Shown: positions 1 to 64,000 of the stretch, piece after piece
Position numbering within the stretch: the first letter of the stretch is position 1
How the letters are laid out: every line of letters starts with the position of its first letter
Origin: a virus
Length of the DNA: 64,000 bases
Virus record (IMG/VR): IMGVR_UViG_2902495512_000001
Strand: one strand, 5' to 3'
Notes under the pieces: generated by a model
Databases searched by the model: none
The model's input: the letters and a program-made list of their open reading frames with translations, nothing else
What the model was told of the DNA's origin: nothing
Position numbers and translations under genes: made by a program

Positions 1-356
1 GCTCTTTTTTCTGACGCATTAGGGCTGAGAACATGTCACCCTTTAGACGCCTGTCATTCTGAAATGACAGCACACCGAAATTCTCACGAGCGCCAGAATA
101 ATTAAGCCAAAAATCGTTAATTACATTTGCTAACGACTTCCTTATTTGTGAATCAGTGCTTCTTGATCCACTCTTCAACCGAGACAATTGTCCGGGAGAA
201 ACATGCGTCCTATCTGCAATCTGCTGCTGTGTTAGTGTTTTATTTTTGCCTAATGCCAATGACAATTGCTCTGCAAACTTGTTCTTCATACCTACACCTC
301 TGTATTTTGGAAAGGGCTTTATATGGCCTTTCCATGTAATTCACCTATAATTTAAA

Positions 357-662
357 TTAATCGGGATGATCTAATAGGTAATCCATCATCTCAGCTGCTG
401 GAATCTGCCAGCCGTTATGGGTATTCACATAATCAATAAAGCCACCCTGTTCAATATCCAAATCATGGCGATGCTTGGTTAAATATCGTGAGGCTCGTTC
501 GGTTGATTTAGTTCCGTATTTATACTTAGCCAGATCTTTAAGCTTCCAAGTACAAATACCACGTTGTGCTTGCTTCCAGGCTTGGAACCTCTCATATTCT
601 TCTTCGCTAATGAATTGGAAACCCTTTGGAGCCTCATGCCGAATCAATATCGTATCTGACAT
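357..662 (-). CDS. DUF771-like early phage protein
   Basis: 101 aa, RBS GGAGG upstream, in the early lytic operon after cro; family recalled, not searched. Confidence 0.55.
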   Translation of the reverse strand: MSDTILIRHEAPKGFQFISEEEYERFQAWKQAQRGICTWKLKDLAKYKYGTKSTERASRYLTKHRHDLDIEQGGFIDYVNTHNGWQIPAAEMMDYLLDHPD

Positions 663-673
663 GTTCGTACCTC

Positions 674-844
674 CTAATATGAAACTGACATAAGTTGGCT
701 AGCTTGCTCGTTATACTCGGCCGTTACCGCCCGGAATTCAGCATCTAGTGCTTTATCGCTTAGTGCCTCAAACATTACTCTTGGTGTTTCTGGCTTAACC
801 TTTGCTAGTGCATTAATTAATGTAGTTCGTGATAGATGTGTCAT
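674..844 (-). CDS. Small hypothetical phage protein (56 aa, MTHLSRTTLINALAK...)
   Basis: Read by eye; AAGGAGG RBS; fills the gap between cro and 357..662. Confidence 0.75.
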   Translation of the reverse strand: MTHLSRTTLINALAKVKPETPRVMFEALSDKALDAEFRAVTAEYNEQASQLMSVSY

Positions 845-856
845 TTTGCCGCCTCC

Positions 857-1087
857 TTATTTACTCGTATTGTGTACTTTATCTTCAAAAAAATAAGTCC
901 ATTTAACACGTTTTTTTTTCGATATATCATTCATTCTTACAGCCATTTTCTTAGCTCTACCAACACTTGGTGTTCTATGCCCTTGTTCGTAAGACGCTAA
1001 AGTTGTCTCTGGCATATCGAGAAATTCAGCAGCCTTTTTTTGCGTTAGTCCGTTGATGTCTCTCCACTCTTTTAACCAATGACGCAT
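857..1087 (-). CDS. Cro-like XRE HTH regulator
   Basis: 76-aa HTH (LTQKKAAEFLDMPETTLASYEQG), divergent from the repressor. Confidence 0.85.
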   Translation of the reverse strand: MRHWLKEWRDINGLTQKKAAEFLDMPETTLASYEQGHRTPSVGRAKKMAVRMNDISKKKRVKWTYFFEDKVHNTSK

Positions 1088-1110
1088 GTTAACACCTCCT
1101 AACTAAGTAA

Positions 1111-1227
1111 TACGTTTCGCGTACCTTTGATGCTTACTAATATAATACAATTCGCGTACTTAGTCAACACATAAATACTCTAAACGAGTATTTTTTATAT
1201 TTTTGTACAAAATACGCATTATGCGTA
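1111..1227. promoter_or_regulatory. Genetic switch: operators and leftward lytic promoter
   Basis: Palindromes TACGTTTCGCGTA 1111-1123, TACAATTCGCGTA 1146-1158, TACTCTAAACGAGTA 1176-1190, TACGCATTATGCGTA 1213-1227; minus-strand TTGACT-17 nt-TATATT (1167..1139). Confidence 0.7.
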
Positions 1228-1259
1228 GTAATCTTATAATTAACGAAGGAGGCCTATCA

Positions 1260-1622
1260 ATGTTTGCTGAACGCCTTAAAGAATTACGAAAAAAAGAAGC
1301 TGGTCTAACGCAAGAGAGATTAGCAATGCAATTAGGCATGGCCAAAACAACACTGGCTTCCTATGAACAAGGAAAACGACAGCCAGATCTTGAAACACTT
1401 TCTAAAATTGCAGATCGTTTTTCCGTGACAACTGACTACTTGCTTGGAAAAAATGGCACGCCAAAATGGGCAACCAAGAAAGATACCATTGACCTGAAGG
1501 ATTTTCTTGAAGCAAATGAGGGTTCGATGACCTATGGGGGTGAAGATCTTACTGAAGAAGAAAAACAACAAGTGCGTGTGGCAATGGCAACAATATTCTG
1601 GAAACGCCACAAGCATGATTAG
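1260..1622 (+). CDS. CI/ImmR-like XRE phage repressor
   Basis: N-terminal HTH (LTQERLAMQLGMAKTTLASYEQG); start moved to ATG 1260 after AAGGAGG. Confidence 0.9.
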   Translation: MFAERLKELRKKEAGLTQERLAMQLGMAKTTLASYEQGKRQPDLETLSKIADRFSVTTDYLLGKNGTPKWATKKDTIDLKDFLEANEGSMTYGGEDLTEEEKQQVRVAMATIFWKRHKHD

Positions 1623-1633
1623 GAGTTGTACTT

Positions 1634-2047
1634 ATGGATAGAGTAAAAGATATTGTTAAAGCTATTGTCAATCGTTATCACACAGCGGACCCGTTTGTAA
1701 TTGCGGAAAAGCTTAACATACAAGTGGAATGGTGTGATTTTGGGGCAATGCCTCTGGGTAAAAATGCTTATGACAACCAAGAGCCAATCATACTACTCAA
1801 TAATTCTATTAAACACACGCCTACACAGTATTTCATACTCGGTCACGAACTAGGACACGTTATATTCCATGAGGGGCTGATTGGGTACTACACTTCCGTT
1901 AAACATGGACATTCTAAGTTTGAACGTGAAGCTGATGAATTTTCAGTTGGATTGATGGGAATGTTGTTTATTGAGGAGAATGGCCATATTCCCTATTCAT
2001 ACAGAGAACTGTCCTATCAATACGGGGTACCATTCGACGGAGATTAA
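1634..2047 (+). CDS. ImmA/IrrE-family metallopeptidase (anti-repressor)
   Basis: HELGH zinc motif plus EREAD..F; directly after the repressor. Confidence 0.9.
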   Translation: MDRVKDIVKAIVNRYHTADPFVIAEKLNIQVEWCDFGAMPLGKNAYDNQEPIILLNNSIKHTPTQYFILGHELGHVIFHEGLIGYYTSVKHGHSKFEREADEFSVGLMGMLFIEENGHIPYSYRELSYQYGVPFDGD

Positions 2048-2073
2048 TATCAATTAATTTGGAGGAATTTCAA

Positions 2074-3237
2074 TTGAAAAAAAGATTAACCATCGGTGCA
2101 GTTATATTGGCATCACTAGCACTAGCTTCTTGTGGAAATAGCACTAACAAATCAAGCGAATTAAGTTCAAACTCAAGCAGCCTAGTCGCTGCTAAAAGAA
2201 AAAAAGCAACCTCTTTATCTGAAAGCAAAGTTAAAGCTAGTTCTGAAAGCTCATCCACTGCTAAAACGGCGACTAACAATAGCACTCAAGTTCTAACTAA
2301 GTTAGTTTCATATACAGACAAAGAGTCTGCCGGACCAACGCAAAACTATTATTGGGACAATGGCAAGGCCAAGCTTACTAACTTTGATAGTATGAAAGCT
2401 GGTAAATATGCTTTTTCAGCTGATAATCAAGGCCGCTCATCAGTAGCCAAAGCTATGCTTACCTATGCTGAGTACCAAGCTTCTAAAGGTAGTCGACAAG
2501 GAACGCCCTTAGATCCACCTTCATGGCCAAGCACCAACCCTAAAGTGGCTATTCATTATGGATTAACAGATCGTGTTTACCACGGTTTTCTTTACAATAG
2601 AAGCCATTCAATTGCAGATAGTCTTTTGGGCTCGGGATCATATACATCGGAATATAATTTTACAACCGGCACAAGGCCTCAAAATGTTGGTGCAAATCAA
2701 GAAGGTGGTATGCGCTATGCTGAAGAGTTGGTTGAAAACTACTGGAATACGCATTCTAACTCTAAGAATACTGTTTCCTACGAAACAACTCCACTCTATA
2801 AAGGAAATGAACGAATTCCTCGTGGTTCGCTGGTAGACATTAAATCTTCAGATAACCAGCTAAACAAAGAAGTGGTTGTAATTAACTCGGTTGAAGGCAT
2901 TAAAATTAATTACAATAATGGTAGCAATGATGCCAAGGCTTATCAATCTTCTAGTCGCTCTGAATCAAGCAAAAAATACGTTTCTGAAGCACCTAAAAAA
3001 CATTCAGAAACTAGTACGACTAATAGTTCCAGTTCTGTCTCAACAAAACAGAATTCCGCATACACTACTAATGGCTCATGGACAGTGGCCGCTTCCGGCA
3101 TGGTATTTGTATCCAATTCAAACAAATATTATAGCCAAGTGACTAATCCAGGTAATTATCAATATATTAGTCAAAGTTCTGCTCAAGCAGATGGTGCACA
3201 GCAAGCTAGTCGTGGAAACCAATACGCAAGACCATAA
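2074..3237 (+). CDS. Lipoprotein DNA/RNA non-specific endonuclease (streptodornase/mitogenic-factor-like)
   Basis: Lipobox LASC, Ser-rich linker, NRSHSIA catalytic-like motif, TGTRPQN...GGMRYAE; TTG start after GGAGG. Confidence 0.8.
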   Translation: MKKRLTIGAVILASLALASCGNSTNKSSELSSNSSSLVAAKRKKATSLSESKVKASSESSSTAKTATNNSTQVLTKLVSYTDKESAGPTQNYYWDNGKAKLTNFDSMKAGKYAFSADNQGRSSVAKAMLTYAEYQASKGSRQGTPLDPPSWPSTNPKVAIHYGLTDRVYHGFLYNRSHSIADSLLGSGSYTSEYNFTTGTRPQNVGANQEGGMRYAEELVENYWNTHSNSKNTVSYETTPLYKGNERIPRGSLVDIKSSDNQLNKEVVVINSVEGIKINYNNGSNDAKAYQSSSRSESSKKYVSEAPKKHSETSTTNSSSSVSTKQNSAYTTNGSWTVAASGMVFVSNSNKYYSQVTNPGNYQYISQSSAQADGAQQASRGNQYARP

Positions 3238-3244
3238 CAATTCC

Positions 3245-3263
3245 AAGCCCCTCACCGGGCTTT
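3245..3263 (+). terminator. Short hairpin before tRNA-like element 1
   Basis: AAGCCC-CTCACC-GGGCTT followed by T. Confidence 0.45.
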
Positions 3264-3266
3264 CAC

Positions 3267-3352
3267 GCGAGTGTAGTTCAACGGTAGAACGGTGCTCCTT
3301 TGAATTGCTAACTAGATACTAACAGATGCAGGTTCGACTCCTGCCGCTCGCT
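3267..3352 (+). ncRNA. tRNA-like element 1 (anticodon arm replaced)
   Basis: GCGAGTG/CGCTCGC acceptor, GTTC/GAAC D stem, GCAGG-TTCGACT-CCTGC T arm; 37-nt non-canonical middle. Confidence 0.85.
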
Positions 3353-3377
3353 TTAACCATAAAGAAGGCTTAATGCT

Positions 3378-3554
3378 ATGGATAGTGAAATTTCAAAATA
3401 CGAGCTAATTGCCACGATGAAGAAAGATATACAGACATTTATGGACTCAGAATCCATGTTATATCTAAAAAAAGATTCATATTCAACAGAAGAATATGAC
3501 CGTATGCTTACAGAAGTAAAAGATGATTTGAAAACACGGCTATTGCAAAAATAA
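3378..3554 (+). CDS. 58-aa hypothetical protein A (MDSEISKYELI...), paralog of 5459..5635
   Basis: AAAGAAGG RBS; 26/58 identical to its paralog by manual ungapped alignment. Confidence 0.85.
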   Translation: MDSEISKYELIATMKKDIQTFMDSESMLYLKKDSYSTEEYDRMLTEVKDDLKTRLLQK

Positions 3555-3596
3555 TTATGAACTCAGTAAATGATAGTCAGCCCTAGCTGACTTCAC

Positions 3597-3680
3597 GCGA
3601 GTGTAGTTCAACGGTAGAATGGTTCCTTTAATTCAAATATAGCCTACCTTCCAATGCAGGTTCGACTCCTGCCGCTCGCA
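3597..3680 (+). ncRNA. tRNA-like element 2
   Basis: Same acceptor and T arms as element 1; 35-nt middle; preceded by hairpin AGTCAG/CTGACT. Confidence 0.85.
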
Positions 3681-3719
3681 TAGAGATTCTTAACTCAATC
3701 AAACACAGGAGAATCACCA

Positions 3720-3845
3720 ATGTTCAATTCTTTAACTTATTTTTTAAAAAGCCTGTTCTCTATTAAGTGGAGCACTGAGCTATTATTTATGGCAATTATA
3801 TCAGCATTAATTGCATATTTTCTCTATAAAAAGCTTCATCACTAA
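3720..3845 (+). CDS. 41-aa small membrane protein (MFNSLTYFLKSLFSIKW...)
   Basis: AGGAG RBS; one hydrophobic segment followed by a KKLHH tail. Confidence 0.7.
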   Translation: MFNSLTYFLKSLFSIKWSTELLFMAIISALIAYFLYKKLHH

Positions 3846-3857
3846 TTGATTACAAAC

Positions 3858-3950
3858 GTGGGTGTAGTTCAACGGCAGAACGGCAACTTCTTATGGGATA
3901 CCCTTCCTTTATTTCTTATTGCCATGCGGGTTCAACTCCTGCCACTCACA
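3858..3950 (+). ncRNA. tRNA-like element 3
   Basis: GTGGGTG/CACTCAC acceptor, GTTC/GAAC D stem, GGCAA/TTGCC stem with enlarged loop, GCGGG-TTCAACT-CCTGC T arm. Confidence 0.85.
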
Positions 3951-4005
3951 TTGACCAGTCAGGATGTCATTAAAAGCTAGAATATATTTTCAGGAGGATA
4001 TTTAA

Positions 4006-4383
4006 ATGATTCAAGAATTCAAAGAATTTATCTCACGTGGTAATGTAATGGATTTAGCAGTCGGCGTTATTATTGGGGCTGCATTTACTGCTATCGTTAA
4101 ATCATTGGTTAATAATTTAATAAATCCACTAATAGGTGTTTTTTTAGGACAAATTGATTTCTCTAGCCTTGTTTTAAAAGTTGGCAATGCTACTTTTAAA
4201 TACGGTTCCTTTATTAATTCTGTCATTAATTTTTTGATTATTGCATTTGTGGTATTTTTACTAGTCAAAATGATTAATAAAATTATGCCTAAAAAAGAGG
4301 ATGTCGAAGCCGATCCTATTCCAACAGCCGAAGAAAAATATCTTTCAGAAATTGTATCATTATTAAAGCAACAGAAAAAATAA
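4006..4383 (+). CDS. mscL: Large-conductance mechanosensitive channel
   Basis: [24 protein letters not shown] and [14 protein letters not shown] signatures; C-terminal LSEIVSLL helix. Confidence 0.97.
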
Positions 4384-4400
4384 TTGCAGTAAGAAATCAG

Positions 4401-4769
4401 GTGCCATTCATGAAAAAATCAGAAGATTTATCTACTAAAGATTGGAAACAAGCACAGTCTGCCGTCTTCAAAGAGTACGAAGATTTTATTAAAAGAGTTC
4501 AAGAAAATGGTGTAGACTATGCTATTCAGCATGCAAGACGTTTAGTAAATTACCAAAAATTAGTTACCGAATGGCAACATAAAATAAATATTTTAATGGA
4601 CGATCTATCTAATAACCACGTCGCTTTAAGTGTTTTTAAAGACTTAGAAGAAGGAAACGAAAGTCATGTTTTGAGTAGAGCTTACGAGATTATGAAGAAG
4701 TGGCCAGAGTTCAACCCAGAACCATTAACCATTTGGCTAGAGCTCATCGAAGACTCAGATGATGAATAA
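4401..4769 (+). CDS. Hypothetical protein (122 aa)
   Basis: Open frame in the same operon; no recognised motif. Confidence 0.7.
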   Translation: MPFMKKSEDLSTKDWKQAQSAVFKEYEDFIKRVQENGVDYAIQHARRLVNYQKLVTEWQHKINILMDDLSNNHVALSVFKDLEEGNESHVLSRAYEIMKKWPEFNPEPLTIWLELIEDSDDE

Positions 4770-4778
4770 TAAAACTAA

Positions 4779-5081
4779 ATGTCAAAGGAAGAATTTCAAA
4801 TGAAGATTATCAACGTCGCATTGCATGTTAAACCAGAACTCAAAAAAGAATATGAAGATTTCATTCATGAACTTGTTATTAATTCAGCACAAGAAGCTGG
4901 TAATGAATTCTATGGACATTTCAAAAAGTTAGATAGTGATAATGATTACGAAATTATTGAACACTGGAAAGATCAAGAAGCCGTGGATTTCCATAATGAC
5001 ACCCCTCATTTCCAGAAATTTCTAGCACACGTCAGTGACTATCTAACTTCAGAACCAGAAATTACCAGAATGGATTATTAG
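4779..5081 (+). CDS. Antibiotic-biosynthesis-monooxygenase (ABM) / putative quinol monooxygenase
   Basis: E.GN..Y...Y.IIEHWKDQEAVDFHNDTPHF pattern. Confidence 0.85.
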   Translation: MSKEEFQMKIINVALHVKPELKKEYEDFIHELVINSAQEAGNEFYGHFKKLDSDNDYEIIEHWKDQEAVDFHNDTPHFQKFLAHVSDYLTSEPEITRMDY

Positions 5082-5135
5082 TTTTCTCGCTTTACAATTA
5101 AGTAAAAATAAATAGCACTTAATTGCAAAGCTTCC

Positions 5136-5209
5136 GGACCTTTAGCTCAGTTGGTTAGAGCAGACGGCTCATAACCGTCCGGTCGTTGGTTCGAGCCCAA
5201 CAAGGTCCA
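5136..5209 (+). tRNA. tRNA-Ile2/Met (CAT)
   Basis: Canonical cloverleaf GGACCTT...GACGG-CTCATAA-CCGTC...AAGGTCC-A, resembling the Firmicute lysidine tRNA-Ile2; no encoded CCA. Confidence 0.92.
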
Positions 5210-5215
5210 TTTCAC

Positions 5216-5301
5216 GCGAGCGTAGTTCAACGGTAGAACAGTACTCCTTTGAATTGCTAACTAGATACTTTCAGATGTAGGTTCGACTCCTGCCGCTCGC
5301 T
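5216..5301 (+). ncRNA. tRNA-like element 4
   Basis: GCGAGCG/CGCTCGC acceptor; loop CTCCTTTGAATTGCTAACTAGATACT identical to element 1. Confidence 0.85.
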
Positions 5302-5348
5302 TTGTAACAAATAACCCATACTACCGCTTACTTTAGTACGTACATCGC

Positions 5349-5435
5349 GTGGGCGTAATTCAATGGTAGAATAACGATTTCAGCCCTTCTCTCTCGTTTG
5401 AAATTGTTATGTAGGTTCAATCCCTGCCACCCACT
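5349..5435 (+). ncRNA. tRNA-like element 5
   Basis: GTGGGCG/CACCCAC acceptor; 10-bp stem AACGATTTCA/TGAAATTGTT with 16-nt pyrimidine loop; GTAGG-TTCAATC-CCTGC T arm. Confidence 0.85.
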
Positions 5436-5458
5436 TTTAAAAGAAAGAAGGTAAGATT

Positions 5459-5635
5459 ATGGATAAAGATATGTCGAAATATGAACTCATAGATAACATT
5501 ACTAATGACTTAACCTCTTTTATTAATCTGTATGCTTTCGTTTATCTTACAAAAGATAGCTACTCAAGGAAAGAATATGACCGCATAATCCAAGGAATGG
5601 AAAGAGATATGGTTGATCGTCTTAAGCAAAAATAA
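5459..5635 (+). CDS. 58-aa hypothetical protein B (MDKDMSKYELI...), paralog of 3378..3554
   Basis: AAAGAAGG RBS; conserved SKYELI, YL.KDSYS..EYDR and RL.QK. Confidence 0.85.
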   Translation: MDKDMSKYELIDNITNDLTSFINLYAFVYLTKDSYSRKEYDRIIQGMERDMVDRLKQK

Positions 5636-5692
5636 TTGTAGGTACATTCTAATTAACTGTTGAGCCGACCAAAACCCATTGTTGGCTCTTAT

Positions 5693-5763
5693 GCGAGTGT
5701 AGTTTAGTGGTAAAACGACAGCCTTCCAAGCTGTAGTCGCGGGTCCGATTCCCGTCACTCGCT
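5693..5763 (+). tRNA. tRNA-Gly (TCC), T-loop variant
   Basis: GCGAGTG/CACTCGC acceptor, ACAGC-CTTCCAA-GCTGT anticodon arm; T loop TCCGATT instead of TTCGATT. Confidence 0.88.
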
Positions 5764-5858
5764 TAATACCCCGTAATTGGGGTATATATTTTAAATTAAA
5801 GAGAACATACGTTTGGCAATATCAACCTATTGTTATTTCCAGTTAGGAGGAATAAAAC

Positions 5859-6980
5859 ATGTCAGTAACCAAACTTAATAATGGTAAATGGCAAGCCCGT
5901 GTCTCTTATAAAGATGATGACGGTAACTATAAGTCAGTTACTCATTTAGAAAAGCGCAAAACTGACGCCGCTGAGTGGGAAACTAAAACTAAAAATGCTC
6001 TGCTGGAAGGTGCTGACTTATCACGTAGCACTGAGAGTCTAAAGCATTATTTTCTTGATTGGATCAGAATTTACAAAACTGACGGCGTATCGCGTCATAC
6101 TCACGAGCTGTATATGGGCAACTGGCACCACATCTCCGCATATTTTAAGGATCAACCTATGAGCGCAATTAAACGGCCGGATTATCAGAAATTTCTGAAT
6201 GAATTTGGTCGCAGTCATGGAATTGCCACATCTCACAAACTTCATCAACAAGTACACACCGCAATCAAGGACGCTGTAGCCGATGGTATTCTAAAACGTG
6301 ACTTTGCTTACAAGGCACACGTCACTGGACGCCCTCCTAAGCCCGTAGAGGAAAAGTATTTGACGTTGTCCGATTATAAGAAACTGCGTAAATATCTCAT
6401 TAAAACAGCTGATTATGACCACATGACTATGCTGATGATGCTGTTTCAACTAGAAACTGGAACCAGGTTCGAGGAAGCTGCTGGCCTAACGTGGGATAAT
6501 TTGGATTTGAATAATGGAATAGTTCACATTAAACAGCAATGGGACGCCCGTAGACAGACTTTTCGTCCAACTAAGGGAAATGGACAGGCAGATGGAGATA
6601 TAACCATAGGACCCGCCTACTGTCGTTTTATGAGGAGCTATCGTAATGCGCAGAAAGATTATTTAGAATTACACGAAATGAAGAATCCTAAGAACCTCGT
6701 ATTTTGGTCCAAACTAGGAAAAATAGTGGGCAATGGGAATGCAAACGAAGAGCTAGGACGTATTTGTAACCGTCTAAAGATCAACAAAGTTACAACACAC
6801 GCCATGAGGCACACACACGCTTCAATTCTTATCTTAAATCATGAGTCCCTTCCCTATGTTCAACATCGCCTTCGACATCAAAAACTAGAAACGACCGTTA
6901 ACACCTACGTCCATCTTATTGAAGAAGAAAACGGCGTGTCAGATAAGAAGGCCACTGAGCTAATGGACGAAGGATTTTAG
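5859..6980 (+). CDS. int: Tyrosine-recombinase phage integrase
   Basis: N-terminal arm-binding domain; TGTRFEE, HAMRH and RLRHQKLETTVNTYVH motifs. Confidence 0.95.
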   Translation: MSVTKLNNGKWQARVSYKDDDGNYKSVTHLEKRKTDAAEWETKTKNALLEGADLSRSTESLKHYFLDWIRIYKTDGVSRHTHELYMGNWHHISAYFKDQPMSAIKRPDYQKFLNEFGRSHGIATSHKLHQQVHTAIKDAVADGILKRDFAYKAHVTGRPPKPVEEKYLTLSDYKKLRKYLIKTADYDHMTMLMMLFQLETGTRFEEAAGLTWDNLDLNNGIVHIKQQWDARRQTFRPTKGNGQADGDITIGPAYCRFMRSYRNAQKDYLELHEMKNPKNLVFWSKLGKIVGNGNANEELGRICNRLKINKVTTHAMRHTHASILILNHESLPYVQHRLRHQKLETTVNTYVHLIEEENGVSDKKATELMDEGF

Positions 6981-7390
6981 AAAATGATAATTTTGTGATT
7001 GCTGTATTCCTTGTGCCACAAGGGATTACAAAATCATTTGTTAATTTTTCTTCCAAAAACTGCTATATTTTGACTACTTTTTTCGTTTTTGGAAGAATCG
7101 TGGAAGAACATATCGTGTTTGAGTGGTTTTCGAGTGTAAGACAAAAGCACCAAAACGCCTTTATATCAGCGTTTTGGTGCTTTGCCGTTTCTCTATATTT
7201 GTCAACTTATCACCCGCACGGTAGTTATACCATCATAGGTAGCACGTAACAAACCATTGGTATTAAGACCTTTGCGAAAAAGAGAGATATTTTATTTACA
7301 AATCGTGGAAGAGCATAAATTAATTTAATATTGGTCCTTTTTTTGATGTTTTGCTTTCTCCACTATTATATACCAACTTATTATCTTAAA
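6981..7390. other. Candidate attP region
   Basis: Non-coding region after int; AATCGTGGAAGA repeated at ~7096 and ~7302 (arm-site-like); 15-bp inverted repeat 7144-7183. Confidence 0.55.
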
Positions 7391-7393
7391 CAC

Positions 7394-8513
7394 GACGAAT
7401 TTACAATTGAAGTGCAACAAGTAAGAAGAAAATAAAAAAGAACTCATAGCCTGAGTCCTGTAAAATGAAGTCACCACAACAATCATCTAAAGGAGATCCT
7501 AGGCTATGAGTCCGTACAACCATCTTACCTTAAAAGACCGAGAATGCATACTGTTGGGCGTCACTTTAAACGATACCTATCAAGTTATTGCGGAGAAAAT
7601 TGGGTGTTCTAAAGCCACCGTATCGCGCGAAATCAAGCGCAATGGTGGTCGTAAGGCATACTCGGCCGTCAAAGCCCAAGAGAACTATCAGGGACGGCGG
7701 CTAAAAAGCCGACGTCCTAGGCTTCTAACTGATTTGAAGTTACGGGATTTTGTCCTTCACTGCATTGTTCAACGTCAGTGGTCCCCGGAACAAATTTCCG
7801 GTCGTTTAGTCCACGAAAACAGTGAATGGCATATCAGTTATAACACCATTTATCGTGGGATTGAACGCGATAATTTAGGCATCAAACGTAAGAATCACGG
7901 GGCTCGTGGCTTTGCCCGTAAGCTTCGTCACCGCGGTAAAACCCGAAAGGTCAAGGGAACCATTAAGGAACGTCGAGGACGATTTAACGACGTCCCTTCC
8001 GTTCATGAACGACCTGTTTCATGTGAGAATCGAAGCTGGTTTGGCCATTGGGAAGGTGATACCGTTCGCGGTAAAACCGGGCGTTCGGCCCTGGTAACCT
8101 TGGTGGACCGCAAATCTCGGTATTTATTATCTCAGCGGGTTCCCAAAGTAAACGCCAAGAACGTCACACAAGCGATGATTGACCTCTTGCATACCGTGAC
8201 GCCCAAACGCGTTCGGACGCTTACGCCGGATCGTGGAACTGAATTCGCAGGATACCGCGAAGTTAGTCAAGAGCTAAGTATCCCAGTCTATTTCCCAGAT
8301 CCTCATGCGCCTCAGCAACGGGGAACCAATGAGAATACCAACGGACTTATCCGTGAGTATTTCCCCAAAGGAACCGACCTAGACCAACTGACTGATCAAG
8401 ATATCGACAAGTTTGTCAGAGATTTAAATCACCGACCACGTAAGGTCTTAGGCTGGAAGAGTCCATTTGAGGTTTTCTTCGGGACAAAGTTGCGCTTGAT
8501 TTGACAATTCGTC
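7394..8513 (+). mobile_element. IS30-family insertion sequence (copy type A)
   Basis: Imperfect terminal IRs GACGAATTTACAATTGAAGTGCAAC / GTTGCGCTTGATTTGACAATTCGTC; flanking AC/AC. Confidence 0.9.
7506..8504 (+). CDS. IS30-family transposase
   Basis: HTH, GHWEGDTV, TPDRGTEF, PQQRGTNENTNGLIREYFPK. Confidence 0.95.
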   Translation: MSPYNHLTLKDRECILLGVTLNDTYQVIAEKIGCSKATVSREIKRNGGRKAYSAVKAQENYQGRRLKSRRPRLLTDLKLRDFVLHCIVQRQWSPEQISGRLVHENSEWHISYNTIYRGIERDNLGIKRKNHGARGFARKLRHRGKTRKVKGTIKERRGRFNDVPSVHERPVSCENRSWFGHWEGDTVRGKTGRSALVTLVDRKSRYLLSQRVPKVNAKNVTQAMIDLLHTVTPKRVRTLTPDRGTEFAGYREVSQELSIPVYFPDPHAPQQRGTNENTNGLIREYFPKGTDLDQLTDQDIDKFVRDLNHRPRKVLGWKSPFEVFFGTKLRLI

Positions 8514-8517
8514 ACAC

Positions 8518-8560
8518 AAAAAAAGTCCCACACCAGCCAATTAAGGCTAGTGCGGGATTT
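8518..8560 (-). terminator. Rho-independent terminator of the cargo operon
   Basis: Stem AAATCCCGCACTAGCC / GGCTGGTGTGGGAC followed by T7. Confidence 0.75.
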
Positions 8561-8578
8561 GTTTCGTTAATTCACGTA

Positions 8579-9721
8579 CTATAATAATTTTAAATTTGGA
8601 CCTTTTTCCTTTATTTCTGAAATTTGTATAGCGCTAAATAAAGAATTTAAAAAATCAAACGATAATCCTTCTTGATAGAGTGCATCATCAACACTTATCC
8701 CCTCCGAATTTAAATACTCCAAAACTGTTTTAATAAACGTCGGAAATTCTATCGATATTGTATCGTCTAATGGCTCTTTTTTTCTCCACCCATTTCTACT
8801 TATTTGTTGAAAAACGTGTGTCATCTCACTTTGAGTTAATAATCCAATTTGCTTTCCACGAATAGCTAAAGCCTGTATAGAAACTAGCCAATGTGATTTT
8901 AACGACTTTAAAAATTCTAAATTAGTAGCTACCATGTCCATCAGAATCCCTTCCTCAGGCATCAAAAATAAGCTAGCAAACATTTGTGCCTCACTTTCAA
9001 CCCTCTTATTTTTTTCACTAGATTTTAGGATACTTTCTGAATATCTTGAGTGCAAAAAGACATGTCCCAATTCATGAGCTAAACTAAAACGAATTCTAAC
9101 TGCACTTTTTCCTTTAGTATTAATGATCACATAAAATTGGTTATCCACTACTTTTGTCAAGGCGTCAATGCCAGCTATATCTTCATTGGTGAAAATGACT
9201 CGTACACCCATTTTTTCCATTAAGAGGGTTACATTGGAAATCGGACCTATCCCAAGATGGTACCTACGTCGAATTGATTTAGCCAATTCGTCAATCTCAT
9301 CCACATCTACAAGCCGAAATTCATGACTACTAATTACTAAATCATTATCTTTAAAATCCGGCAACTTTATATAACGACCTATCACCTTAAAAAAACTACT
9401 ATATAAAAATACTAGTTCCTGCATAGAATTTCTGTTTTTTGTTGGAACTGCCGCACTTCGGCGAAAAAAGTTCGCAGTATCCACATTATTCCGAGAATCG
9501 CCTTTTAAAAAAAAGTAATAGGGAACTTTTAAAACTGCAGATAATTTTTGGATTTCCTCAAAGTTTGGTACCCTTCTATTACTCTCCCAATATGAAATTT
9601 GTTGTTGCTTAATTACTTTTTTATCAGAAATCAGCAGTGCCAACTCAGTTCCCGTTAACATTCTTAATAATCTGGCCTGTTTCAACCTTTCGCCTTTGAA
9701 TTGGCTCAGTGGTGAATTCAT
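8579..9721 (-). CDS. XRE-HTH + ImmA/IrrE (M78) peptidase fusion
   Basis: N-terminal HTH, RFSLAHELGH, ESEAQMFASLFLMP. Confidence 0.9.
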   Translation of the reverse strand: MNSPLSQFKGERLKQARLLRMLTGTELALLISDKKVIKQQQISYWESNRRVPNFEEIQKLSAVLKVPYYFFLKGDSRNNVDTANFFRRSAAVPTKNRNSMQELVFLYSSFFKVIGRYIKLPDFKDNDLVISSHEFRLVDVDEIDELAKSIRRRYHLGIGPISNVTLLMEKMGVRVIFTNEDIAGIDALTKVVDNQFYVIINTKGKSAVRIRFSLAHELGHVFLHSRYSESILKSSEKNKRVESEAQMFASLFLMPEEGILMDMVATNLEFLKSLKSHWLVSIQALAIRGKQIGLLTQSEMTHVFQQISRNGWRKKEPLDDTISIEFPTFIKTVLEYLNSEGISVDDALYQEGLSFDFLNSLFSAIQISEIKEKGPNLKLL

Positions 9722-9728
9722 ATTACTA

Positions 9729-10406
9729 TCATCCTTTATTCCTTATAAACTCTTTAAATGTGTCCACATCGATTTCCTTAATATCAGCCGGCTTTGTTAT
9801 AAAGTTACGTCTCAATACAGGAGTTTCTTTGGCCAAATCAATAACGCTATACCATGATTTGTCGTTTTTCGGTATACCCAAGCCAATAAACATAGGTTGT
9901 TCTGATTGATAACCGTGATCTAGCTCCAAATATAAATTATCATCATTGAAATCTGAAGTCTTATACACATTAAAATCAAAATCAAAATAAGATTGAAAAT
10001 TTTTATTTTCTTGAATACGATAACCGGCAGGAACTGCAGGCTTATTCATATTTTTACATTGGTTAATGGTTAAATGAAAACTTCCTTCATCATTATATAT
10101 AAGCAAATAGTCGTGGTTTTTGGTCTCATTTGGCTTAACTTTATACTTAAATGGTAGAATCCCTTTATCACAATATTGTTTCATATAAAATTTAATAGCT
10201 AAGGACTTCATTCTAGATAAAAAATCTGTTGTTCCCTCTTGACCTGAAATAAAAGGAAAGTCTTTACTGGCTTTGCTAGCTAACATATAGCCTTTGTTTA
10301 CGACATCTGTAATTAGTGCTCTATTAGTTGGAACAATAAGTTCTTCTAATTTTTTTCTTGGATTTTCTTTTTGTATTCTGAAACCATCATCTATTTTCAC
10401 TATCAC
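9729..10406 (-). CDS. Hypothetical protein, candidate toxin/effector partner of the peptidase
   Basis: 225-aa AT-rich ORF 7 bp upstream of the HTH-peptidase gene. Confidence 0.7.
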   Translation of the reverse strand: MIVKIDDGFRIQKENPRKKLEELIVPTNRALITDVVNKGYMLASKASKDFPFISGQEGTTDFLSRMKSLAIKFYMKQYCDKGILPFKYKVKPNETKNHDYLLIYNDEGSFHLTINQCKNMNKPAVPAGYRIQENKNFQSYFDFDFNVYKTSDFNDDNLYLELDHGYQSEQPMFIGLGIPKNDKSWYSVIDLAKETPVLRRNFITKPADIKEIDVDTFKEFIRNKG

Positions 10407-10467
10407 ACCGGCTTTCTGTAATCATTACAACAATTATACAATGAAAACATAATTTTCACAACAAACT

Positions 10468-10506
10468 AAAAAATCCTCACACCAGCAATTGCCAGTGTGA
10501 GGATTT
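10468..10506 (-). terminator. Rho-independent terminator after the LysM fragment
   Basis: AAATCCTCACACTGG-CAATTG-CTGGTGTGAGGA followed by T6. Confidence 0.8.
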
Positions 10507-10509
10507 CGT

Positions 10510-10740
10510 CTATTTGATAATCAATTTTGTGCCCGGATAAATCGTTGAATAGATACTATCACCGTTTTGTGATGCCAACGTGTAGATGCTTAAACCGTTG
10601 CGTTGAGCAATCGCCCACCAACTATCACCTGAAACGACCGTATAATACGTGTGAGAATAACCAGCTTTAGAATACCACCTGCCAATTACCAGTAATATCA
10701 GTTTCACAGTAATGAGTATTAAAGTTGCACGATTTCTCAT
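10510..10740 (-). pseudogene. Orphan LysM domain (endolysin C-terminal remnant or stand-alone LysM)
   Basis: HTYYTVVSGDSWWAIAQRNGL... homologous to the endolysin LysM, with no catalytic domain. Confidence 0.7.
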
Positions 10741-10848
10741 ATATTCCTATGATAATAATGGAATCTAGTAATAATCTGGTTTCCTCTTTCGCTAAGATGC
10801 TTTTTCTTATGTATTAGCCGTCTGTCCTTACAGCAGGCGGTTTTTTAC

Positions 10849-11962
10849 GACGAATTTACAATTGAAGTGCAACAAATGATCAAAAAGAAGACTCACAGCC
10901 TGAGTCCTTGTAAAATATAGTCACCACAACTTACTTACAAGGAGGACTCAGACTATGAGCCTATATCATCATCTTACCTTAAATGACCGTGAATGCCTAC
11001 TAGTTGGGCTAACTTTAAAACAGTCTTACCAGGCCATTGCCCAACGCATCGGTTGTTCTAAAGCGACTATTTCACGGGAAGTTAGCCGGAATGGTGGTCG
11101 TTCTAAATATTCCGCAGTTAATGCGCAACTAAATTATGAGCGTCAACGTTTGAAAAGTCGACGGCCACGGATCTTATCGCAAACTGATATCCGGGCATTT
11201 GTCATTAATTGTATCGTCCATCGTAAATGGTCCCCAGAACAAATCGCAGGACGGCTAAATTTTGAGCATAGTAACTGGAAAATCAGTTACAACACAATTT
11301 ATCGTGGAATTGCTTTGAATAATCTTGGTGAAAAGCGTAAAAGTCATGGTGCCCGTGGATTCGCCCGCCAATTAAGACATCGAGGTAAAACGCGCAAAGT
11401 TAAGGGAACTATCAAGGAACGGCGTGGTCGTTTTAACGATGTACCTTCAATCCACGACCGCCCACTTTCGGCTGAAAATAGAACTCGGTTTGGTCACTGG
11501 GAAGGTGACACAGTGCGTGGTAAAACCGGACGTTCAGCGCTGGTGACGCTGGTAGACCGTAAATCACGGTATTTATTAGCGGAACGGGTAAGTAAAGTCG
11601 CAGCTAAACCCGTGGCACAAGCTATGATGGACTTATTAAATAGCGTCACACCGGAACGGGTAAAGACACTTACACCTGATCGTGGAACTGAGTTTGCCAA
11701 TTATCAAGACGTCATTGACACTTTAGAAATACCGGTATTTTTTCCAGATCCACACGCACCACAACAACGTGGAACCAATGAAAATACTAACGGTTTAATT
11801 CGTGAATATTTCCCCAAAGGAACTGATTTGAACGATTTAAATGACCAAGAGATTATCGCATTCGTCACAGATTTAAATAACCGTCCACGCAAGGTCTTGG
11901 GATGGAAAAGTCCAAGTGAAGTTTTCTTCGGCAAAAAGTTGCGCTTGATTTGACAATTCGTC
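10849..11962 (+). mobile_element. IS30-family insertion sequence (copy type B)
   Basis: Same terminal IRs as type A but a divergent interior; flanking AC/AC. Confidence 0.9.
10955..11953 (+). CDS. IS30-family transposase
   Basis: Same DDE motifs; many substitutions relative to 7506..8504. Confidence 0.95.
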   Translation: MSLYHHLTLNDRECLLVGLTLKQSYQAIAQRIGCSKATISREVSRNGGRSKYSAVNAQLNYERQRLKSRRPRILSQTDIRAFVINCIVHRKWSPEQIAGRLNFEHSNWKISYNTIYRGIALNNLGEKRKSHGARGFARQLRHRGKTRKVKGTIKERRGRFNDVPSIHDRPLSAENRTRFGHWEGDTVRGKTGRSALVTLVDRKSRYLLAERVSKVAAKPVAQAMMDLLNSVTPERVKTLTPDRGTEFANYQDVIDTLEIPVFFPDPHAPQQRGTNENTNGLIREYFPKGTDLNDLNDQEIIAFVTDLNNRPRKVLGWKSPSEVFFGKKLRLI

Positions 11963-11964
11963 AC

Positions 11965-11998
11965 GCAAAAAATCCCCCACGCCGAAGCGCAGGGGAAA
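11965..11998 (-). terminator. Lysis-operon terminator
   Basis: CCCCTGCGC-TTCG-GCGTGGGGGA followed by T6. Confidence 0.8.
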
Positions 11999-12065
11999 AG
12001 TTGCAGAGTGATCAAGCTCCACAATGAAACTATATATCAAGTTATAGCCAGCAATTATTATAGCA

Positions 12066-12443
12066 CTATTTTGCTGCTTGTGAAGCGGATTCTGACGTTG
12101 CTTCAGTATCAGAAGCTGCAGAACTATTTACTGCAGCAACTGTGGACGTTGGTGTTGGCGTTTCGTCAGCAACTTTATTAGCAGCTGCTTCAACTTGACT
12201 TTCCTCGTCGCTTTTAACCGTTGGCGATGTCACTGTTTGAACGTCAGTAACCACTCCCAGCATACCAAGGATTGTTAGCACTGTGTTAATAACGGCCACA
12301 ATGGCTGACCAATCACCAGTAAACTTAACACCAAACATGGCAAAGATTTGTTGAATTAAAACAATCAGTAACGAAATAATCCCGGCGATCAACTTACCAT
12401 TCAAGCTTCCGTCAGCATTCTTAAAACTAATTTTTTTGATCAT
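12066..12443 (-). CDS. Phage holin
   Basis: Two TM helices and a polar Ser/Thr tail; ATG 12443 after AGGAGG. Confidence 0.8.
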   Translation of the reverse strand: MIKKISFKNADGSLNGKLIAGIISLLIVLIQQIFAMFGVKFTGDWSAIVAVINTVLTILGMLGVVTDVQTVTSPTVKSDEESQVEAAANKVADETPTPTSTVAAVNSSAASDTEATSESASQAAK

Positions 12444-12453
12444 ATTTTTCCTC

Positions 12454-12717
12454 CTAAAGAAACTTTTCTGCGATATAAACAACTAACGTAACGAGCGTGC
12501 CAGAAACTAGGACACCGATAACCCAATTTTGGATCTGAGTAACCCGTTCTATTTCGTGCTCAATCTCGATTGACTTGGCTAGTGCCTTATCAGCCTTGTT
12601 ATCAATATCATCAACTCTAGTCAGCTTTTCTTCGATGTTCTCAACTTTAGTTTTGGTTGTAGCCACATCCTTTTGGATATCCATTAATAACTTAGTTGTG
12701 TCGTCATATTGCAACAT
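12454..12717 (-). CDS. XhlA/hemolysin-like small lysis protein
   Basis: Coiled coil plus C-terminal TM, between endolysin and holin. Confidence 0.65.
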   Translation of the reverse strand: MLQYDDTTKLLMDIQKDVATTKTKVENIEEKLTRVDDIDNKADKALAKSIEIEHEIERVTQIQNWVIGVLVSGTLVTLVVYIAEKFL

Positions 12718-13871
12718 TATCTCACCACCAATCGCTGGTCAGGATAGATAGTAGTGTAAATTGACTTGCCGTTCTGACTAGCTAGTGCAGTCATATTTAG
12801 GCCATTGCGCTGTGCGATTGTCCACCAACTGTCGCCAGACTTGACTGTGTAATACGTATGAGTTGCGCCGCTCTTTACATATTCCAGCGTATTACTTGCC
12901 GGACCAGTGGCTAGATAACCATAACCATTAAACCGTGGTTGGCGTACCCAGCGATAACCACCTTTGATGATAGCTTGATCAGTCTTGACCGCGGTTCCAG
13001 CTGGCAAAATAGCGATCGTGTTCGATGACGTTGACGCACCAGTGCGCAACTTAACTGCCGTTTTGAGTGTGTAAGTCTTCGCTTCTTTGACCCATTTGGC
13101 TGACGCATACTGCCGATAAGTGTTTTTGTTGGCCTTTTGATTATTGACCTTAACCGCGCTTTTATTAGTCGGCTTCACCTTTGATTTCTGACCAGCAGTA
13201 TAGTAGTTGCTATTTAATTGGCTAACATCAAAGCCACCATAGCTGATACGGAACTTAGCCGTTGATGACCATTGCCATGCGTGATTAGTTGAATACCAGT
13301 TCTTACCACTGGCAACGTATGGATAAGCAGCAATCCAACCTGTTTTGCCCTTGATGGTCATCTTGTTGTTAGCCCATGATCCAGACGTGTAAATATCAGC
13401 TCGATAACCAAACTTTTGAATCTCTTGCATGAAAGCCACATTATCACGGTCATTGGTTGCTTTAGATTGGTTATTTTGTTCCTCAGCTTCAACGTCAGTC
13501 GCTAATACCGCACCAACAGGTAGTCCTGCTGCTTTAGCCGTTTGACCGGCAAAGTCAGCTTCAGCGATTGCTTGTGCCTTAGTAGCGTAGCGCGCAAAGT
13601 GGTAACCATTAATATACATTCCCGCTGCTTGTACATTTGCAATGTTGCTGGCAGCATACGGGTCTTTGTACGTACCACCTTCGCTAATTTTGACTGTAAC
13701 AGCCTTAACACCGAACTCGTTACGCATAGAAACGTACTCTGCTGTTGACATGTAGCCGTTGTTATTTGACACATCAACCATATCCATGCGAGCAGCGTTA
13801 GCATTTAGCCCTAAAAAAAGAGCCACCATGGTGGCAGCTCCAGTCAATGCTAGTTTATTCTTTAGTTTCAC
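12717..13871 (-). CDS. Endolysin (GH25 muramidase + SH3b + LysM, with signal peptide)
   Basis: MVDVSNNNG, VKISEG, DVEAE; C-terminal LysM. Confidence 0.92.
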   Translation of the reverse strand: MKLKNKLALTGAATMVALFLGLNANAARMDMVDVSNNNGYMSTAEYVSMRNEFGVKAVTVKISEGGTYKDPYAASNIANVQAAGMYINGYHFARYATKAQAIAEADFAGQTAKAAGLPVGAVLATDVEAEEQNNQSKATNDRDNVAFMQEIQKFGYRADIYTSGSWANNKMTIKGKTGWIAAYPYVASGKNWYSTNHAWQWSSTAKFRISYGGFDVSQLNSNYYTAGQKSKVKPTNKSAVKVNNQKANKNTYRQYASAKWVKEAKTYTLKTAVKLRTGASTSSNTIAILPAGTAVKTDQAIIKGGYRWVRQPRFNGYGYLATGPASNTLEYVKSGATHTYYTVKSGDSWWTIAQRNGLNMTALASQNGKSIYTTIYPDQRLVVR

Positions 13872-13887
13872 TTCTTACACTTCCCTA

Positions 13888-16665
13888 TTACTTGGTTAAC
13901 TCATCTGTCACATTAATGGTACCGTTCGTCATAATTCCTTCAACCATTCCAACATCACGGAATCTACGCACCGTGTCGCCACCATCGACGGTCCAGAGAT
14001 AGATTGGATATCCTTTATCCGCAATCTTCTGAATATCATCAACATTTAGTCCAGCGCTTTGACTTGCAATAATTTTATTGGTGTCCGTCTTCAACGCTGC
14101 CATTTTAGTAAAGTAGTCATCAGTAACATCGCCACCTAATAACTCATATTGACCGTTGGGTTCTAACTCCATCATCGGTTTAAGCCAGTCCCAACCGAAC
14201 GCTTGCCAACCAATTCGATCGAGCATATTGTATTTGACCACAATGTTATGGAGCATTTGTACTTGTTCTTGTGTGAACGCGTATTTAAACTCAATATGGA
14301 TAAAAGCATCATTATATCGTGCAAGCCTTACCAGGTCCTCAAATCGAAGCAAAGGTTCACCCTTAAATCGACTTCCTTTAATAATACCAAAATCGTAATT
14401 AGCTAAGTCAGCGTAATTAATGTCTGTCAAATTTACAGTGGTAGATAAATCTGTGCCGTCCAGGTTCTTGGCTGTTCGATTAATAGCCAAATCATGAATC
14501 ATCATTGGCACATTATCTTTAGTCCAATTAATGTCGCCTTCCCAGTGATAGTAGCCATTTTGCTTGGAAAGTAAGTAGGCAGACTTACTTTCTTCCGGGG
14601 CAACGGTGTTGAACCCACGGTGATTAATTCCGATGATTTTAGCATCACGCGCGTTCACTGTCGCGTTACTCTTAAAGGAGGCGCCTTTAATGGTAACCGG
14701 GAAATTTGCGGTTACTAAAACTTCATTGGCCACCGTTTTACGAATGGCTGCCAGTTCAGTCCAGCCAAATGGTAATTTAGTGTCCCAGGAAATTGTCTTC
14801 ATCTCCATCGTGGCTAGATTAACGATGAAACGTGCGCTACTCCCAGTTTGGTCACTCACAATTTTTGCACCTTTTGGGAACTGATAAAGCTTGTCATCGC
14901 TATAAATAAACGCCTGATCGGTATAGCAATTAAAATCGAGAACATTGGCGACGGTATCGTAAAATGGCGCACCATCCTTTGAAACAACGAAGTCTAAATT
15001 GGTGCGGCTTACCGTCGGGTCGATACCGTCAATGGTGTAAGGAAAGTCACCAATGACAATTGGATGATTGCCGTAATTCATTAACACCGAAGCAATTACG
15101 ACCGAGTAAGGTGCAACTTTTTCCGACCAGCCAATAACCTGACCGATTTCCTTCTGAAAATTATAAACGATTCGCAGTGTGTTTGCTTCCATCGCTGTAC
15201 TAGTGGGTAATGCCGTTGTTCCTGCAGGAATAGCGATTCCACGTTCTCCGATAAAAAGTGTAGCAGTAGTTGATATACCGCTTGAGAAGTCAAACACCCG
15301 AGTGGTTGAGTTGAAGTTTGGCATAGCCTTGCTCGAAGGGCTAAATTGCACATCTGGTGTCAAATCCCATTGGTCAACTTGTTTGCCGTCAATTGTGATG
15401 CTCATGGATCCAGACCAATACCAACCTTTATCGCTTTGACGTAAGCCGCCCAAAATTACCTGTCCACTCTTCAAAGCTTGGTTCCAACCGATAAACTCAA
15501 ACGACAAAGCATCCATGTCATAAATTAATTTAGTCGATGTTACACCGCCAACGGTAGTGTTATTTTTGACCGTCGTTTGCTCCGGAACGGTAACCGACTT
15601 GTTTGACACCATGAAGTAAGCCGAATCCGTGTAGCAGTTAAAGTCTAAGATCATCGTGTTTGTGTCGTAATTTGGAATTCCGTCTTTTGAAGGGATAAAA
15701 ATCGGCGTTTGTGCGTTGTTAGCGAGCATTGAAACGTCCACGCTGCCAGAAGCAATTTGGGTGCCTTGATAAAGCCCACCATCAACCCATGTCCCATCAG
15801 GTCCCCACATCCATTTATGACCAGCATCAATCGTTACAAAAACACCATCATGGCCATTTGGATAAGTGGATTTTAAAGTTGTAGCATCAGCAATGGCGTG
15901 CGGTTGACCACCGTCAAAATTCGTAAAGCCGCGTTCAATCATGTCTACAACATCTGAATTTTTGGGGCGCTGATTGATTTCACTCATTAGACTTGTATTA
16001 ATATCATTAATAGCTTGTTCCAATTGTGAATTTGTAGCAATATCACTCGACTTAATTTTAGCCTGCAGGATATCCAACTGACTGATCATCTCTGTCAGAT
16101 GGTTTGAAGCATCTGAACTTAAGCTGGCAATCTTATCAAGCTCGGATTTAAATTCGGCATTATACTTGCTATTAGTAGCAGTAACAGCCTGTTGAGCTGA
16201 ATCTAGTAGTTTCTGCAATTCCGTCCGGAACGGTGACTTATTGACAAACATGTCCGGGTTACTATTATAGACGTGGAACCAGACATTGAACGTTGTCACC
16301 CGCTTACCGTCAGCATTTTGCAACCCCAAGAAGCCATAAAAATAGCCTTCCTGTGGAAACATGGTTCCAGGAAGGTTCATCTTAACTCGGCCTAAGCCAA
16401 TAATATCATCGCTGGTCCCCACATAGCTAACTGCTTCGCCAGTATCAGCGGTCACCTGGTTGTTTTCGTCAAGGCTACCCACGAAGCCAGTTAAAAACGG
16501 CGCTAACCCATCTTCAAATTGTTGTGCTAGCCCCCGCTCTTTAAATTGAACAACCAATGGGACTTGTTCATCGCCTACTCGGCCGTTAAAGCTATCACTC
16601 AAATTAAACGCATCACCTGAACCAATTTGTTGCTTGTACGTATCTAATGTAATTGTACTAATCAT
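13888..16665 (-). CDS. BppU-like baseplate/receptor-binding protein with C-terminal glycerophosphodiester phosphodiesterase
   Basis: BppU-like N-terminus; INHRGFNTVAPEES, WEGDINWTKDNVPMMIHD, LWTVD GDPD motifs. Confidence 0.85.
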   Translation of the reverse strand: MISTITLDTYKQQIGSGDAFNLSDSFNGRVGDEQVPLVVQFKERGLAQQFEDGLAPFLTGFVGSLDENNQVTADTGEAVSYVGTSDDIIGLGRVKMNLPGTMFPQEGYFYGFLGLQNADGKRVTTFNVWFHVYNSNPDMFVNKSPFRTELQKLLDSAQQAVTATNSKYNAEFKSELDKIASLSSDASNHLTEMISQLDILQAKIKSSDIATNSQLEQAINDINTSLMSEINQRPKNSDVVDMIERGFTNFDGGQPHAIADATTLKSTYPNGHDGVFVTIDAGHKWMWGPDGTWVDGGLYQGTQIASGSVDVSMLANNAQTPIFIPSKDGIPNYDTNTMILDFNCYTDSAYFMVSNKSVTVPEQTTVKNNTTVGGVTSTKLIYDMDALSFEFIGWNQALKSGQVILGGLRQSDKGWYWSGSMSITIDGKQVDQWDLTPDVQFSPSSKAMPNFNSTTRVFDFSSGISTTATLFIGERGIAIPAGTTALPTSTAMEANTLRIVYNFQKEIGQVIGWSEKVAPYSVVIASVLMNYGNHPIVIGDFPYTIDGIDPTVSRTNLDFVVSKDGAPFYDTVANVLDFNCYTDQAFIYSDDKLYQFPKGAKIVSDQTGSSARFIVNLATMEMKTISWDTKLPFGWTELAAIRKTVANEVLVTANFPVTIKGASFKSNATVNARDAKIIGINHRGFNTVAPEESKSAYLLSKQNGYYHWEGDINWTKDNVPMMIHDLAINRTAKNLDGTDLSTTVNLTDINYADLANYDFGIIKGSRFKGEPLLRFEDLVRLARYNDAFIHIEFKYAFTQEQVQMLHNIVVKYNMLDRIGWQAFGWDWLKPMMELEPNGQYELLGGDVTDDYFTKMAALKTDTNKIIASQSAGLNVDDIQKIADKGYPIYLWTVDGGDTVRRFRDVGMVEGIMTNGTINVTDELTK

Positions 16666-16944
16666 TTACTTGCCCTCCTCAGTGTCTACTACTTTGCCAT
16701 TAACAATTTGAATCGGTACATCATAATTTGACAAGATATTAACGATTGCTTGCGTATTCGTCTCGCAGACATTTAGCTGTTCAGACATATCATCAAATTT
16801 ATTTTTAAGATCATCAGCATCTATCTTATCCAAATATCGTTGTATAATCTCAAAATTAACAGCCAATTTTTGATACCAATTATGGTCTAACGGAATTGTT
16901 GATAATTCATCTGTCGTTAAATTCTGTTTATTATTGTCCATCAT
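16666..16944 (-). CDS. Hypothetical tail-module protein
   Basis: 92 aa, coupled to neighbouring genes. Confidence 0.7.
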   Translation of the reverse strand: MMDNNKQNLTTDELSTIPLDHNWYQKLAVNFEIIQRYLDKIDADDLKNKFDDMSEQLNVCETNTQAIVNILSNYDVPIQIVNGKVVDTEEGK

Positions 16945-17188
16945 TAATCACCTTCTTCCAACTAACAACACCATTATTATCAATCGCTGGTTCCCAAACG
17001 GTGCCGTCTGGGGAAATTAATTGATTACTAGCCTTAAAAATTGTGTCAACTTCTTCTTTTGTATAAAAATCTGTAACATCGATAGTTGGCTTATTGGAAA
17101 TATCTTCCCACTTGATTGGAAACCGATTATTAATATCACTAACTGTATCAGTTACTATTTTTACTGCGTCTTTTAATGCAATACTCAT
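16931..17188 (-). CDS. Hypothetical tail-module protein
   Basis: 85 aa, LISPDGTVWEPAIDNNG motif. Confidence 0.7.
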   Translation of the reverse strand: MSIALKDAVKIVTDTVSDINNRFPIKWEDISNKPTIDVTDFYTKEEVDTIFKASNQLISPDGTVWEPAIDNNGVVSWKKVINDGQ

Positions 17189-18366
17189 GAAATTCCACCC
17201 AATTCGTTAAGTTTGTCGATCGTATCTTCATCAGTGATTAGATCACCATTTTGCAGTTCACCTAACGCTGCCTGTAATTGAATCATTGTTTTATCAACGT
17301 TAGCATGAGCATTAACAATGTGTTTAAACATGGCAACATTAATATCATTGACAGCCAAACTAGCATTATCAAACGTAATCGTTGGCAATGAAAACTGATT
17401 AAACGGATTACGTTCATAACCGTTAAGCGCCACATTCGTTTGCCAATCGAGGTTAGGCATGATTAATTTTACTGTTTCACATTGCCTAATAACAACATCC
17501 CAAGCGGTAGTAGTAAGTGTTGCAATTGGTTGTGCTTGAACTGTTTGTTGAGCATATTCAGTCATAGATCCTTGATCAGTAAAACGCTCATCACTGAGGG
17601 GATCACCACGTTGCAACCCCCACTTTTTCACACTGTCATCATCACGATAAGTGAAATCAACTTGATACTTAGTTTGTGAATCGTTAGTGCCACTTCCTTG
17701 ATCAATTGGCTTGCCCAAACAACGAACTTCATTAACTAAGCTAGTTGTATCAAGTGACAATTTAACATCTTCAACATCATGTTGGTAGAACAATGTATCG
17801 ATAACCGGTTGCTGTTTTAGATATGTTGCACTATAAAAGGTGATTTGTTGATTATCAATAATATAACTGGCATCAAATTTACTGGTATAATCTTGCATAA
17901 ATTTATTGAATGATGAATTACCAAGATTTTCAATTTGAATTTTAGGAAAATCACCAATAAATTTAGCTGTTATCCCTTGGTCGTTATTAGCGAGCATAAA
18001 ATTGACTGCATCAGCTAATCCATAGGTCAGTGTCCCAGTTTTAACATTATTCTGGCGTGCGTTATTAGCCAAGCGATAGAATAAGTGACTAGCTGTGACT
18101 TCATAAACAGATACTCCACCAGAAACTGTCTTGGTGCACTGTGTAATAACATAGCTTTGCCCGTCATATTGAATGACATTCTGTACGTCTAGCAGTTGAA
18201 TAGCATGCTCGTAAGCCAAGCTATCAGTAATGGCAAATGTCACTTGCCACTTCTCGTTGACCGTCCAAGATTCTTTAAATGTCTCTTGCAAATCAGGTAG
18301 TGGCAAACGTTCTCTTTGCTGGTTAAGCCGATCACTGATAGTTAGCTTTGGATATTGAATCATCAA
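17185..18366 (-). CDS. Tal / prophage tail endopeptidase-like protein
   Basis: Position after Dit; size and Prophage_tail-like sequence. Confidence 0.75.
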   Translation of the reverse strand: MMIQYPKLTISDRLNQQRERLPLPDLQETFKESWTVNEKWQVTFAITDSLAYEHAIQLLDVQNVIQYDGQSYVITQCTKTVSGGVSVYEVTASHLFYRLANNARQNNVKTGTLTYGLADAVNFMLANNDQGITAKFIGDFPKIQIENLGNSSFNKFMQDYTSKFDASYIIDNQQITFYSATYLKQQPVIDTLFYQHDVEDVKLSLDTTSLVNEVRCLGKPIDQGSGTNDSQTKYQVDFTYRDDDSVKKWGLQRGDPLSDERFTDQGSMTEYAQQTVQAQPIATLTTTAWDVVIRQCETVKLIMPNLDWQTNVALNGYERNPFNQFSLPTITFDNASLAVNDINVAMFKHIVNAHANVDKTMIQLQAALGELQNGDLITDEDTIDKLNELGGIS

Positions 18367-19259
18367 TTTAGATACTTGAAATAAAAGCTAACAGTACAAT
18401 TCAAATCTTGACAACCAGTAATCTTGAAATGATTGTTACCGCTAGCTAACCGGATAATGCCGTTGTCAGTATTAATTCCAGCTACTTGCCCATTAATTTG
18501 TGGATTTACGCCAATTAGATTAAACGTATCACCCGTTGTTAATGGCTTCGTACATGCAATCGCATCGCCAGTCGTTGTGTTAGTGATTTTCGGTGAACCA
18601 GTACCGGTCAGTGTAATATCAAGATAATCGCCCTGCACCAAGGGATCAACTGGTAGTTCACCAATATTATTGACATCAAATTCAGCTGTGTTGAATACAT
18701 AATTTACTGTATCAGTCGGTAGCCCTAAGCCTATATTTGGCATCTCGTTAATATGAGTTGACGGCATAATGCTTTGTGCAACCCCAGTAAAGTTATTTAA
18801 TGTGACAGTAATCATCATCATCTTGTCACCATAATATTCAGCAGTAATTGTCTTTTCACGAACGTGATACATGCGACCACCACCATTGTCAAAAGCAACC
18901 CAATAATTATGACGTCGAATTAGAAAGTTTGACAGTGACTGGAAAGCTAATTTTTCATCAGCATCGCCGTGGCAATAAGCAATGAACTTCAAAACTATAT
19001 CACGTTGATCCAAGCGGCTACTAGCAAGCTGTTGGCCATCGCGCGTACCTGCAGTTCGATAGGTATCGGCGATTACTGGTGGCAGCCAATCAAAATCAAC
19101 TAGATACACGTTGCTCAAATTTTGATCATCAAAAATTGATTGCCATGTTTGACCATCTTCACTCAAAGCGAGTTCAATTGGGTCAAAACCCAACGGGTTC
19201 GTATATTCACCAAATAAATAAGCGTGCGGTTTATCCGTACGCTCTGAAAATACTTGCAT
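18363..19259 (-). CDS. Distal tail protein (Dit)
   Basis: Follows the tape measure gene; C-terminal GIIRLASGNNHF. Confidence 0.75.
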   Translation of the reverse strand: MQVFSERTDKPHAYLFGEYTNPLGFDPIELALSEDGQTWQSIFDDQNLSNVYLVDFDWLPPVIADTYRTAGTRDGQQLASSRLDQRDIVLKFIAYCHGDADEKLAFQSLSNFLIRRHNYWVAFDNGGGRMYHVREKTITAEYYGDKMMMITVTLNNFTGVAQSIMPSTHINEMPNIGLGLPTDTVNYVFNTAEFDVNNIGELPVDPLVQGDYLDITLTGTGSPKITNTTTGDAIACTKPLTTGDTFNLIGVNPQINGQVAGINTDNGIIRLASGNNHFKITGCQDLNCTVSFYFKYLN

Positions 19260-19268
19260 ATTAACCTC

Positions 19269-22200
19269 CTAACTGTTCTGCATTCTAAATGTCTGAGCAT
19301 CTTTTTGACGCAACTTAGCAGCCAAATCGTCTAATAACTCCGGCTTCTTATCAGCAATGATTTGCAACAACGCATTAGCTTGCCGCAATAATGAATTAGT
19401 CTCAGCATTATCGTCTTCGTGATTGCTATTAGCTTGATTTGAGACGGGTTGAGCACGCATAGTTGTGTCCATTGCCTTAGCCAACAGTGGATAAGCCGTA
19501 ACATCATAAGGATTAATCACAAACTCATGGTGTTGGCTATTATCGCCAATGATCGCAGTTTGCTCGTCAAAGACTTCGCCACCATGGGCAAATCGACGAC
19601 TACCTTGTGGGCCACTATGCAGCCAATCAATCTTTGGGACACCCCAAATAACGGTATGACCAATACTGTTTCGCCAATCAGAGTTATTAAAGAAAGCTAA
19701 CAACTCATCGAGTGGATTCATTCGATTAGTATGCCCTGGCATCGCGAAAGCAGCAAATGTTCCTGGTGTATATTGCAAAACACCACCGGCTTCATTACCC
19801 CCACTATTAACATCATGAACGGTTTGAATAACAGATCTACCGCCAGATTCATTCATGATAGTTGCTTGCAAAAGATCACTGAACCCTGCTGGAAGACTAT
19901 CAATGCCCATCATCTTGGCGGCTTTCTCGATTAAACCTGGATTGTAGTGACCAGCCTTGCCATCTGATACTTCAAGCTTTTTCTGGGTGCTTTTCAGCAT
20001 TTCCTTGAACTTATTAACTGCTATGTTTGATAGCTTGCTAATGGCACCACTAGCTAATTCGCCAAAACTGGCTGCCCCTTTAAATAAGCCATCAGTAGCT
20101 TTATGAAGTAGTTTGGAAATATTTCCAAGCGGATCTTTGAGAAACTTTTCAACAGCCTCTGTCTTGTCACCAATCCATGAGCCAATGTCAGATAACTTGC
20201 CCTTAGTCCAATTAATCGCATCGCCAACAATACCACCGTGTGCATAATGATCAACGCCGGCAGACGCCATAATGGCAGCTGTTTCATCGCCATTATATAC
20301 TCGTGTACCAACAGGCAAAGGTAGCACTGCATTACGTTGATGTGTCATCTTGAGCTCACCAGAAGGTAGTTGTAACAGTTCCTTCCAGTTCTGACCGGCA
20401 CCATCGTTAACCATAGATAGACGAGTATGCACGATACCACCTTGAGCAAATTTAACTGGCTCTAAATGGTGAATGCTGGTTTTGTGACCAGTGAAGAATT
20501 TCCAAACTGTATCGATTGCGTCAACACCGGCATTAATAACACTTAAAACGCCGTTAATGCCATCTTGTGCGGCATTCTTGATACCTTTCCATACGTCACT
20601 GAAGAAATCTCCTAATCCGTTCCACATACCATGCCAAACGGTGCTAATTGCATCTAATACTGATGAAATTACATCGTGCATTCCGTGCATATAAGCTTTA
20701 ATTGCTTGCGACAAGGCTTTCCAAATATCTGAAAAGATGTGTTTAATATCTCTCCAGACTTTACCCCAGTTACCATGAATAATATCAAGGACAGTTTGAA
20801 TTACATCAGAAATAACGTGCATTGCCCCGATAACTAATGGCTTAATCACATTCCAAGTAGATCTGACAATCGTGCTAATGACATTCCAAGTGGCTTTCCA
20901 AACAGCTTTGATAATAGCCATTCCGGCTGATATAATCCCCTTAATTACAGCCATACCAATATCAATAATCGGCTTAATAATCGCCCAAGTTTTTTTAACT
21001 TCAAACGATATAAGTCCCCAGGCAACATTCCAGACCGCTTTTACTACAGCCATACCAAGCTTAATAACTTGCTTGACCATATTAATCCCAGCAGAAACCA
21101 CTGGCTTAATTTCTTTCCAGAACGCTTGAATAGATTTAATCGCTGATTTGAAAAACGGGCCAAAAGTCTTTTTAATCCACGCTACAGCATCACCAAGCCA
21201 CTTAACAACATTCCTATACCAATCTTTGATTGTGTTAATAAGCCCATTTACGAAATCACGGAACTTTTTATTATGATTATATAACTCAACTAAAGCAAAT
21301 ATGATTGCTGCAATAGCTGCGATCCAAATGCTGAAAGGCACCGCTTTTAGTGCTGCTCCAAATGATGATAGAACACCAGAACCACTCTTTAATGAGGCCG
21401 TGAACTCTGTTACTGGCTTACCAAGATTCTTTAGACCGTCAGTTATTTTTAAATTATCGTTAACCGACTTGATGCCACCAACGAATTTGCTGATATTTTT
21501 CAAAACAAACGCTCCAGCTAATATTTTGCCGAACGTTCGAATAGCTGGTCCATTGTTTGCTAATGATTTTAAAGCACCGGCTAGTCCGCCTACAGACTTT
21601 GATGCATCTTTACTATTATTTGATGCTTTACCAAGTGGATTAACTAAAAATCCGAGCACTGAAACCACGTCATTAATAGCAGCGCCCACAACTTTAAAAG
21701 CAATAGTTAGGCTGCTCTTGACAATGCTGCCAAACGCTTTGATATTGCCAGCATTTTTAGCAAGCCAAGCCGAAAGTTTGTCGACTGACTTACCAGCATT
21801 TTCAACCATCTGATTTAGGGAGTTTGTAAAGCCCTTGCCAGTGAAACTATCGCCAGCAAAAGCTTTAGTAACCGTAGCGAATCCTTTACTTACCTTGTTA
21901 CCTAAATCTTTAAATAAATTCTCGGTATGAGTTTCAGAAACCCATTTAGAAATGGTACCGAAGATTGGATTTTGCGCTTTTAGTAGCGGTTGTTCAATAT
22001 CACCTAATAGTTTAGGCATTTGTGCTTTAACCGTCCGTTGCATACCAGTCATGGTCTTTAGCATATTGTCGGCCGCTTCACCATACTTGTGATTACCTAA
22101 TTCAGTAAAAACGCTCTCAAGGTCTTTACCGGTGATTTTTCCTTGCCGAGCCATGTTACGCATACCTGCAACGGTTGTATGTTCATGTTTAGCAAGTGCT

Positions 22201-23195
22201 TCATCAATCATTGGGAAATAAGCGCCAATTTGATTTAATTCGCCAGCAGACACTTTACCGGTAGCTAACCCATGAACCATATCCTGAGTTACTGACTTCA
22301 TTTGATCACCAGTCAACCCAACGGCATCACCCATATTCAGCATGGCCTTTGACAAATCATCGGCTTCAGACTTGCTGGAGTGTAAATGATAGAATCCCTG
22401 CTCTAATTCATTTACTAAATCACTCGCTTGCCCAGTCTTCTTACTTAAATCGTTGATTGTGCTGACCATACTTTTGGCTTGACTAGCTGACCCAGTTAAA
22501 GTTGTCCATGTTTGCATCATAACCTGCTGTTCTTTGTCAAAATCATAGCCGGCTTTGGTAGCTTCAACAATTCCATCTTTTACTTTGTCATAAGCGCTGT
22601 ACAGTGCATTACCAACAAACGTGCCTTCAATAATATCACGCAAACGATGGCCGTTCTCACGTGTTTTTTTGGCGCTTTCGTTAAACTTTTGGAACCCCTT
22701 ACTGAAGCCATTTTTTACTTTTAGCAGTAATGAATGTTCCTTGGGAATTTGCTTAATTCGCTCGCTGAGATGTTTGAAAATATCTGTGAAATTATCTTTA
22801 GCACGCAAAAATACGGAACGCTCCTTAGGAACGTCCCGCACTTTGCGTGAGAAGATGCCAATATTTTCATCGTTGATTTTAGACTTTAATGTCGTCACAA
22901 TATCATGTGGAATTTCTTTGAGATGGTCAATTAGGCCACTAATCTTTTCACGGATTGAGTTACTTGAATTAGCGACTTGATCTTTATACTCATTAAAGTT
23001 AGCTTTGGCTTCGTCCATTGCTTCTTTTTGTTTGGAAGCATAATTGTGCCACTGTTCGCCACTCTCACTAACTTTAGATCCCATACTAGCAGCAGCATGT
23101 ACCGCTTCGTCCATTGCTTGACGTGCATTAGCAACCCCTTGGCTAATTTGATCCATAAACTTCCACACGAATGTCTTTTCAACAACTGCACTCAT
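19269..23195 (-). CDS. Tape measure protein with C-terminal lytic transglycosylase (SLT)
   Basis: 1308 aa, Trp-spaced amphipathic repeats, IMNESGG...GVLQYTPGTF. Confidence 0.92.
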   Translation of the reverse strand: MSAVVEKTFVWKFMDQISQGVANARQAMDEAVHAAASMGSKVSESGEQWHNYASKQKEAMDEAKANFNEYKDQVANSSNSIREKISGLIDHLKEIPHDIVTTLKSKINDENIGIFSRKVRDVPKERSVFLRAKDNFTDIFKHLSERIKQIPKEHSLLLKVKNGFSKGFQKFNESAKKTRENGHRLRDIIEGTFVGNALYSAYDKVKDGIVEATKAGYDFDKEQQVMMQTWTTLTGSASQAKSMVSTINDLSKKTGQASDLVNELEQGFYHLHSSKSEADDLSKAMLNMGDAVGLTGDQMKSVTQDMVHGLATGKVSAGELNQIGAYFPMIDEALAKHEHTTVAGMRNMARQGKITGKDLESVFTELGNHKYGEAADNMLKTMTGMQRTVKAQMPKLLGDIEQPLLKAQNPIFGTISKWVSETHTENLFKDLGNKVSKGFATVTKAFAGDSFTGKGFTNSLNQMVENAGKSVDKLSAWLAKNAGNIKAFGSIVKSSLTIAFKVVGAAINDVVSVLGFLVNPLGKASNNSKDASKSVGGLAGALKSLANNGPAIRTFGKILAGAFVLKNISKFVGGIKSVNDNLKITDGLKNLGKPVTEFTASLKSGSGVLSSFGAALKAVPFSIWIAAIAAIIFALVELYNHNKKFRDFVNGLINTIKDWYRNVVKWLGDAVAWIKKTFGPFFKSAIKSIQAFWKEIKPVVSAGINMVKQVIKLGMAVVKAVWNVAWGLISFEVKKTWAIIKPIIDIGMAVIKGIISAGMAIIKAVWKATWNVISTIVRSTWNVIKPLVIGAMHVISDVIQTVLDIIHGNWGKVWRDIKHIFSDIWKALSQAIKAYMHGMHDVISSVLDAISTVWHGMWNGLGDFFSDVWKGIKNAAQDGINGVLSVINAGVDAIDTVWKFFTGHKTSIHHLEPVKFAQGGIVHTRLSMVNDGAGQNWKELLQLPSGELKMTHQRNAVLPLPVGTRVYNGDETAAIMASAGVDHYAHGGIVGDAINWTKGKLSDIGSWIGDKTEAVEKFLKDPLGNISKLLHKATDGLFKGAASFGELASGAISKLSNIAVNKFKEMLKSTQKKLEVSDGKAGHYNPGLIEKAAKMMGIDSLPAGFSDLLQATIMNESGGRSVIQTVHDVNSGGNEAGGVLQYTPGTFAAFAMPGHTNRMNPLDELLAFFNNSDWRNSIGHTVIWGVPKIDWLHSGPQGSRRFAHGGEVFDEQTAIIGDNSQHHEFVINPYDVTAYPLLAKAMDTTMRAQPVSNQANSNHEDDNAETNSLLRQANALLQIIADKKPELLDDLAAKLRQKDAQTFRMQNS

Positions 23196-23557
23196 TAATC
23201 GGCCTCCTCTCTATCAGCTTTTGCTTCCATTAGTCTTCGATACATAGCCATTTGAGGCGTATCTGGTTGTCGTTCTTCGACAGTCCGATAATCAGTTAAT
23301 TTGCTAATTTCATTTGCAATTTGTTCATCGGACCGTTCTACAACTTCGCCTAATGGTTGACTGAGTTCAACACCATAAGTTGCCTGTGGCATTAAACGAG
23401 CGTGCATTTGCTCGCGTTGCTGATTAAGCATGTTAACCTGATAGCCATGCCAAACAGCTTTAAACTCAGCTGGTGTTAACTGTTCTAATTGTTCTGGAGT
23501 TAAGCCTGCACTTCTGGCGTAACTGATTGCGGTGTACCAGGTTGCAGAACTTTTTCC
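23195..23557 (-). CDS. Tail assembly chaperone -1 frameshift extension (gpGT-like)
   Basis: The -1 frame is open from G GAA AAA (23557-23551) to the stop at 23195. Confidence 0.55.
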   Translation of the reverse strand, partial: GKSSATWYTAISYARSAGLTPEQLEQLTPAEFKAVWHGYQVNMLNQQREQMHARLMPQATYGVELSQPLGEVVERSDEQIANEISKLTDYRTVEERQPDTPQMAMYRRLMEAKADREEAD

Positions 23558-24012
23558 AGCTTGTCCAGTTGTGTTTGAAGTTGTTCCATACCCAACTGAT
23601 CCTGATTGTATTGGTCGCTGCCCTCTTTTTCCGATTCCAGCTTCTTCTGCATAATATCCATGATCTTGTTGTACCCTTTGACAAAACTGGTAAGCTTCCG
23701 CGCTAAAAAATTATCAGCATGTAAAGATTGAATAATATCAGAATAAGCGGCGTTGGTCTTATCATCGTCAGCAAAGATGGTGTCTTCAAGCGCTTCTACT
23801 ACTTTGTCACGACTAGGTTGTGAACGCTTAAAGTAAGCCAATGCGTAATAATACGCATTTACAATTTGATCTGGGTCTTCGTCTAATAAACCATCAACAA
23901 GGACATCAAAACCATCACGGCCATCTGCACTAAGTTCCTTTTTTACTTGGTTAGCAAACGCATAGTTAAGCTTAGGGGTGCAAGTAGTGCCATCAATCAT
24001 TAAATTTTCCAT
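23500..24012 (-). CDS. Tail assembly chaperone
   Basis: Between major tail protein and tape measure. Confidence 0.8.
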   Translation of the reverse strand: MENLMIDGTTCTPKLNYAFANQVKKELSADGRDGFDVLVDGLLDEDPDQIVNAYYYALAYFKRSQPSRDKVVEALEDTIFADDDKTNAAYSDIIQSLHADNFLARKLTSFVKGYNKIMDIMQKKLESEKEGSDQYNQDQLGMEQLQTQLDKLEKVLQPGTPQSVTPEVQA

Positions 24013-24029
24013 AGTCTAAATTACCTCCA

Positions 24030-24623
24030 TTATTTCCCAGCTTGTGGGTTAGTAGTAGTACCAGTGGTAGATCCGGTTGTTGTGCTGCTACCAATATCAG
24101 TATTATGAGCGAAATCAAACATCTTTAACCCGTCGACTAATAGTTGTGGGTCAAGTTCAGACACAGCTAACACACCATCTTGCGTATTGCCATCAATGTT
24201 GTAAGTGATGTTAGCGTGTAACAAGTTGTTAACTGCTTCAGTTTCTGGCAATCCATTAGGCTTAGCCATACCAAATTCAGCAGGCACAGACGCAATGTTT
24301 CCTTGAGCATCTAAAGTTGCTTCGTTGAAGTCCATACGCCAAATGCCAACCGCCACATCTTGTACAACTGCTCTTTTAATTCCATCATGAATCTTGTCAC
24401 CGATCGTCCAATACGAATCAACAACAAATGTTTCTGATCGTGAACCGGACGTGTGCAAAACGCCCTGCTTTAAGTTGACTGCCGAACTAGCACGAGTATT
24501 AGTTGTGCTAGTTGCAGCTTGTAATCCCAACATTTGAATAAGAGTTGCTTTATCATCCCACGGGAATTTGATCCCATATAAAATTTTGTCAGCACTCTTT
24601 GTTTGTAGCTTTAATCCAGCCAT
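24030..24623 (-). CDS. Major tail protein (TP901-1-like)
   Basis: Position and size. Confidence 0.8.
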   Translation of the reverse strand: MAGLKLQTKSADKILYGIKFPWDDKATLIQMLGLQAATSTTNTRASSAVNLKQGVLHTSGSRSETFVVDSYWTIGDKIHDGIKRAVVQDVAVGIWRMDFNEATLDAQGNIASVPAEFGMAKPNGLPETEAVNNLLHANITYNIDGNTQDGVLAVSELDPQLLVDGLKMFDFAHNTDIGSSTTTGSTTGTTTNPQAGK

Positions 24624-24633
24624 TTAGTGTTCC

Positions 24634-25029
24634 TCACTTTCCATATACAAAAATATCAAATAAATAAGCCAACCGAGTTAACGGCCGGCCTTCTAAACTG
24701 TTATCAATTAATTTACGCATTGACGAGTTATCATACTTAGACGGCCATTCGGCTAATTTCAACCGTTGCATAGCATTGGCAACTTGACGGCCTAATGCGT
24801 ATGCTTGACCAACGTTAGCTACATCGGTATAGATATCGACAGCTACCGTTCCTAAGAAATAATCTAAAACTTTAATATCAGTTTGCTCTTGCTCGTTCTG
24901 CAAGCTGACAACTATTTGCGGAAACTTAGTTGGTCGTTGCTGGCCGAAGTCATATACTGGAACGTTCAATGCTCGCAGACATTGTTTAACGCTTAATAGC
25001 AAGTCTTCCTCAGGTGACATATCAATCAC
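24634..25029 (-). CDS. Tail terminator/completion protein
   Basis: Position; PTKFPQIVV motif. Confidence 0.7.
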   Translation of the reverse strand: MIDMSPEEDLLLSVKQCLRALNVPVYDFGQQRPTKFPQIVVSLQNEQEQTDIKVLDYFLGTVAVDIYTDVANVGQAYALGRQVANAMQRLKLAEWPSKYDNSSMRKLIDNSLEGRPLTRLAYLFDIFVYGK

Positions 25030-25576
25030 TCCCCAATACTGTCAAACGCATGATGCGTTCAAATTCATTATCTAGCCTCGCTGCGATTTTATCGCCGGTT
25101 GGCTTCATAAACGGTTCGGCGGCCATTTTATAAGTGCCGTATTCTACATAGACACCATAATAATCAACGCCATCTTGACTGGTGATTGGCTTCTTACTAC
25201 CACTACCATTAATGGCTTCCAATGCTCGTTTCTGATCTGCAACTGTTGCCATTGGCATAATAGATACTGACTTACCATCGTCACTAATCTTGATTTCTAT
25301 TGATCCTTGCAAGGTACCCGTTGGCACGTAACCAGACTTACCATGTCCAACTTGAGTGCGCTCCAAGCCTTGCGCAGCCTCTTGCTCGCGTGCACCAGCA
25401 TTCTTAATAAATGCTTTGCTGAGCGCAACGGCTCGTCGATATTCATTATTGGCTTCTTCCATGGCCTCTGGCATACCATTGCGTGCAAGCCCTCGGGCAG
25501 TCTCAAATAATTGGTTAAAATAATCAACGTCAATTGAGAATGAAACGACAGGTATTTGGTCATAGTTATTCGCCAT
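25022..25576 (-). CDS. HK97 gp10-like neck protein
   Basis: PTGTLQGSI and YVEYGTYKMAAEPFMKP. Confidence 0.8.
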   Translation of the reverse strand: MANNYDQIPVVSFSIDVDYFNQLFETARGLARNGMPEAMEEANNEYRRAVALSKAFIKNAGAREQEAAQGLERTQVGHGKSGYVPTGTLQGSIEIKISDDGKSVSIMPMATVADQKRALEAINGSGSKKPITSQDGVDYYGVYVEYGTYKMAAEPFMKPTGDKIAARLDNEFERIMRLTVLGSD

Positions 25577-25889
25577 GTAATATCACCTCATTATGAATGA
25601 TATAGAATGCCGTTTGCTTATCATGCTGACTAACTTTTTGAATCTCGTGCACCGTATCGTTATCACCTTCAACGTATTCACCATCAAAGCCAATTGCATC
25701 GGCCTGATAACGTCCATAAACACGAATAACCGTCGCATTGTACACCGTGCCGTTGGGGGCAAATGTTAAATTGACCTGTTGCACATTAGCTGGCACTAAT
25801 TGGCTTTGATAGCTTGCTTGATGATTAAGGCCATCAGGGTCTTCATCAAGAAGCTTAGTTAACAAATAAACTTTATCTGAATAACGCAT
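25566..25889 (-). CDS. Head-tail adaptor/closure protein
   Basis: Start reassigned to MRYSDKVY; position in the neck module. Confidence 0.7.
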   Translation of the reverse strand: MRYSDKVYLLTKLLDEDPDGLNHQASYQSQLVPANVQQVNLTFAPNGTVYNATVIRVYGRYQADAIGFDGEYVEGDNDTVHEIQKVSQHDKQTAFYIIHNEVILHGE

Positions 25890-25893
25890 ATTA

Positions 25894-26268
25894 TCACCAG
25901 CCGATCGCAGTAGCACCACGAGTAGTATTAGCTTGACCATCAATCCAAGCTTGTAGGTCTGGGTAATAAGGTGCCAGATCGTTAACGTTGAACTGGAAAG
26001 ACAGCCCTTCTTCACTGTGAGATTTTTCACCTTCATTATGAAATTTATTGAACTTAGTTACGGCCAAGTTCTCTACAATGTAGTCCAATCCTGATGGCAA
26101 GCCTGAAATTCTAACTGAACGGCCCAGATATAAAACAATGGCCTGCTCTGCATGATCAATATATAGTGTCAATCGTTCTTTTTCACTATCGGTAGGAGTG
26201 ATGCCTAGTAGAATAATGACGTTTTCTAATGTCTTGTCTGCCTTATCACTGTCCTGTGTGTCGCTCAT
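25894..26268 (-). CDS. Head-tail connector (gp6-like)
   Basis: KFNKFHNEGEKSHSEEGLS motif. Confidence 0.8.
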   Translation of the reverse strand: MSDTQDSDKADKTLENVIILLGITPTDSEKERLTLYIDHAEQAIVLYLGRSVRISGLPSGLDYIVENLAVTKFNKFHNEGEKSHSEEGLSFQFNVNDLAPYYPDLQAWIDGQANTTRGATAIGW

Positions 26269-26282
26269 AGAACGCCTCCTGA

Positions 26283-27353
26283 CTATTTGCCGGTGGTTGT
26301 ATCAGTCGTTGTTGCCGGTACGATAGGATCAGCACTAGTTACGAATTGCGCCATTGGAATCAATTTTTGATCGTAGACTTTTGACCAATTAGTGCCGTCA
26401 GCCAAGTCAGCCATCGTAGGATAAGTTTTGCCTGGGTTCTTGGTAACAAAGTTACTTTCGTTCCAAGACAACCCTTGTGGCGCAAAAACAAACCGACGAC
26501 GGTTAATAAGATAATCAACCCCATGGTTCTTTAACGGATCGCGATTAGTTTCAACCGCATTAGTTACTGGCAATTCAGAATAGCCAACCGCACCTTGAGC
26601 AAACAAATAACTCGTGTACTTGCCATTATCCACTGGTAAGCTATCGTCAACCACAATTTGAACGCCTTTAATCTTATCACCAGCATCGGGCGCTTGGATT
26701 GCTGTTGGTACGTTGTTATTGCCATTTAAGACGAAGGTTGAGTTATTCTTGGCGTCAACTAAGTTAGCATCTTGTAATTGGCGGAGAATATCAGAGTGAA
26801 CCGCTACAATGGCCAAATCTTTATAGCGATCGCCCAATAAGAAGCGAGCCTTGTTAAAGTTCTTTAAGCTGAACGTGGTATCAATCTTATCAGTAGTAGT
26901 GTCTAATTGATTGACACCCTTCATGCTGGTTGAACTAAATACCCCTGCGAGAGTTTGTAGTAATAGCTTTTCATAGACATGTGACCAATAATCGCTGACT
27001 TGATCGCCAATAGCACTTAATGGATCCGCGCCTGATAGTTCAGCCGACAAGTCAGTTGCACTCCAAGCTTGATCAAAGCCTAATTTACGGGCTTGCGCTA
27101 AATCAGTAGTAATCTTGTTGACTAATAAATCCGTTGTGTCATCGGGTACTTGAGGATCATCGTCAGCTAGTGGCTTGAATAATGGCATGTTAGCTACTTT
27201 GCCAGCGCCTAATAATGCTGCAATTTGTGGCACGCCTTGAACTACGCCACTCGTGAAGAAAGCGTTGTTTTGCGTTGATTTTTCAGCTAAATAAGCCCCC
27301 CAGTTTTCAGGGATTTGCATATCACTTAATTGGGTAATGTTTCCGTTTACCAT
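26283..27353 (-). CDS. Major capsid protein
   Basis: 356 aa after the scaffold gene. Confidence 0.85.
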   Translation of the reverse strand: MVNGNITQLSDMQIPENWGAYLAEKSTQNNAFFTSGVVQGVPQIAALLGAGKVANMPLFKPLADDDPQVPDDTTDLLVNKITTDLAQARKLGFDQAWSATDLSAELSGADPLSAIGDQVSDYWSHVYEKLLLQTLAGVFSSTSMKGVNQLDTTTDKIDTTFSLKNFNKARFLLGDRYKDLAIVAVHSDILRQLQDANLVDAKNNSTFVLNGNNNVPTAIQAPDAGDKIKGVQIVVDDSLPVDNGKYTSYLFAQGAVGYSELPVTNAVETNRDPLKNHGVDYLINRRRFVFAPQGLSWNESNFVTKNPGKTYPTMADLADGTNWSKVYDQKLIPMAQFVTSADPIVPATTTDTTTGK

Positions 27354-27366
27354 AATTTATCTCTCC

Positions 27367-28017
27367 TTATTGTTTTCCGACATAAAACGACTGGCTAATG
27401 GGTTGGGCACTAGCAATTAATTTTTGAGCCTGTTCTTTATCGGAATTATAAATTTCAGTTTGTTTTGTTAAATTCCAACCATCTTTGGACCATGGATTAT
27501 CAGTCCCTGTTTCTAGTGGTGAAGTGTTGTTGCTCCCAGTAGTAACGGCTTGCTTGCCAGTTAATAACTTTTCAGTAGCCGCTTGTACTTGGCTATCAAC
27601 ATATTTCTGCAATAATTCTAGATTATCGCTTGTAGAATCTTCGTCTGTACCCATAACCAATGGCAACATGTCAGGGCTAATCCCTTTGTCGAGTAACATT
27701 GACTTGGTCTTGTATTCCTGAATCTGAGTTGCTAATTCTTTATTTTGCTTAGCAATTTCGGCTTCACGTTGTTTACGATCAGCTTCAGCCTTTTGTTCAG
27801 CGGTCATTTTAGCCCGTTCTTCGGCCTGCTTTTGTGCATCAGCCAACTGTTGTTTAAAGTCAGCTTGCTGTTGATCAAGTTTCTTAGACCATTTAGCGTG
27901 CTGTTGACCAATTAATTCATCAATCTTAGCTTGTTGTTCATCGGTAAATGTTACCGGTTCTTCAGACTGCTTACCATCTTCAGGGTTGGTTTCTGGATTC
28001 TTTGGTTCTTCACTCAT
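27367..28017 (-). CDS. Capsid scaffolding protein (DUF4355-like)
   Basis: Acidic coiled coil, VTFTDEQQAKIDELI. Confidence 0.8.
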   Translation of the reverse strand: MSEEPKNPETNPEDGKQSEEPVTFTDEQQAKIDELIGQQHAKWSKKLDQQQADFKQQLADAQKQAEERAKMTAEQKAEADRKQREAEIAKQNKELATQIQEYKTKSMLLDKGISPDMLPLVMGTDEDSTSDNLELLQKYVDSQVQAATEKLLTGKQAVTTGSNNTSPLETGTDNPWSKDGWNLTKQTEIYNSDKEQAQKLIASAQPISQSFYVGKQ

Positions 28018-28114
28018 TAGATAACCTCCATTTAACGTCTGTCGACTTAATTCGTTTAACGCCCGTCGGCTAAAAAAATAGACCTTTTAATGCCATATCT
28101 AGGGCAATAAAATA

Positions 28115-29059
28115 TTAATTGAGTTCACTTAAGACATCTTTGTAGTCCATTTGTACTGGAATTACATTGCAATGGCAACGTGGATGTAGCGGGGGAACAT
28201 TCATTCCCACCACAGCATCTTTAATTTCAACGATCGTACCATCATGACCCTCGCAGTATTTGCAAACATGAGGATTATCACGGGTGACAATTTTTAGCTT
28301 GGTAAAGCCTAAATTGCTGTATTGCTTAGCACATTCACGTGTCTGGGTTGCTTTACTCTCAGTAACTAAGATACGCTCCATATCAGCCTTAGTTGACATG
28401 TAGCGCTTTTGCATTGCTGTTTCCCATAAATTTTCATTAGGATTAGGCTTACCAGCAACACCTAATTCTTTTGCAGTAATTTTGCTAATGGAATTAGGGT
28501 TGACATGATTTTGCATTTGGAACTTGATAATGTTATCTAAGTCAAGCGATAACTTATTGGCATGTTTAAAAATTAAATCTAACGAGGTATTTTCAGGTTC
28601 ATTCTGCGCTGTCACTCGATACAATGCACGACGTCTAAGCTGCGTATTGTACCCGCTTAACCCACTACCAGTTAGCTTAGTCACTTGTTGAACAATGTCT
28701 GCCTGCTTAGCTTGAATTAATTTGTTAACCTTTAGTCCCATGTTAGCGACATTAACGCGTGCTTGCGCTTGAGCTACATCTAAATTAGTTTTGTAAGGCA
28801 GATTATTTAATAACGTGGCTAAAACTTGCTCTTCTTCACGACTAGCACTCTGTTTTAATTCAAGCACTGCATCGGTTAACTCTTTAATATCTGCATCACT
28901 GGCATCAGCATTCCAATCAACATTATCACGCAGAAAATAAGTTAAATTCTTAACCTGGGCATGATGTGAACTTTCAATAATACTAATCAGCTGTTGGAAT
29001 ACTGGATCCTTAACATCTAAGATATTTGCCAAAGCATGAGCTAATTTATTAATGTCCAT
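28115..29059 (-). CDS. Minor head protein (SPP1 gp7 / Mu gpF-like)
   Basis: VCKYC and PPLHPRCHC motifs. Confidence 0.85.
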   Translation of the reverse strand: MDINKLAHALANILDVKDPVFQQLISIIESSHHAQVKNLTYFLRDNVDWNADASDADIKELTDAVLELKQSASREEEQVLATLLNNLPYKTNLDVAQAQARVNVANMGLKVNKLIQAKQADIVQQVTKLTGSGLSGYNTQLRRRALYRVTAQNEPENTSLDLIFKHANKLSLDLDNIIKFQMQNHVNPNSISKITAKELGVAGKPNPNENLWETAMQKRYMSTKADMERILVTESKATQTRECAKQYSNLGFTKLKIVTRDNPHVCKYCEGHDGTIVEIKDAVVGMNVPPLHPRCHCNVIPVQMDYKDVLSELN

Positions 29060-29061
29060 AA

Positions 29062-30729
29062 TCAGCCTTCCTTCGTTGTGTCCTCATCATTACTCGTTGA
29101 AGGCGTAGGAGTTGGTTTTCCAGTTGCGAATATGTTTCCCAATCCACCATCACCTTGAGCATAATTAATGCTGCCTTCATTAGCAGCTTGAGTGTCCTCT
29201 TTAACGCGTTCTGCTTCAGTATCAGCATTGATTCCAGTAATTGGTTCAGCCATGTCGCGAATAGTTTCGTCGCTGAATTTACCAGTGGCATTTAGCAACT
29301 GGATAAGTTGCGCGGTCGCATCATCATTCTTAGGCAAGTTGGGCATGAAGTTAGCTTTAACCATCGTATTCCAGTTGTCAGCACTAATTTGGTTGAGTGT
29401 TTGCCAATAACTAACACAAGCATTCAAGCGATCATGTAAACCACGTTTGAACAACGTTTCTTGCAGTTTGCGTTCTTGATCACTGCCCCAAAGTTTGTAG
29501 GACATAGCCACACCAGATGCGTTAGAAGCAAAGTTTGGGTCATTAACATTAGGCGTATTAGTATACTTGTGAATTTCGTTGATAAGAAAGTTCGTATACG
29601 TTGACCAACCGGCCGCATCATACTGCTTAGTTAAATACTTAGCGTCAGGCTGAATAATATGTTTGGCAGTGGAACCAACACCGCCACTTGCTGCGAACGG
29701 TTCTAAATACCACATGTGGTTTTTAGGATCAACATTTGGGTGAGCTGGTTCAATGATAATCGGCTGGCCATCTTGGCCTATTTTTTTATTACCATTCTCG
29801 TCCAGCAAATATTTAGGTTCTGTCATATTGGAGAACTTACCAGTCAAGACAATATTGGCATTATTGAAGTCTTCCTGGAAATCAGCCATCATTGAAACAC
29901 TCTTGTCAAGTGCATCTAGTTGGTCTAGTTCAGGCTCCCAATCGCCTAACCGTTCATCATTATTGCGATACTCGGTTAATGGAACATTGCCAAAAAAGTG
30001 CGGTAATGTATCATCTAAGACAGCATTGGCAACAGGTGAATTAGTTTGAGGTAATCCGCCCTGACTATGGAAGGTAAAAAGCTGATGATCAGTGTAAACC
30101 TCATAATGTTCTGTTAATTGATTATCTAAAATACCAGTCTGATAATAGCGAACACCAACAAGTGGCTTGTGATCGACCGTATCGTCATAGATCACAAATG
30201 CTTGTTCAGGATCAACTCGAACTAATCCTAAATCAGTCACTCCGTTTTTAACATATACGAGGTCATATGCTCGACCAGTAATTGATAAGTCCTTCGCTAG
30301 TTGCTGGTTGACATAGTCTGCATTCGTATTAGTGATAAAAGTGTCCAATACATTTTGGAACTTTTGCGCCTGGCTATCATCTACTTCATTATCATCTTGC
30401 AGCTTTAACTGAATTGGATTACCAATTAAATAGCCAACTCGAATGCTTGTCATATAACGAGCGAACGCTGCCGCAACTCGATTGTTAGCATGGTAGGGAT
30501 TGTTACTATCCACTTGGTTTTTAATTGCATTATTAGCTTGGTAGTAATCATACAAAGTTTGAAGTCTCAAAACTTGATGATTCTGATGATGGTTAATAAA
30601 CTGGTAGACAATCTTCATTAATTCTAACGGCTGTTCTGCAACTGACGTGTATGTTCCAACCGGCATCGTGTAGTCTCGGTTGGCTTCACGGTCAAAACGT
30701 CGCTTTCCATAAATACTATTAATAATCAT
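29062..30729 (-). CDS. Portal protein (SPP1 gp6-like)
   Basis: NNRV...GYLIGNPI and NASGVAMSYKL. Confidence 0.9.
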   Translation of the reverse strand: MIINSIYGKRRFDREANRDYTMPVGTYTSVAEQPLELMKIVYQFINHHQNHQVLRLQTLYDYYQANNAIKNQVDSNNPYHANNRVAAAFARYMTSIRVGYLIGNPIQLKLQDDNEVDDSQAQKFQNVLDTFITNTNADYVNQQLAKDLSITGRAYDLVYVKNGVTDLGLVRVDPEQAFVIYDDTVDHKPLVGVRYYQTGILDNQLTEHYEVYTDHQLFTFHSQGGLPQTNSPVANAVLDDTLPHFFGNVPLTEYRNNDERLGDWEPELDQLDALDKSVSMMADFQEDFNNANIVLTGKFSNMTEPKYLLDENGNKKIGQDGQPIIIEPAHPNVDPKNHMWYLEPFAASGGVGSTAKHIIQPDAKYLTKQYDAAGWSTYTNFLINEIHKYTNTPNVNDPNFASNASGVAMSYKLWGSDQERKLQETLFKRGLHDRLNACVSYWQTLNQISADNWNTMVKANFMPNLPKNDDATAQLIQLLNATGKFSDETIRDMAEPITGINADTEAERVKEDTQAANEGSINYAQGDGGLGNIFATGKPTPTPSTSNDEDTTKEG

Positions 30730-32017
30730 TCACTCCCATCTGACGACCAATCGCGTATTGTTCGTCCCATTTAACGCCTAATGATCCATCGTAATCCCCC
30801 ATATATTGGCGAACTGCATAACGTAAGGCGTCAATCGCATGGTTGTCTTGGTCTTTAGGCTTGCTTAGCGTGTTACCCATGCGATCACTATCAAAAACAT
30901 AACTGTTTAATTCACGCCACAAATTCTTGCATTTAGGGTGAACGTGAATTTGATATTGCCATAGTTGGTCAATACCAGCCTCAACCGGTGTTTTTACAAC
31001 GCTATCAGCATTGACAATTCCTAAATCGTTTAATTGAGCAGTTCTTTCAGGGCTTGCACTATCTGCGTATATCCTAGCTCGTTCATAGCCGTTAGATTTT
31101 AACCATTCAGCAACATGTGGTGTTGTTTGATGATAGGTATACATTTCATCATAAACCCATAGTTGCTTATTACGAGTATCAACAGCAACGGCCACGAAAG
31201 CGTTAGGATCATTACCAAATCCATAGTCCAGGCCAAATCCTGTTTGCCCACATTCTTGTATTTTGTCCATAGCATTAAAGTCCACTTGTTCAACGTTATC
31301 TTCAAATACTAGCCCTTCAGCTACGCCCCATTCGCCATCAACGACCGTCTTAGCGCGTCTAGGGTTAGTTTGGTATAAACTATAAAGGCGCTGCTTATAT
31401 TCGTCAGAAACGAACTCATTGCATCTGACGGTGGTCGTGCGAACAAAGGCATCATCGCGCTTCTGATCGAAAAACTCACGCTTCAGCCAGTGGTGTTCAT
31501 TCCAAGGATTAAATGTGAGCGTTACTTGATAAAAGACTTGTGGATCATTGCCACGTAACGATTCAATTACCGTTTGTAACTTGCTAAATGATTCAATTTC
31601 ATAGGCTTCTTCTACCCACAGCCAGCACAATTCACCAGTAAGGACATTAACTGAAGTTAGTTTTAACGGATCATCAAGGCCACGAAAGATAATTTTCTGG
31701 CCAGTTGGCAAGTAAGTGATTTCTGGCAATGACTCGTTATACTTAAAGTAACGCGCTAAGTGGAAGTCATTAATAGCCTTCTTGAGTTCCACAAAGGTGC
31801 TGGTCTTGTTGGTATTGGCATTGCGCCTTACAACCAAGATATTTGACCAAGGATATTTAACTAACCGGTAGATTAAATTGTGAGCGGTGGTTACCGACTT
31901 TTTCGATCCACGACTGCCTTTAATCACTCGGTAAAAGTGATGATCACGCCAGAAATCGGTATAGCCAGAACCAATTAATTGTCGTAAACTTAAATTAAAT
32001 TGTTGGGTGGTTGACAT
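30719..32017 (-). CDS. Terminase large subunit (PBSX family)
   Basis: KGSRGSKKS Walker A, WVEEA, GLDYG, NHAIDALRYA. Confidence 0.93.
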   Translation of the reverse strand: MSTTQQFNLSLRQLIGSGYTDFWRDHHFYRVIKGSRGSKKSVTTAHNLIYRLVKYPWSNILVVRRNANTNKTSTFVELKKAINDFHLARYFKYNESLPEITYLPTGQKIIFRGLDDPLKLTSVNVLTGELCWLWVEEAYEIESFSKLQTVIESLRGNDPQVFYQVTLTFNPWNEHHWLKREFFDQKRDDAFVRTTTVRCNEFVSDEYKQRLYSLYQTNPRRAKTVVDGEWGVAEGLVFEDNVEQVDFNAMDKIQECGQTGFGLDYGFGNDPNAFVAVAVDTRNKQLWVYDEMYTYHQTTPHVAEWLKSNGYERARIYADSASPERTAQLNDLGIVNADSVVKTPVEAGIDQLWQYQIHVHPKCKNLWRELNSYVFDSDRMGNTLSKPKDQDNHAIDALRYAVRQYMGDYDGSLGVKWDEQYAIGRQMGVNDY

Positions 32018-32046
32018 ATGACATCATCTCCAGGGGGGACGTTAAC

Positions 32047-32262
32047 ATGATAATAGCAATAATTATTTTATTTTTAGGCCTACCAATTTTCTTTCATATG
32101 GCATGGCGAGGTTTAAATTGGTTTGTAGATTTAATTTTGATTGCAGCAGTCATCGGTTTAATATACACAGCTTGGTGGTTTATCGTGGCGTTTGTCATAC
32201 TATTAGCCATCTCATATACAATCAAGCATTTTGTTGGCCGTCATCGGGCAAATCGTCAGTAA
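32047..32262 (+). CDS. Hydrophobic membrane protein antisense between terS and terL
   Basis: G-rich RBS at ~32032; 71 aa with two or three TM-like segments. Confidence 0.6.
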   Translation: MIIAIIILFLGLPIFFHMAWRGLNWFVDLILIAAVIGLIYTAWWFIVAFVILLAISYTIKHFVGRHRANRQ

Positions 32263-32815
32263 AGTTGATGAAAACTTGTTGGTTATCTTTACTAGATCGT
32301 TTGGCCTTGGCCTCTGCAATATCTGCATCAGCTTTAAGCTTGCGAATCTTTTGATCTTCAACATCTTTGCTATCATTTTTAAGCCGGCCACTTAGCTTAA
32401 ACCATAATTCAGCAGCGGCTACCTGCTCCTTGGTAGAAGCCGGCGTTATAGTGGTCTCATCAGTCATGTACTCCATACGCGCTTCAATCGAATCATCACC
32501 ACCCGCTACTTCTTTAGCAAGATTATCAATCTTTACATAATGACGTTCAATCTCTTTGCCAGCACTGATACGATAGATGTTTTTTAACACTTCGTCAGCT
32601 TCGTCAGACTCACGTTTTTCAACGTTGCCAGTCTTTTTAATGATATATTCATGAATTCCAGTATTTTCCAGTAATTGTTTAGTTGCGTTCCGAGCTGTAC
32701 CCTTTGCGTAGCCTGCGTTTATAGCCGATTGATAGGCGTTGTTAGTTTTGATGAATTCATTAGCAAATTTACGCTGTTTGGGCGTTAACTTTCGTTTCAT
32801 TACATACCACCACAC
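32222..32815 (-). CDS. Terminase small subunit
   Basis: KLTPKQRKFANEF...NAYQSAINAGY. Confidence 0.9.
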   Translation of the reverse strand: MWWYVMKRKLTPKQRKFANEFIKTNNAYQSAINAGYAKGTARNATKQLLENTGIHEYIIKKTGNVEKRESDEADEVLKNIYRISAGKEIERHYVKIDNLAKEVAGGDDSIEARMEYMTDETTITPASTKEQVAAAELWFKLSGRLKNDSKDVEDQKIRKLKADADIAEAKAKRSSKDNQQVFINFTDDLPDDGQQNA

Positions 32816-32847
32816 CTCCGTTAATTGGAATTAGATTGATAATCCTA

Positions 32848-33051
32848 TTATTTTTCGAGTAAACGAATCCGAATTGCCAGTACCTGTGCATAGGTTTCCA
32901 TAGCTCTTGCTTGAATACCAATGAGTTGCCGTTGTTCATCAGGAATATCTAAGTTACTGGCAGCCGGCCAAGCTTTAGCAATCTTGTCCGTCAGTTCATC
33001 GTATTCAGTGTTTAACTTTTTCAACAATACTTTGTTCATAATAATTACCAT
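32848..33051 (-). CDS. crAss001_48-like small protein
   Basis: QARAMETYAQVLAIRI motif (recalled family). Confidence 0.55.
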   Translation of the reverse strand: MVIIMNKVLLKKLNTEYDELTDKIAKAWPAASNLDIPDEQRQLIGIQARAMETYAQVLAIRIRLLEK

Positions 33052-33175
33052 CCTTTTTATTTTTATCTAAACTAAAAGCGCCATGCTGCTTAGCACGACG
33101 CTTCATCCATTTATCTAAGTGGGCATCCATCTCTGCTTCTTTTGGCGTGACGTAGCCGTATTTTGTGTTAATCAT
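33005..33175 (-). CDS. Small hypothetical phage protein (MINTKYGYV...)
   Basis: Coupled to the upstream ORF. Confidence 0.55.
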   Translation of the reverse strand: MINTKYGYVTPKEAEMDAHLDKWMKRRAKQHGAFSLDKNKKDGNYYEQSIVEKVKH

Positions 33176-33359
33176 CTTCGCCATGAGGTACCTCGTCATC
33201 GATCAGCTTAGCAAGCTGTCTCAACTCATCAAAGCTAATTGACATTGCTACACTGTCTCCACCAACATCATCGGTAGCCAATAAGAAACCACTTGATGGA
33301 TTAATTGCCAGGCTTAGTTCCTCACCAAAACCATCTTGATAATTAAAGCTTTTTTGCAT
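33168..33359 (-). CDS. Hypothetical phage protein (63 aa)
   Basis: AGGAGG RBS. Confidence 0.7.
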   Translation of the reverse strand: MQKSFNYQDGFGEELSLAINPSSGFLLATDDVGGDSVAMSISFDELRQLAKLIDDEVPHGEDD

Positions 33360-33385
33360 TGTGCTACCTCCTAATCGTATGTACT

Positions 33386-33411
33386 AAAAAAGCCTGACGA
33401 CAGCCAGGCTT
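33386..33411 (-). terminator. Terminator-like hairpin in the late leader
   Basis: AAGCCTGG-CTGTCGT-CAGGC followed by T6. Confidence 0.6.
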
Positions 33412-33663
33412 ATGTATTGTTGTCTCATAAGATGGCGATCCCGTTATTCAACAATACAATTTAATATCATACTATATTTAGTATTATTTGAGTTGCAATA
33501 CACACTATTTACTTTACTAAAAAGAGCCCAACTAAATGTCAGGCTCCTAAACACAGTCGTTATCAGAAAAACGATTATAGTTTTTGCAACCATGTTTGAT
33601 TATGTTACCACAGCGCACATGTTTCCGCATGTAATTTGGTGGCCAGATTAATTGCGCCAATTA

Positions 33664-33777
33664 TGTGCTTGGCAGGGATTTGCACCCTACATATACTGGA
33701 TTTTGTACTCTCCTACTTGTTCTTGGCTTCTTTCAACCTTAGCTTCGGATAGCGTCTACCTATTCCGCCACAAGCAC
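33664..33777 (-). ncRNA. Leu-like tRNA-like element with expanded central region
   Basis: GTGCTTG/CAAGCAC acceptor, Leu-type D arm GGCGGAATAGGTAGACGC, GTAGGG-TGCAAAT-CCCTGC T arm; ~60-nt middle. Confidence 0.7.
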
Positions 33778-33944
33778 AGCCAATGTAAACAAGACGATGG
33801 GAGTTCATGTTATGAAGTTAATTCCAAACACGACTCCAGCCACATCTCAAGCTTTCAGCAGTTTAGTGACTTGCTTGGGTCAATATGATTGGTGTGGGCC
33901 AAGTCGCGAACTTATTTCAGATTCGCAACTTCCCCTGCTAACTA

Positions 33945-34004
33945 TATCGCTGGTAGGAGTCGAACCTACATCCCATTGTGGCTTACCAATTAGCCCACAG
34001 CGAT
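33945..34004 (-). ncRNA. Anticodon-less tRNA-like element (60 nt)
   Basis: ATCGCTG/CAGCGAT, GGCT/AGCC, GTAGG-TTCGACT-CCTAC; only 10 nt between D and T arms. Confidence 0.8.
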
Positions 34005-34090
34005 ACTCACATTTAACGGCCGACGTTAAATACGAAGACTAATGCCGGCGGCAGAGAGGAGCGCATCACCCCTTATAAATCCGCCGGCTA

Positions 34091-34162
34091 CACAGATAGC
34101 TGGATTTGAACCAACATAGACAGTTTTGGAGACCGCCATCTTGCCAATTAGATCATATCTGT
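34091..34162 (-). tRNA. tRNA-Trp (CCA)
   Basis: ACAGATA/TATCTGT acceptor, anticodon loop CTCCAAA, T loop TTCAAAT. Confidence 0.88.
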
Positions 34163-34231
34163 TTAATAGACGGGCCATCATATCAACTTAATCAAGGAGG
34201 CAACACAAACTGTACATCTGTGCCCGTCTAA

Positions 34232-34304
34232 CGTAGCCTGCTGGACTCGAACCAGCGGCAAGCTGATTAACAGTCAGGCGCTCTACCAACTGAGCTAAGG
34301 CCAC
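34232..34304 (-). tRNA. tRNA-Asn (GTT)
   Basis: GTGGCCT/AGGCTAC acceptor, loop CTGTTAA; C:C mismatch at the top of the anticodon stem. Confidence 0.88.
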
Positions 34305-34396
34305 AATAATAATCAATTAGAGCTATCAGAAAAACGTTTATTGGTCGCCCTAACCAATTATCGATAATACTAATTTACCACCAATTTATTGCTATG

Positions 34397-34451
34397 GAGT
34401 CCGGCTTGAGTTCGGAAAAAGTTCGGTTAAAGTCCGGTTTGAGTTCGGTTT
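34397..34451. repeat. Five phased 11-bp repeats (RAGTYCGGNNN), likely late-activator binding site
   Basis: gagtccggctt gagttcggaaa aagttcggtta aagtccggttt gagttcggttt at the 3' end of the ArpU-like gene. Confidence 0.75.
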
Positions 34452-34888
34452 TGATAAATATTCAGGTCTTCTAGGTAATAGCTCTGCGCGAACTGTAGCA
34501 TTGCCAATGGCTTCCAACGGTCAAAATACTGAGTCTTGCTGTAGCCAATGTCCATGTAGCACATCGTGTCACTGTAACCTTGCAAATATAGCCGATCTGA
34601 TATCTCCTGGCACTCATGATCACAACGAGCCATGGCCTGAATACTCTGTCGGACAATTTGCTCAGCGTACAGGCGGCGTGTAATCCGATCCTCGGCCGAA
34701 TTACCAGCTGGGGCCGACTTAGGCATGCCATCCATGCTGGGCGATTTTAAATCAGTGACCGAATGGCCGGACGCCCGAACTGCTTGCGGTAACTTCTTAT
34801 CTAGGAAACGCCGCACCTGCTTAATTGTTTTCTCCTGGTCAATTGGTGGAAAAATTTCATCTGAAATAACTTGCTGTTCGCCCATCAT
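34427..34888 (-). CDS. ArpU/RinA-family late transcriptional activator
   Basis: LKSPSMDGMPK motif; position upstream of the packaging module. Confidence 0.8.
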   Translation of the reverse strand: MMGEQQVISDEIFPPIDQEKTIKQVRRFLDKKLPQAVRASGHSVTDLKSPSMDGMPKSAPAGNSAEDRITRRLYAEQIVRQSIQAMARCDHECQEISDRLYLQGYSDTMCYMDIGYSKTQYFDRWKPLAMLQFAQSYYLEDLNIYQNRTQTGL

Positions 34889-35200
34889 GCGCCCCTCCGC
34901 TTTCGTATGCTATAATTAACTTATTCGGAATTAGTTGTAGTGCGGTCAGCGATGGCAGCGCTTTTTTATGTTATACTTACAACGGTCATTCGAGTGGTCT
35001 GTGACTGGTCGCCTTAACAGGCGGCTTTTTGTTTACTCTCGTGATCACTCAACTCCGCAATGTCAGCAATGAAGTCCTGGCCAATTTGTGCCTGTATCCT
35101 GTTGACAAATGGTTCATCGTTCGGAAAAAGTTCCGCAATATATGACATTCCCAAACTAGCCATCCTTGATACCTGATTACTTTTGCGTATTCGGTGTCAG

Positions 35201-35650
35201 TCATTTTTCTTCCTCCACCACATATCCGTCTAGCCACGCACGAGCAAACAGATCTTGATTATCAGACGGACACAACCAACTTAATATGTCGTGGATCATA
35301 TCATGTGATCTGGCATGACTAAACAACACGATATTGCCAGATAAAGATGTTCCTATGGTAGTATTGGCACGCTTACAATCCGTAAGGTAATTTGCAACAT
35401 TTTTAGGAATCGCCGGTAGTTCGGCATACGACTTCTTGAACACATCATCTGTAATCGTCCAGTGTTCGCCATTGACGCCGGTTGCGATCCAAGAGTTAAT
35501 TTGTACTCCTACCCAGCCTTCAAGAGTATTAATTCGATAAGGGGCTACCCAGCCGCTGCCAATAGCAATATGGTATTTTTCTCTCATCTCATCGCTACCA
35601 TCGAACTGTTCAGCCTTGATAGTGGATGTTTTACGATAAACTTTAATCAT
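35201..35650 (-). CDS. DUF1642-like phage protein
   Basis: IKAEQFDGS N-terminus; DLFARAWLDGYVVE C-terminus. Confidence 0.7.
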   Translation of the reverse strand: MIKVYRKTSTIKAEQFDGSDEMREKYHIAIGSGWVAPYRINTLEGWVGVQINSWIATGVNGEHWTITDDVFKKSYAELPAIPKNVANYLTDCKRANTTIGTSLSGNIVLFSHARSHDMIHDILSWLCPSDNQDLFARAWLDGYVVEEEK

Positions 35651-35991
35651 TTGTCTGCCTCCAATAGCTCCGGGTTAGCGTGAACGTTGCCTTGTACTTT
35701 CATTTTTGAAACAGCATAGTATCCGTCAGATTCTTCAGTCCACACATGTGGATCCCACACGTTTTTTACTAAATACTTGTCTGCTTGCACAGTGCCATCA
35801 ATAGTTACTTCTAAAATATCGCCTTCATAGATATCATTACCGTTCACGTCTTTCAGCCCAGTAAACTGCTCAAGCTTAAAATCACTTGCGTCTAAGGCGT
35901 CCAAGGTCAACCCTTTCAATTCGTCATAGTCTCTAATTACCTTGCACTCGTTGTCCCACGCTCTAAACTTAATCATCGTCGCCATCTCCAA
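35647..35991 (-). CDS. YopX-family protein
   Basis: IKFRAWD, QFTGLKDVNGNDIYEGDI, GNVHANPELL. Confidence 0.9.
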   Translation of the reverse strand: MEMATMIKFRAWDNECKVIRDYDELKGLTLDALDASDFKLEQFTGLKDVNGNDIYEGDILEVTIDGTVQADKYLVKNVWDPHVWTEESDGYYAVSKMKVQGNVHANPELLEADK

Positions 35992-36150
35992 TCATCTGTT
36001 AGAACTCGATAGTTCCAGCGCTATCACAATCCATGCTGCAACACCGATAAAAGTAACCCCATGCCAAAATCCATCTAAAAAATTCCCGATAATGAGTGCC
36101 AAACAAAACAATAATGCCATTACCAAACCGATTTTATTTCTAATACTCAT
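35992..36150 (-). CDS. Small membrane protein (MSIRNKIG...)
   Basis: 52 aa, two hydrophobic segments, GGAGG RBS. Confidence 0.6.
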   Translation of the reverse strand: MSIRNKIGLVMALLFCLALIIGNFLDGFWHGVTFIGVAAWIVIALELSSSNR

Positions 36151-36152
36151 TT

Positions 36153-36311
36153 TCAATCCTCCCTGAACGCCCACTTATTAATGTTGTACGGCTCATATTC
36201 CTTGGCCAATTGCTTGCTATCTGATGCTTTAGCTTTGTTTGCTTCGACGTGTTCCTTCATACGCCGGTGCTTCCGTTTAATCGTTGAACGCTTCTTGGTG
36301 TGTTTAGGCAT
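36153..36311 (-). CDS. Small basic hypothetical protein (MPKHTKKRSTIK...)
   Basis: Read by eye; GGAGG RBS; overlaps the resolvase stop. Confidence 0.65.
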   Translation of the reverse strand: MPKHTKKRSTIKRKHRRMKEHVEANKAKASDSKQLAKEYEPYNINKWAFRED

Positions 36312-36684
36312 CTTCGTCCTCCGTGATTTCATCTATTTCTACTCTAGGATTTCGTTTATCAACGGCAAATTCGTCCTGGAATCCTGTGATGTGCTTTCGA
36401 TTGTCGTTGCCTAAAAGCCCAGCCTTCATAAAGCCGTCCAGCACAAACTTTTTAGCAAACGCGATATTATCCGCATCTTTCCGGTTGTTCTTCGTGTACC
36501 ACGTAAATTTAAGCTTGCAAGGCCAGCTGAATTCAACTCCAGAATTATGACTAGCCCGCGCATATACACTACATAAGGCCGTGTACCGCTTCTTTAGTTT
36601 AGCTGCAGCGTATCTGTTGGCCCGTTCAGCCTTGATGTACTCATTTAGGCTAGGCAACTCGCCCTTGATCACGACTTTACTCAT
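36304..36684 (-). CDS. RusA-like Holliday junction resolvase
   Basis: DADNIAFAKKFVLDG; NPRVEI. Confidence 0.88.
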   Translation of the reverse strand: MSKVVIKGELPSLNEYIKAERANRYAAAKLKKRYTALCSVYARASHNSGVEFSWPCKLKFTWYTKNNRKDADNIAFAKKFVLDGFMKAGLLGNDNRKHITGFQDEFAVDKRNPRVEIDEITEDEDA

Positions 36685-37199
36685 ACTTTCGGCACCCGGC
36701 TGATGTAGTAGCCACAGACAATGCCATTTGAGTAGCTTGCTTGCCTTATCGATCTAGCTGGGGCGCCGATCTTATCACCTAGCAAATCAACTGTTTGCCC
36801 AGTAATAATCTCGTTGGGATTGTCGTACTTCTCGGCCCGCCAGTACTCGTTACGCAGTGGTAGGCGGTACTTGTGCACCAAGTAGCTCACTCGCTGGGTA
36901 AAGTAGCCAGTTTCATCGGTCAATGCTCTAATCGTATGTTTGCCAGCACGATATGCGCGACGAATCTCTTTAATTTGCTCACGTTCCTCAGCTTGGGGAT
37001 CTGGTAACATATTAGCTAAGTAAGCTTCATCACTGCGTACCTTAGTCCCAGGCTTAACCAGTCTAACCGGGAACGGCCATTCACCAGATTTGTAGTTATG
37101 TTGCGCGAGCTTAAACATTTCCGGTTCGGGCCCCATTGCTAGTGGGTGATCGATATCGGGTAGATCAGCGTTAATTACTAGCACCTGTGTTTCAGTCAT
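36681..37199 (-). CDS. Hypothetical DNA-binding phage protein
   Basis: 172 aa with a central HTH-like segment. Confidence 0.6.
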   Translation of the reverse strand: MTETQVLVINADLPDIDHPLAMGPEPEMFKLAQHNYKSGEWPFPVRLVKPGTKVRSDEAYLANMLPDPQAEEREQIKEIRRAYRAGKHTIRALTDETGYFTQRVSYLVHKYRLPLRNEYWRAEKYDNPNEIITGQTVDLLGDKIGAPARSIRQASYSNGIVCGYYISRVPKV

Positions 37200-37203
37200 G
37201 CAC

Positions 37204-37926
37204 TCACCCCTCTTTGACCATTGACTTCGATTTCAAAAATTTATTAGCAAAATACTGCTGCCCCTTGCCCGTAATTAGGGGCGTAAAGCGTGTCTTTGAA
37301 CCATGGTTAGTGGTGATCACGGTTTCTCTCACTTCCATGATTCCCAGCTCCATCGCTCGTTGGGTCGGTGAGTTGTAACGTTTCCCTATCGCTATTAGGT
37401 AGCCATGAGTTCTTAGCCAATCGAACAAGCGGTTTTGACCAGTCTTAATACCGCGCTGGCGTAATACCTTAGCAAAATTCCCGACGCTGATAGAATCGTC
37501 TGAGCCTGAAACTGCTTGGCCTAATCTAGCTGGCCCTTGCAACTGTTCATTCTCCAGTTTCAGCTGCTCGTTTTCCCTCATCAGGAAACTATATCCACGT
37601 TTGACAACCTCCATTGGGCTGTTCCATCGTCTTTCAACAGCTAGGAAATAGTTACGATAACGGCTACCATTTTGGTTTCTAACCATCATTGCTAATTGCT
37701 TAGCCATGTCAAGCGTAATAACATAATCGTCAATTTCCCGCACGGCCCCATTGTTGACAACCGTACTTGATGTACACTTGTCAAAATCGGCCCCTTCATC
37801 AAACAAAGAAAAATTATTTTCGACCCAGCGACTAAAGCGTTGTGCAATTTGAAGTCCTTTATATAGGTCCCGGGCAGACACTAACTGCCGCCCATCTTTT
37901 TCAGTGATTTTAATCAATTCATTCAT
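37204..37926 (-). CDS. Phage antirepressor (AntA/AntB + KilAC)
   Basis: VSARDLYKGL, TLDMAKQLAM, GQNRLFDWLR, ITGKGQQYF. Confidence 0.9.
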   Translation of the reverse strand: MNELIKITEKDGRQLVSARDLYKGLQIAQRFSRWVENNFSLFDEGADFDKCTSSTVVNNGAVREIDDYVITLDMAKQLAMMVRNQNGSRYRNYFLAVERRWNSPMEVVKRGYSFLMRENEQLKLENEQLQGPARLGQAVSGSDDSISVGNFAKVLRQRGIKTGQNRLFDWLRTHGYLIAIGKRYNSPTQRAMELGIMEVRETVITTNHGSKTRFTPLITGKGQQYFANKFLKSKSMVKEG

Positions 37927-37946
37927 GCGCTCACCTCCGTTTGCAA

Positions 37947-38210
37947 TCATTGTCTAGCTTGCTCTAGATCAATAAAATACTCGGCTGGTTTACCCCAACA
38001 TTGGGTCAAATCAAAATTTGAGCCATCCCGCTGATATTCAATAATTAAAACTTCGAGTGCAAATAGCTTGTATTCATGAGCGCACACTTCATCTTGTGCA
38101 CTACCACCGGCCTTTAAATGCCGCTTCATGCGCTGCTTAGTCCAGTGTAATGCGGCCGGTTCATAGGCATGGTTAGCGGCTAACTTGACTAATTGATTAC
38201 CCCAATTCAT
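37947..38210 (-). CDS. Hypothetical phage protein (possible helicase-loader-like)
   Basis: Coupled to the replication initiator. Confidence 0.6.
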   Translation of the reverse strand: MNWGNQLVKLAANHAYEPAALHWTKQRMKRHLKAGGSAQDEVCAHEYKLFALEVLIIEYQRDGSNFDLTQCWGKPAEYFIDLEQARQ

Positions 38211-39091
38211 TTAGCTTCCTCCTGACTGTTCACGAGCGCTAGGAACGCCTCATCACTCATATCGTCCTGCTCGTTATCGCTTGAGTTTGGCTTAGAATCC
38301 GCCTGAGAAGCGCCGTTTTGCGCCCACTTTGGAATGATCTCTTTACGTCCGGCCCCAGACTTTCCCTTTGGCTTAGGTGGTGTCATGTCGTAATTGCTTA
38401 ACCAACCACCGTTATCCAACCAGTTCGCTAGCTGCTGAACGTACTGTCCCTGTATCCCCTTAACTTCCAAGTACCGCTTATAATTGCCGATACCCTGAAT
38501 GATTTGGCTCTTAGTGGCTTTACCAGCGGGGTTGGCGCCAGTAACGGTAGCCCGATAATAAGCATTCCATGCGTCACCAAACTTTTCTTGGCGTGGGTAA
38601 ACAGCCCACACTTCGTTCTGGAACTCTTCACGAATATGGTCACGTGGGTCCTTATTATCTTTTTCGGTAGTAGTCAGTTCAGGTGTAGTATTAGTAAGTT
38701 CTTTGGAGCTACCAGTTGGGCTACTGTCTGGGTTACCAGTTGGGATACTACTTTGGTTACTAGTTGAGCTACTATCACCGTTTCTAGTAGCCCAACTGGT
38801 ACTGTAAAGCCTGATAATTTGGTACTGAGGCTTTTGCTTATTCCTTTTGCCGGGGACATATTTGATTAATCCAAGTTGTACAAGTTCGTTCCTAGCCTTC
38901 TTTAGTCCGGCCTCGGATAGTCCAGTAAGATCGAGCAACGCAGAATTCTTTAGGGTAAACAGTTTATCTAGCTGATACTCATCGTTCGCGTAGTCCAATA
39001 ACTCGCGATACAGGTTATTTTGACCAGTTGAGATATCTATTTGATTCCGTTTCAGATTTCTGTAAGCTCGTCTTTGCTTGAAATAATCCAA
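38207..39091 (-). CDS. Replication initiator protein
   Basis: N-terminal wHTH (GLSEAGLKKARNELVQLGLI), Ser/Thr linker with iterons; TTG start after GGAGG. Confidence 0.85.
   Translation of the reverse strand: MDYFKQRRAYRNLKRNQIDISTGQNNLYRELLDYANDEYQLDKLFTLKNSALLDLTGLSEAGLKKARNELVQLGLIKYVPGKRNKQKPQYQIIRLYSTSWATRNGDSSSTSNQSSIPTGNPDSSPTGSSKELTNTTPELTTTEKDNKDPRDHIREEFQNEVWAVYPRQEKFGDAWNAYYRATVTGANPAGKATKSQIIQGIGNYKRYLEVKGIQGQYVQQLANWLDNGGWLSNYDMTPPKPKGKSGAGRKEIIPKWAQNGASQADSKPNSSDNEQDDMSDEAFLALVNSQEEAK
38710..38801. repeat. Replication-origin iterons within rep
   Basis: ACCAGTTGGG-type repeats at 24-bp spacing (38711, 38735, 38759) plus a 16-bp inverted copy 38786-38801. Confidence 0.7.
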
Positions 39092-39253
39092 ATCTACACC
39101 TCCTTTACTAATGGGCCTTTCACCCATTCGGTGTATTCAGTCACTGCTGCATTCAAGCCAATTCGAATGTCATTTGATTAAAATTTAGATTGTCATTTTT
39201 GATTACCATGTAACGTTGAAGCCCGATTTATTCGGTCCATCAAGTTAGTGCCA

Positions 39254-39916
39254 TCAAAAGGGTAGCCCATCAGGAACGTTATCAAATGGCTGGCCACCTT
39301 TGTACCCAGCACCAGTTTGGTTAGCGAAACTATTATTACCCTGTTGCTTAGGTACATTATTATTTGATTGATTAGGTGCTGACGTGCTGCCAAAACCGTT
39401 ATTATGATTTTGACCACCAAAACCACTACTGTTTCTTGGTGCAAATCCGCCACTCTGGGTGCTTAATCCATTAGGACGCTTAACACCATTTGGCTTACTG
39501 CCGTCTTGCATAAATGGTTTGTGACTTTTGACGCTTAAATAAGTTTTACCGTTTTGACCAGTTTCCCAATCGACCGTGACAGCTAGTTTATTGCCAACAG
39601 CTTGCGAGACAAATTGCTGAATCGAATCAAACGAAGTCCCATTAGCAGCGCCTAGGGCAACTGCAATCGTGTTAAACCGTTTAATCGAAAGGTTACCTTT
39701 CTCCTCTGTACTGGTATCCCACACTTCATTGTCGAATCGAATTCGACCACCCTTATATTTTCCATCGAGCACTTCATAATCAAATACTGCCATTGGGTTC
39801 CCGGCTTGTTGAGTTGTCGTGTATTGAGAACTGGGAGTAACCACCACATTGTATGTTCCGGCCTCCTCCACTGCTTGTCCGAGAATATTATTTGTATCTA
39901 CTGTAAATAGTGCCAT
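39254..39916 (-). CDS. DUF669 ssDNA-binding-like protein
   Basis: EAGTYNV.V...GGRIRFDN; Gly/Asn tail ending DGLPF. Confidence 0.8.
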   Translation of the reverse strand: MALFTVDTNNILGQAVEEAGTYNVVVTPSSQYTTTQQAGNPMAVFDYEVLDGKYKGGRIRFDNEVWDTSTEEKGNLSIKRFNTIAVALGAANGTSFDSIQQFVSQAVGNKLAVTVDWETGQNGKTYLSVKSHKPFMQDGSKPNGVKRPNGLSTQSGGFAPRNSSGFGGQNHNNGFGSTSAPNQSNNNVPKQQGNNSFANQTGAGYKGGQPFDNVPDGLPF

Positions 39917-39918
39917 TT

Positions 39919-40581
39919 TTATTTCTCTCCTTTTTCTGACTGAATTAGCTCATTAGCTTTAATCAATTTGCGATTATCTAATCGGTTTTTAGCGTGATTT
40001 CCTTTTTCTGGATCCAAGTCAATCATTCGTTCACCCGCTGCCAAGTAAATACGGCCTACTAGGTCAAACATCGAAGTAAATGCGTTAAACGTTTTTTCAT
40101 TCATATCAGCTTGAAAGCGACCCTCACCACTAATTCCCGATGATCCGTTATCAAGTTGATGAGCAGTTGCATAAATCGTTTTGCCACTCTCTTTTAAAAT
40201 GGTTCCCAAATCACGAAACCATAATTGCAATTTTTGGTAATTCTGGCGATTGTCCTTAGCTGCATTGTCGATATTCTCAAGTACCAAGTTTTGTAGCGCC
40301 GTTACATTATCCAAAACGATCACTTGATATTTAGCATTTTGAATAGCACGAATAATGCACTCTTCCACCATTGCTTGAATATTCGGAGCATCATTATGTT
40401 CAAAGATCACTACGTCTACATCCTTATCGCCAATCAAAACATTGCTAGACATATCAAAGCTAAAAACGAATTTATGACCTTTTAGTTGCTTTAGCAGGCT
40501 AGTTTTACCAGTACCGCCATCCCCGTAGATAAAGTACATGTTGGGTATCTCTGGAATATTCCCATCCTCATAAAACTTCAT
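39919..40581 (-). CDS. Sak4-like AAA ATPase / recombinase
   Basis: YGDGGTGKT, IVLDNV, AKNRL. Confidence 0.85.
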   Translation of the reverse strand: MKFYEDGNIPEIPNMYFIYGDGGTGKTSLLKQLKGHKFVFSFDMSSNVLIGDKDVDVVIFEHNDAPNIQAMVEECIIRAIQNAKYQVIVLDNVTALQNLVLENIDNAAKDNRQNYQKLQLWFRDLGTILKESGKTIYATAHQLDNGSSGISGEGRFQADMNEKTFNAFTSMFDLVGRIYLAAGERMIDLDPEKGNHAKNRLDNRKLIKANELIQSEKGEK

Positions 40582-40587
40582 GGTTTA

Positions 40588-41097
40588 TCATCCTTTTGCT
40601 TTAACACTGATTTTTGGCTTCTTGAGTGACCCGGAGTATCCCGGCAGAGCCTTAAGGTTTGAATCCATGATCTTCCCATCAGGGGTTACATAGAGCTCTC
40701 CACTTGCTAGTCGGTTCTTAATTTCGGTCTCATTCACGCTTCGGGACGTCTTAACCAAAGTATCGTCAAAGCGCTCAAAGACCGCTGTAAGCTCTTTGGG
40801 TGTCGCATCCTTATCTCGTTCAAGGTTCCAGTTACGAGACGTACTAGGGTTAACGGTGCCCATTTTGAAGTGAAAGAACTCAGTATCAACTTGTTCTTGA
40901 TCACCCATTGCCATTCGCTGTAATTCTTGTAGTTGGTCAATTTGATCATCTACCGTCTTGATGGCCTTTCGATACTTATCAACTTCCATTTGCGGTCTTA
41001 GCATGGCCTTTTTAAAAGCCTTCTTATCTCGGGTAGCCTGCTCAAGCTTGGCTTCCATTTCATCGAGCGTCATGCCCGCAGTTTCTTCTTTAATCAT
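40588..41097 (-). CDS. Gp157/Gam-like coiled-coil recombination-module protein
   Basis: Position before Sak4; coiled coil; family assignment tentative. Confidence 0.55.
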   Translation of the reverse strand: MIKEETAGMTLDEMEAKLEQATRDKKAFKKAMLRPQMEVDKYRKAIKTVDDQIDQLQELQRMAMGDQEQVDTEFFHFKMGTVNPSTSRNWNLERDKDATPKELTAVFERFDDTLVKTSRSVNETEIKNRLASGELYVTPDGKIMDSNLKALPGYSGSLKKPKISVKAKG

Positions 41098-41272
41098 TCT
41101 CATCGTCCTCCTCATCAGCAATGACGCCACTTTCGATTAAGTCTTCCTCGGTAGGCACATCATCACGCCAGCCTTCCGCAGCTTCTTCTTGGTCAATTAA
41201 CCAGCTATCGTAGCCGTTCATTTCGCCCACCTCCGTGCCAAACGTTGTCTTAGTGACAGTTTCGGAGTACAA
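41090..41272 (-). CDS. Small acidic hypothetical protein (true start likely ~41221, MNGYDSW)
   Basis: GGAGGTG RBS before MNGYDSWL. Confidence 0.55.
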   Translation of the reverse strand: MYSETVTKTTFGTEVGEMNGYDSWLIDQEEAAEGWRDDVPTEEDLIESGVIADEEDDEND

Positions 41273-41484
41273 TAAAAATCGAAAAAGAAAATTTTGTTAT
41301 GCTCTTGAAGTTTAGCTGCACGGGTACTCCCAATACTCGAGCAGCTTTTTTCGTACTCAAATTTAGGCTTTAGCGATACATATTGCGCAATGGACGCCTG
41401 CAATCCTTCCAGATTATTGATAATGATTGGCACTTGGTGATAATCCACCGTGTAGTCTGGCAGATTAATTACTTCATTCGCCAT
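41218..41484 (-). pseudogene. Truncated DUF1351-like N-terminus
   Basis: MANEVINLPDYTVDY...NLEGLQASIAQYVS followed by an abrupt change to low-coding-like sequence. Confidence 0.5.
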
Positions 41485-41630
41485 TATTCAAGCCCCCGTA
41501 ATTTGTTCAATTCTGTTTCACTCTTATCTAACATTTCGTACAACTTGGCCAGCGATTCGGCATCACTGATCCAAATTCTGTTGATAACATGCTTTAGAAG
41601 CTTGATGTGATTGTTCGCGATTTCTTCCAT
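41484..41630 (-). CDS. Small hypothetical protein (48 aa, MEEIANNHIKLL...)
   Basis: Read by eye; AAGGAGG RBS. Confidence 0.65.
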   Translation of the reverse strand: MEEIANNHIKLLKHVINRIWISDAESLAKLYEMLDKSETELNKLRGLE

Positions 41631-41644
41631 AACTACCGTCCTCC

Positions 41645-41728
41645 TTAAATACCAAACCAGCCAGCAACTTCATGACGCTTGAACCACAATGCCGTTAGCA
41701 CGCAGCCTACTATTGCTCCTTCAATCAT
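41645..41728 (-). CDS. 27-aa membrane peptide (MIEGAIVGCVLTALW...)
   Basis: AGGAGG RBS; hydrophobic. Confidence 0.55.
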   Translation of the reverse strand: MIEGAIVGCVLTALWFKRHEVAGWFGI

Positions 41729-41740
41729 TGCTATTTCCTC

Positions 41741-42253
41741 CTAGCCATTTTCTTGGTTGACTTTATCGATTACTTCCTGCAATTTATCCATTGGAATACC
41801 GGCATACTCAGCCTTCTTAGCCAAATCGGTTATCTCGGCGCTAATCTCTTCAGCGTATTCACGTGGATAACGTTCAATAACTAGCTGTTGCGCTGGCGTC
41901 CGATCATTTGGATTAATTGCAATAGCGTTCTCAAACTCAGCTTCCATTGCCTCTCGTTCTTGCTGCTCTTTTTTCTGACGCATTAGGGCTGAGAACATGT
42001 CACCCTTTAGACGCCTGTCATTCTGAAATGACAGCACACCGAAATTCTCACGAGCGCCAGAATAATTAAGCCAAAAATCGTTAATTACATTTGCTAACGA
42101 CTTCCTTATTTGTGAATCAGTGCTTCTTGATCCACTCTTCAACCGAGACAATTGTCCGGGAGAAACATGCGTCCTATCTGCAATCTGCTGCTGTGTTAGT
42201 GTTTTATTTTTGCCTAATGCCAATGACAATTGCTCTGCAAACTTGTTCTTCAT
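41741..42253 (-). CDS. XRE-family HTH phage regulator (spans the repeat junction)
   Basis: LTQQQIADRTHVSPGQLSRLKSG; intact across 41964/41965. Confidence 0.85.
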   Translation of the reverse strand: MKNKFAEQLSLALGKNKTLTQQQIADRTHVSPGQLSRLKSGSRSTDSQIRKSLANVINDFWLNYSGARENFGVLSFQNDRRLKGDMFSALMRQKKEQQEREAMEAEFENAIAINPNDRTPAQQLVIERYPREYAEEISAEITDLAKKAEYAGIPMDKLQEVIDKVNQENG

Positions 42254-42320
42254 ACCTACACCTCTGTATTTTGGAAAGGGCTTTATATGGCCTTTCCATG
42301 TAATTCACCTATAATTTAAA

Positions 42321-42626
42321 TTAATCGGGATGATCTAATAGGTAATCCATCATCTCAGCTGCTGGAATCTGCCAGCCGTTATGGGTATTCACATAATCAA
42401 TAAAGCCACCCTGTTCAATATCCAAATCATGGCGATGCTTGGTTAAATATCGTGAGGCTCGTTCGGTTGATTTAGTTCCGTATTTATACTTAGCCAGATC
42501 TTTAAGCTTCCAAGTACAAATACCACGTTGTGCTTGCTTCCAGGCTTGGAACCTCTCATATTCTTCTTCGCTAATGAATTGGAAACCCTTTGGAGCCTCA
42601 TGCCGAATCAATATCGTATCTGACAT
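42321..42626 (-). CDS. DUF771-like protein (repeat copy)
   Basis: Identical to 357..662. Confidence 0.55.
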   Translation of the reverse strand: MSDTILIRHEAPKGFQFISEEEYERFQAWKQAQRGICTWKLKDLAKYKYGTKSTERASRYLTKHRHDLDIEQGGFIDYVNTHNGWQIPAAEMMDYLLDHPD

Positions 42627-42637
42627 GTTCGTACCTC

Positions 42638-42808
42638 CTAATATGAAACTGACATAAGTTGGCTAGCTTGCTCGTTATACTCGGCCGTTACCGCCCGGAA
42701 TTCAGCATCTAGTGCTTTATCGCTTAGTGCCTCAAACATTACTCTTGGTGTTTCTGGCTTAACCTTTGCTAGTGCATTAATTAATGTAGTTCGTGATAGA
42801 TGTGTCAT
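42638..42808 (-). CDS. 56-aa hypothetical protein (repeat copy)
   Basis: Identical to 674..844. Confidence 0.75.
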   Translation of the reverse strand: MTHLSRTTLINALAKVKPETPRVMFEALSDKALDAEFRAVTAEYNEQASQLMSVSY

Positions 42809-42820
42809 TTTGCCGCCTCC

Positions 42821-43051
42821 TTATTTACTCGTATTGTGTACTTTATCTTCAAAAAAATAAGTCCATTTAACACGTTTTTTTTTCGATATATCATTCATTC
42901 TTACAGCCATTTTCTTAGCTCTACCAACACTTGGTGTTCTATGCCCTTGTTCGTAAGACGCTAAAGTTGTCTCTGGCATATCGAGAAATTCAGCAGCCTT
43001 TTTTTGCGTTAGTCCGTTGATGTCTCTCCACTCTTTTAACCAATGACGCAT
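42821..43051 (-). CDS. Cro-like regulator (repeat copy)
   Basis: Identical to 857..1087. Confidence 0.85.
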   Translation of the reverse strand: MRHWLKEWRDINGLTQKKAAEFLDMPETTLASYEQGHRTPSVGRAKKMAVRMNDISKKKRVKWTYFFEDKVHNTSK

Positions 43052-43223
43052 GTTAACACCTCCTAACTAAGTAATACGTTTCGCGTACCTTTGATGCTTA
43101 CTAATATAATACAATTCGCGTACTTAGTCAACACATAAATACTCTAAACGAGTATTTTTTATATTTTTGTACAAAATACGCATTATGCGTAGTAATCTTA
43201 TAATTAACGAAGGAGGCCTATCA

Positions 43224-43586
43224 ATGTTTGCTGAACGCCTTAAAGAATTACGAAAAAAAGAAGCTGGTCTAACGCAAGAGAGATTAGCAATGCAATTAGG
43301 CATGGCCAAAACAACACTGGCTTCCTATGAACAAGGAAAACGACAGCCAGATCTTGAAACACTTTCTAAAATTGCAGATCGTTTTTCCGTGACAACTGAC
43401 TACTTGCTTGGAAAAAATGGCACGCCAAAATGGGCAACCAAGAAAGATACCATTGACCTGAAGGATTTTCTTGAAGCAAATGAGGGTTCGATGACCTATG
43501 GGGGTGAAGATCTTACTGAAGAAGAAAAACAACAAGTGCGTGTGGCAATGGCAACAATATTCTGGAAACGCCACAAGCATGATTAG
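43224..43586 (+). CDS. CI/ImmR-like repressor (repeat copy)
   Basis: Identical to 1260..1622. Confidence 0.9.
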   Translation: MFAERLKELRKKEAGLTQERLAMQLGMAKTTLASYEQGKRQPDLETLSKIADRFSVTTDYLLGKNGTPKWATKKDTIDLKDFLEANEGSMTYGGEDLTEEEKQQVRVAMATIFWKRHKHD

Positions 43587-43597
43587 GAGTTGTACTT

Positions 43598-44011
43598 ATG
43601 GATAGAGTAAAAGATATTGTTAAAGCTATTGTCAATCGTTATCACACAGCGGACCCGTTTGTAATTGCGGAAAAGCTTAACATACAAGTGGAATGGTGTG
43701 ATTTTGGGGCAATGCCTCTGGGTAAAAATGCTTATGACAACCAAGAGCCAATCATACTACTCAATAATTCTATTAAACACACGCCTACACAGTATTTCAT
43801 ACTCGGTCACGAACTAGGACACGTTATATTCCATGAGGGGCTGATTGGGTACTACACTTCCGTTAAACATGGACATTCTAAGTTTGAACGTGAAGCTGAT
43901 GAATTTTCAGTTGGATTGATGGGAATGTTGTTTATTGAGGAGAATGGCCATATTCCCTATTCATACAGAGAACTGTCCTATCAATACGGGGTACCATTCG
44001 ACGGAGATTAA
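43598..44011 (+). CDS. ImmA/IrrE peptidase (repeat copy)
   Basis: Identical to 1634..2047. Confidence 0.9.
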   Translation: MDRVKDIVKAIVNRYHTADPFVIAEKLNIQVEWCDFGAMPLGKNAYDNQEPIILLNNSIKHTPTQYFILGHELGHVIFHEGLIGYYTSVKHGHSKFEREADEFSVGLMGMLFIEENGHIPYSYRELSYQYGVPFDGD

Positions 44012-44037
44012 TATCAATTAATTTGGAGGAATTTCAA

Positions 44038-45201
44038 TTGAAAAAAAGATTAACCATCGGTGCAGTTATATTGGCATCACTAGCACTAGCTTCTTGTGGA
44101 AATAGCACTAACAAATCAAGCGAATTAAGTTCAAACTCAAGCAGCCTAGTCGCTGCTAAAAGAAAAAAAGCAACCTCTTTATCTGAAAGCAAAGTTAAAG
44201 CTAGTTCTGAAAGCTCATCCACTGCTAAAACGGCGACTAACAATAGCACTCAAGTTCTAACTAAGTTAGTTTCATATACAGACAAAGAGTCTGCCGGACC
44301 AACGCAAAACTATTATTGGGACAATGGCAAGGCCAAGCTTACTAACTTTGATAGTATGAAAGCTGGTAAATATGCTTTTTCAGCTGATAATCAAGGCCGC
44401 TCATCAGTAGCCAAAGCTATGCTTACCTATGCTGAGTACCAAGCTTCTAAAGGTAGTCGACAAGGAACGCCCTTAGATCCACCTTCATGGCCAAGCACCA
44501 ACCCTAAAGTGGCTATTCATTATGGATTAACAGATCGTGTTTACCACGGTTTTCTTTACAATAGAAGCCATTCAATTGCAGATAGTCTTTTGGGCTCGGG
44601 ATCATATACATCGGAATATAATTTTACAACCGGCACAAGGCCTCAAAATGTTGGTGCAAATCAAGAAGGTGGTATGCGCTATGCTGAAGAGTTGGTTGAA
44701 AACTACTGGAATACGCATTCTAACTCTAAGAATACTGTTTCCTACGAAACAACTCCACTCTATAAAGGAAATGAACGAATTCCTCGTGGTTCGCTGGTAG
44801 ACATTAAATCTTCAGATAACCAGCTAAACAAAGAAGTGGTTGTAATTAACTCGGTTGAAGGCATTAAAATTAATTACAATAATGGTAGCAATGATGCCAA
44901 GGCTTATCAATCTTCTAGTCGCTCTGAATCAAGCAAAAAATACGTTTCTGAAGCACCTAAAAAACATTCAGAAACTAGTACGACTAATAGTTCCAGTTCT
45001 GTCTCAACAAAACAGAATTCCGCATACACTACTAATGGCTCATGGACAGTGGCCGCTTCCGGCATGGTATTTGTATCCAATTCAAACAAATATTATAGCC
45101 AAGTGACTAATCCAGGTAATTATCAATATATTAGTCAAAGTTCTGCTCAAGCAGATGGTGCACAGCAAGCTAGTCGTGGAAACCAATACGCAAGACCATA
45201 A
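44038..45201 (+). CDS. Lipoprotein endonuclease (repeat copy)
   Basis: Identical to 2074..3237. Confidence 0.8.
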   Translation: MKKRLTIGAVILASLALASCGNSTNKSSELSSNSSSLVAAKRKKATSLSESKVKASSESSSTAKTATNNSTQVLTKLVSYTDKESAGPTQNYYWDNGKAKLTNFDSMKAGKYAFSADNQGRSSVAKAMLTYAEYQASKGSRQGTPLDPPSWPSTNPKVAIHYGLTDRVYHGFLYNRSHSIADSLLGSGSYTSEYNFTTGTRPQNVGANQEGGMRYAEELVENYWNTHSNSKNTVSYETTPLYKGNERIPRGSLVDIKSSDNQLNKEVVVINSVEGIKINYNNGSNDAKAYQSSSRSESSKKYVSEAPKKHSETSTTNSSSSVSTKQNSAYTTNGSWTVAASGMVFVSNSNKYYSQVTNPGNYQYISQSSAQADGAQQASRGNQYARP

Positions 45202-45230
45202 CAATTCCAAGCCCCTCACCGGGCTTTCAC

Positions 45231-45316
45231 GCGAGTGTAGTTCAACGGTAGAACGGTGCTCCTTTGAATTGCTAACTAGATACTAACAGATGCAGGTTCG
45301 ACTCCTGCCGCTCGCT
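45231..45316 (+). ncRNA. tRNA-like element 1 (repeat copy)
   Basis: Identical to 3267..3352. Confidence 0.85.
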
Positions 45317-45341
45317 TTAACCATAAAGAAGGCTTAATGCT

Positions 45342-45518
45342 ATGGATAGTGAAATTTCAAAATACGAGCTAATTGCCACGATGAAGAAAGATATACAGAC
45401 ATTTATGGACTCAGAATCCATGTTATATCTAAAAAAAGATTCATATTCAACAGAAGAATATGACCGTATGCTTACAGAAGTAAAAGATGATTTGAAAACA
45501 CGGCTATTGCAAAAATAA
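45342..45518 (+). CDS. 58-aa protein A (repeat copy)
   Basis: Identical to 3378..3554. Confidence 0.85.
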   Translation: MDSEISKYELIATMKKDIQTFMDSESMLYLKKDSYSTEEYDRMLTEVKDDLKTRLLQK

Positions 45519-45560
45519 TTATGAACTCAGTAAATGATAGTCAGCCCTAGCTGACTTCAC

Positions 45561-45644
45561 GCGAGTGTAGTTCAACGGTAGAATGGTTCCTTTAATTCAA
45601 ATATAGCCTACCTTCCAATGCAGGTTCGACTCCTGCCGCTCGCA
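45561..45644 (+). ncRNA. tRNA-like element 2 (repeat copy)
   Basis: Identical to 3597..3680. Confidence 0.85.
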
Positions 45645-45683
45645 TAGAGATTCTTAACTCAATCAAACACAGGAGAATCACCA

Positions 45684-45809
45684 ATGTTCAATTCTTTAAC
45701 TTATTTTTTAAAAAGCCTGTTCTCTATTAAGTGGAGCACTGAGCTATTATTTATGGCAATTATATCAGCATTAATTGCATATTTTCTCTATAAAAAGCTT
45801 CATCACTAA
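45684..45809 (+). CDS. 41-aa membrane protein (repeat copy)
   Basis: Identical to 3720..3845. Confidence 0.7.
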   Translation: MFNSLTYFLKSLFSIKWSTELLFMAIISALIAYFLYKKLHH

Positions 45810-45821
45810 TTGATTACAAAC

Positions 45822-45914
45822 GTGGGTGTAGTTCAACGGCAGAACGGCAACTTCTTATGGGATACCCTTCCTTTATTTCTTATTGCCATGCGGGTTCAAC
45901 TCCTGCCACTCACA
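45822..45914 (+). ncRNA. tRNA-like element 3 (repeat copy)
   Basis: Identical to 3858..3950. Confidence 0.85.
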
Positions 45915-45969
45915 TTGACCAGTCAGGATGTCATTAAAAGCTAGAATATATTTTCAGGAGGATATTTAA

Positions 45970-46347
45970 ATGATTCAAGAATTCAAAGAATTTATCTCAC
46001 GTGGTAATGTAATGGATTTAGCAGTCGGCGTTATTATTGGGGCTGCATTTACTGCTATCGTTAAATCATTGGTTAATAATTTAATAAATCCACTAATAGG
46101 TGTTTTTTTAGGACAAATTGATTTCTCTAGCCTTGTTTTAAAAGTTGGCAATGCTACTTTTAAATACGGTTCCTTTATTAATTCTGTCATTAATTTTTTG
46201 ATTATTGCATTTGTGGTATTTTTACTAGTCAAAATGATTAATAAAATTATGCCTAAAAAAGAGGATGTCGAAGCCGATCCTATTCCAACAGCCGAAGAAA
46301 AATATCTTTCAGAAATTGTATCATTATTAAAGCAACAGAAAAAATAA
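45970..46347 (+). CDS. mscL: Large-conductance mechanosensitive channel (repeat copy)
   Basis: Identical to 4006..4383. Confidence 0.97.
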
Positions 46348-46364
46348 TTGCAGTAAGAAATCAG

Positions 46365-46733
46365 GTGCCATTCATGAAAAAATCAGAAGATTTATCTACT
46401 AAAGATTGGAAACAAGCACAGTCTGCCGTCTTCAAAGAGTACGAAGATTTTATTAAAAGAGTTCAAGAAAATGGTGTAGACTATGCTATTCAGCATGCAA
46501 GACGTTTAGTAAATTACCAAAAATTAGTTACCGAATGGCAACATAAAATAAATATTTTAATGGACGATCTATCTAATAACCACGTCGCTTTAAGTGTTTT
46601 TAAAGACTTAGAAGAAGGAAACGAAAGTCATGTTTTGAGTAGAGCTTACGAGATTATGAAGAAGTGGCCAGAGTTCAACCCAGAACCATTAACCATTTGG
46701 CTAGAGCTCATCGAAGACTCAGATGATGAATAA
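46365..46733 (+). CDS. 122-aa hypothetical protein (repeat copy)
   Basis: Identical to 4401..4769. Confidence 0.7.
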   Translation: MPFMKKSEDLSTKDWKQAQSAVFKEYEDFIKRVQENGVDYAIQHARRLVNYQKLVTEWQHKINILMDDLSNNHVALSVFKDLEEGNESHVLSRAYEIMKKWPEFNPEPLTIWLELIEDSDDE

Positions 46734-46742
46734 TAAAACTAA

Positions 46743-47045
46743 ATGTCAAAGGAAGAATTTCAAATGAAGATTATCAACGTCGCATTGCATGTTAAACCAG
46801 AACTCAAAAAAGAATATGAAGATTTCATTCATGAACTTGTTATTAATTCAGCACAAGAAGCTGGTAATGAATTCTATGGACATTTCAAAAAGTTAGATAG
46901 TGATAATGATTACGAAATTATTGAACACTGGAAAGATCAAGAAGCCGTGGATTTCCATAATGACACCCCTCATTTCCAGAAATTTCTAGCACACGTCAGT
47001 GACTATCTAACTTCAGAACCAGAAATTACCAGAATGGATTATTAG
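46743..47045 (+). CDS. ABM monooxygenase (repeat copy)
   Basis: Identical to 4779..5081. Confidence 0.85.
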   Translation: MSKEEFQMKIINVALHVKPELKKEYEDFIHELVINSAQEAGNEFYGHFKKLDSDNDYEIIEHWKDQEAVDFHNDTPHFQKFLAHVSDYLTSEPEITRMDY

Positions 47046-47099
47046 TTTTCTCGCTTTACAATTAAGTAAAAATAAATAGCACTTAATTGCAAAGCTTCC

Positions 47100-47173
47100 G
47101 GACCTTTAGCTCAGTTGGTTAGAGCAGACGGCTCATAACCGTCCGGTCGTTGGTTCGAGCCCAACAAGGTCCA
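47100..47173 (+). tRNA. tRNA-Ile2/Met (CAT) (repeat copy)
   Basis: Identical to 5136..5209. Confidence 0.92.
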
Positions 47174-47179
47174 TTTCAC

Positions 47180-47265
47180 GCGAGCGTAGTTCAACGGTAG
47201 AACAGTACTCCTTTGAATTGCTAACTAGATACTTTCAGATGTAGGTTCGACTCCTGCCGCTCGCT
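47180..47265 (+). ncRNA. tRNA-like element 4 (repeat copy)
   Basis: Identical to 5216..5301. Confidence 0.85.
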
Positions 47266-47312
47266 TTGTAACAAATAACCCATACTACCGCTTACTTTAG
47301 TACGTACATCGC

Positions 47313-47399
47313 GTGGGCGTAATTCAATGGTAGAATAACGATTTCAGCCCTTCTCTCTCGTTTGAAATTGTTATGTAGGTTCAATCCCTGCCACCCACT
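47313..47399 (+). ncRNA. tRNA-like element 5 (repeat copy)
   Basis: Identical to 5349..5435. Confidence 0.85.
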
Positions 47400-47422
47400 T
47401 TTAAAAGAAAGAAGGTAAGATT

Positions 47423-47599
47423 ATGGATAAAGATATGTCGAAATATGAACTCATAGATAACATTACTAATGACTTAACCTCTTTTATTAATCTGTATGCT
47501 TTCGTTTATCTTACAAAAGATAGCTACTCAAGGAAAGAATATGACCGCATAATCCAAGGAATGGAAAGAGATATGGTTGATCGTCTTAAGCAAAAATAA
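47423..47599 (+). CDS. 58-aa protein B (repeat copy)
   Basis: Identical to 5459..5635. Confidence 0.85.
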   Translation: MDKDMSKYELIDNITNDLTSFINLYAFVYLTKDSYSRKEYDRIIQGMERDMVDRLKQK

Positions 47600-47656
47600 T
47601 TGTAGGTACATTCTAATTAACTGTTGAGCCGACCAAAACCCATTGTTGGCTCTTAT

Positions 47657-47727
47657 GCGAGTGTAGTTTAGTGGTAAAACGACAGCCTTCCAAGCTGTAG
47701 TCGCGGGTCCGATTCCCGTCACTCGCT
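47657..47727 (+). tRNA. tRNA-Gly (TCC) (repeat copy)
   Basis: Identical to 5693..5763. Confidence 0.88.
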
Positions 47728-47822
47728 TAATACCCCGTAATTGGGGTATATATTTTAAATTAAAGAGAACATACGTTTGGCAATATCAACCTATTGTTAT
47801 TTCCAGTTAGGAGGAATAAAAC

Positions 47823-48944
47823 ATGTCAGTAACCAAACTTAATAATGGTAAATGGCAAGCCCGTGTCTCTTATAAAGATGATGACGGTAACTATAAGTCA
47901 GTTACTCATTTAGAAAAGCGCAAAACTGACGCCGCTGAGTGGGAAACTAAAACTAAAAATGCTCTGCTGGAAGGTGCTGACTTATCACGTAGCACTGAGA
48001 GTCTAAAGCATTATTTTCTTGATTGGATCAGAATTTACAAAACTGACGGCGTATCGCGTCATACTCACGAGCTGTATATGGGCAACTGGCACCACATCTC
48101 CGCATATTTTAAGGATCAACCTATGAGCGCAATTAAACGGCCGGATTATCAGAAATTTCTGAATGAATTTGGTCGCAGTCATGGAATTGCCACATCTCAC
48201 AAACTTCATCAACAAGTACACACCGCAATCAAGGACGCTGTAGCCGATGGTATTCTAAAACGTGACTTTGCTTACAAGGCACACGTCACTGGACGCCCTC
48301 CTAAGCCCGTAGAGGAAAAGTATTTGACGTTGTCCGATTATAAGAAACTGCGTAAATATCTCATTAAAACAGCTGATTATGACCACATGACTATGCTGAT
48401 GATGCTGTTTCAACTAGAAACTGGAACCAGGTTCGAGGAAGCTGCTGGCCTAACGTGGGATAATTTGGATTTGAATAATGGAATAGTTCACATTAAACAG
48501 CAATGGGACGCCCGTAGACAGACTTTTCGTCCAACTAAGGGAAATGGACAGGCAGATGGAGATATAACCATAGGACCCGCCTACTGTCGTTTTATGAGGA
48601 GCTATCGTAATGCGCAGAAAGATTATTTAGAATTACACGAAATGAAGAATCCTAAGAACCTCGTATTTTGGTCCAAACTAGGAAAAATAGTGGGCAATGG
48701 GAATGCAAACGAAGAGCTAGGACGTATTTGTAACCGTCTAAAGATCAACAAAGTTACAACACACGCCATGAGGCACACACACGCTTCAATTCTTATCTTA
48801 AATCATGAGTCCCTTCCCTATGTTCAACATCGCCTTCGACATCAAAAACTAGAAACGACCGTTAACACCTACGTCCATCTTATTGAAGAAGAAAACGGCG
48901 TGTCAGATAAGAAGGCCACTGAGCTAATGGACGAAGGATTTTAG
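47823..48944 (+). CDS. int: Phage integrase (repeat copy)
   Basis: Identical to 5859..6980. Confidence 0.95.
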   Translation: MSVTKLNNGKWQARVSYKDDDGNYKSVTHLEKRKTDAAEWETKTKNALLEGADLSRSTESLKHYFLDWIRIYKTDGVSRHTHELYMGNWHHISAYFKDQPMSAIKRPDYQKFLNEFGRSHGIATSHKLHQQVHTAIKDAVADGILKRDFAYKAHVTGRPPKPVEEKYLTLSDYKKLRKYLIKTADYDHMTMLMMLFQLETGTRFEEAAGLTWDNLDLNNGIVHIKQQWDARRQTFRPTKGNGQADGDITIGPAYCRFMRSYRNAQKDYLELHEMKNPKNLVFWSKLGKIVGNGNANEELGRICNRLKINKVTTHAMRHTHASILILNHESLPYVQHRLRHQKLETTVNTYVHLIEEENGVSDKKATELMDEGF

Positions 48945-49357
48945 AAAATGATAATTTTGTGATTGCTGTATTCCTTGTGCCACAAGGGATTACAAAATCA
49001 TTTGTTAATTTTTCTTCCAAAAACTGCTATATTTTGACTACTTTTTTCGTTTTTGGAAGAATCGTGGAAGAACATATCGTGTTTGAGTGGTTTTCGAGTG
49101 TAAGACAAAAGCACCAAAACGCCTTTATATCAGCGTTTTGGTGCTTTGCCGTTTCTCTATATTTGTCAACTTATCACCCGCACGGTAGTTATACCATCAT
49201 AGGTAGCACGTAACAAACCATTGGTATTAAGACCTTTGCGAAAAAGAGAGATATTTTATTTACAAATCGTGGAAGAGCATAAATTAATTTAATATTGGTC
49301 CTTTTTTTGATGTTTTGCTTTCTCCACTATTATATACCAACTTATTATCTTAAACAC

Positions 49358-50477
49358 GACGAATTTACAATTGAAGTGCAACAAGTAAGAAGAAAATAAA
49401 AAAGAACTCATAGCCTGAGTCCTGTAAAATGAAGTCACCACAACAATCATCTAAAGGAGATCCTAGGCTATGAGTCCGTACAACCATCTTACCTTAAAAG
49501 ACCGAGAATGCATACTGTTGGGCGTCACTTTAAACGATACCTATCAAGTTATTGCGGAGAAAATTGGGTGTTCTAAAGCCACCGTATCGCGCGAAATCAA
49601 GCGCAATGGTGGTCGTAAGGCATACTCGGCCGTCAAAGCCCAAGAGAACTATCAGGGACGGCGGCTAAAAAGCCGACGTCCTAGGCTTCTAACTGATTTG
49701 AAGTTACGGGATTTTGTCCTTCACTGCATTGTTCAACGTCAGTGGTCCCCGGAACAAATTTCCGGTCGTTTAGTCCACGAAAACAGTGAATGGCATATCA
49801 GTTATAACACCATTTATCGTGGGATTGAACGCGATAATTTAGGCATCAAACGTAAGAATCACGGGGCTCGTGGCTTTGCCCGTAAGCTTCGTCACCGCGG
49901 TAAAACCCGAAAGGTCAAGGGAACCATTAAGGAACGTCGAGGACGATTTAACGACGTCCCTTCCGTTCATGAACGACCTGTTTCATGTGAGAATCGAAGC
50001 TGGTTTGGCCATTGGGAAGGTGATACCGTTCGCGGTAAAACCGGGCGTTCGGCCCTGGTAACCTTGGTGGACCGCAAATCTCGGTATTTATTATCTCAGC
50101 GGGTTCCCAAAGTAAACGCCAAGAACGTCACACAAGCGATGATTGACCTCTTGCATACCGTGACGCCCAAACGCGTTCGGACGCTTACGCCGGATCGTGG
50201 AACTGAATTCGCAGGATACCGCGAAGTTAGTCAAGAGCTAAGTATCCCAGTCTATTTCCCAGATCCTCATGCGCCTCAGCAACGGGGAACCAATGAGAAT
50301 ACCAACGGACTTATCCGTGAGTATTTCCCCAAAGGAACCGACCTAGACCAACTGACTGATCAAGATATCGACAAGTTTGTCAGAGATTTAAATCACCGAC
50401 CACGTAAGGTCTTAGGCTGGAAGAGTCCATTTGAGGTTTTCTTCGGGACAAAGTTGCGCTTGATTTGACAATTCGTC
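49358..50477 (+). mobile_element. IS30 type A (repeat copy; transposase 49470..50468)
   Basis: Identical to 7394..8513. Confidence 0.9.
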
Positions 50478-50542
50478 ACACAAAAAAAGTCCCACACCAG
50501 CCAATTAAGGCTAGTGCGGGATTTGTTTCGTTAATTCACGTA

Positions 50543-51685
50543 CTATAATAATTTTAAATTTGGACCTTTTTCCTTTATTTCTGAAATTTGTATAGCGCTA
50601 AATAAAGAATTTAAAAAATCAAACGATAATCCTTCTTGATAGAGTGCATCATCAACACTTATCCCCTCCGAATTTAAATACTCCAAAACTGTTTTAATAA
50701 ACGTCGGAAATTCTATCGATATTGTATCGTCTAATGGCTCTTTTTTTCTCCACCCATTTCTACTTATTTGTTGAAAAACGTGTGTCATCTCACTTTGAGT
50801 TAATAATCCAATTTGCTTTCCACGAATAGCTAAAGCCTGTATAGAAACTAGCCAATGTGATTTTAACGACTTTAAAAATTCTAAATTAGTAGCTACCATG
50901 TCCATCAGAATCCCTTCCTCAGGCATCAAAAATAAGCTAGCAAACATTTGTGCCTCACTTTCAACCCTCTTATTTTTTTCACTAGATTTTAGGATACTTT
51001 CTGAATATCTTGAGTGCAAAAAGACATGTCCCAATTCATGAGCTAAACTAAAACGAATTCTAACTGCACTTTTTCCTTTAGTATTAATGATCACATAAAA
51101 TTGGTTATCCACTACTTTTGTCAAGGCGTCAATGCCAGCTATATCTTCATTGGTGAAAATGACTCGTACACCCATTTTTTCCATTAAGAGGGTTACATTG
51201 GAAATCGGACCTATCCCAAGATGGTACCTACGTCGAATTGATTTAGCCAATTCGTCAATCTCATCCACATCTACAAGCCGAAATTCATGACTACTAATTA
51301 CTAAATCATTATCTTTAAAATCCGGCAACTTTATATAACGACCTATCACCTTAAAAAAACTACTATATAAAAATACTAGTTCCTGCATAGAATTTCTGTT
51401 TTTTGTTGGAACTGCCGCACTTCGGCGAAAAAAGTTCGCAGTATCCACATTATTCCGAGAATCGCCTTTTAAAAAAAAGTAATAGGGAACTTTTAAAACT
51501 GCAGATAATTTTTGGATTTCCTCAAAGTTTGGTACCCTTCTATTACTCTCCCAATATGAAATTTGTTGTTGCTTAATTACTTTTTTATCAGAAATCAGCA
51601 GTGCCAACTCAGTTCCCGTTAACATTCTTAATAATCTGGCCTGTTTCAACCTTTCGCCTTTGAATTGGCTCAGTGGTGAATTCAT
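50543..51685 (-). CDS. XRE-HTH + ImmA/IrrE peptidase (repeat copy)
   Basis: Identical to 8579..9721. Confidence 0.9.
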   Translation of the reverse strand: MNSPLSQFKGERLKQARLLRMLTGTELALLISDKKVIKQQQISYWESNRRVPNFEEIQKLSAVLKVPYYFFLKGDSRNNVDTANFFRRSAAVPTKNRNSMQELVFLYSSFFKVIGRYIKLPDFKDNDLVISSHEFRLVDVDEIDELAKSIRRRYHLGIGPISNVTLLMEKMGVRVIFTNEDIAGIDALTKVVDNQFYVIINTKGKSAVRIRFSLAHELGHVFLHSRYSESILKSSEKNKRVESEAQMFASLFLMPEEGILMDMVATNLEFLKSLKSHWLVSIQALAIRGKQIGLLTQSEMTHVFQQISRNGWRKKEPLDDTISIEFPTFIKTVLEYLNSEGISVDDALYQEGLSFDFLNSLFSAIQISEIKEKGPNLKLL

Positions 51686-51692
51686 ATTACTA

Positions 51693-52370
51693 TCATCCTT
51701 TATTCCTTATAAACTCTTTAAATGTGTCCACATCGATTTCCTTAATATCAGCCGGCTTTGTTATAAAGTTACGTCTCAATACAGGAGTTTCTTTGGCCAA
51801 ATCAATAACGCTATACCATGATTTGTCGTTTTTCGGTATACCCAAGCCAATAAACATAGGTTGTTCTGATTGATAACCGTGATCTAGCTCCAAATATAAA
51901 TTATCATCATTGAAATCTGAAGTCTTATACACATTAAAATCAAAATCAAAATAAGATTGAAAATTTTTATTTTCTTGAATACGATAACCGGCAGGAACTG
52001 CAGGCTTATTCATATTTTTACATTGGTTAATGGTTAAATGAAAACTTCCTTCATCATTATATATAAGCAAATAGTCGTGGTTTTTGGTCTCATTTGGCTT
52101 AACTTTATACTTAAATGGTAGAATCCCTTTATCACAATATTGTTTCATATAAAATTTAATAGCTAAGGACTTCATTCTAGATAAAAAATCTGTTGTTCCC
52201 TCTTGACCTGAAATAAAAGGAAAGTCTTTACTGGCTTTGCTAGCTAACATATAGCCTTTGTTTACGACATCTGTAATTAGTGCTCTATTAGTTGGAACAA
52301 TAAGTTCTTCTAATTTTTTTCTTGGATTTTCTTTTTGTATTCTGAAACCATCATCTATTTTCACTATCAC
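51693..52370 (-). CDS. Candidate toxin/effector (repeat copy)
   Basis: Identical to 9729..10406. Confidence 0.7.
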   Translation of the reverse strand: MIVKIDDGFRIQKENPRKKLEELIVPTNRALITDVVNKGYMLASKASKDFPFISGQEGTTDFLSRMKSLAIKFYMKQYCDKGILPFKYKVKPNETKNHDYLLIYNDEGSFHLTINQCKNMNKPAVPAGYRIQENKNFQSYFDFDFNVYKTSDFNDDNLYLELDHGYQSEQPMFIGLGIPKNDKSWYSVIDLAKETPVLRRNFITKPADIKEIDVDTFKEFIRNKG

Positions 52371-52473
52371 ACCGGCTTTCTGTAATCATTACAACAATTA
52401 TACAATGAAAACATAATTTTCACAACAAACTAAAAAATCCTCACACCAGCAATTGCCAGTGTGAGGATTTCGT

Positions 52474-52704
52474 CTATTTGATAATCAATTTTGTGCCCGG
52501 ATAAATCGTTGAATAGATACTATCACCGTTTTGTGATGCCAACGTGTAGATGCTTAAACCGTTGCGTTGAGCAATCGCCCACCAACTATCACCTGAAACG
52601 ACCGTATAATACGTGTGAGAATAACCAGCTTTAGAATACCACCTGCCAATTACCAGTAATATCAGTTTCACAGTAATGAGTATTAAAGTTGCACGATTTC
52701 TCAT
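52474..52704 (-). pseudogene. Orphan LysM (repeat copy)
   Basis: Identical to 10510..10740. Confidence 0.7.
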
Positions 52705-52812
52705 ATATTCCTATGATAATAATGGAATCTAGTAATAATCTGGTTTCCTCTTTCGCTAAGATGCTTTTTCTTATGTATTAGCCGTCTGTCCTTACAGCAG
52801 GCGGTTTTTTAC

Positions 52813-53926
52813 GACGAATTTACAATTGAAGTGCAACAAATGATCAAAAAGAAGACTCACAGCCTGAGTCCTTGTAAAATATAGTCACCACAACTTACTT
52901 ACAAGGAGGACTCAGACTATGAGCCTATATCATCATCTTACCTTAAATGACCGTGAATGCCTACTAGTTGGGCTAACTTTAAAACAGTCTTACCAGGCCA
53001 TTGCCCAACGCATCGGTTGTTCTAAAGCGACTATTTCACGGGAAGTTAGCCGGAATGGTGGTCGTTCTAAATATTCCGCAGTTAATGCGCAACTAAATTA
53101 TGAGCGTCAACGTTTGAAAAGTCGACGGCCACGGATCTTATCGCAAACTGATATCCGGGCATTTGTCATTAATTGTATCGTCCATCGTAAATGGTCCCCA
53201 GAACAAATCGCAGGACGGCTAAATTTTGAGCATAGTAACTGGAAAATCAGTTACAACACAATTTATCGTGGAATTGCTTTGAATAATCTTGGTGAAAAGC
53301 GTAAAAGTCATGGTGCCCGTGGATTCGCCCGCCAATTAAGACATCGAGGTAAAACGCGCAAAGTTAAGGGAACTATCAAGGAACGGCGTGGTCGTTTTAA
53401 CGATGTACCTTCAATCCACGACCGCCCACTTTCGGCTGAAAATAGAACTCGGTTTGGTCACTGGGAAGGTGACACAGTGCGTGGTAAAACCGGACGTTCA
53501 GCGCTGGTGACGCTGGTAGACCGTAAATCACGGTATTTATTAGCGGAACGGGTAAGTAAAGTCGCAGCTAAACCCGTGGCACAAGCTATGATGGACTTAT
53601 TAAATAGCGTCACACCGGAACGGGTAAAGACACTTACACCTGATCGTGGAACTGAGTTTGCCAATTATCAAGACGTCATTGACACTTTAGAAATACCGGT
53701 ATTTTTTCCAGATCCACACGCACCACAACAACGTGGAACCAATGAAAATACTAACGGTTTAATTCGTGAATATTTCCCCAAAGGAACTGATTTGAACGAT
53801 TTAAATGACCAAGAGATTATCGCATTCGTCACAGATTTAAATAACCGTCCACGCAAGGTCTTGGGATGGAAAAGTCCAAGTGAAGTTTTCTTCGGCAAAA
53901 AGTTGCGCTTGATTTGACAATTCGTC
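52813..53926 (+). mobile_element. IS30 type B (repeat copy; transposase 52919..53917)
   Basis: Identical to 10849..11962. Confidence 0.9.
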
Positions 53927-54029
53927 ACGCAAAAAATCCCCCACGCCGAAGCGCAGGGGAAAAGTTGCAGAGTGATCAAGCTCCACAATGAAACTATATA
54001 TCAAGTTATAGCCAGCAATTATTATAGCA

Positions 54030-54407
54030 CTATTTTGCTGCTTGTGAAGCGGATTCTGACGTTGCTTCAGTATCAGAAGCTGCAGAACTATTTACTGCAG
54101 CAACTGTGGACGTTGGTGTTGGCGTTTCGTCAGCAACTTTATTAGCAGCTGCTTCAACTTGACTTTCCTCGTCGCTTTTAACCGTTGGCGATGTCACTGT
54201 TTGAACGTCAGTAACCACTCCCAGCATACCAAGGATTGTTAGCACTGTGTTAATAACGGCCACAATGGCTGACCAATCACCAGTAAACTTAACACCAAAC
54301 ATGGCAAAGATTTGTTGAATTAAAACAATCAGTAACGAAATAATCCCGGCGATCAACTTACCATTCAAGCTTCCGTCAGCATTCTTAAAACTAATTTTTT
54401 TGATCAT
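54030..54407 (-). CDS. Holin (repeat copy)
   Basis: Identical to 12066..12443. Confidence 0.8.
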   Translation of the reverse strand: MIKKISFKNADGSLNGKLIAGIISLLIVLIQQIFAMFGVKFTGDWSAIVAVINTVLTILGMLGVVTDVQTVTSPTVKSDEESQVEAAANKVADETPTPTSTVAAVNSSAASDTEATSESASQAAK

Positions 54408-54417
54408 ATTTTTCCTC

Positions 54418-54681
54418 CTAAAGAAACTTTTCTGCGATATAAACAACTAACGTAACGAGCGTGCCAGAAACTAGGACACCGATAACCCAATTTTGGATCT
54501 GAGTAACCCGTTCTATTTCGTGCTCAATCTCGATTGACTTGGCTAGTGCCTTATCAGCCTTGTTATCAATATCATCAACTCTAGTCAGCTTTTCTTCGAT
54601 GTTCTCAACTTTAGTTTTGGTTGTAGCCACATCCTTTTGGATATCCATTAATAACTTAGTTGTGTCGTCATATTGCAACAT
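54418..54681 (-). CDS. XhlA-like lysis protein (repeat copy)
   Basis: Identical to 12454..12717. Confidence 0.65.
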   Translation of the reverse strand: MLQYDDTTKLLMDIQKDVATTKTKVENIEEKLTRVDDIDNKADKALAKSIEIEHEIERVTQIQNWVIGVLVSGTLVTLVVYIAEKFL

Positions 54682-55835
54682 TATCTCACCACCAATCGCT
54701 GGTCAGGATAGATAGTAGTGTAAATTGACTTGCCGTTCTGACTAGCTAGTGCAGTCATATTTAGGCCATTGCGCTGTGCGATTGTCCACCAACTGTCGCC
54801 AGACTTGACTGTGTAATACGTATGAGTTGCGCCGCTCTTTACATATTCCAGCGTATTACTTGCCGGACCAGTGGCTAGATAACCATAACCATTAAACCGT
54901 GGTTGGCGTACCCAGCGATAACCACCTTTGATGATAGCTTGATCAGTCTTGACCGCGGTTCCAGCTGGCAAAATAGCGATCGTGTTCGATGACGTTGACG
55001 CACCAGTGCGCAACTTAACTGCCGTTTTGAGTGTGTAAGTCTTCGCTTCTTTGACCCATTTGGCTGACGCATACTGCCGATAAGTGTTTTTGTTGGCCTT
55101 TTGATTATTGACCTTAACCGCGCTTTTATTAGTCGGCTTCACCTTTGATTTCTGACCAGCAGTATAGTAGTTGCTATTTAATTGGCTAACATCAAAGCCA
55201 CCATAGCTGATACGGAACTTAGCCGTTGATGACCATTGCCATGCGTGATTAGTTGAATACCAGTTCTTACCACTGGCAACGTATGGATAAGCAGCAATCC
55301 AACCTGTTTTGCCCTTGATGGTCATCTTGTTGTTAGCCCATGATCCAGACGTGTAAATATCAGCTCGATAACCAAACTTTTGAATCTCTTGCATGAAAGC
55401 CACATTATCACGGTCATTGGTTGCTTTAGATTGGTTATTTTGTTCCTCAGCTTCAACGTCAGTCGCTAATACCGCACCAACAGGTAGTCCTGCTGCTTTA
55501 GCCGTTTGACCGGCAAAGTCAGCTTCAGCGATTGCTTGTGCCTTAGTAGCGTAGCGCGCAAAGTGGTAACCATTAATATACATTCCCGCTGCTTGTACAT
55601 TTGCAATGTTGCTGGCAGCATACGGGTCTTTGTACGTACCACCTTCGCTAATTTTGACTGTAACAGCCTTAACACCGAACTCGTTACGCATAGAAACGTA
55701 CTCTGCTGTTGACATGTAGCCGTTGTTATTTGACACATCAACCATATCCATGCGAGCAGCGTTAGCATTTAGCCCTAAAAAAAGAGCCACCATGGTGGCA
55801 GCTCCAGTCAATGCTAGTTTATTCTTTAGTTTCAC
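54681..55835 (-). CDS. Endolysin (repeat copy)
   Basis: Identical to 12717..13871. Confidence 0.92.
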   Translation of the reverse strand: MKLKNKLALTGAATMVALFLGLNANAARMDMVDVSNNNGYMSTAEYVSMRNEFGVKAVTVKISEGGTYKDPYAASNIANVQAAGMYINGYHFARYATKAQAIAEADFAGQTAKAAGLPVGAVLATDVEAEEQNNQSKATNDRDNVAFMQEIQKFGYRADIYTSGSWANNKMTIKGKTGWIAAYPYVASGKNWYSTNHAWQWSSTAKFRISYGGFDVSQLNSNYYTAGQKSKVKPTNKSAVKVNNQKANKNTYRQYASAKWVKEAKTYTLKTAVKLRTGASTSSNTIAILPAGTAVKTDQAIIKGGYRWVRQPRFNGYGYLATGPASNTLEYVKSGATHTYYTVKSGDSWWTIAQRNGLNMTALASQNGKSIYTTIYPDQRLVVR

Positions 55836-55851
55836 TTCTTACACTTCCCTA

Positions 55852-58629
55852 TTACTTGGTTAACTCATCTGTCACATTAATGGTACCGTTCGTCATAATT
55901 CCTTCAACCATTCCAACATCACGGAATCTACGCACCGTGTCGCCACCATCGACGGTCCAGAGATAGATTGGATATCCTTTATCCGCAATCTTCTGAATAT
56001 CATCAACATTTAGTCCAGCGCTTTGACTTGCAATAATTTTATTGGTGTCCGTCTTCAACGCTGCCATTTTAGTAAAGTAGTCATCAGTAACATCGCCACC
56101 TAATAACTCATATTGACCGTTGGGTTCTAACTCCATCATCGGTTTAAGCCAGTCCCAACCGAACGCTTGCCAACCAATTCGATCGAGCATATTGTATTTG
56201 ACCACAATGTTATGGAGCATTTGTACTTGTTCTTGTGTGAACGCGTATTTAAACTCAATATGGATAAAAGCATCATTATATCGTGCAAGCCTTACCAGGT
56301 CCTCAAATCGAAGCAAAGGTTCACCCTTAAATCGACTTCCTTTAATAATACCAAAATCGTAATTAGCTAAGTCAGCGTAATTAATGTCTGTCAAATTTAC
56401 AGTGGTAGATAAATCTGTGCCGTCCAGGTTCTTGGCTGTTCGATTAATAGCCAAATCATGAATCATCATTGGCACATTATCTTTAGTCCAATTAATGTCG
56501 CCTTCCCAGTGATAGTAGCCATTTTGCTTGGAAAGTAAGTAGGCAGACTTACTTTCTTCCGGGGCAACGGTGTTGAACCCACGGTGATTAATTCCGATGA
56601 TTTTAGCATCACGCGCGTTCACTGTCGCGTTACTCTTAAAGGAGGCGCCTTTAATGGTAACCGGGAAATTTGCGGTTACTAAAACTTCATTGGCCACCGT
56701 TTTACGAATGGCTGCCAGTTCAGTCCAGCCAAATGGTAATTTAGTGTCCCAGGAAATTGTCTTCATCTCCATCGTGGCTAGATTAACGATGAAACGTGCG
56801 CTACTCCCAGTTTGGTCACTCACAATTTTTGCACCTTTTGGGAACTGATAAAGCTTGTCATCGCTATAAATAAACGCCTGATCGGTATAGCAATTAAAAT
56901 CGAGAACATTGGCGACGGTATCGTAAAATGGCGCACCATCCTTTGAAACAACGAAGTCTAAATTGGTGCGGCTTACCGTCGGGTCGATACCGTCAATGGT
57001 GTAAGGAAAGTCACCAATGACAATTGGATGATTGCCGTAATTCATTAACACCGAAGCAATTACGACCGAGTAAGGTGCAACTTTTTCCGACCAGCCAATA
57101 ACCTGACCGATTTCCTTCTGAAAATTATAAACGATTCGCAGTGTGTTTGCTTCCATCGCTGTACTAGTGGGTAATGCCGTTGTTCCTGCAGGAATAGCGA
57201 TTCCACGTTCTCCGATAAAAAGTGTAGCAGTAGTTGATATACCGCTTGAGAAGTCAAACACCCGAGTGGTTGAGTTGAAGTTTGGCATAGCCTTGCTCGA
57301 AGGGCTAAATTGCACATCTGGTGTCAAATCCCATTGGTCAACTTGTTTGCCGTCAATTGTGATGCTCATGGATCCAGACCAATACCAACCTTTATCGCTT
57401 TGACGTAAGCCGCCCAAAATTACCTGTCCACTCTTCAAAGCTTGGTTCCAACCGATAAACTCAAACGACAAAGCATCCATGTCATAAATTAATTTAGTCG
57501 ATGTTACACCGCCAACGGTAGTGTTATTTTTGACCGTCGTTTGCTCCGGAACGGTAACCGACTTGTTTGACACCATGAAGTAAGCCGAATCCGTGTAGCA
57601 GTTAAAGTCTAAGATCATCGTGTTTGTGTCGTAATTTGGAATTCCGTCTTTTGAAGGGATAAAAATCGGCGTTTGTGCGTTGTTAGCGAGCATTGAAACG
57701 TCCACGCTGCCAGAAGCAATTTGGGTGCCTTGATAAAGCCCACCATCAACCCATGTCCCATCAGGTCCCCACATCCATTTATGACCAGCATCAATCGTTA
57801 CAAAAACACCATCATGGCCATTTGGATAAGTGGATTTTAAAGTTGTAGCATCAGCAATGGCGTGCGGTTGACCACCGTCAAAATTCGTAAAGCCGCGTTC
57901 AATCATGTCTACAACATCTGAATTTTTGGGGCGCTGATTGATTTCACTCATTAGACTTGTATTAATATCATTAATAGCTTGTTCCAATTGTGAATTTGTA
58001 GCAATATCACTCGACTTAATTTTAGCCTGCAGGATATCCAACTGACTGATCATCTCTGTCAGATGGTTTGAAGCATCTGAACTTAAGCTGGCAATCTTAT
58101 CAAGCTCGGATTTAAATTCGGCATTATACTTGCTATTAGTAGCAGTAACAGCCTGTTGAGCTGAATCTAGTAGTTTCTGCAATTCCGTCCGGAACGGTGA
58201 CTTATTGACAAACATGTCCGGGTTACTATTATAGACGTGGAACCAGACATTGAACGTTGTCACCCGCTTACCGTCAGCATTTTGCAACCCCAAGAAGCCA
58301 TAAAAATAGCCTTCCTGTGGAAACATGGTTCCAGGAAGGTTCATCTTAACTCGGCCTAAGCCAATAATATCATCGCTGGTCCCCACATAGCTAACTGCTT
58401 CGCCAGTATCAGCGGTCACCTGGTTGTTTTCGTCAAGGCTACCCACGAAGCCAGTTAAAAACGGCGCTAACCCATCTTCAAATTGTTGTGCTAGCCCCCG
58501 CTCTTTAAATTGAACAACCAATGGGACTTGTTCATCGCCTACTCGGCCGTTAAAGCTATCACTCAAATTAAACGCATCACCTGAACCAATTTGTTGCTTG
58601 TACGTATCTAATGTAATTGTACTAATCAT
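55852..58629 (-). CDS. BppU-like RBP with GDPD (repeat copy)
   Basis: Identical to 13888..16665. Confidence 0.85.
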   Translation of the reverse strand: MISTITLDTYKQQIGSGDAFNLSDSFNGRVGDEQVPLVVQFKERGLAQQFEDGLAPFLTGFVGSLDENNQVTADTGEAVSYVGTSDDIIGLGRVKMNLPGTMFPQEGYFYGFLGLQNADGKRVTTFNVWFHVYNSNPDMFVNKSPFRTELQKLLDSAQQAVTATNSKYNAEFKSELDKIASLSSDASNHLTEMISQLDILQAKIKSSDIATNSQLEQAINDINTSLMSEINQRPKNSDVVDMIERGFTNFDGGQPHAIADATTLKSTYPNGHDGVFVTIDAGHKWMWGPDGTWVDGGLYQGTQIASGSVDVSMLANNAQTPIFIPSKDGIPNYDTNTMILDFNCYTDSAYFMVSNKSVTVPEQTTVKNNTTVGGVTSTKLIYDMDALSFEFIGWNQALKSGQVILGGLRQSDKGWYWSGSMSITIDGKQVDQWDLTPDVQFSPSSKAMPNFNSTTRVFDFSSGISTTATLFIGERGIAIPAGTTALPTSTAMEANTLRIVYNFQKEIGQVIGWSEKVAPYSVVIASVLMNYGNHPIVIGDFPYTIDGIDPTVSRTNLDFVVSKDGAPFYDTVANVLDFNCYTDQAFIYSDDKLYQFPKGAKIVSDQTGSSARFIVNLATMEMKTISWDTKLPFGWTELAAIRKTVANEVLVTANFPVTIKGASFKSNATVNARDAKIIGINHRGFNTVAPEESKSAYLLSKQNGYYHWEGDINWTKDNVPMMIHDLAINRTAKNLDGTDLSTTVNLTDINYADLANYDFGIIKGSRFKGEPLLRFEDLVRLARYNDAFIHIEFKYAFTQEQVQMLHNIVVKYNMLDRIGWQAFGWDWLKPMMELEPNGQYELLGGDVTDDYFTKMAALKTDTNKIIASQSAGLNVDDIQKIADKGYPIYLWTVDGGDTVRRFRDVGMVEGIMTNGTINVTDELTK

Positions 58630-58908
58630 TTACTTGCCCTCCTCAGTGTCTACTACTTTGCCATTAACAATTTGAATCGGTACATCATAATTTGACAAGA
58701 TATTAACGATTGCTTGCGTATTCGTCTCGCAGACATTTAGCTGTTCAGACATATCATCAAATTTATTTTTAAGATCATCAGCATCTATCTTATCCAAATA
58801 TCGTTGTATAATCTCAAAATTAACAGCCAATTTTTGATACCAATTATGGTCTAACGGAATTGTTGATAATTCATCTGTCGTTAAATTCTGTTTATTATTG
58901 TCCATCAT
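58630..58908 (-). CDS. Tail-module hypothetical protein (repeat copy)
   Basis: Identical to 16666..16944. Confidence 0.7.
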   Translation of the reverse strand: MMDNNKQNLTTDELSTIPLDHNWYQKLAVNFEIIQRYLDKIDADDLKNKFDDMSEQLNVCETNTQAIVNILSNYDVPIQIVNGKVVDTEEGK

Positions 58909-59152
58909 TAATCACCTTCTTCCAACTAACAACACCATTATTATCAATCGCTGGTTCCCAAACGGTGCCGTCTGGGGAAATTAATTGATTACTAGCCTTA
59001 AAAATTGTGTCAACTTCTTCTTTTGTATAAAAATCTGTAACATCGATAGTTGGCTTATTGGAAATATCTTCCCACTTGATTGGAAACCGATTATTAATAT
59101 CACTAACTGTATCAGTTACTATTTTTACTGCGTCTTTTAATGCAATACTCAT
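58895..59152 (-). CDS. Tail-module hypothetical protein (repeat copy)
   Basis: Identical to 16931..17188. Confidence 0.7.
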   Translation of the reverse strand: MSIALKDAVKIVTDTVSDINNRFPIKWEDISNKPTIDVTDFYTKEEVDTIFKASNQLISPDGTVWEPAIDNNGVVSWKKVINDGQ

Positions 59153-60330
59153 GAAATTCCACCCAATTCGTTAAGTTTGTCGATCGTATCTTCATCAGTG
59201 ATTAGATCACCATTTTGCAGTTCACCTAACGCTGCCTGTAATTGAATCATTGTTTTATCAACGTTAGCATGAGCATTAACAATGTGTTTAAACATGGCAA
59301 CATTAATATCATTGACAGCCAAACTAGCATTATCAAACGTAATCGTTGGCAATGAAAACTGATTAAACGGATTACGTTCATAACCGTTAAGCGCCACATT
59401 CGTTTGCCAATCGAGGTTAGGCATGATTAATTTTACTGTTTCACATTGCCTAATAACAACATCCCAAGCGGTAGTAGTAAGTGTTGCAATTGGTTGTGCT
59501 TGAACTGTTTGTTGAGCATATTCAGTCATAGATCCTTGATCAGTAAAACGCTCATCACTGAGGGGATCACCACGTTGCAACCCCCACTTTTTCACACTGT
59601 CATCATCACGATAAGTGAAATCAACTTGATACTTAGTTTGTGAATCGTTAGTGCCACTTCCTTGATCAATTGGCTTGCCCAAACAACGAACTTCATTAAC
59701 TAAGCTAGTTGTATCAAGTGACAATTTAACATCTTCAACATCATGTTGGTAGAACAATGTATCGATAACCGGTTGCTGTTTTAGATATGTTGCACTATAA
59801 AAGGTGATTTGTTGATTATCAATAATATAACTGGCATCAAATTTACTGGTATAATCTTGCATAAATTTATTGAATGATGAATTACCAAGATTTTCAATTT
59901 GAATTTTAGGAAAATCACCAATAAATTTAGCTGTTATCCCTTGGTCGTTATTAGCGAGCATAAAATTGACTGCATCAGCTAATCCATAGGTCAGTGTCCC
60001 AGTTTTAACATTATTCTGGCGTGCGTTATTAGCCAAGCGATAGAATAAGTGACTAGCTGTGACTTCATAAACAGATACTCCACCAGAAACTGTCTTGGTG
60101 CACTGTGTAATAACATAGCTTTGCCCGTCATATTGAATGACATTCTGTACGTCTAGCAGTTGAATAGCATGCTCGTAAGCCAAGCTATCAGTAATGGCAA
60201 ATGTCACTTGCCACTTCTCGTTGACCGTCCAAGATTCTTTAAATGTCTCTTGCAAATCAGGTAGTGGCAAACGTTCTCTTTGCTGGTTAAGCCGATCACT
60301 GATAGTTAGCTTTGGATATTGAATCATCAA
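59149..60330 (-). CDS. Tal (repeat copy)
   Basis: Identical to 17185..18366. Confidence 0.75.
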   Translation of the reverse strand: MMIQYPKLTISDRLNQQRERLPLPDLQETFKESWTVNEKWQVTFAITDSLAYEHAIQLLDVQNVIQYDGQSYVITQCTKTVSGGVSVYEVTASHLFYRLANNARQNNVKTGTLTYGLADAVNFMLANNDQGITAKFIGDFPKIQIENLGNSSFNKFMQDYTSKFDASYIIDNQQITFYSATYLKQQPVIDTLFYQHDVEDVKLSLDTTSLVNEVRCLGKPIDQGSGTNDSQTKYQVDFTYRDDDSVKKWGLQRGDPLSDERFTDQGSMTEYAQQTVQAQPIATLTTTAWDVVIRQCETVKLIMPNLDWQTNVALNGYERNPFNQFSLPTITFDNASLAVNDINVAMFKHIVNAHANVDKTMIQLQAALGELQNGDLITDEDTIDKLNELGGIS

Positions 60331-61223
60331 TTTAGATACTTGAAATAAAAGCTAACAGTACAATTCAAATCTTGACAACCAGTAATCTTGAAATGATTGT
60401 TACCGCTAGCTAACCGGATAATGCCGTTGTCAGTATTAATTCCAGCTACTTGCCCATTAATTTGTGGATTTACGCCAATTAGATTAAACGTATCACCCGT
60501 TGTTAATGGCTTCGTACATGCAATCGCATCGCCAGTCGTTGTGTTAGTGATTTTCGGTGAACCAGTACCGGTCAGTGTAATATCAAGATAATCGCCCTGC
60601 ACCAAGGGATCAACTGGTAGTTCACCAATATTATTGACATCAAATTCAGCTGTGTTGAATACATAATTTACTGTATCAGTCGGTAGCCCTAAGCCTATAT
60701 TTGGCATCTCGTTAATATGAGTTGACGGCATAATGCTTTGTGCAACCCCAGTAAAGTTATTTAATGTGACAGTAATCATCATCATCTTGTCACCATAATA
60801 TTCAGCAGTAATTGTCTTTTCACGAACGTGATACATGCGACCACCACCATTGTCAAAAGCAACCCAATAATTATGACGTCGAATTAGAAAGTTTGACAGT
60901 GACTGGAAAGCTAATTTTTCATCAGCATCGCCGTGGCAATAAGCAATGAACTTCAAAACTATATCACGTTGATCCAAGCGGCTACTAGCAAGCTGTTGGC
61001 CATCGCGCGTACCTGCAGTTCGATAGGTATCGGCGATTACTGGTGGCAGCCAATCAAAATCAACTAGATACACGTTGCTCAAATTTTGATCATCAAAAAT
61101 TGATTGCCATGTTTGACCATCTTCACTCAAAGCGAGTTCAATTGGGTCAAAACCCAACGGGTTCGTATATTCACCAAATAAATAAGCGTGCGGTTTATCC
61201 GTACGCTCTGAAAATACTTGCAT
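60327..61223 (-). CDS. Dit (repeat copy)
   Basis: Identical to 18363..19259. Confidence 0.75.
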   Translation of the reverse strand: MQVFSERTDKPHAYLFGEYTNPLGFDPIELALSEDGQTWQSIFDDQNLSNVYLVDFDWLPPVIADTYRTAGTRDGQQLASSRLDQRDIVLKFIAYCHGDADEKLAFQSLSNFLIRRHNYWVAFDNGGGRMYHVREKTITAEYYGDKMMMITVTLNNFTGVAQSIMPSTHINEMPNIGLGLPTDTVNYVFNTAEFDVNNIGELPVDPLVQGDYLDITLTGTGSPKITNTTTGDAIACTKPLTTGDTFNLIGVNPQINGQVAGINTDNGIIRLASGNNHFKITGCQDLNCTVSFYFKYLN

Positions 61224-61232
61224 ATTAACCTC

Positions 61233-64000
61233 CTAACTGTTCTGCATTCTAAATGTCTGAGCATCTTTTTGACGCAACTTAGCAGCCAAATCGTCTAATA
61301 ACTCCGGCTTCTTATCAGCAATGATTTGCAACAACGCATTAGCTTGCCGCAATAATGAATTAGTCTCAGCATTATCGTCTTCGTGATTGCTATTAGCTTG
61401 ATTTGAGACGGGTTGAGCACGCATAGTTGTGTCCATTGCCTTAGCCAACAGTGGATAAGCCGTAACATCATAAGGATTAATCACAAACTCATGGTGTTGG
61501 CTATTATCGCCAATGATCGCAGTTTGCTCGTCAAAGACTTCGCCACCATGGGCAAATCGACGACTACCTTGTGGGCCACTATGCAGCCAATCAATCTTTG
61601 GGACACCCCAAATAACGGTATGACCAATACTGTTTCGCCAATCAGAGTTATTAAAGAAAGCTAACAACTCATCGAGTGGATTCATTCGATTAGTATGCCC
61701 TGGCATCGCGAAAGCAGCAAATGTTCCTGGTGTATATTGCAAAACACCACCGGCTTCATTACCCCCACTATTAACATCATGAACGGTTTGAATAACAGAT
61801 CTACCGCCAGATTCATTCATGATAGTTGCTTGCAAAAGATCACTGAACCCTGCTGGAAGACTATCAATGCCCATCATCTTGGCGGCTTTCTCGATTAAAC
61901 CTGGATTGTAGTGACCAGCCTTGCCATCTGATACTTCAAGCTTTTTCTGGGTGCTTTTCAGCATTTCCTTGAACTTATTAACTGCTATGTTTGATAGCTT
62001 GCTAATGGCACCACTAGCTAATTCGCCAAAACTGGCTGCCCCTTTAAATAAGCCATCAGTAGCTTTATGAAGTAGTTTGGAAATATTTCCAAGCGGATCT
62101 TTGAGAAACTTTTCAACAGCCTCTGTCTTGTCACCAATCCATGAGCCAATGTCAGATAACTTGCCCTTAGTCCAATTAATCGCATCGCCAACAATACCAC
62201 CGTGTGCATAATGATCAACGCCGGCAGACGCCATAATGGCAGCTGTTTCATCGCCATTATATACTCGTGTACCAACAGGCAAAGGTAGCACTGCATTACG
62301 TTGATGTGTCATCTTGAGCTCACCAGAAGGTAGTTGTAACAGTTCCTTCCAGTTCTGACCGGCACCATCGTTAACCATAGATAGACGAGTATGCACGATA
62401 CCACCTTGAGCAAATTTAACTGGCTCTAAATGGTGAATGCTGGTTTTGTGACCAGTGAAGAATTTCCAAACTGTATCGATTGCGTCAACACCGGCATTAA
62501 TAACACTTAAAACGCCGTTAATGCCATCTTGTGCGGCATTCTTGATACCTTTCCATACGTCACTGAAGAAATCTCCTAATCCGTTCCACATACCATGCCA
62601 AACGGTGCTAATTGCATCTAATACTGATGAAATTACATCGTGCATTCCGTGCATATAAGCTTTAATTGCTTGCGACAAGGCTTTCCAAATATCTGAAAAG
62701 ATGTGTTTAATATCTCTCCAGACTTTACCCCAGTTACCATGAATAATATCAAGGACAGTTTGAATTACATCAGAAATAACGTGCATTGCCCCGATAACTA
62801 ATGGCTTAATCACATTCCAAGTAGATCTGACAATCGTGCTAATGACATTCCAAGTGGCTTTCCAAACAGCTTTGATAATAGCCATTCCGGCTGATATAAT
62901 CCCCTTAATTACAGCCATACCAATATCAATAATCGGCTTAATAATCGCCCAAGTTTTTTTAACTTCAAACGATATAAGTCCCCAGGCAACATTCCAGACC
63001 GCTTTTACTACAGCCATACCAAGCTTAATAACTTGCTTGACCATATTAATCCCAGCAGAAACCACTGGCTTAATTTCTTTCCAGAACGCTTGAATAGATT
63101 TAATCGCTGATTTGAAAAACGGGCCAAAAGTCTTTTTAATCCACGCTACAGCATCACCAAGCCACTTAACAACATTCCTATACCAATCTTTGATTGTGTT
63201 AATAAGCCCATTTACGAAATCACGGAACTTTTTATTATGATTATATAACTCAACTAAAGCAAATATGATTGCTGCAATAGCTGCGATCCAAATGCTGAAA
63301 GGCACCGCTTTTAGTGCTGCTCCAAATGATGATAGAACACCAGAACCACTCTTTAATGAGGCCGTGAACTCTGTTACTGGCTTACCAAGATTCTTTAGAC
63401 CGTCAGTTATTTTTAAATTATCGTTAACCGACTTGATGCCACCAACGAATTTGCTGATATTTTTCAAAACAAACGCTCCAGCTAATATTTTGCCGAACGT
63501 TCGAATAGCTGGTCCATTGTTTGCTAATGATTTTAAAGCACCGGCTAGTCCGCCTACAGACTTTGATGCATCTTTACTATTATTTGATGCTTTACCAAGT
63601 GGATTAACTAAAAATCCGAGCACTGAAACCACGTCATTAATAGCAGCGCCCACAACTTTAAAAGCAATAGTTAGGCTGCTCTTGACAATGCTGCCAAACG
63701 CTTTGATATTGCCAGCATTTTTAGCAAGCCAAGCCGAAAGTTTGTCGACTGACTTACCAGCATTTTCAACCATCTGATTTAGGGAGTTTGTAAAGCCCTT
63801 GCCAGTGAAACTATCGCCAGCAAAAGCTTTAGTAACCGTAGCGAATCCTTTACTTACCTTGTTACCTAAATCTTTAAATAAATTCTCGGTATGAGTTTCA
63901 GAAACCCATTTAGAAATGGTACCGAAGATTGGATTTTGCGCTTTTAGTAGCGGTTGTTCAATATCACCTAATAGTTTAGGCATTTGTGCTTTAACCGTCC
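61233..64000 (-). CDS. Tape measure protein (repeat copy, 5' part beyond the window end)
   Basis: Identical to the 3' part of 19269..23195. Confidence 0.9.
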   Translation of the reverse strand, partial: TVKAQMPKLLGDIEQPLLKAQNPIFGTISKWVSETHTENLFKDLGNKVSKGFATVTKAFAGDSFTGKGFTNSLNQMVENAGKSVDKLSAWLAKNAGNIKAFGSIVKSSLTIAFKVVGAAINDVVSVLGFLVNPLGKASNNSKDASKSVGGLAGALKSLANNGPAIRTFGKILAGAFVLKNISKFVGGIKSVNDNLKITDGLKNLGKPVTEFTASLKSGSGVLSSFGAALKAVPFSIWIAAIAAIIFALVELYNHNKKFRDFVNGLINTIKDWYRNVVKWLGDAVAWIKKTFGPFFKSAIKSIQAFWKEIKPVVSAGINMVKQVIKLGMAVVKAVWNVAWGLISFEVKKTWAIIKPIIDIGMAVIKGIISAGMAIIKAVWKATWNVISTIVRSTWNVIKPLVIGAMHVISDVIQTVLDIIHGNWGKVWRDIKHIFSDIWKALSQAIKAYMHGMHDVISSVLDAISTVWHGMWNGLGDFFSDVWKGIKNAAQDGINGVLSVINAGVDAIDTVWKFFTGHKTSIHHLEPVKFAQGGIVHTRLSMVNDGAGQNWKELLQLPSGELKMTHQRNAVLPLPVGTRVYNGDETAAIMASAGVDHYAHGGIVGDAINWTKGKLSDIGSWIGDKTEAVEKFLKDPLGNISKLLHKATDGLFKGAASFGELASGAISKLSNIAVNKFKEMLKSTQKKLEVSDGKAGHYNPGLIEKAAKMMGIDSLPAGFSDLLQATIMNESGGRSVIQTVHDVNSGGNEAGGVLQYTPGTFAAFAMPGHTNRMNPLDELLAFFNNSDWRNSIGHTVIWGVPKIDWLHSGPQGSRRFAHGGEVFDEQTAIIGDNSQHHEFVINPYDVTAYPLLAKAMDTTMRAQPVSNQANSNHEDDNAETNSLLRQANALLQIIADKKPELLDDLAAKLRQKDAQTFRMQNS

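Follow-up and report, generated by a model that had tools for sequence, protein, structure and literature searches.

The region between the cI-type repressor operon and the integrase gene (int) of this temperate phage is probably a modular lysogenic-conversion operon, the junction pieces of which are RNA elements derived from tRNA-Gly and unable to decode; this explanation, taken as a whole, is held with moderate confidence. Related phages differ in gene content at these elements, and the aligned loci show crossovers that fall inside them; the elements probably also mark cut sites in the operon RNA. A literature search returned no earlier account of either such elements or phage tRNA punctuation.

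Genome and int-upstream region

The host group of the phage is Lactiplantibacillus. The window, i.e. the whole stretch of 64,000 nucleotides that was analysed, represents a 41,964-bp circular phage genome read 1.5 times (positions 1-22036 are identical to 41965-64000). No close relatives over 24 kb were found among cultured phages, and matches to these were short only (Sha1, H1-Guo and phig1e); the gene order of phig1e (Cpg repressor, cargo, tRNA-Gly region, xis, int) is the same as in the window. The genes and sites outside the array are:

1203..1622, + strand: cI-type HTH repressor, opening the co-oriented lysogeny operon (Pfam HTH_3, E 8.8e-17; phig1e gene order)
1634..2047, + strand: M78/IrrE-type metallopeptidase (Pfam Peptidase_M78, E 7.6e-12)
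2059..3237, + strand: DNA/RNA non-specific endonuclease with lipoprotein-like N-terminus, final gene ahead of the array (Pfam Endonuclea_NS_2; phrog_5170)
5859..6980, + strand: tyrosine integrase, int (Pfam Phage_integrase, E 4e-22)
7210..7221, - strand: attP core, matching host tRNA-Glu(CTC) at its 3' end (comparison of prophage/host junctions in relatives)
39254..39916, - strand: DUF669 protein, neighbour of the AAA_24 protein (Pfam DUF669, E 9e-51)
39919..40581, - strand: AAA_24 (Sak4-type) protein (Pfam AAA_24, E 2e-40)

The tRNA-Glu was located by ARAGORN at 11028-11100 in locus L116 and 8452-8524 in locus L117. The AAA_24 (Sak4-type) protein may be the phage recombinase that acts where exchange relies on short homology.

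Upstream of int, five tRNA-Gly-derived elements (E1-E5, starting at 3267, 3597, 3858, 5216 and 5349), one true tRNA-Met and one true tRNA-Gly are interspersed with small ORFs, and the orientation of the ORFs is that of all five elements and both tRNAs:

3245..3262, + strand: GC-rich hairpin ending 4 nt before E1; its final T is the first T of TTCAC (sequence)
3267..3352, + strand: E1, module type A (Rfam tRNA 47.7 bits; tRNA-Gly alignment; typing)
3378..3554, + strand: 58-aa cargo protein, paralogue of 5459-5635 (phrog_15564, E 1e-19)
3575..3592, + strand: hairpin before E2, followed by TTCAC at 3592-3596 (sequence; leader cluster 13, -11.4 kcal/mol)
3597..3680, + strand: E2, module type B (Rfam tRNA 44.5 bits; typing)
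3720..3845, + strand: 41-aa hydrophobic peptide, family p2 (ORF list; linkage to flanking element types)
3858..3950, + strand: E3, module type D, with neither hairpin nor TTCAC (Rfam tRNA 39.8 bits; fold)
4006..5081, + strand: three-gene cassette (Pfam), the members of which follow
4006..4383, + strand: MscL (Pfam MscL, E 3e-43)
4401..4769, + strand: 122-aa protein without assigned family, middle gene of the MscL block
4779..5081, + strand: ABM monooxygenase-like protein (Pfam ABM, E 2e-13)
5089..5131, + strand: 15-bp hairpin, arms 5089-5103 and 5117-5131, ending 4 nt before tRNA-Met (inverted-repeat search, 93% complementary)
5136..5209, + strand: true tRNA, anticodon CAT, Met or Ile2 type (ARAGORN; Rfam 69.5 bits)
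5216..5301, + strand: E4, module type A, 94% identical to E1 (repeat comparison; Rfam 46.3 bits)
5349..5435, + strand: E5, module type C, long stem with pyrimidine-rich loop (Rfam 38.6 bits; fold)
5459..5635, + strand: second 58-aa cargo protein (phrog_15564, E 7e-37)
5662..5688, + strand: hairpin ending 4 nt before tRNA-Gly (-11.5 kcal/mol, z -3.4; leader cluster 15)
5693..5763, + strand: true tRNA-Gly(TCC) (Rfam 72 bits; alignment with the elements)
5766..5785, + strand: terminator-like hairpin between tRNA-Gly and int (terminator scan)

The initial annotation had described almost every cargo ORF as bracketed by a tRNA or tRNA-like unit. This was confirmed for the single ORFs at 3378-3554, 3720-3845 and 5459-5635; the genes at 4006-5081 are bracketed as one block, which the elements do not subdivide. 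The commonest cargo family in related loci is p0, the family of the ORF at 3378..3554 (61 copies), and a p0 ORF always comes next after type C, which itself always lies 3' of another element (31/31). For the p2 peptide in relatives, type B precedes 23 of the 29 copies and type D follows in all 27 recorded cases. The tRNA-Met also occurs in the arrays of 26 relatives, and the tRNA-Gly in 47.

Structure of the elements

The elements retain the 7-bp acceptor stem, the D arm with its GG loop, and the T arm, and these arms are 70-80% identical to those of the phage's own tRNA-Gly; the tRNA-Gly(TCC) at 5693..5763 is, from this alignment, the likely ancestor of the scaffold. With the Rfam tRNA model (RF00005; gathering score 29) the five elements score 38.6-47.7 bits and the true tRNAs 69-72 bits. 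The elements resemble canonical tRNA-Gly(UCC) in these arms and exceed the gathering threshold of the model, but differ from this tRNA in the lack of an anticodon arm and in a discriminator that is mostly A or G, not U (T in only 14 of the 104 distinct trailers). Bacterial glycine identity requires U73 and C35-C36. In place of the 5-bp anticodon stem with 7-nt loop, which is absent from the elements, there are G-poor, pyrimidine-rich modules of 33-49 nt, of at least 18 unrelated types, and a single scaffold is combined with 11 module types. The minimum-free-energy fold of E3 is a cloverleaf with a 5-bp stem and a 31-nt loop at the anticodon position.

The scaffold pairs are paired in 97.6% of 704 cells (16 pairs in 44 distinct copies), with both-sided changes at five pairs and a covariation score that was reached by none of 500 shuffles. 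Some recombinant copies have mismatched acceptor pairs (4/44 at pair 2-71 and 4/44 at pair 6-67), and tight structural selection, as read from this alignment, does not cover every element copy. Gene conversion or recent spread could account for part of the scaffold conservation, the scaffolds being so alike.

ARAGORN missed 120 of 274 element copies, and its anticodon calls on the others were inconsistent (Lys, Leu, Trp, Ile or undetermined). Searches of the whole window at gathering thresholds matched RF00005 only, with no Rfam match to tmRNA, YrlA/Y-RNA-like RNA or other described tRNA mimics. Public records leave the elements unannotated or miscall them as tRNA-Lys, tRNA-Leu or tRNA-Trp.

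Leaders, hairpins and trailers

The general layout is a stop codon, about 33 nt containing a GC hairpin, a 4-5 nt leader, the element, about 37 nt of unstructured ribosome-binding region, and a start codon (median spacings of 33 nt from stop codon to element, and of 37 nt from element to start codon). The leader TTCAC, noted earlier as common to E1, E2 and E4, abuts each of these elements (3262-3266, 3592-3596 and 5211-5215), with the TTCAC leader of E4 being the trailer of tRNA-Met; E5, like E3, has neither an upstream hairpin nor TTCAC. Among 114 distinct leaders, TTCAC is found in 45 and AACAT, the second common leader, in 31; positions -3 to -1 are C in 90/114, A in 103/114, and T or C in 114/114.

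The short hairpins reported before E1 (3245-3262), E2 (3575-3592) and tRNA-Gly (5662-5688, with one G-T pair) are likewise present. The hairpin before tRNA-Met (5089..5131) is a fourth one, overlooked in the first reading, and both true tRNAs of the window therefore carry an upstream hairpin like the elements. A stable upstream hairpin (-8 kcal/mol or lower) is found in 71% of the 114 distinct leaders, versus 10% of random 40-mers from the same loci; at least nine different hairpin sequences terminate 1-6 nt upstream of an element, and the E1-type family (-10 to -17 kcal/mol) is found in many relatives, while several leader families have no hairpin. None of the leader hairpins was called in an intrinsic terminator scan; they are followed by TTCAC, AACAT or similar sequence instead of a U tract.

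On the 3' side, all 104 distinct trailers have T directly after the discriminator (position 74), and 88 of them have T at position 75 as well; CCA after the discriminator occurs in none of the 104. Trailer hairpins were looked for and are absent, and the trailers are unstructured (median -2.9 kcal/mol).

Distribution and cassette exchange

A total of 279 element copies of 18 module types were found in about 120 prophage loci, all in Lactobacillaceae, and each module type is conserved across many prophages; a plasmid search gave four matches only. Every element that was placed relative to int (183 of 183) precedes it on the same strand. The accompanying integrases belong to at least four lineages (23-36%, 72% and 97-99% identity to the Int of the window).

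The proposal that near-identical element ends provide homology for cassette exchange is supported by comparison of the int-upstream regions across relatives, in which homology breakpoints cluster at element edges. The central module reassorts with the flanks on either side (four-gamete test, 49 and 106 incompatible quartets), and there are 54 different element orders among 113 loci. High-identity homology between the window and its relatives stops either at the edge of an element or where scaffold and central module meet, which is partly expected of BLAST ends, since the elements are the only sequence common to unrelated cassettes. Individual events are visible in two loci: an element in L008 is an E1/E3 chimera, with the crossover within 14 shared bases of the 5' scaffold and two cassettes removed, and in L117 the tRNA-Met runs straight into the true tRNA-Gly, E4, E5 and one ORF being present between the two in the window. 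Crossover points are scattered within elements (+9, +24, +26, +72) and also lie at edges; others are outside elements (4369, 4374, 4800). Because of these outside breakpoints and the undivided MscL block, the elements are neither needed for every cistron nor the sole exchange points. The near-constant scaffold halves, of about 24 nt each, would offer portable stretches of homology at which phages and prophages residing in the same cell could swap, lose or gain cassettes, with probable help from the phage's own Sak4-type recombinase.

Predicted RNA processing

Punctuation by RNase P and RNase Z, also suggested in the initial annotation, is consistent with every conserved feature, for the enzyme-recognised parts are retained, both cleavage contexts are conserved, and the hairpin is placed to protect the upstream 3' end. 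The context is permissive for both enzymes, i.e. the acceptor and T arms are intact, and neither CCA nor C follows the discriminator. RNase Z requires that the 5' end has already been matured and cuts directly past the discriminator, where cytidines or CCA suppress it; we apply this rule as summarised in PMC7479834, and claim no positive preference for U at position 74.

In the proposed mechanism, the operon would be transcribed in the lysogen and each element would fold as a pre-tRNA. Cleavage of the element 5' end by RNase P would leave the upstream cistron ending in the hairpin plus 4-5 nt, resisting 3' exonucleases; cleavage by RNase Z past the discriminator base would give the downstream cistron a 5' UTR that is short and open, and would also free a tRNA-shaped RNA of 85-95 nt. 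A single transcript reaching from cI to int, as first envisaged, is doubtful because of the terminator-like hairpin 3' of tRNA-Gly (5766-5785); the junction at 5764-5799 has breakpoints, and relatives carry 1.4-3 kb of further cargo there.

Alternative explanations

Punctuation alone does not explain the G-poor modules with long pyrimidine runs. The elements might instead be mainly genes for trans- or cis-acting small RNAs, the tRNA scaffold giving stability and precise ends, and the exchangeable pyrimidine-rich module pairing with purine-rich ribosome-binding sites in mRNAs of phage or host; punctuation and recombination would then be side effects. This reading, which is compatible with the preferred one, is rather unlikely as the main account. 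It draws on the 18 discrete, widely conserved module types and on their composition: G makes up 11% of the modules, the summed length of their longest pyrimidine runs is 147 (108 +/- 7 in shuffles; 0/2000 reach 147), their summed match to the 16S 3' tail is 91 (82 +/- 3.8; 34/2000 shuffles), and the pyrimidine run of E5 sits in the loop of a 10-bp stem. The excess of anti-Shine-Dalgarno match is modest, however, CU richness may partly come from the anticodon loop region of tRNA-Gly, and the modules reassort freely with both flanks, so that no fixed cis partner is maintained. The elements would be functionless relics if they were decayed tRNA-Gly duplicates, alike through recombination and recent spread, and acting as passive rearrangement repeats. 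Their restriction to Lactobacillaceae, the near-identical scaffolds and the chimeric copies with mismatched acceptor pairs fit such an origin, but decay would be expected in all arms, whereas replacement is confined to the anticodon arm, where at least 18 different modules are found, and the other 16 pairs are kept with compensatory changes. Constraint also extends beyond the repeat (the invariant T74, the C-A-pyrimidine leader, independent hairpin families), and strand and position relative to int do not vary; we regard relics as improbable.

That each cassette is its own transcription unit, with the hairpin as terminator and TTCAC plus the TAGAAT-like D-arm sequence as promoter, is very improbable. 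A match of this form (TTCACG, 17-nt spacer, TAGAAT) spans the leader and D arm of E2 at 3592-3620, but promoter-like matches in the region number 19 versus 22 expected in shuffles, most elements read TAGAAC without the final T of a -10 box, many leaders are AACAT, the hairpins are not called terminators, and acceptor-stem covariation between the two element ends would be left unexplained. Least credible, to the point of being nearly discounted, are integron-like sites at which the adjacent tyrosine integrase captures cassettes, despite the co-oriented, mostly promoterless small ORFs beside a tyrosine recombinase gene and the variable cassette order: several integrase lineages occur with the elements, and crossovers are scattered and do not mark one fixed site. 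The elements were rejected as Int sites because the real attP (7210-7221) targets another tRNA, the host tRNA-Glu(CTC).

As an extension of the preferred explanation, it is possible, and put forward tentatively, that one tRNA-derived unit of about 90 nt does three jobs in temperate Lactobacillaceae phages, i.e. as an RNase P/Z signal by which each accessory-gene mRNA of the lysogeny operon is insulated and stabilised on its own, as a portable homology arm for integrase-independent, integron-like swapping of accessory genes between phages, and as a tRNA scaffold of natural origin from which a stable small RNA is released, its exchangeable pyrimidine-rich module acting on ribosome-binding sites.

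Comparison with known systems

In bacteria, RNase P separates mRNA-tRNA co-transcripts such as secG-leuU of Escherichia coli (PMC2241853) and those of polycistronic operons (PMC7049720). As in the phage, a tRNA-shaped unit lies directly 3' of a protein gene in the same transcript, and RNase P cleavage at the tRNA 5' end would, by our prediction for the phage, set the mRNA 3' end; the bacterial cases are single true tRNAs, whereas the phage has a repeated, non-decoding family among many small ORFs that also serves as exchange points. As in tRNA punctuation and with t-elements, the tRNA-like units of the phage array lie immediately between cistrons, on the coding strand. In mitochondrial tRNA punctuation and with plant mitochondrial t-elements, tRNAs or tRNA-like structures adjoin the cistrons, and RNase P and RNase Z probably set the mature mRNA ends there. 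Plant t-elements, like those of the phage, are unable to decode; the mitochondrial systems are organellar, and are not known to have a rule of a protective upstream hairpin, central modules that can be exchanged, or a part in cassette shuffling.

MALAT1 mascRNA, engineered tRNA scaffolds and polycistronic tRNA-guide arrays are further systems of a comparable kind. In these the tRNA-like body bears signals for precise excision, as predicted here, and in the engineered scaffolds the insert replaces the anticodon arm, exactly as in the phage elements; these systems are eukaryotic or man-made, whereas the phage elements form a family that occurs naturally in bacterial viruses and carries at least 18 inserts. 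Integron cassettes resemble the arrays in their co-oriented, mostly promoterless small ORFs, their repeated structured element, an adjoining tyrosine recombinase, and an order and content that vary between relatives. Unlike integrons, the phage arrays have no IntI-type integrase, attI or attC, the elements are tRNA-like, crossovers are spread, and the same elements are accompanied by several unrelated phage integrases.

Implications

The annotation of both tRNAs and prophages would benefit from recognition of the elements. If the processing is real, bacterial viruses would have an equivalent of mitochondrial tRNA punctuation, and engineered tRNA scaffolds and tRNA-spaced multigene arrays would have a precedent in nature. 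Independently of processing, the comparative result offers a concrete sequence device that accounts for how prophages shuffle genes for lysogenic conversion and superinfection exclusion; this shuffling concerns prophages of a food and probiotic species, with small membrane peptides, lipoproteins, MscL and a nuclease as cargo.

Genome organization and integration site

Positions 1-22036 and 41965-64000 of the window are identical (0 mismatches in a sequence self-comparison), so that the window is one circular genome of 41,964 bp (40% G+C content) read about 1.5 times, and each feature below 22036 is present in it twice. No close relative was found among cultured phages; short matches to the Lactobacillus phages Sha1, H1-Guo and phig1e, together with the species that carry the tRNA-like elements described below, place the phage in the Lactiplantibacillus temperate group. 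The order of repressor, cargo genes and integrase gene (int) is common to phig1e, Sha1 and the window, in which it is represented by the following features.

Gene order from repressor to integrase
1203-1622, + strand, cI-type HTH repressor
1634-2047, + strand, M78/IrrE peptidase
2059-3237, + strand, non-specific endonuclease, lipoprotein-like
3245-5785, + strand, array of ORF cassettes, tRNA-like elements and tRNAs
5859-6980, + strand, integrase

In prophage relatives, the similarity to the window ends at 7221, and just past int a host tRNA-Glu(CTC), encoded on the other strand, takes over from there (11028-11100 at locus L116 and 8452-8524 at locus L117), which places the attP core at about 7210-7221, downstream of int; the core matches the 3' end of this tRNA. 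Repressor, array and int thus stay together in a lysogen as a single contiguous, co-oriented block. Just past attP, between the integration site and minus-strand cargo genes, lies a 332-aa transposase ORF (7506-8504, + strand; phrog_4646, E 4e-98), possibly an insertion sequence within the phage. A second tRNA cluster (tRNA-Trp and tRNA-Asn; 34091-34305, - strand) is distant from the array. INPHARED records OP650937.1 (Hujiaoplasma phage zrk29-2) and OR847252.1 and similar (Listeria phage LM 4-11-1) are 86-93% identical to the window across the tRNA-Met/element region, and OP650937.1 additionally matches a segment of the structural region; the stated hosts of these records look doubtful.

Elements and tRNAs of the array

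The TTCAC leaders, hairpins and tRNA-like units named in the initial annotation were all found where it had placed them. With the Rfam tRNA model, the five elements (E1-E5; 3267-3352, 3597-3680, 3858-3950, 5216-5301 and 5349-5435) score 38.6-47.7 bits, compared to 69-72 bits for the true tRNAs, of which the same model detects two in the array.

True tRNAs of the array
5136-5209, + strand, tRNA-Met(CAT)
5693-5763, + strand, tRNA-Gly(TCC)

In an alignment, the elements share the acceptor, D and T arms (the scaffold) with tRNA-Gly, and hold 35-44 nt (the central module) at the place of its 17-nt anticodon arm; E1 and E4 carry module type A, E2 type B, E3 type D and E5 type C. A fourth hairpin of 15 bp, missed initially, ends 4 nt before tRNA-Met. 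Five RNA units of the window come directly after an ORF, and in E1, E2, tRNA-Met and tRNA-Gly the unit is preceded by a hairpin with its end 4-5 nt away. The fifth, E3, starts just 12 nt past a stop codon and has none, and E4 and E5 are each preceded by another RNA unit rather than an ORF. The stretch 5136-5240, i.e. the CAT tRNA followed immediately by a Gly-type 5' half, is about 75% identical to a pair of adjacent tRNAs, tRNA-Met (or Ile2) and tRNA-Gly, of large T4-like phages of Enterobacteriaceae; the CAT tRNA of the window may be an Ile2-type tRNA.

The element family across prophages

A search of IMG/VR for the element pattern (D arm and T arm separated by a long gap) matched at least 120 stretches. 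Relaxed matching gathered 279 element copies among the matches listed, and the central modules of these, 33-49 nt long, could be sorted into 18 types; few scaffolds exist, and the commonest bears 11 different module types. Across 44 distinct copies, 97.6% of the cells at 16 scaffold base pairs are paired, changes on both sides occur at five of the pairs, and the observed covariation score was reached by no shuffle. When each species was scanned with one genome, the pattern was confined to Lactobacillaceae (Lactiplantibacillus, Lentilactobacillus, Secundilactobacillus and a Pediococcus plasmid). The single copy on this plasmid (P. siamensis, NZ_CP178377.1, 11 kb; element at 2593-2665) sits outside any obvious prophage. 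A true tRNA-Gly(TCC) lies within the array at 47 loci and tRNA-Met(CAT) at 26 loci, and at loci with a detectable integrase all elements (183 of 183) share the strand of int and precede it by 144-5481 nt. The elements are left unannotated in public records, and no prior description of them was found in the literature.

Cassette exchange

The cargo comprises typical accessory genes of lysogeny modules: a family of 58-aa proteins with 61 copies, hydrophobic peptides 39-79 aa long, lipoproteins, membrane proteins, MscL and ABM-like proteins. The MscL mechanosensitive channel gene of the window (4006-4383, + strand; Pfam E 3e-43) is full-length prophage cargo, and its family occurs in at least eight related arrays.

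The exchange of cassettes among related phages, which the initial annotation had proposed with breakpoints inside the elements as a check, is supported by comparison of the loci. The copies combine their module types with upstream and downstream flanks in 102 different ways, four-gamete tests gave 49 incompatible quartets for leader (5' flank) versus module and 106 for module versus trailer (3' flank), and 113 loci show 54 different element orders. Breakpoints, taken as the ends of stretches of at least 90% identity between the window and relatives, cluster at particular positions: 3592/3597 (24 cases), 5210-5216 (25 cases), 5764-5770 (24 cases) and 3978-3981; further clusters lie within elements at the scaffold/module junction (3275, 3292, 5239 and 3929), and few are located in cargo genes. 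At locus L008, the nuclease gene, hairpin and TTCAC lead into a chimeric element with the first bases of E1 and the rest of E3, the switch falling within a 14-base stretch of the D-arm region that is common to both; this locus is without two cassettes of the window, and its chimera has a mismatched acceptor pair. At L117, the true tRNA-Gly follows directly 3' of tRNA-Met, without the E4, E5 and ORF that separate the two tRNAs in the window.

In the early region (39254-40581, - strand), the gene for an AAA_24 (Sak4-type) protein adjoins a DUF669 gene, and the two are likely a phage recombination pair. Phage recombinases of this type can work with homology that is short or diverged, and exchange over 14-35 nt with the help of the phage's candidate Sak4-type recombinase is thus plausible.

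Flanking architecture and proposed RNA processing

Flank statistics were computed over distinct flanks. The three bases 5' of the element are C-A-pyrimidine, with TTCAC in 45 and AACAT in 31 of 114 leaders; on the 3' side, T directly follows the discriminator in all 104 trailers and is followed by another T in 88, and CCA at this position is absent from all 104. Hairpins of -8 kcal/mol or better are present in 71% of the leaders, compared to 10% of random 40-mers, and comprise at least nine unrelated sequences, every one ending 1-6 nt before the element. None of them was called as a terminator in a terminator scan, because the U tracts are missing. The trailers are without structure (median -2.9 kcal/mol), and the median spacing is 33 nt between the preceding stop codon and the element and 37 nt between the element and the start codon that follows. 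Such an asymmetry, in which a protective hairpin lies 5' of the element and an open ribosome-binding region 3' of it, would fit RNA cutting at both element borders.

The tRNA parts that are kept in the elements, the acceptor/T-arm helix and the D/T elbow, are those on which RNase P, RNase Z and the CCA-adding enzyme rely. RNase Z cleaves immediately 3' of the discriminator, preferably once the 5' end is mature, and is suppressed by cytidines or CCA at that position (PMC7479834); a documented bacterial case of RNase P separating an mRNA from the following tRNA is secG-leuU of E. coli (PMC2241853). The conserved features are consistent with the proposed RNase P/Z processing at the elements, which is well motivated by them rather than proven. 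The single cI-to-int transcript assumed in the same proposal is doubtful, since a terminator-like hairpin was found 3' of tRNA-Gly (5766-5785; terminator scan), and since relatives (L084, L095, L116 and others) carry a further 1.4-3 kb, probably of cargo genes, in the interval from tRNA-Gly to int, in which the window (5764-5799) holds just this hairpin.

Other possible roles of the elements

A function as sites of the integrase is ruled out: attP lies elsewhere (7210-7221) and mimics a different tRNA, integrases that share just 23-36% identity with that of the window occur alongside the same elements, and the crossover points vary rather than being fixed. Units of promoter and terminator are unlikely, as the terminator scan passes over the hairpins and the final T of the -10 box is missing in most D arms. 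No Rfam match to described tRNA mimics was obtained among the elements.

The make-up of the central modules is not random: they contain 11% G, their longest pyrimidine runs sum to 147 compared to 108 ± 7 in shuffles (a sum as high was seen in 0 of 2000), and their match to the 16S 3' tail is slightly above expected (34 of 2000). This composition keeps alive a rival role, non-exclusive with punctuation and exchange, in which the released RNAs would be putative pyrimidine-loop regulators. We rate the array as related to known kinds of arrangement, i.e. tRNA punctuation, mRNA-tRNA co-transcripts and tRNA scaffolds.

Follow-up and report, generated by a model that had tools for sequence, protein, structure and literature searches.

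Two small open reading frames in the lysogeny region of a temperate Lactiplantibacillus phage each encode a 58-aa protein, and each lies directly behind a tRNA-like element. This arrangement raises the question of whether the protein is a partner of the RNA that precedes it or one of several genes that share the same leader. The first-pass annotation had favored a partnership, in which an RNA-protein pair was duplicated and diverged as a unit. Our analysis points instead to a linkage that runs one way: the protein is always found behind the element, and the element is a general leader common to unrelated cargos. The 58-aa genes are probably cargo of a tRNA-punctuated, shufflable moron cassette, with the element as its generic cis-acting leader. 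The window, by which we mean the whole stretch of 64,000 nt that was analyzed, is a 41,964-bp circular phage genome read 1.5 times (self-comparison at an offset of 41,964 gave 100% identity across 22,036 nt). Because the circle is read past its end, the sequences at 45342-45518 and 47423-47599 (+ strand, within 45342-47599) are the same two genes seen again.

Copy 1 (3378-3554, + strand) belongs to subfamily A and copy 2 (5459-5635, + strand) to subfamily B. Their translations agree letter for letter with those given before, and the proposed paralogy holds: the proteins are of equal length and align without gaps, with 26 of 58 residues identical and 41 of 58 similar (BLASTP, E = 1e-16). Residues 1-58 of both fall on positions 1-58 of the PHROG 15564 profile (E = 1.1e-19 for copy 1 and 6.8e-37 for copy 2). 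Across the family, dN/dS is 0.1-0.3 with a third-position bias (6/2/13 and 4/3/16 differences by codon position, for example), and dS is saturated between subfamilies. The genes had been described as unannotated, which is true of the open reading frame track available at the time but not of public records, since these and PHROG 15564 already contain the proteins. They are named there as hypothetical or as "prophage P1 protein 4 / P2a protein 5 / Lp2 protein 5"; "prophage P1 protein 4" and "P2a protein 5" of L. plantarum WCFS1 each differ from copy 1 by one residue, and the exact sequence of copy 2 is on record on 291 contigs. The name "alpha-amylase" in the phage PM411 record is spurious. PHROG 15564 and the WCFS1 proteins are the same, already catalogued orphan family. 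Expression, of which the earlier annotation had made translation a point to be checked, is backed by data on lp_0627 ("Prophage P1 protein 4"), for which RNA-seq and proteomics values have been published (PMC6459948, Table 2). Contigs from RNA libraries of four studies also span the two frames, weak evidence given possible DNA carry-over, and copy 1 is without cover in one run (X1), which we took as neutral either way. The two frames are genuine, expressed and paralogous prophage genes.

The family is a narrow orphan, specific to Lactiplantibacillus prophages. A HMMER search against 1.84 billion representatives returned only five family clusters, including a truncated form of 43 aa; a match to a 635-aa repetitive protein (P0013) was rejected as spurious low-complexity similarity. 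Seven of 401 Lactobacillaceae species genomes carry the family. A word-based protein search found near-identical proteins only, a feature search of the ESM Atlas gave nothing usable, and a profile search of the PDB gave no match at E <= 10. Ten members were compared with Pfam, NCBIfam and PADLOC, and nothing significant was obtained. DUF6947, MatP_C, SoxS and DndG appeared below threshold, each in one or two of the ten members, and were rejected as noise; the best PADLOC value (E = 0.0085, one of ten members) was to the unrelated DndG model.

Both genes are located within the lysogeny operon, between cI/ImmA and the attP(tRNA-Gly)/integrase region. The operon starts at 1203-2047, on the same strand as the cassettes (+), with a cI-like HTH repressor (1203-1622, +; Pfam HTH_3, E = 9e-17) and an ImmA/IrrE M78 peptidase (1634-2047, +; Pfam Peptidase_M78, E = 8e-12). 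Downstream of copy 2 lies a genuine tRNA-Gly(UCC) (5693-5763, +; Rfam 72 bits, also called by ARAGORN), which is 91.5% identical to the region just upstream of xis and int in phig1e and is probably the attP core. A terminator-like hairpin with a T-run (5766-5785, +) closes the operon ahead of the integrase (5859-6980, Pfam match). This one terminator-like site lies directly after the tRNA-Gly, and promoter-like matches show no enrichment.

The surroundings of the two genes follow a common order: hairpin, tRNA-Gly-like cloverleaf, A/U-rich spacer of 8-15 nt, GAAAGAAGG, open reading frame, hairpin, and next tRNA or element. In front of copy 1, a hairpin read from the sequence (AGCCC / GGGCT, 3246-3261, +) ends 5 nt before element 1. 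It occupies this position in most type-A copies, with varying stem and loop letters, and it lacks a T-run and does not qualify as a terminator. The ribosome-binding motif of copy 1, AAAGAAGG, is at 3361-3368 (+), 9 nt before the ATG; that of copy 2, GAAAGAAGG, is at 5443-5451 (+) and contains AAAGAAGG at 5444-5451. Among all distinct upstream sequences listed, the motif is GAAAGAAGG, or AAAGAAGG in copy 1 of this window and in locus L049. The first-pass annotation had noted the shared motif correctly and had placed it about 25 nt after elements 1 and 5; AAAGAAGG in fact lies 8-9 nt after the element, and it is the start codons that stand 25 nt (copy 1) and 23 nt (copy 2) past the element end. 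Cassette 1 is closed by a hairpin (GTCAGC / GCTGAC, 3576-3591, +) 5 nt before element 2, and cassette 2 by an 8-bp hairpin (5662-5688, +) 4 nt before the tRNA-Gly, both read from the sequence. Another tRNA or tRNA-like element follows each 58-aa frame after 28-57 nt. Of the 18 type-A copies sampled, 16 have another element about 41-42 nt past the stop codon (28 nt in one case) and the other two have a tRNA-Gly; behind subfamily B, a tRNA-Gly stands at a distance of 57 nt for 55 of the 57 copies. The geometry between hairpin and element and between element and SD persists despite unrelated flanking sequence. The coding units are thus directly flanked by non-decoding tRNA shapes within one transcription unit, which is the layout of tRNA punctuation.

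Element 1 (3267-3352, +) and element 5 (5349-5435, +) score 47.7 and 38.6 bits with the Rfam tRNA model (RF00005, gathering score 29), and element 2 (3597-3680, +), which delimits the mRNA of the first frame on its 3' side and is the leader of a cassette for a 41-aa membrane peptide (3720-3845), scores 44.5 bits. The acceptor, D and T arms of RF00005 are all recognized in the elements upstream of the two genes (38.6-47.7 bits). In place of its 13-15 central positions the elements have 28 or more nucleotides that do not align, so that no anticodon stem and loop is recognized, and elements 1 and 5 have a surplus of roughly 28 nt where the anticodon arm belongs. In element 1, which has tRNA-Gly-type acceptor, D and T arms and no encoded CCA, a 41-nt insert of type IV replaces the anticodon arm. 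Element 5 has the acceptor GTGGGCG / CACCCAC and a 12-bp extended arm with a CU-rich 16-nt loop (insert type I), a type seen in front of subfamily B only. In general the inserts are 37-48 nt long and of about eight or more unrelated types. ARAGORN calls of tRNA-Lys or tRNA-Leu on the elements were forced and were rejected, as these are not decoding tRNAs. The commonest of the listed contexts behind the discriminator, representing 279 of 284, contain no CCA. The acceptor, D and T stems are paired in 93-100% of 153 unique elements, and double compensatory changes (C:G to T:A and A:T to G:C, for example) are found in the stems; therefore the shape of the RNA has been under selection. In 11 minimum-free-energy folds of leader plus start, a non-rigorous test of sequestration in cis, the SD was not seen to pair with the CU-rich loops of the inserts and was unpaired or weakly paired in most.

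The statement that each protein lies directly behind a tRNA-like element turned out to be true of every family copy examined. The element ends 23-30 nt before the start codon in 147 of 147 copies from phage, plasmid and provirus loci (70 non-redundant sequences encoding 37 distinct proteins; two were missed by the pattern search and checked by eye). It does so too in four of four copies on three metagenome contigs and in all eight copies of the seven protein-positive species genomes, six by coordinates and one (G264) by inspection. Homologs occurring mostly without the RNA, the outcome that had been named as contrary to a partnership, were therefore not what was found. Near-identical prophages of the L. 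plantarum group make up the bulk of the sample, so copy counts do not represent independent events. The element is upstream without exception across at least five subfamilies of 34-55% identity.

Viewed from the side of the element, the association is much looser. Only 56 of 284 non-redundant element contexts (about 20%) lead to the 58-aa family. It is the commonest single cargo class, and 34 contexts lead to the 41-aa membrane peptide, 17 to a 62-aa membrane protein and 13 to MscL; there are 26 cargo clusters in total, and 55 contexts are tandem elements. About 25 cargo families besides the 58-aa family use the same leader, and most are membrane proteins or lipoproteins. Eight whole phage or provirus records have elements and no 58-aa protein (positive controls matched), as do 5 of 11 element-bearing Lactobacillaceae species genomes. 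The same insert type occurs before different cargos, and at least eight insert types occur before the 58-aa family. These observations argue against the suggestion that the protein is the dedicated partner of the RNA. The same exchange of insert types, several of which precede the family, also speaks against duplication and divergence of an RNA-protein pair as a unit: with leader subtypes IV and I, copies 1 and 2 represent two separate cassettes.

For the cassette reading, we propose the following course of events, which starts from elements that derive from the attP tRNA-Gly of the phage. Because of the tRNA shape and the absence of CCA, cleavage may be expected from RNase P at the 5' border of the element and from RNase Z at its CCA-less 3' border, and this would break a polycistronic transcript up into separate mRNAs. 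That of the 58-aa gene would have a length of about 250 nt, starting about 8-10 nt before the long SD and ending in a hairpin, while on the upstream side RNase P cleavage would make the hairpin at 3246-3261 the 3' end of the preceding mRNA. The conserved tRNA halves might double as joints at which phages swap cassettes by homologous recombination. In one RNA-library contig (run X7), Illumina adapter follows position 3681, one nucleotide past the discriminator of element 2, which is a weak hint of processing. Contig ends at element borders were considered as signs of processing and rejected; they coincide with inter-element repeats and strain variants and are thus assembly breaks. The RNA-library data consist of assembled contigs, which break at repeated sequence and cannot show RNA ends.

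What the protein itself does was approached from its predicted structure. The AlphaFold2 model (pLDDT 91.9) has helices at residues 7-30 and 37-56, which suggests a soluble two-helix hairpin; members are mostly acidic (pI 4.6-7.9), with a mostly negative net charge. K7, Y8, R54 and K58 form a conserved basic and aromatic cluster, and in the model these residues would lie next to each other at one end of the hairpin. Foldseek against PDB, Swiss-Prot models and BFVD returned generic hairpins only, with a best E of about 0.4 in the viral library. In size and two-helix shape the protein resembles small helical-hairpin modulators and the dimerization hairpins of DHp (HisKA) domains: TM is 0.87 over 54 residues against Atlas models that contain HisKA, a likeness of generic shape only, and TMq is 0.63 against the phage anti-activator Aqs1 (PDB 6v7u), not significant in Foldseek. 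It differs from both groups in having no significant Foldseek match; HisKA (PF00512) is not among the matches at E <= 1 for any of ten members, and the family alignment has no conserved histidine that could serve as an H-box. Hairpins of about 58 aa resemble many unrelated proteins. The most likely role may be that of a small protein-binding modulator in the cytoplasm of the lysogen, whose accessory ("moron") task could lie, for example, in immunity, exclusion or counter-defense.

Several other explanations of the linkage were weighed. The elements could be recombination joints or tRNA-Gly integration scars with no role at the RNA level, the gene having stayed behind them since an ancestral cassette. 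This agrees with an array of tRNA-Gly-like elements that abuts attP/tRNA-Gly, with a young and narrow family, and with cassette-exchange breakpoints in or beside the elements; for instance, an RNA-library variant replaces the first frame between 3357 and 3597, and one contig continues past 3356 into another family member. Nevertheless, stems maintained by compensatory changes in 153 unique sequences, the hairpin/element/SD geometry kept amid unrelated flanks, and an arrangement that never breaks in spite of saturated dS between subfamilies make this purely historical account doubtful. A dedicated pair, in which the protein binds, stabilizes or uses the upstream RNA as chaperone or effector, is unlikely. 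It would account for the invariable presence of the element, for the rank of the family among the cargos and for the basic and aromatic residues that the model places at one hairpin end. The spacing is also the tightest of all cargos, the others starting 27-148 nt past the element, and since no other cargo equals the strictness of this spacing and of the invariant GAAAGAAGG, it is possible that gene and leader are more closely linked in function. However, about 80% of elements have no 58-aa protein downstream, whole phages and nearly half of the element-bearing genomes do without it, and insert types are freely exchanged before the gene. The mostly negative charge and the absence of any match to an RNA-binding family or fold point the same way, and a bare, mostly acidic helical hairpin of 58 aa fits no RNA chaperone, the first of the roles suggested earlier. 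From the unchanging GAAAGAAGG and the start codon invariably 23-30 nt behind a CCA-less, tRNA-shaped RNA, one may still construct a real coupling, in which RNase Z processing of the leader licenses translation of the protein and the protein in turn affects tRNA-shaped RNAs or the machinery of tRNA processing or tRNA surveillance; it could, for example, shield the tRNA-like RNAs of the phage or the tRNAs of the host from a tRNA-targeting defense. We consider such coupling improbable; if true, a prophage system of tRNA-punctuated cassettes would have had the 58-aa protein as its founding cargo.

Two further explanations assign the gene a more specific function. A small Xis at a comparable place in phig1e, an operon shared with cI/ImmA, and the fact that for 55 of 57 copies of subfamily B no further gene intervenes before attP(tRNA-Gly) and the integrase would suit a regulator of lysogeny or excision linked to attP and the integrase, such as an anti-repressor or a recombination directionality factor. 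Such a role is very unlikely, as subfamily A and other members do not adjoin attP, the mostly acidic protein matches no DNA-binding fold or family, and the phage encodes a DUF771 protein (357-662, - strand), a family of which some members are annotated as excisionases. The idea of a toxin checked by the upstream RNA, which the first-pass annotation had raised, or of an antitoxin to the neighboring small membrane peptide, seems to us highly improbable. ToxIN and similar type III systems, which also reside on mobile elements, do have an RNA gene right in front of a protein gene, the 41-aa hydrophobic peptide of the cassette after copy 1 is like a type I toxin in size and shape, and at one locus the next cassette carries a cargo with a PemK/MazF domain. 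But ToxIN consists of tandem 34-36-nt repeats and a sequence-specific endoribonuclease of about 170 aa, whereas Tandem Repeats Finder, applied to 3000-6000, shows no array in the elements or close to them, and an acidic 58-aa helical hairpin fits no type III endoribonuclease fold. Moreover, the tRNA-like RNA occurs mostly without the 58-aa protein, the 41-aa peptide is present in only 36 of 80 loci that carry the protein, and PADLOC gave no significant match. The cassette reading is therefore the one we retain.

Bacterial operons that mix tRNA and mRNA are known from E. coli (thrU-tyrU-glyT-thrT-tufB and tyrT-tpr, the latter encoding a very small protein). As would be the case here, a tRNA-type RNA is co-transcribed with, and processed off, the downstream message; those operons contain decoding tRNAs and are fixed in the host, whereas the prophage RNAs have no anticodon arm and head mobile cassettes. 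The t-elements of plant mitochondria and organellar tRNA punctuation (Forner et al., 2007, PMC1920247; reviewed in PMC3790967) are likewise tRNA-shaped, non-decoding and located between coding regions, and RNase P and RNase Z would set the mRNA ends in the same manner. The prophage elements differ from them in lying in a bacterial operon, in their derivation from the attP tRNA-Gly, in their 37-48-nt inserts and in being shuffled with their cargo, and cleavage is here only inferred. The literature found on tRNA-like elements in Lactobacillus prophages, on moron cassettes and on RNase P/Z in prophage operons does not describe this arrangement, and the sources found for PHROG 15564 and the WCFS1 proteins do not mention a tRNA-like leader.

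For annotation, the two genes illustrate that 58-aa genes below common open reading frame cut-offs can be real and translated. For the L. plantarum group, our results indicate that prophages carry accessory genes expressed in the lysogen as interchangeable, hairpin-bounded cassettes headed by an anticodon-less, tRNA-Gly-shaped RNA, and that no other cargo is associated with this leader as closely or as frequently as the 58-aa gene. Should the elements indeed be cleaved by RNase P and RNase Z, bacteria and phages would have their own counterpart of the tRNA punctuation of organelles, and the engineered "tRNA scaffold" would have a natural equivalent. The system would then explain how moron genes are expressed and exchanged, and polycistronic expression in lactic acid bacteria could make use of it as a compact processing module.

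The two 58-aa ORFs at 3378-3554 (copy 1, subfamily A) and 5459-5635 (copy 2, subfamily B) are true genes. Both translations are exactly those of the first-pass annotation, which had recognized them as paralogs, and 26 of the 58 residues are identical without gaps (BLASTP E 1e-16). Across 12 family members dN/dS was 0.1-0.3, and the differences fell mostly on the third codon position (e.g., 6/2/13 and 4/3/16). The description of the pair as unannotated applies only to the ORF track of that first reading, because both copies match PHROG 15564 across all 58 positions and near-identical proteins are named in public records: cluster-mates from L. plantarum WCFS1 and other strains are called 'prophage P1 protein 4', 'prophage P2a protein 5' and 'prophage Lp2 protein 5', and copy 1 differs by one residue from each of two WCFS1 proteins. 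The exact sequences are on record in 22 contigs (copy 1) and 291 contigs (copy 2), and the family is already catalogued, without function. Because lp_0627 ('Prophage P1 protein 4') has values in both RNA-seq and proteomics (PMC6459948, Table 2), one family member is expressed as RNA and as protein in an uninduced lysogen. RNA-library contigs from four studies also span the 58-aa ORFs, with DNA carry-over possible. In phage PM411 (MG788324.1) the 58-aa homolog is labelled 'alpha-amylase' and nearby small ORFs carry implausible enzyme names (e.g., glutathione reductase, glycyl-tRNA synthetase beta chain), which look like spurious automatic annotation.

Each gene lies behind a tRNA-like element, the leader of a cassette made up of an upstream hairpin, the element, a ribosome-binding site, a cargo ORF and a hairpin. 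The Rfam tRNA model scores 47.7 bits for element 1 (3267-3352) and 38.6 bits for element 5 (5349-5435), above the gathering score of 29, with unalignable sequence in place of the anticodon arm in both. The ribosome-binding site had been placed about 25 nt past the elements; that distance fits the start codons (25 and 23 nt past), while the AAAGAAGG motif lies 8-9 nt past. The survey covered 147 copies of the gene, drawn from IMG/VR proviruses and from phage and plasmid records (70 non-redundant upstream-plus-gene sequences, 37 distinct proteins), and in all 147 the element ends 23-30 nt 5' of the start; two, with one extra T-arm mismatch, were missed by the pattern search and confirmed by eye. 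All distinct upstream sequences listed contain GAAAGAAGG, and the AAAGAAGG form occurs in copy 1 and one other copy. The same arrangement was found in the three most divergent homologs, from metagenome contigs (one with two tandem cassettes), and in 7/7 protein-positive species genomes, one element (G264) having a variant T arm. Homologs living mostly without the element were therefore not found; it precedes every copy examined.

The first-pass annotation had further proposed that RNA and protein were duplicated and diverged as a unit, the protein perhaps being the dedicated partner of the RNA. This does not agree with the elements taken on their own. An element-seeded search gave 120 provirus loci with 283 elements, of which 61 are followed by a 58-aa gene, and 63 loci have no such gene. 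Sorted by what comes next, the 284 non-redundant element contexts include 56 with a gene of the 58-aa family, 34 with a 41-aa membrane peptide, 17 with a 62-aa membrane protein, 13 with MscL, 10 with a 120-aa membrane protein and 9 with a lipoprotein cluster (its representative with an endonuclease domain); 26 cargo clusters were found in all, and in 55 contexts the next feature is another element. The family was not found in eight whole element-bearing records (pAWA2045, which is circular, OP650937 and six proviruses, of which three are at least 95% complete), in a search whose positive controls matched, nor in 5/11 element-bearing species genomes. Moreover, insert types, the sequence classes replacing the anticodon arm, are exchanged among cargos: that of copy 1 also heads 93-aa, 62-aa and 41-aa cargos, that of the window's 41-aa peptide heads a 58-aa gene in another locus (L059), and at least eight types precede the family. 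Subfamily B is the exception to this exchange, as it always has its own element type and lies directly 5' of the attP tRNA-Gly in 55/57 copies. Since elements mostly head other cargo, occur without the family and have swapped inserts, the RNA is a generic cassette leader and did not simply diverge together with the protein; the linkage is real but one-way, not that of a dedicated RNA partner.

Several other features of the cassettes were observed. The 41-aa peptide (3720-3845), behind element 2 (3597-3680), is the second commonest cargo, always 39 nt past its leader; it combines a single hydrophobic helix with a KKLHH tail, and its size and shape are similar to those of type I toxins or small holin-like peptides. 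In one provirus (L010:3365-4282), the 58-aa gene is directly followed by a cassette whose 305-aa product contains a PemK/MazF-like toxin domain (Pfam E 1e-7). In one RNA-library contig (run X13), 110 other letters stand in place of the whole stretch with ORF 1 that separates elements 1 and 2 (3357-3597), and another continues beyond 3356 into a different 58-aa variant; both are cassette swaps at the element border. OP650937.1 (20874-26039), 'Hujiaoplasma phage zrk29-2' (UNVERIFIED_ORG, host listed as Tenericutes bacterium), carries tRNA-Met, tRNA-like elements and the 62-aa membrane cargo as in L. plantarum prophages (86% identity, 171 nt); it looks Lactiplantibacillus-type, so its host attribution is probably wrong.

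AlphaFold2, run on a 10-sequence alignment, predicted a two-helix hairpin for the 58-aa protein (pLDDT 91.9, helices 7-30 and 37-56). Conserved clusters are an N-terminal SKYELI, a KDSYS turn and a C-terminal RLxQK; family members have a pI of 4.6-7.9, mostly acidic, and no hydrophobic segment. Sequence-family and fold searches with the protein gave nothing significant. The high TM to HisKA hairpins is a likeness of shape only, generic for such hairpins, and a HisKA identity was rejected, there being no conserved histidine and no Pfam HisKA match. A toxin with an RNA antitoxin, as suggested earlier, is unlikely; the protein's size, its fold and the lack of tandem RNA repeats in 3000-6000 exclude a type III toxin. 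From the confident hairpin, acidity, missing hydrophobic segment and matches, and exclusion of a type III toxin, we regard it as a prophage-expressed accessory ('moron') protein of the cytoplasm. Tentatively, binding to another protein is its most likely mode of action.

The distribution of the family is very narrow. In a full HMMER search of 1.84 billion representative proteins, five family clusters and one spurious repetitive protein came up, and the family is present in 7/401 species-representative Lactobacillaceae genomes (all seven 2.9-3.7 Mb); the records that name a source give L. plantarum, L. pentosus, L. paraplantarum and L. herbarum. There are at least five subfamilies (34-55% identity). 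A subfamily A copy at L023:3001-3173 has a frameshift past residue 32, and its truncated 43-aa product forms one of the five clusters (P0011), so broken copies circulate. In subfamily B (L005-L080), Tyr40-Asp41, near-invariant elsewhere, is mostly Cys-Gly, Cys-Asp, Tyr-Gly or Cys-Ala; these substitutions and a dN/dS of ~1.15 between two close variants point to relaxed or diversifying selection at residues 40-41.

Shifted by 41,964 nt, the window matches itself with 100% identity over 22,036 nt, which shows it to be a 41,964-bp circle covered 1.5 times. Since 41965-64000 exactly repeats 1-22036, features of the first 22 kb appear twice, and the 58-aa ORFs near 45.3 and 47.4 kb are not further copies but these two genes read again. 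Judged by its genes, the circle is a temperate siphovirus of the Lactiplantibacillus plantarum group; near kin have been deposited as L. plantarum and L. brevis 'plasmids' of ~40 kb and as phage PM411. A cI-like HTH gene (1203-1622), an ImmA/IrrE peptidase gene (1634-2047) and a putative lipoprotein endonuclease, all on the cassette strand, are followed by the small cassettes, then by a true tRNA-Gly(UCC) (5693-5763) and, last, by the gene of a tyrosine integrase (5859-6980). The tRNA-Gly region is 91.5% identical to that just 5' of xis and int in phage phig1e.

The acceptor, D and T stems are paired in 93-100% of the 153 unique elements, with double compensatory changes; judging from this, the cloverleaf is under selection as RNA. 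No CCA occurs in the commonest post-discriminator contexts listed (279/284 contexts). In Bacillus subtilis, a missing CCA is a hallmark of RNase Z substrates. Each element inspected in the window, like the tRNA-Gly, has a hairpin ending 4-5 nt 5' of it, and 28-57 nt past each 58-aa ORF comes the next tRNA or tRNA-like element. The only terminator-like site on the cassette strand of the array lies just 3' of tRNA-Gly. At 3592-3620, TTCAC(G), which stands in front of elements, and TAGAAT/TAGAAC of the D arm, 17 nt apart, resemble -35/-10 hexamers (9/12 for element 2), which we take as coincidence, because promoter-like matches in the array were at chance level, without enrichment (19 found, 18.9 expected). 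Most replacement inserts (loops within 3291-5410) carry CU-rich runs complementary to Shine-Dalgarno (e.g., CCTTCT, CTCCTTT), with much weaker complementarity in the L082 and L083 types (CCCCGCTCTT); sequestration of the ribosome-binding site in cis is unsupported, because minimum-free-energy folds gave no pairing of this site with the pyrimidine-rich loops. An RNA-library contig (run X7) enters Illumina adapter after 3681, one nt past the element 2 discriminator; this weak sign of an RNA 3' end is the only hint of cleavage. No description of tRNA-headed cassette packaging was found in the literature searched. The simplest reading is that RNase P and RNase Z would cut a single lysogeny transcript into mRNAs that each end in a hairpin. 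The same arrangement is known in organelles as tRNA punctuation and t-elements (PMC1920247, PMC3790967), with tRNA-shaped RNAs as cut sites between mRNAs; here we infer the cutting. The conserved tRNA halves would also serve as joints for cassette exchange.
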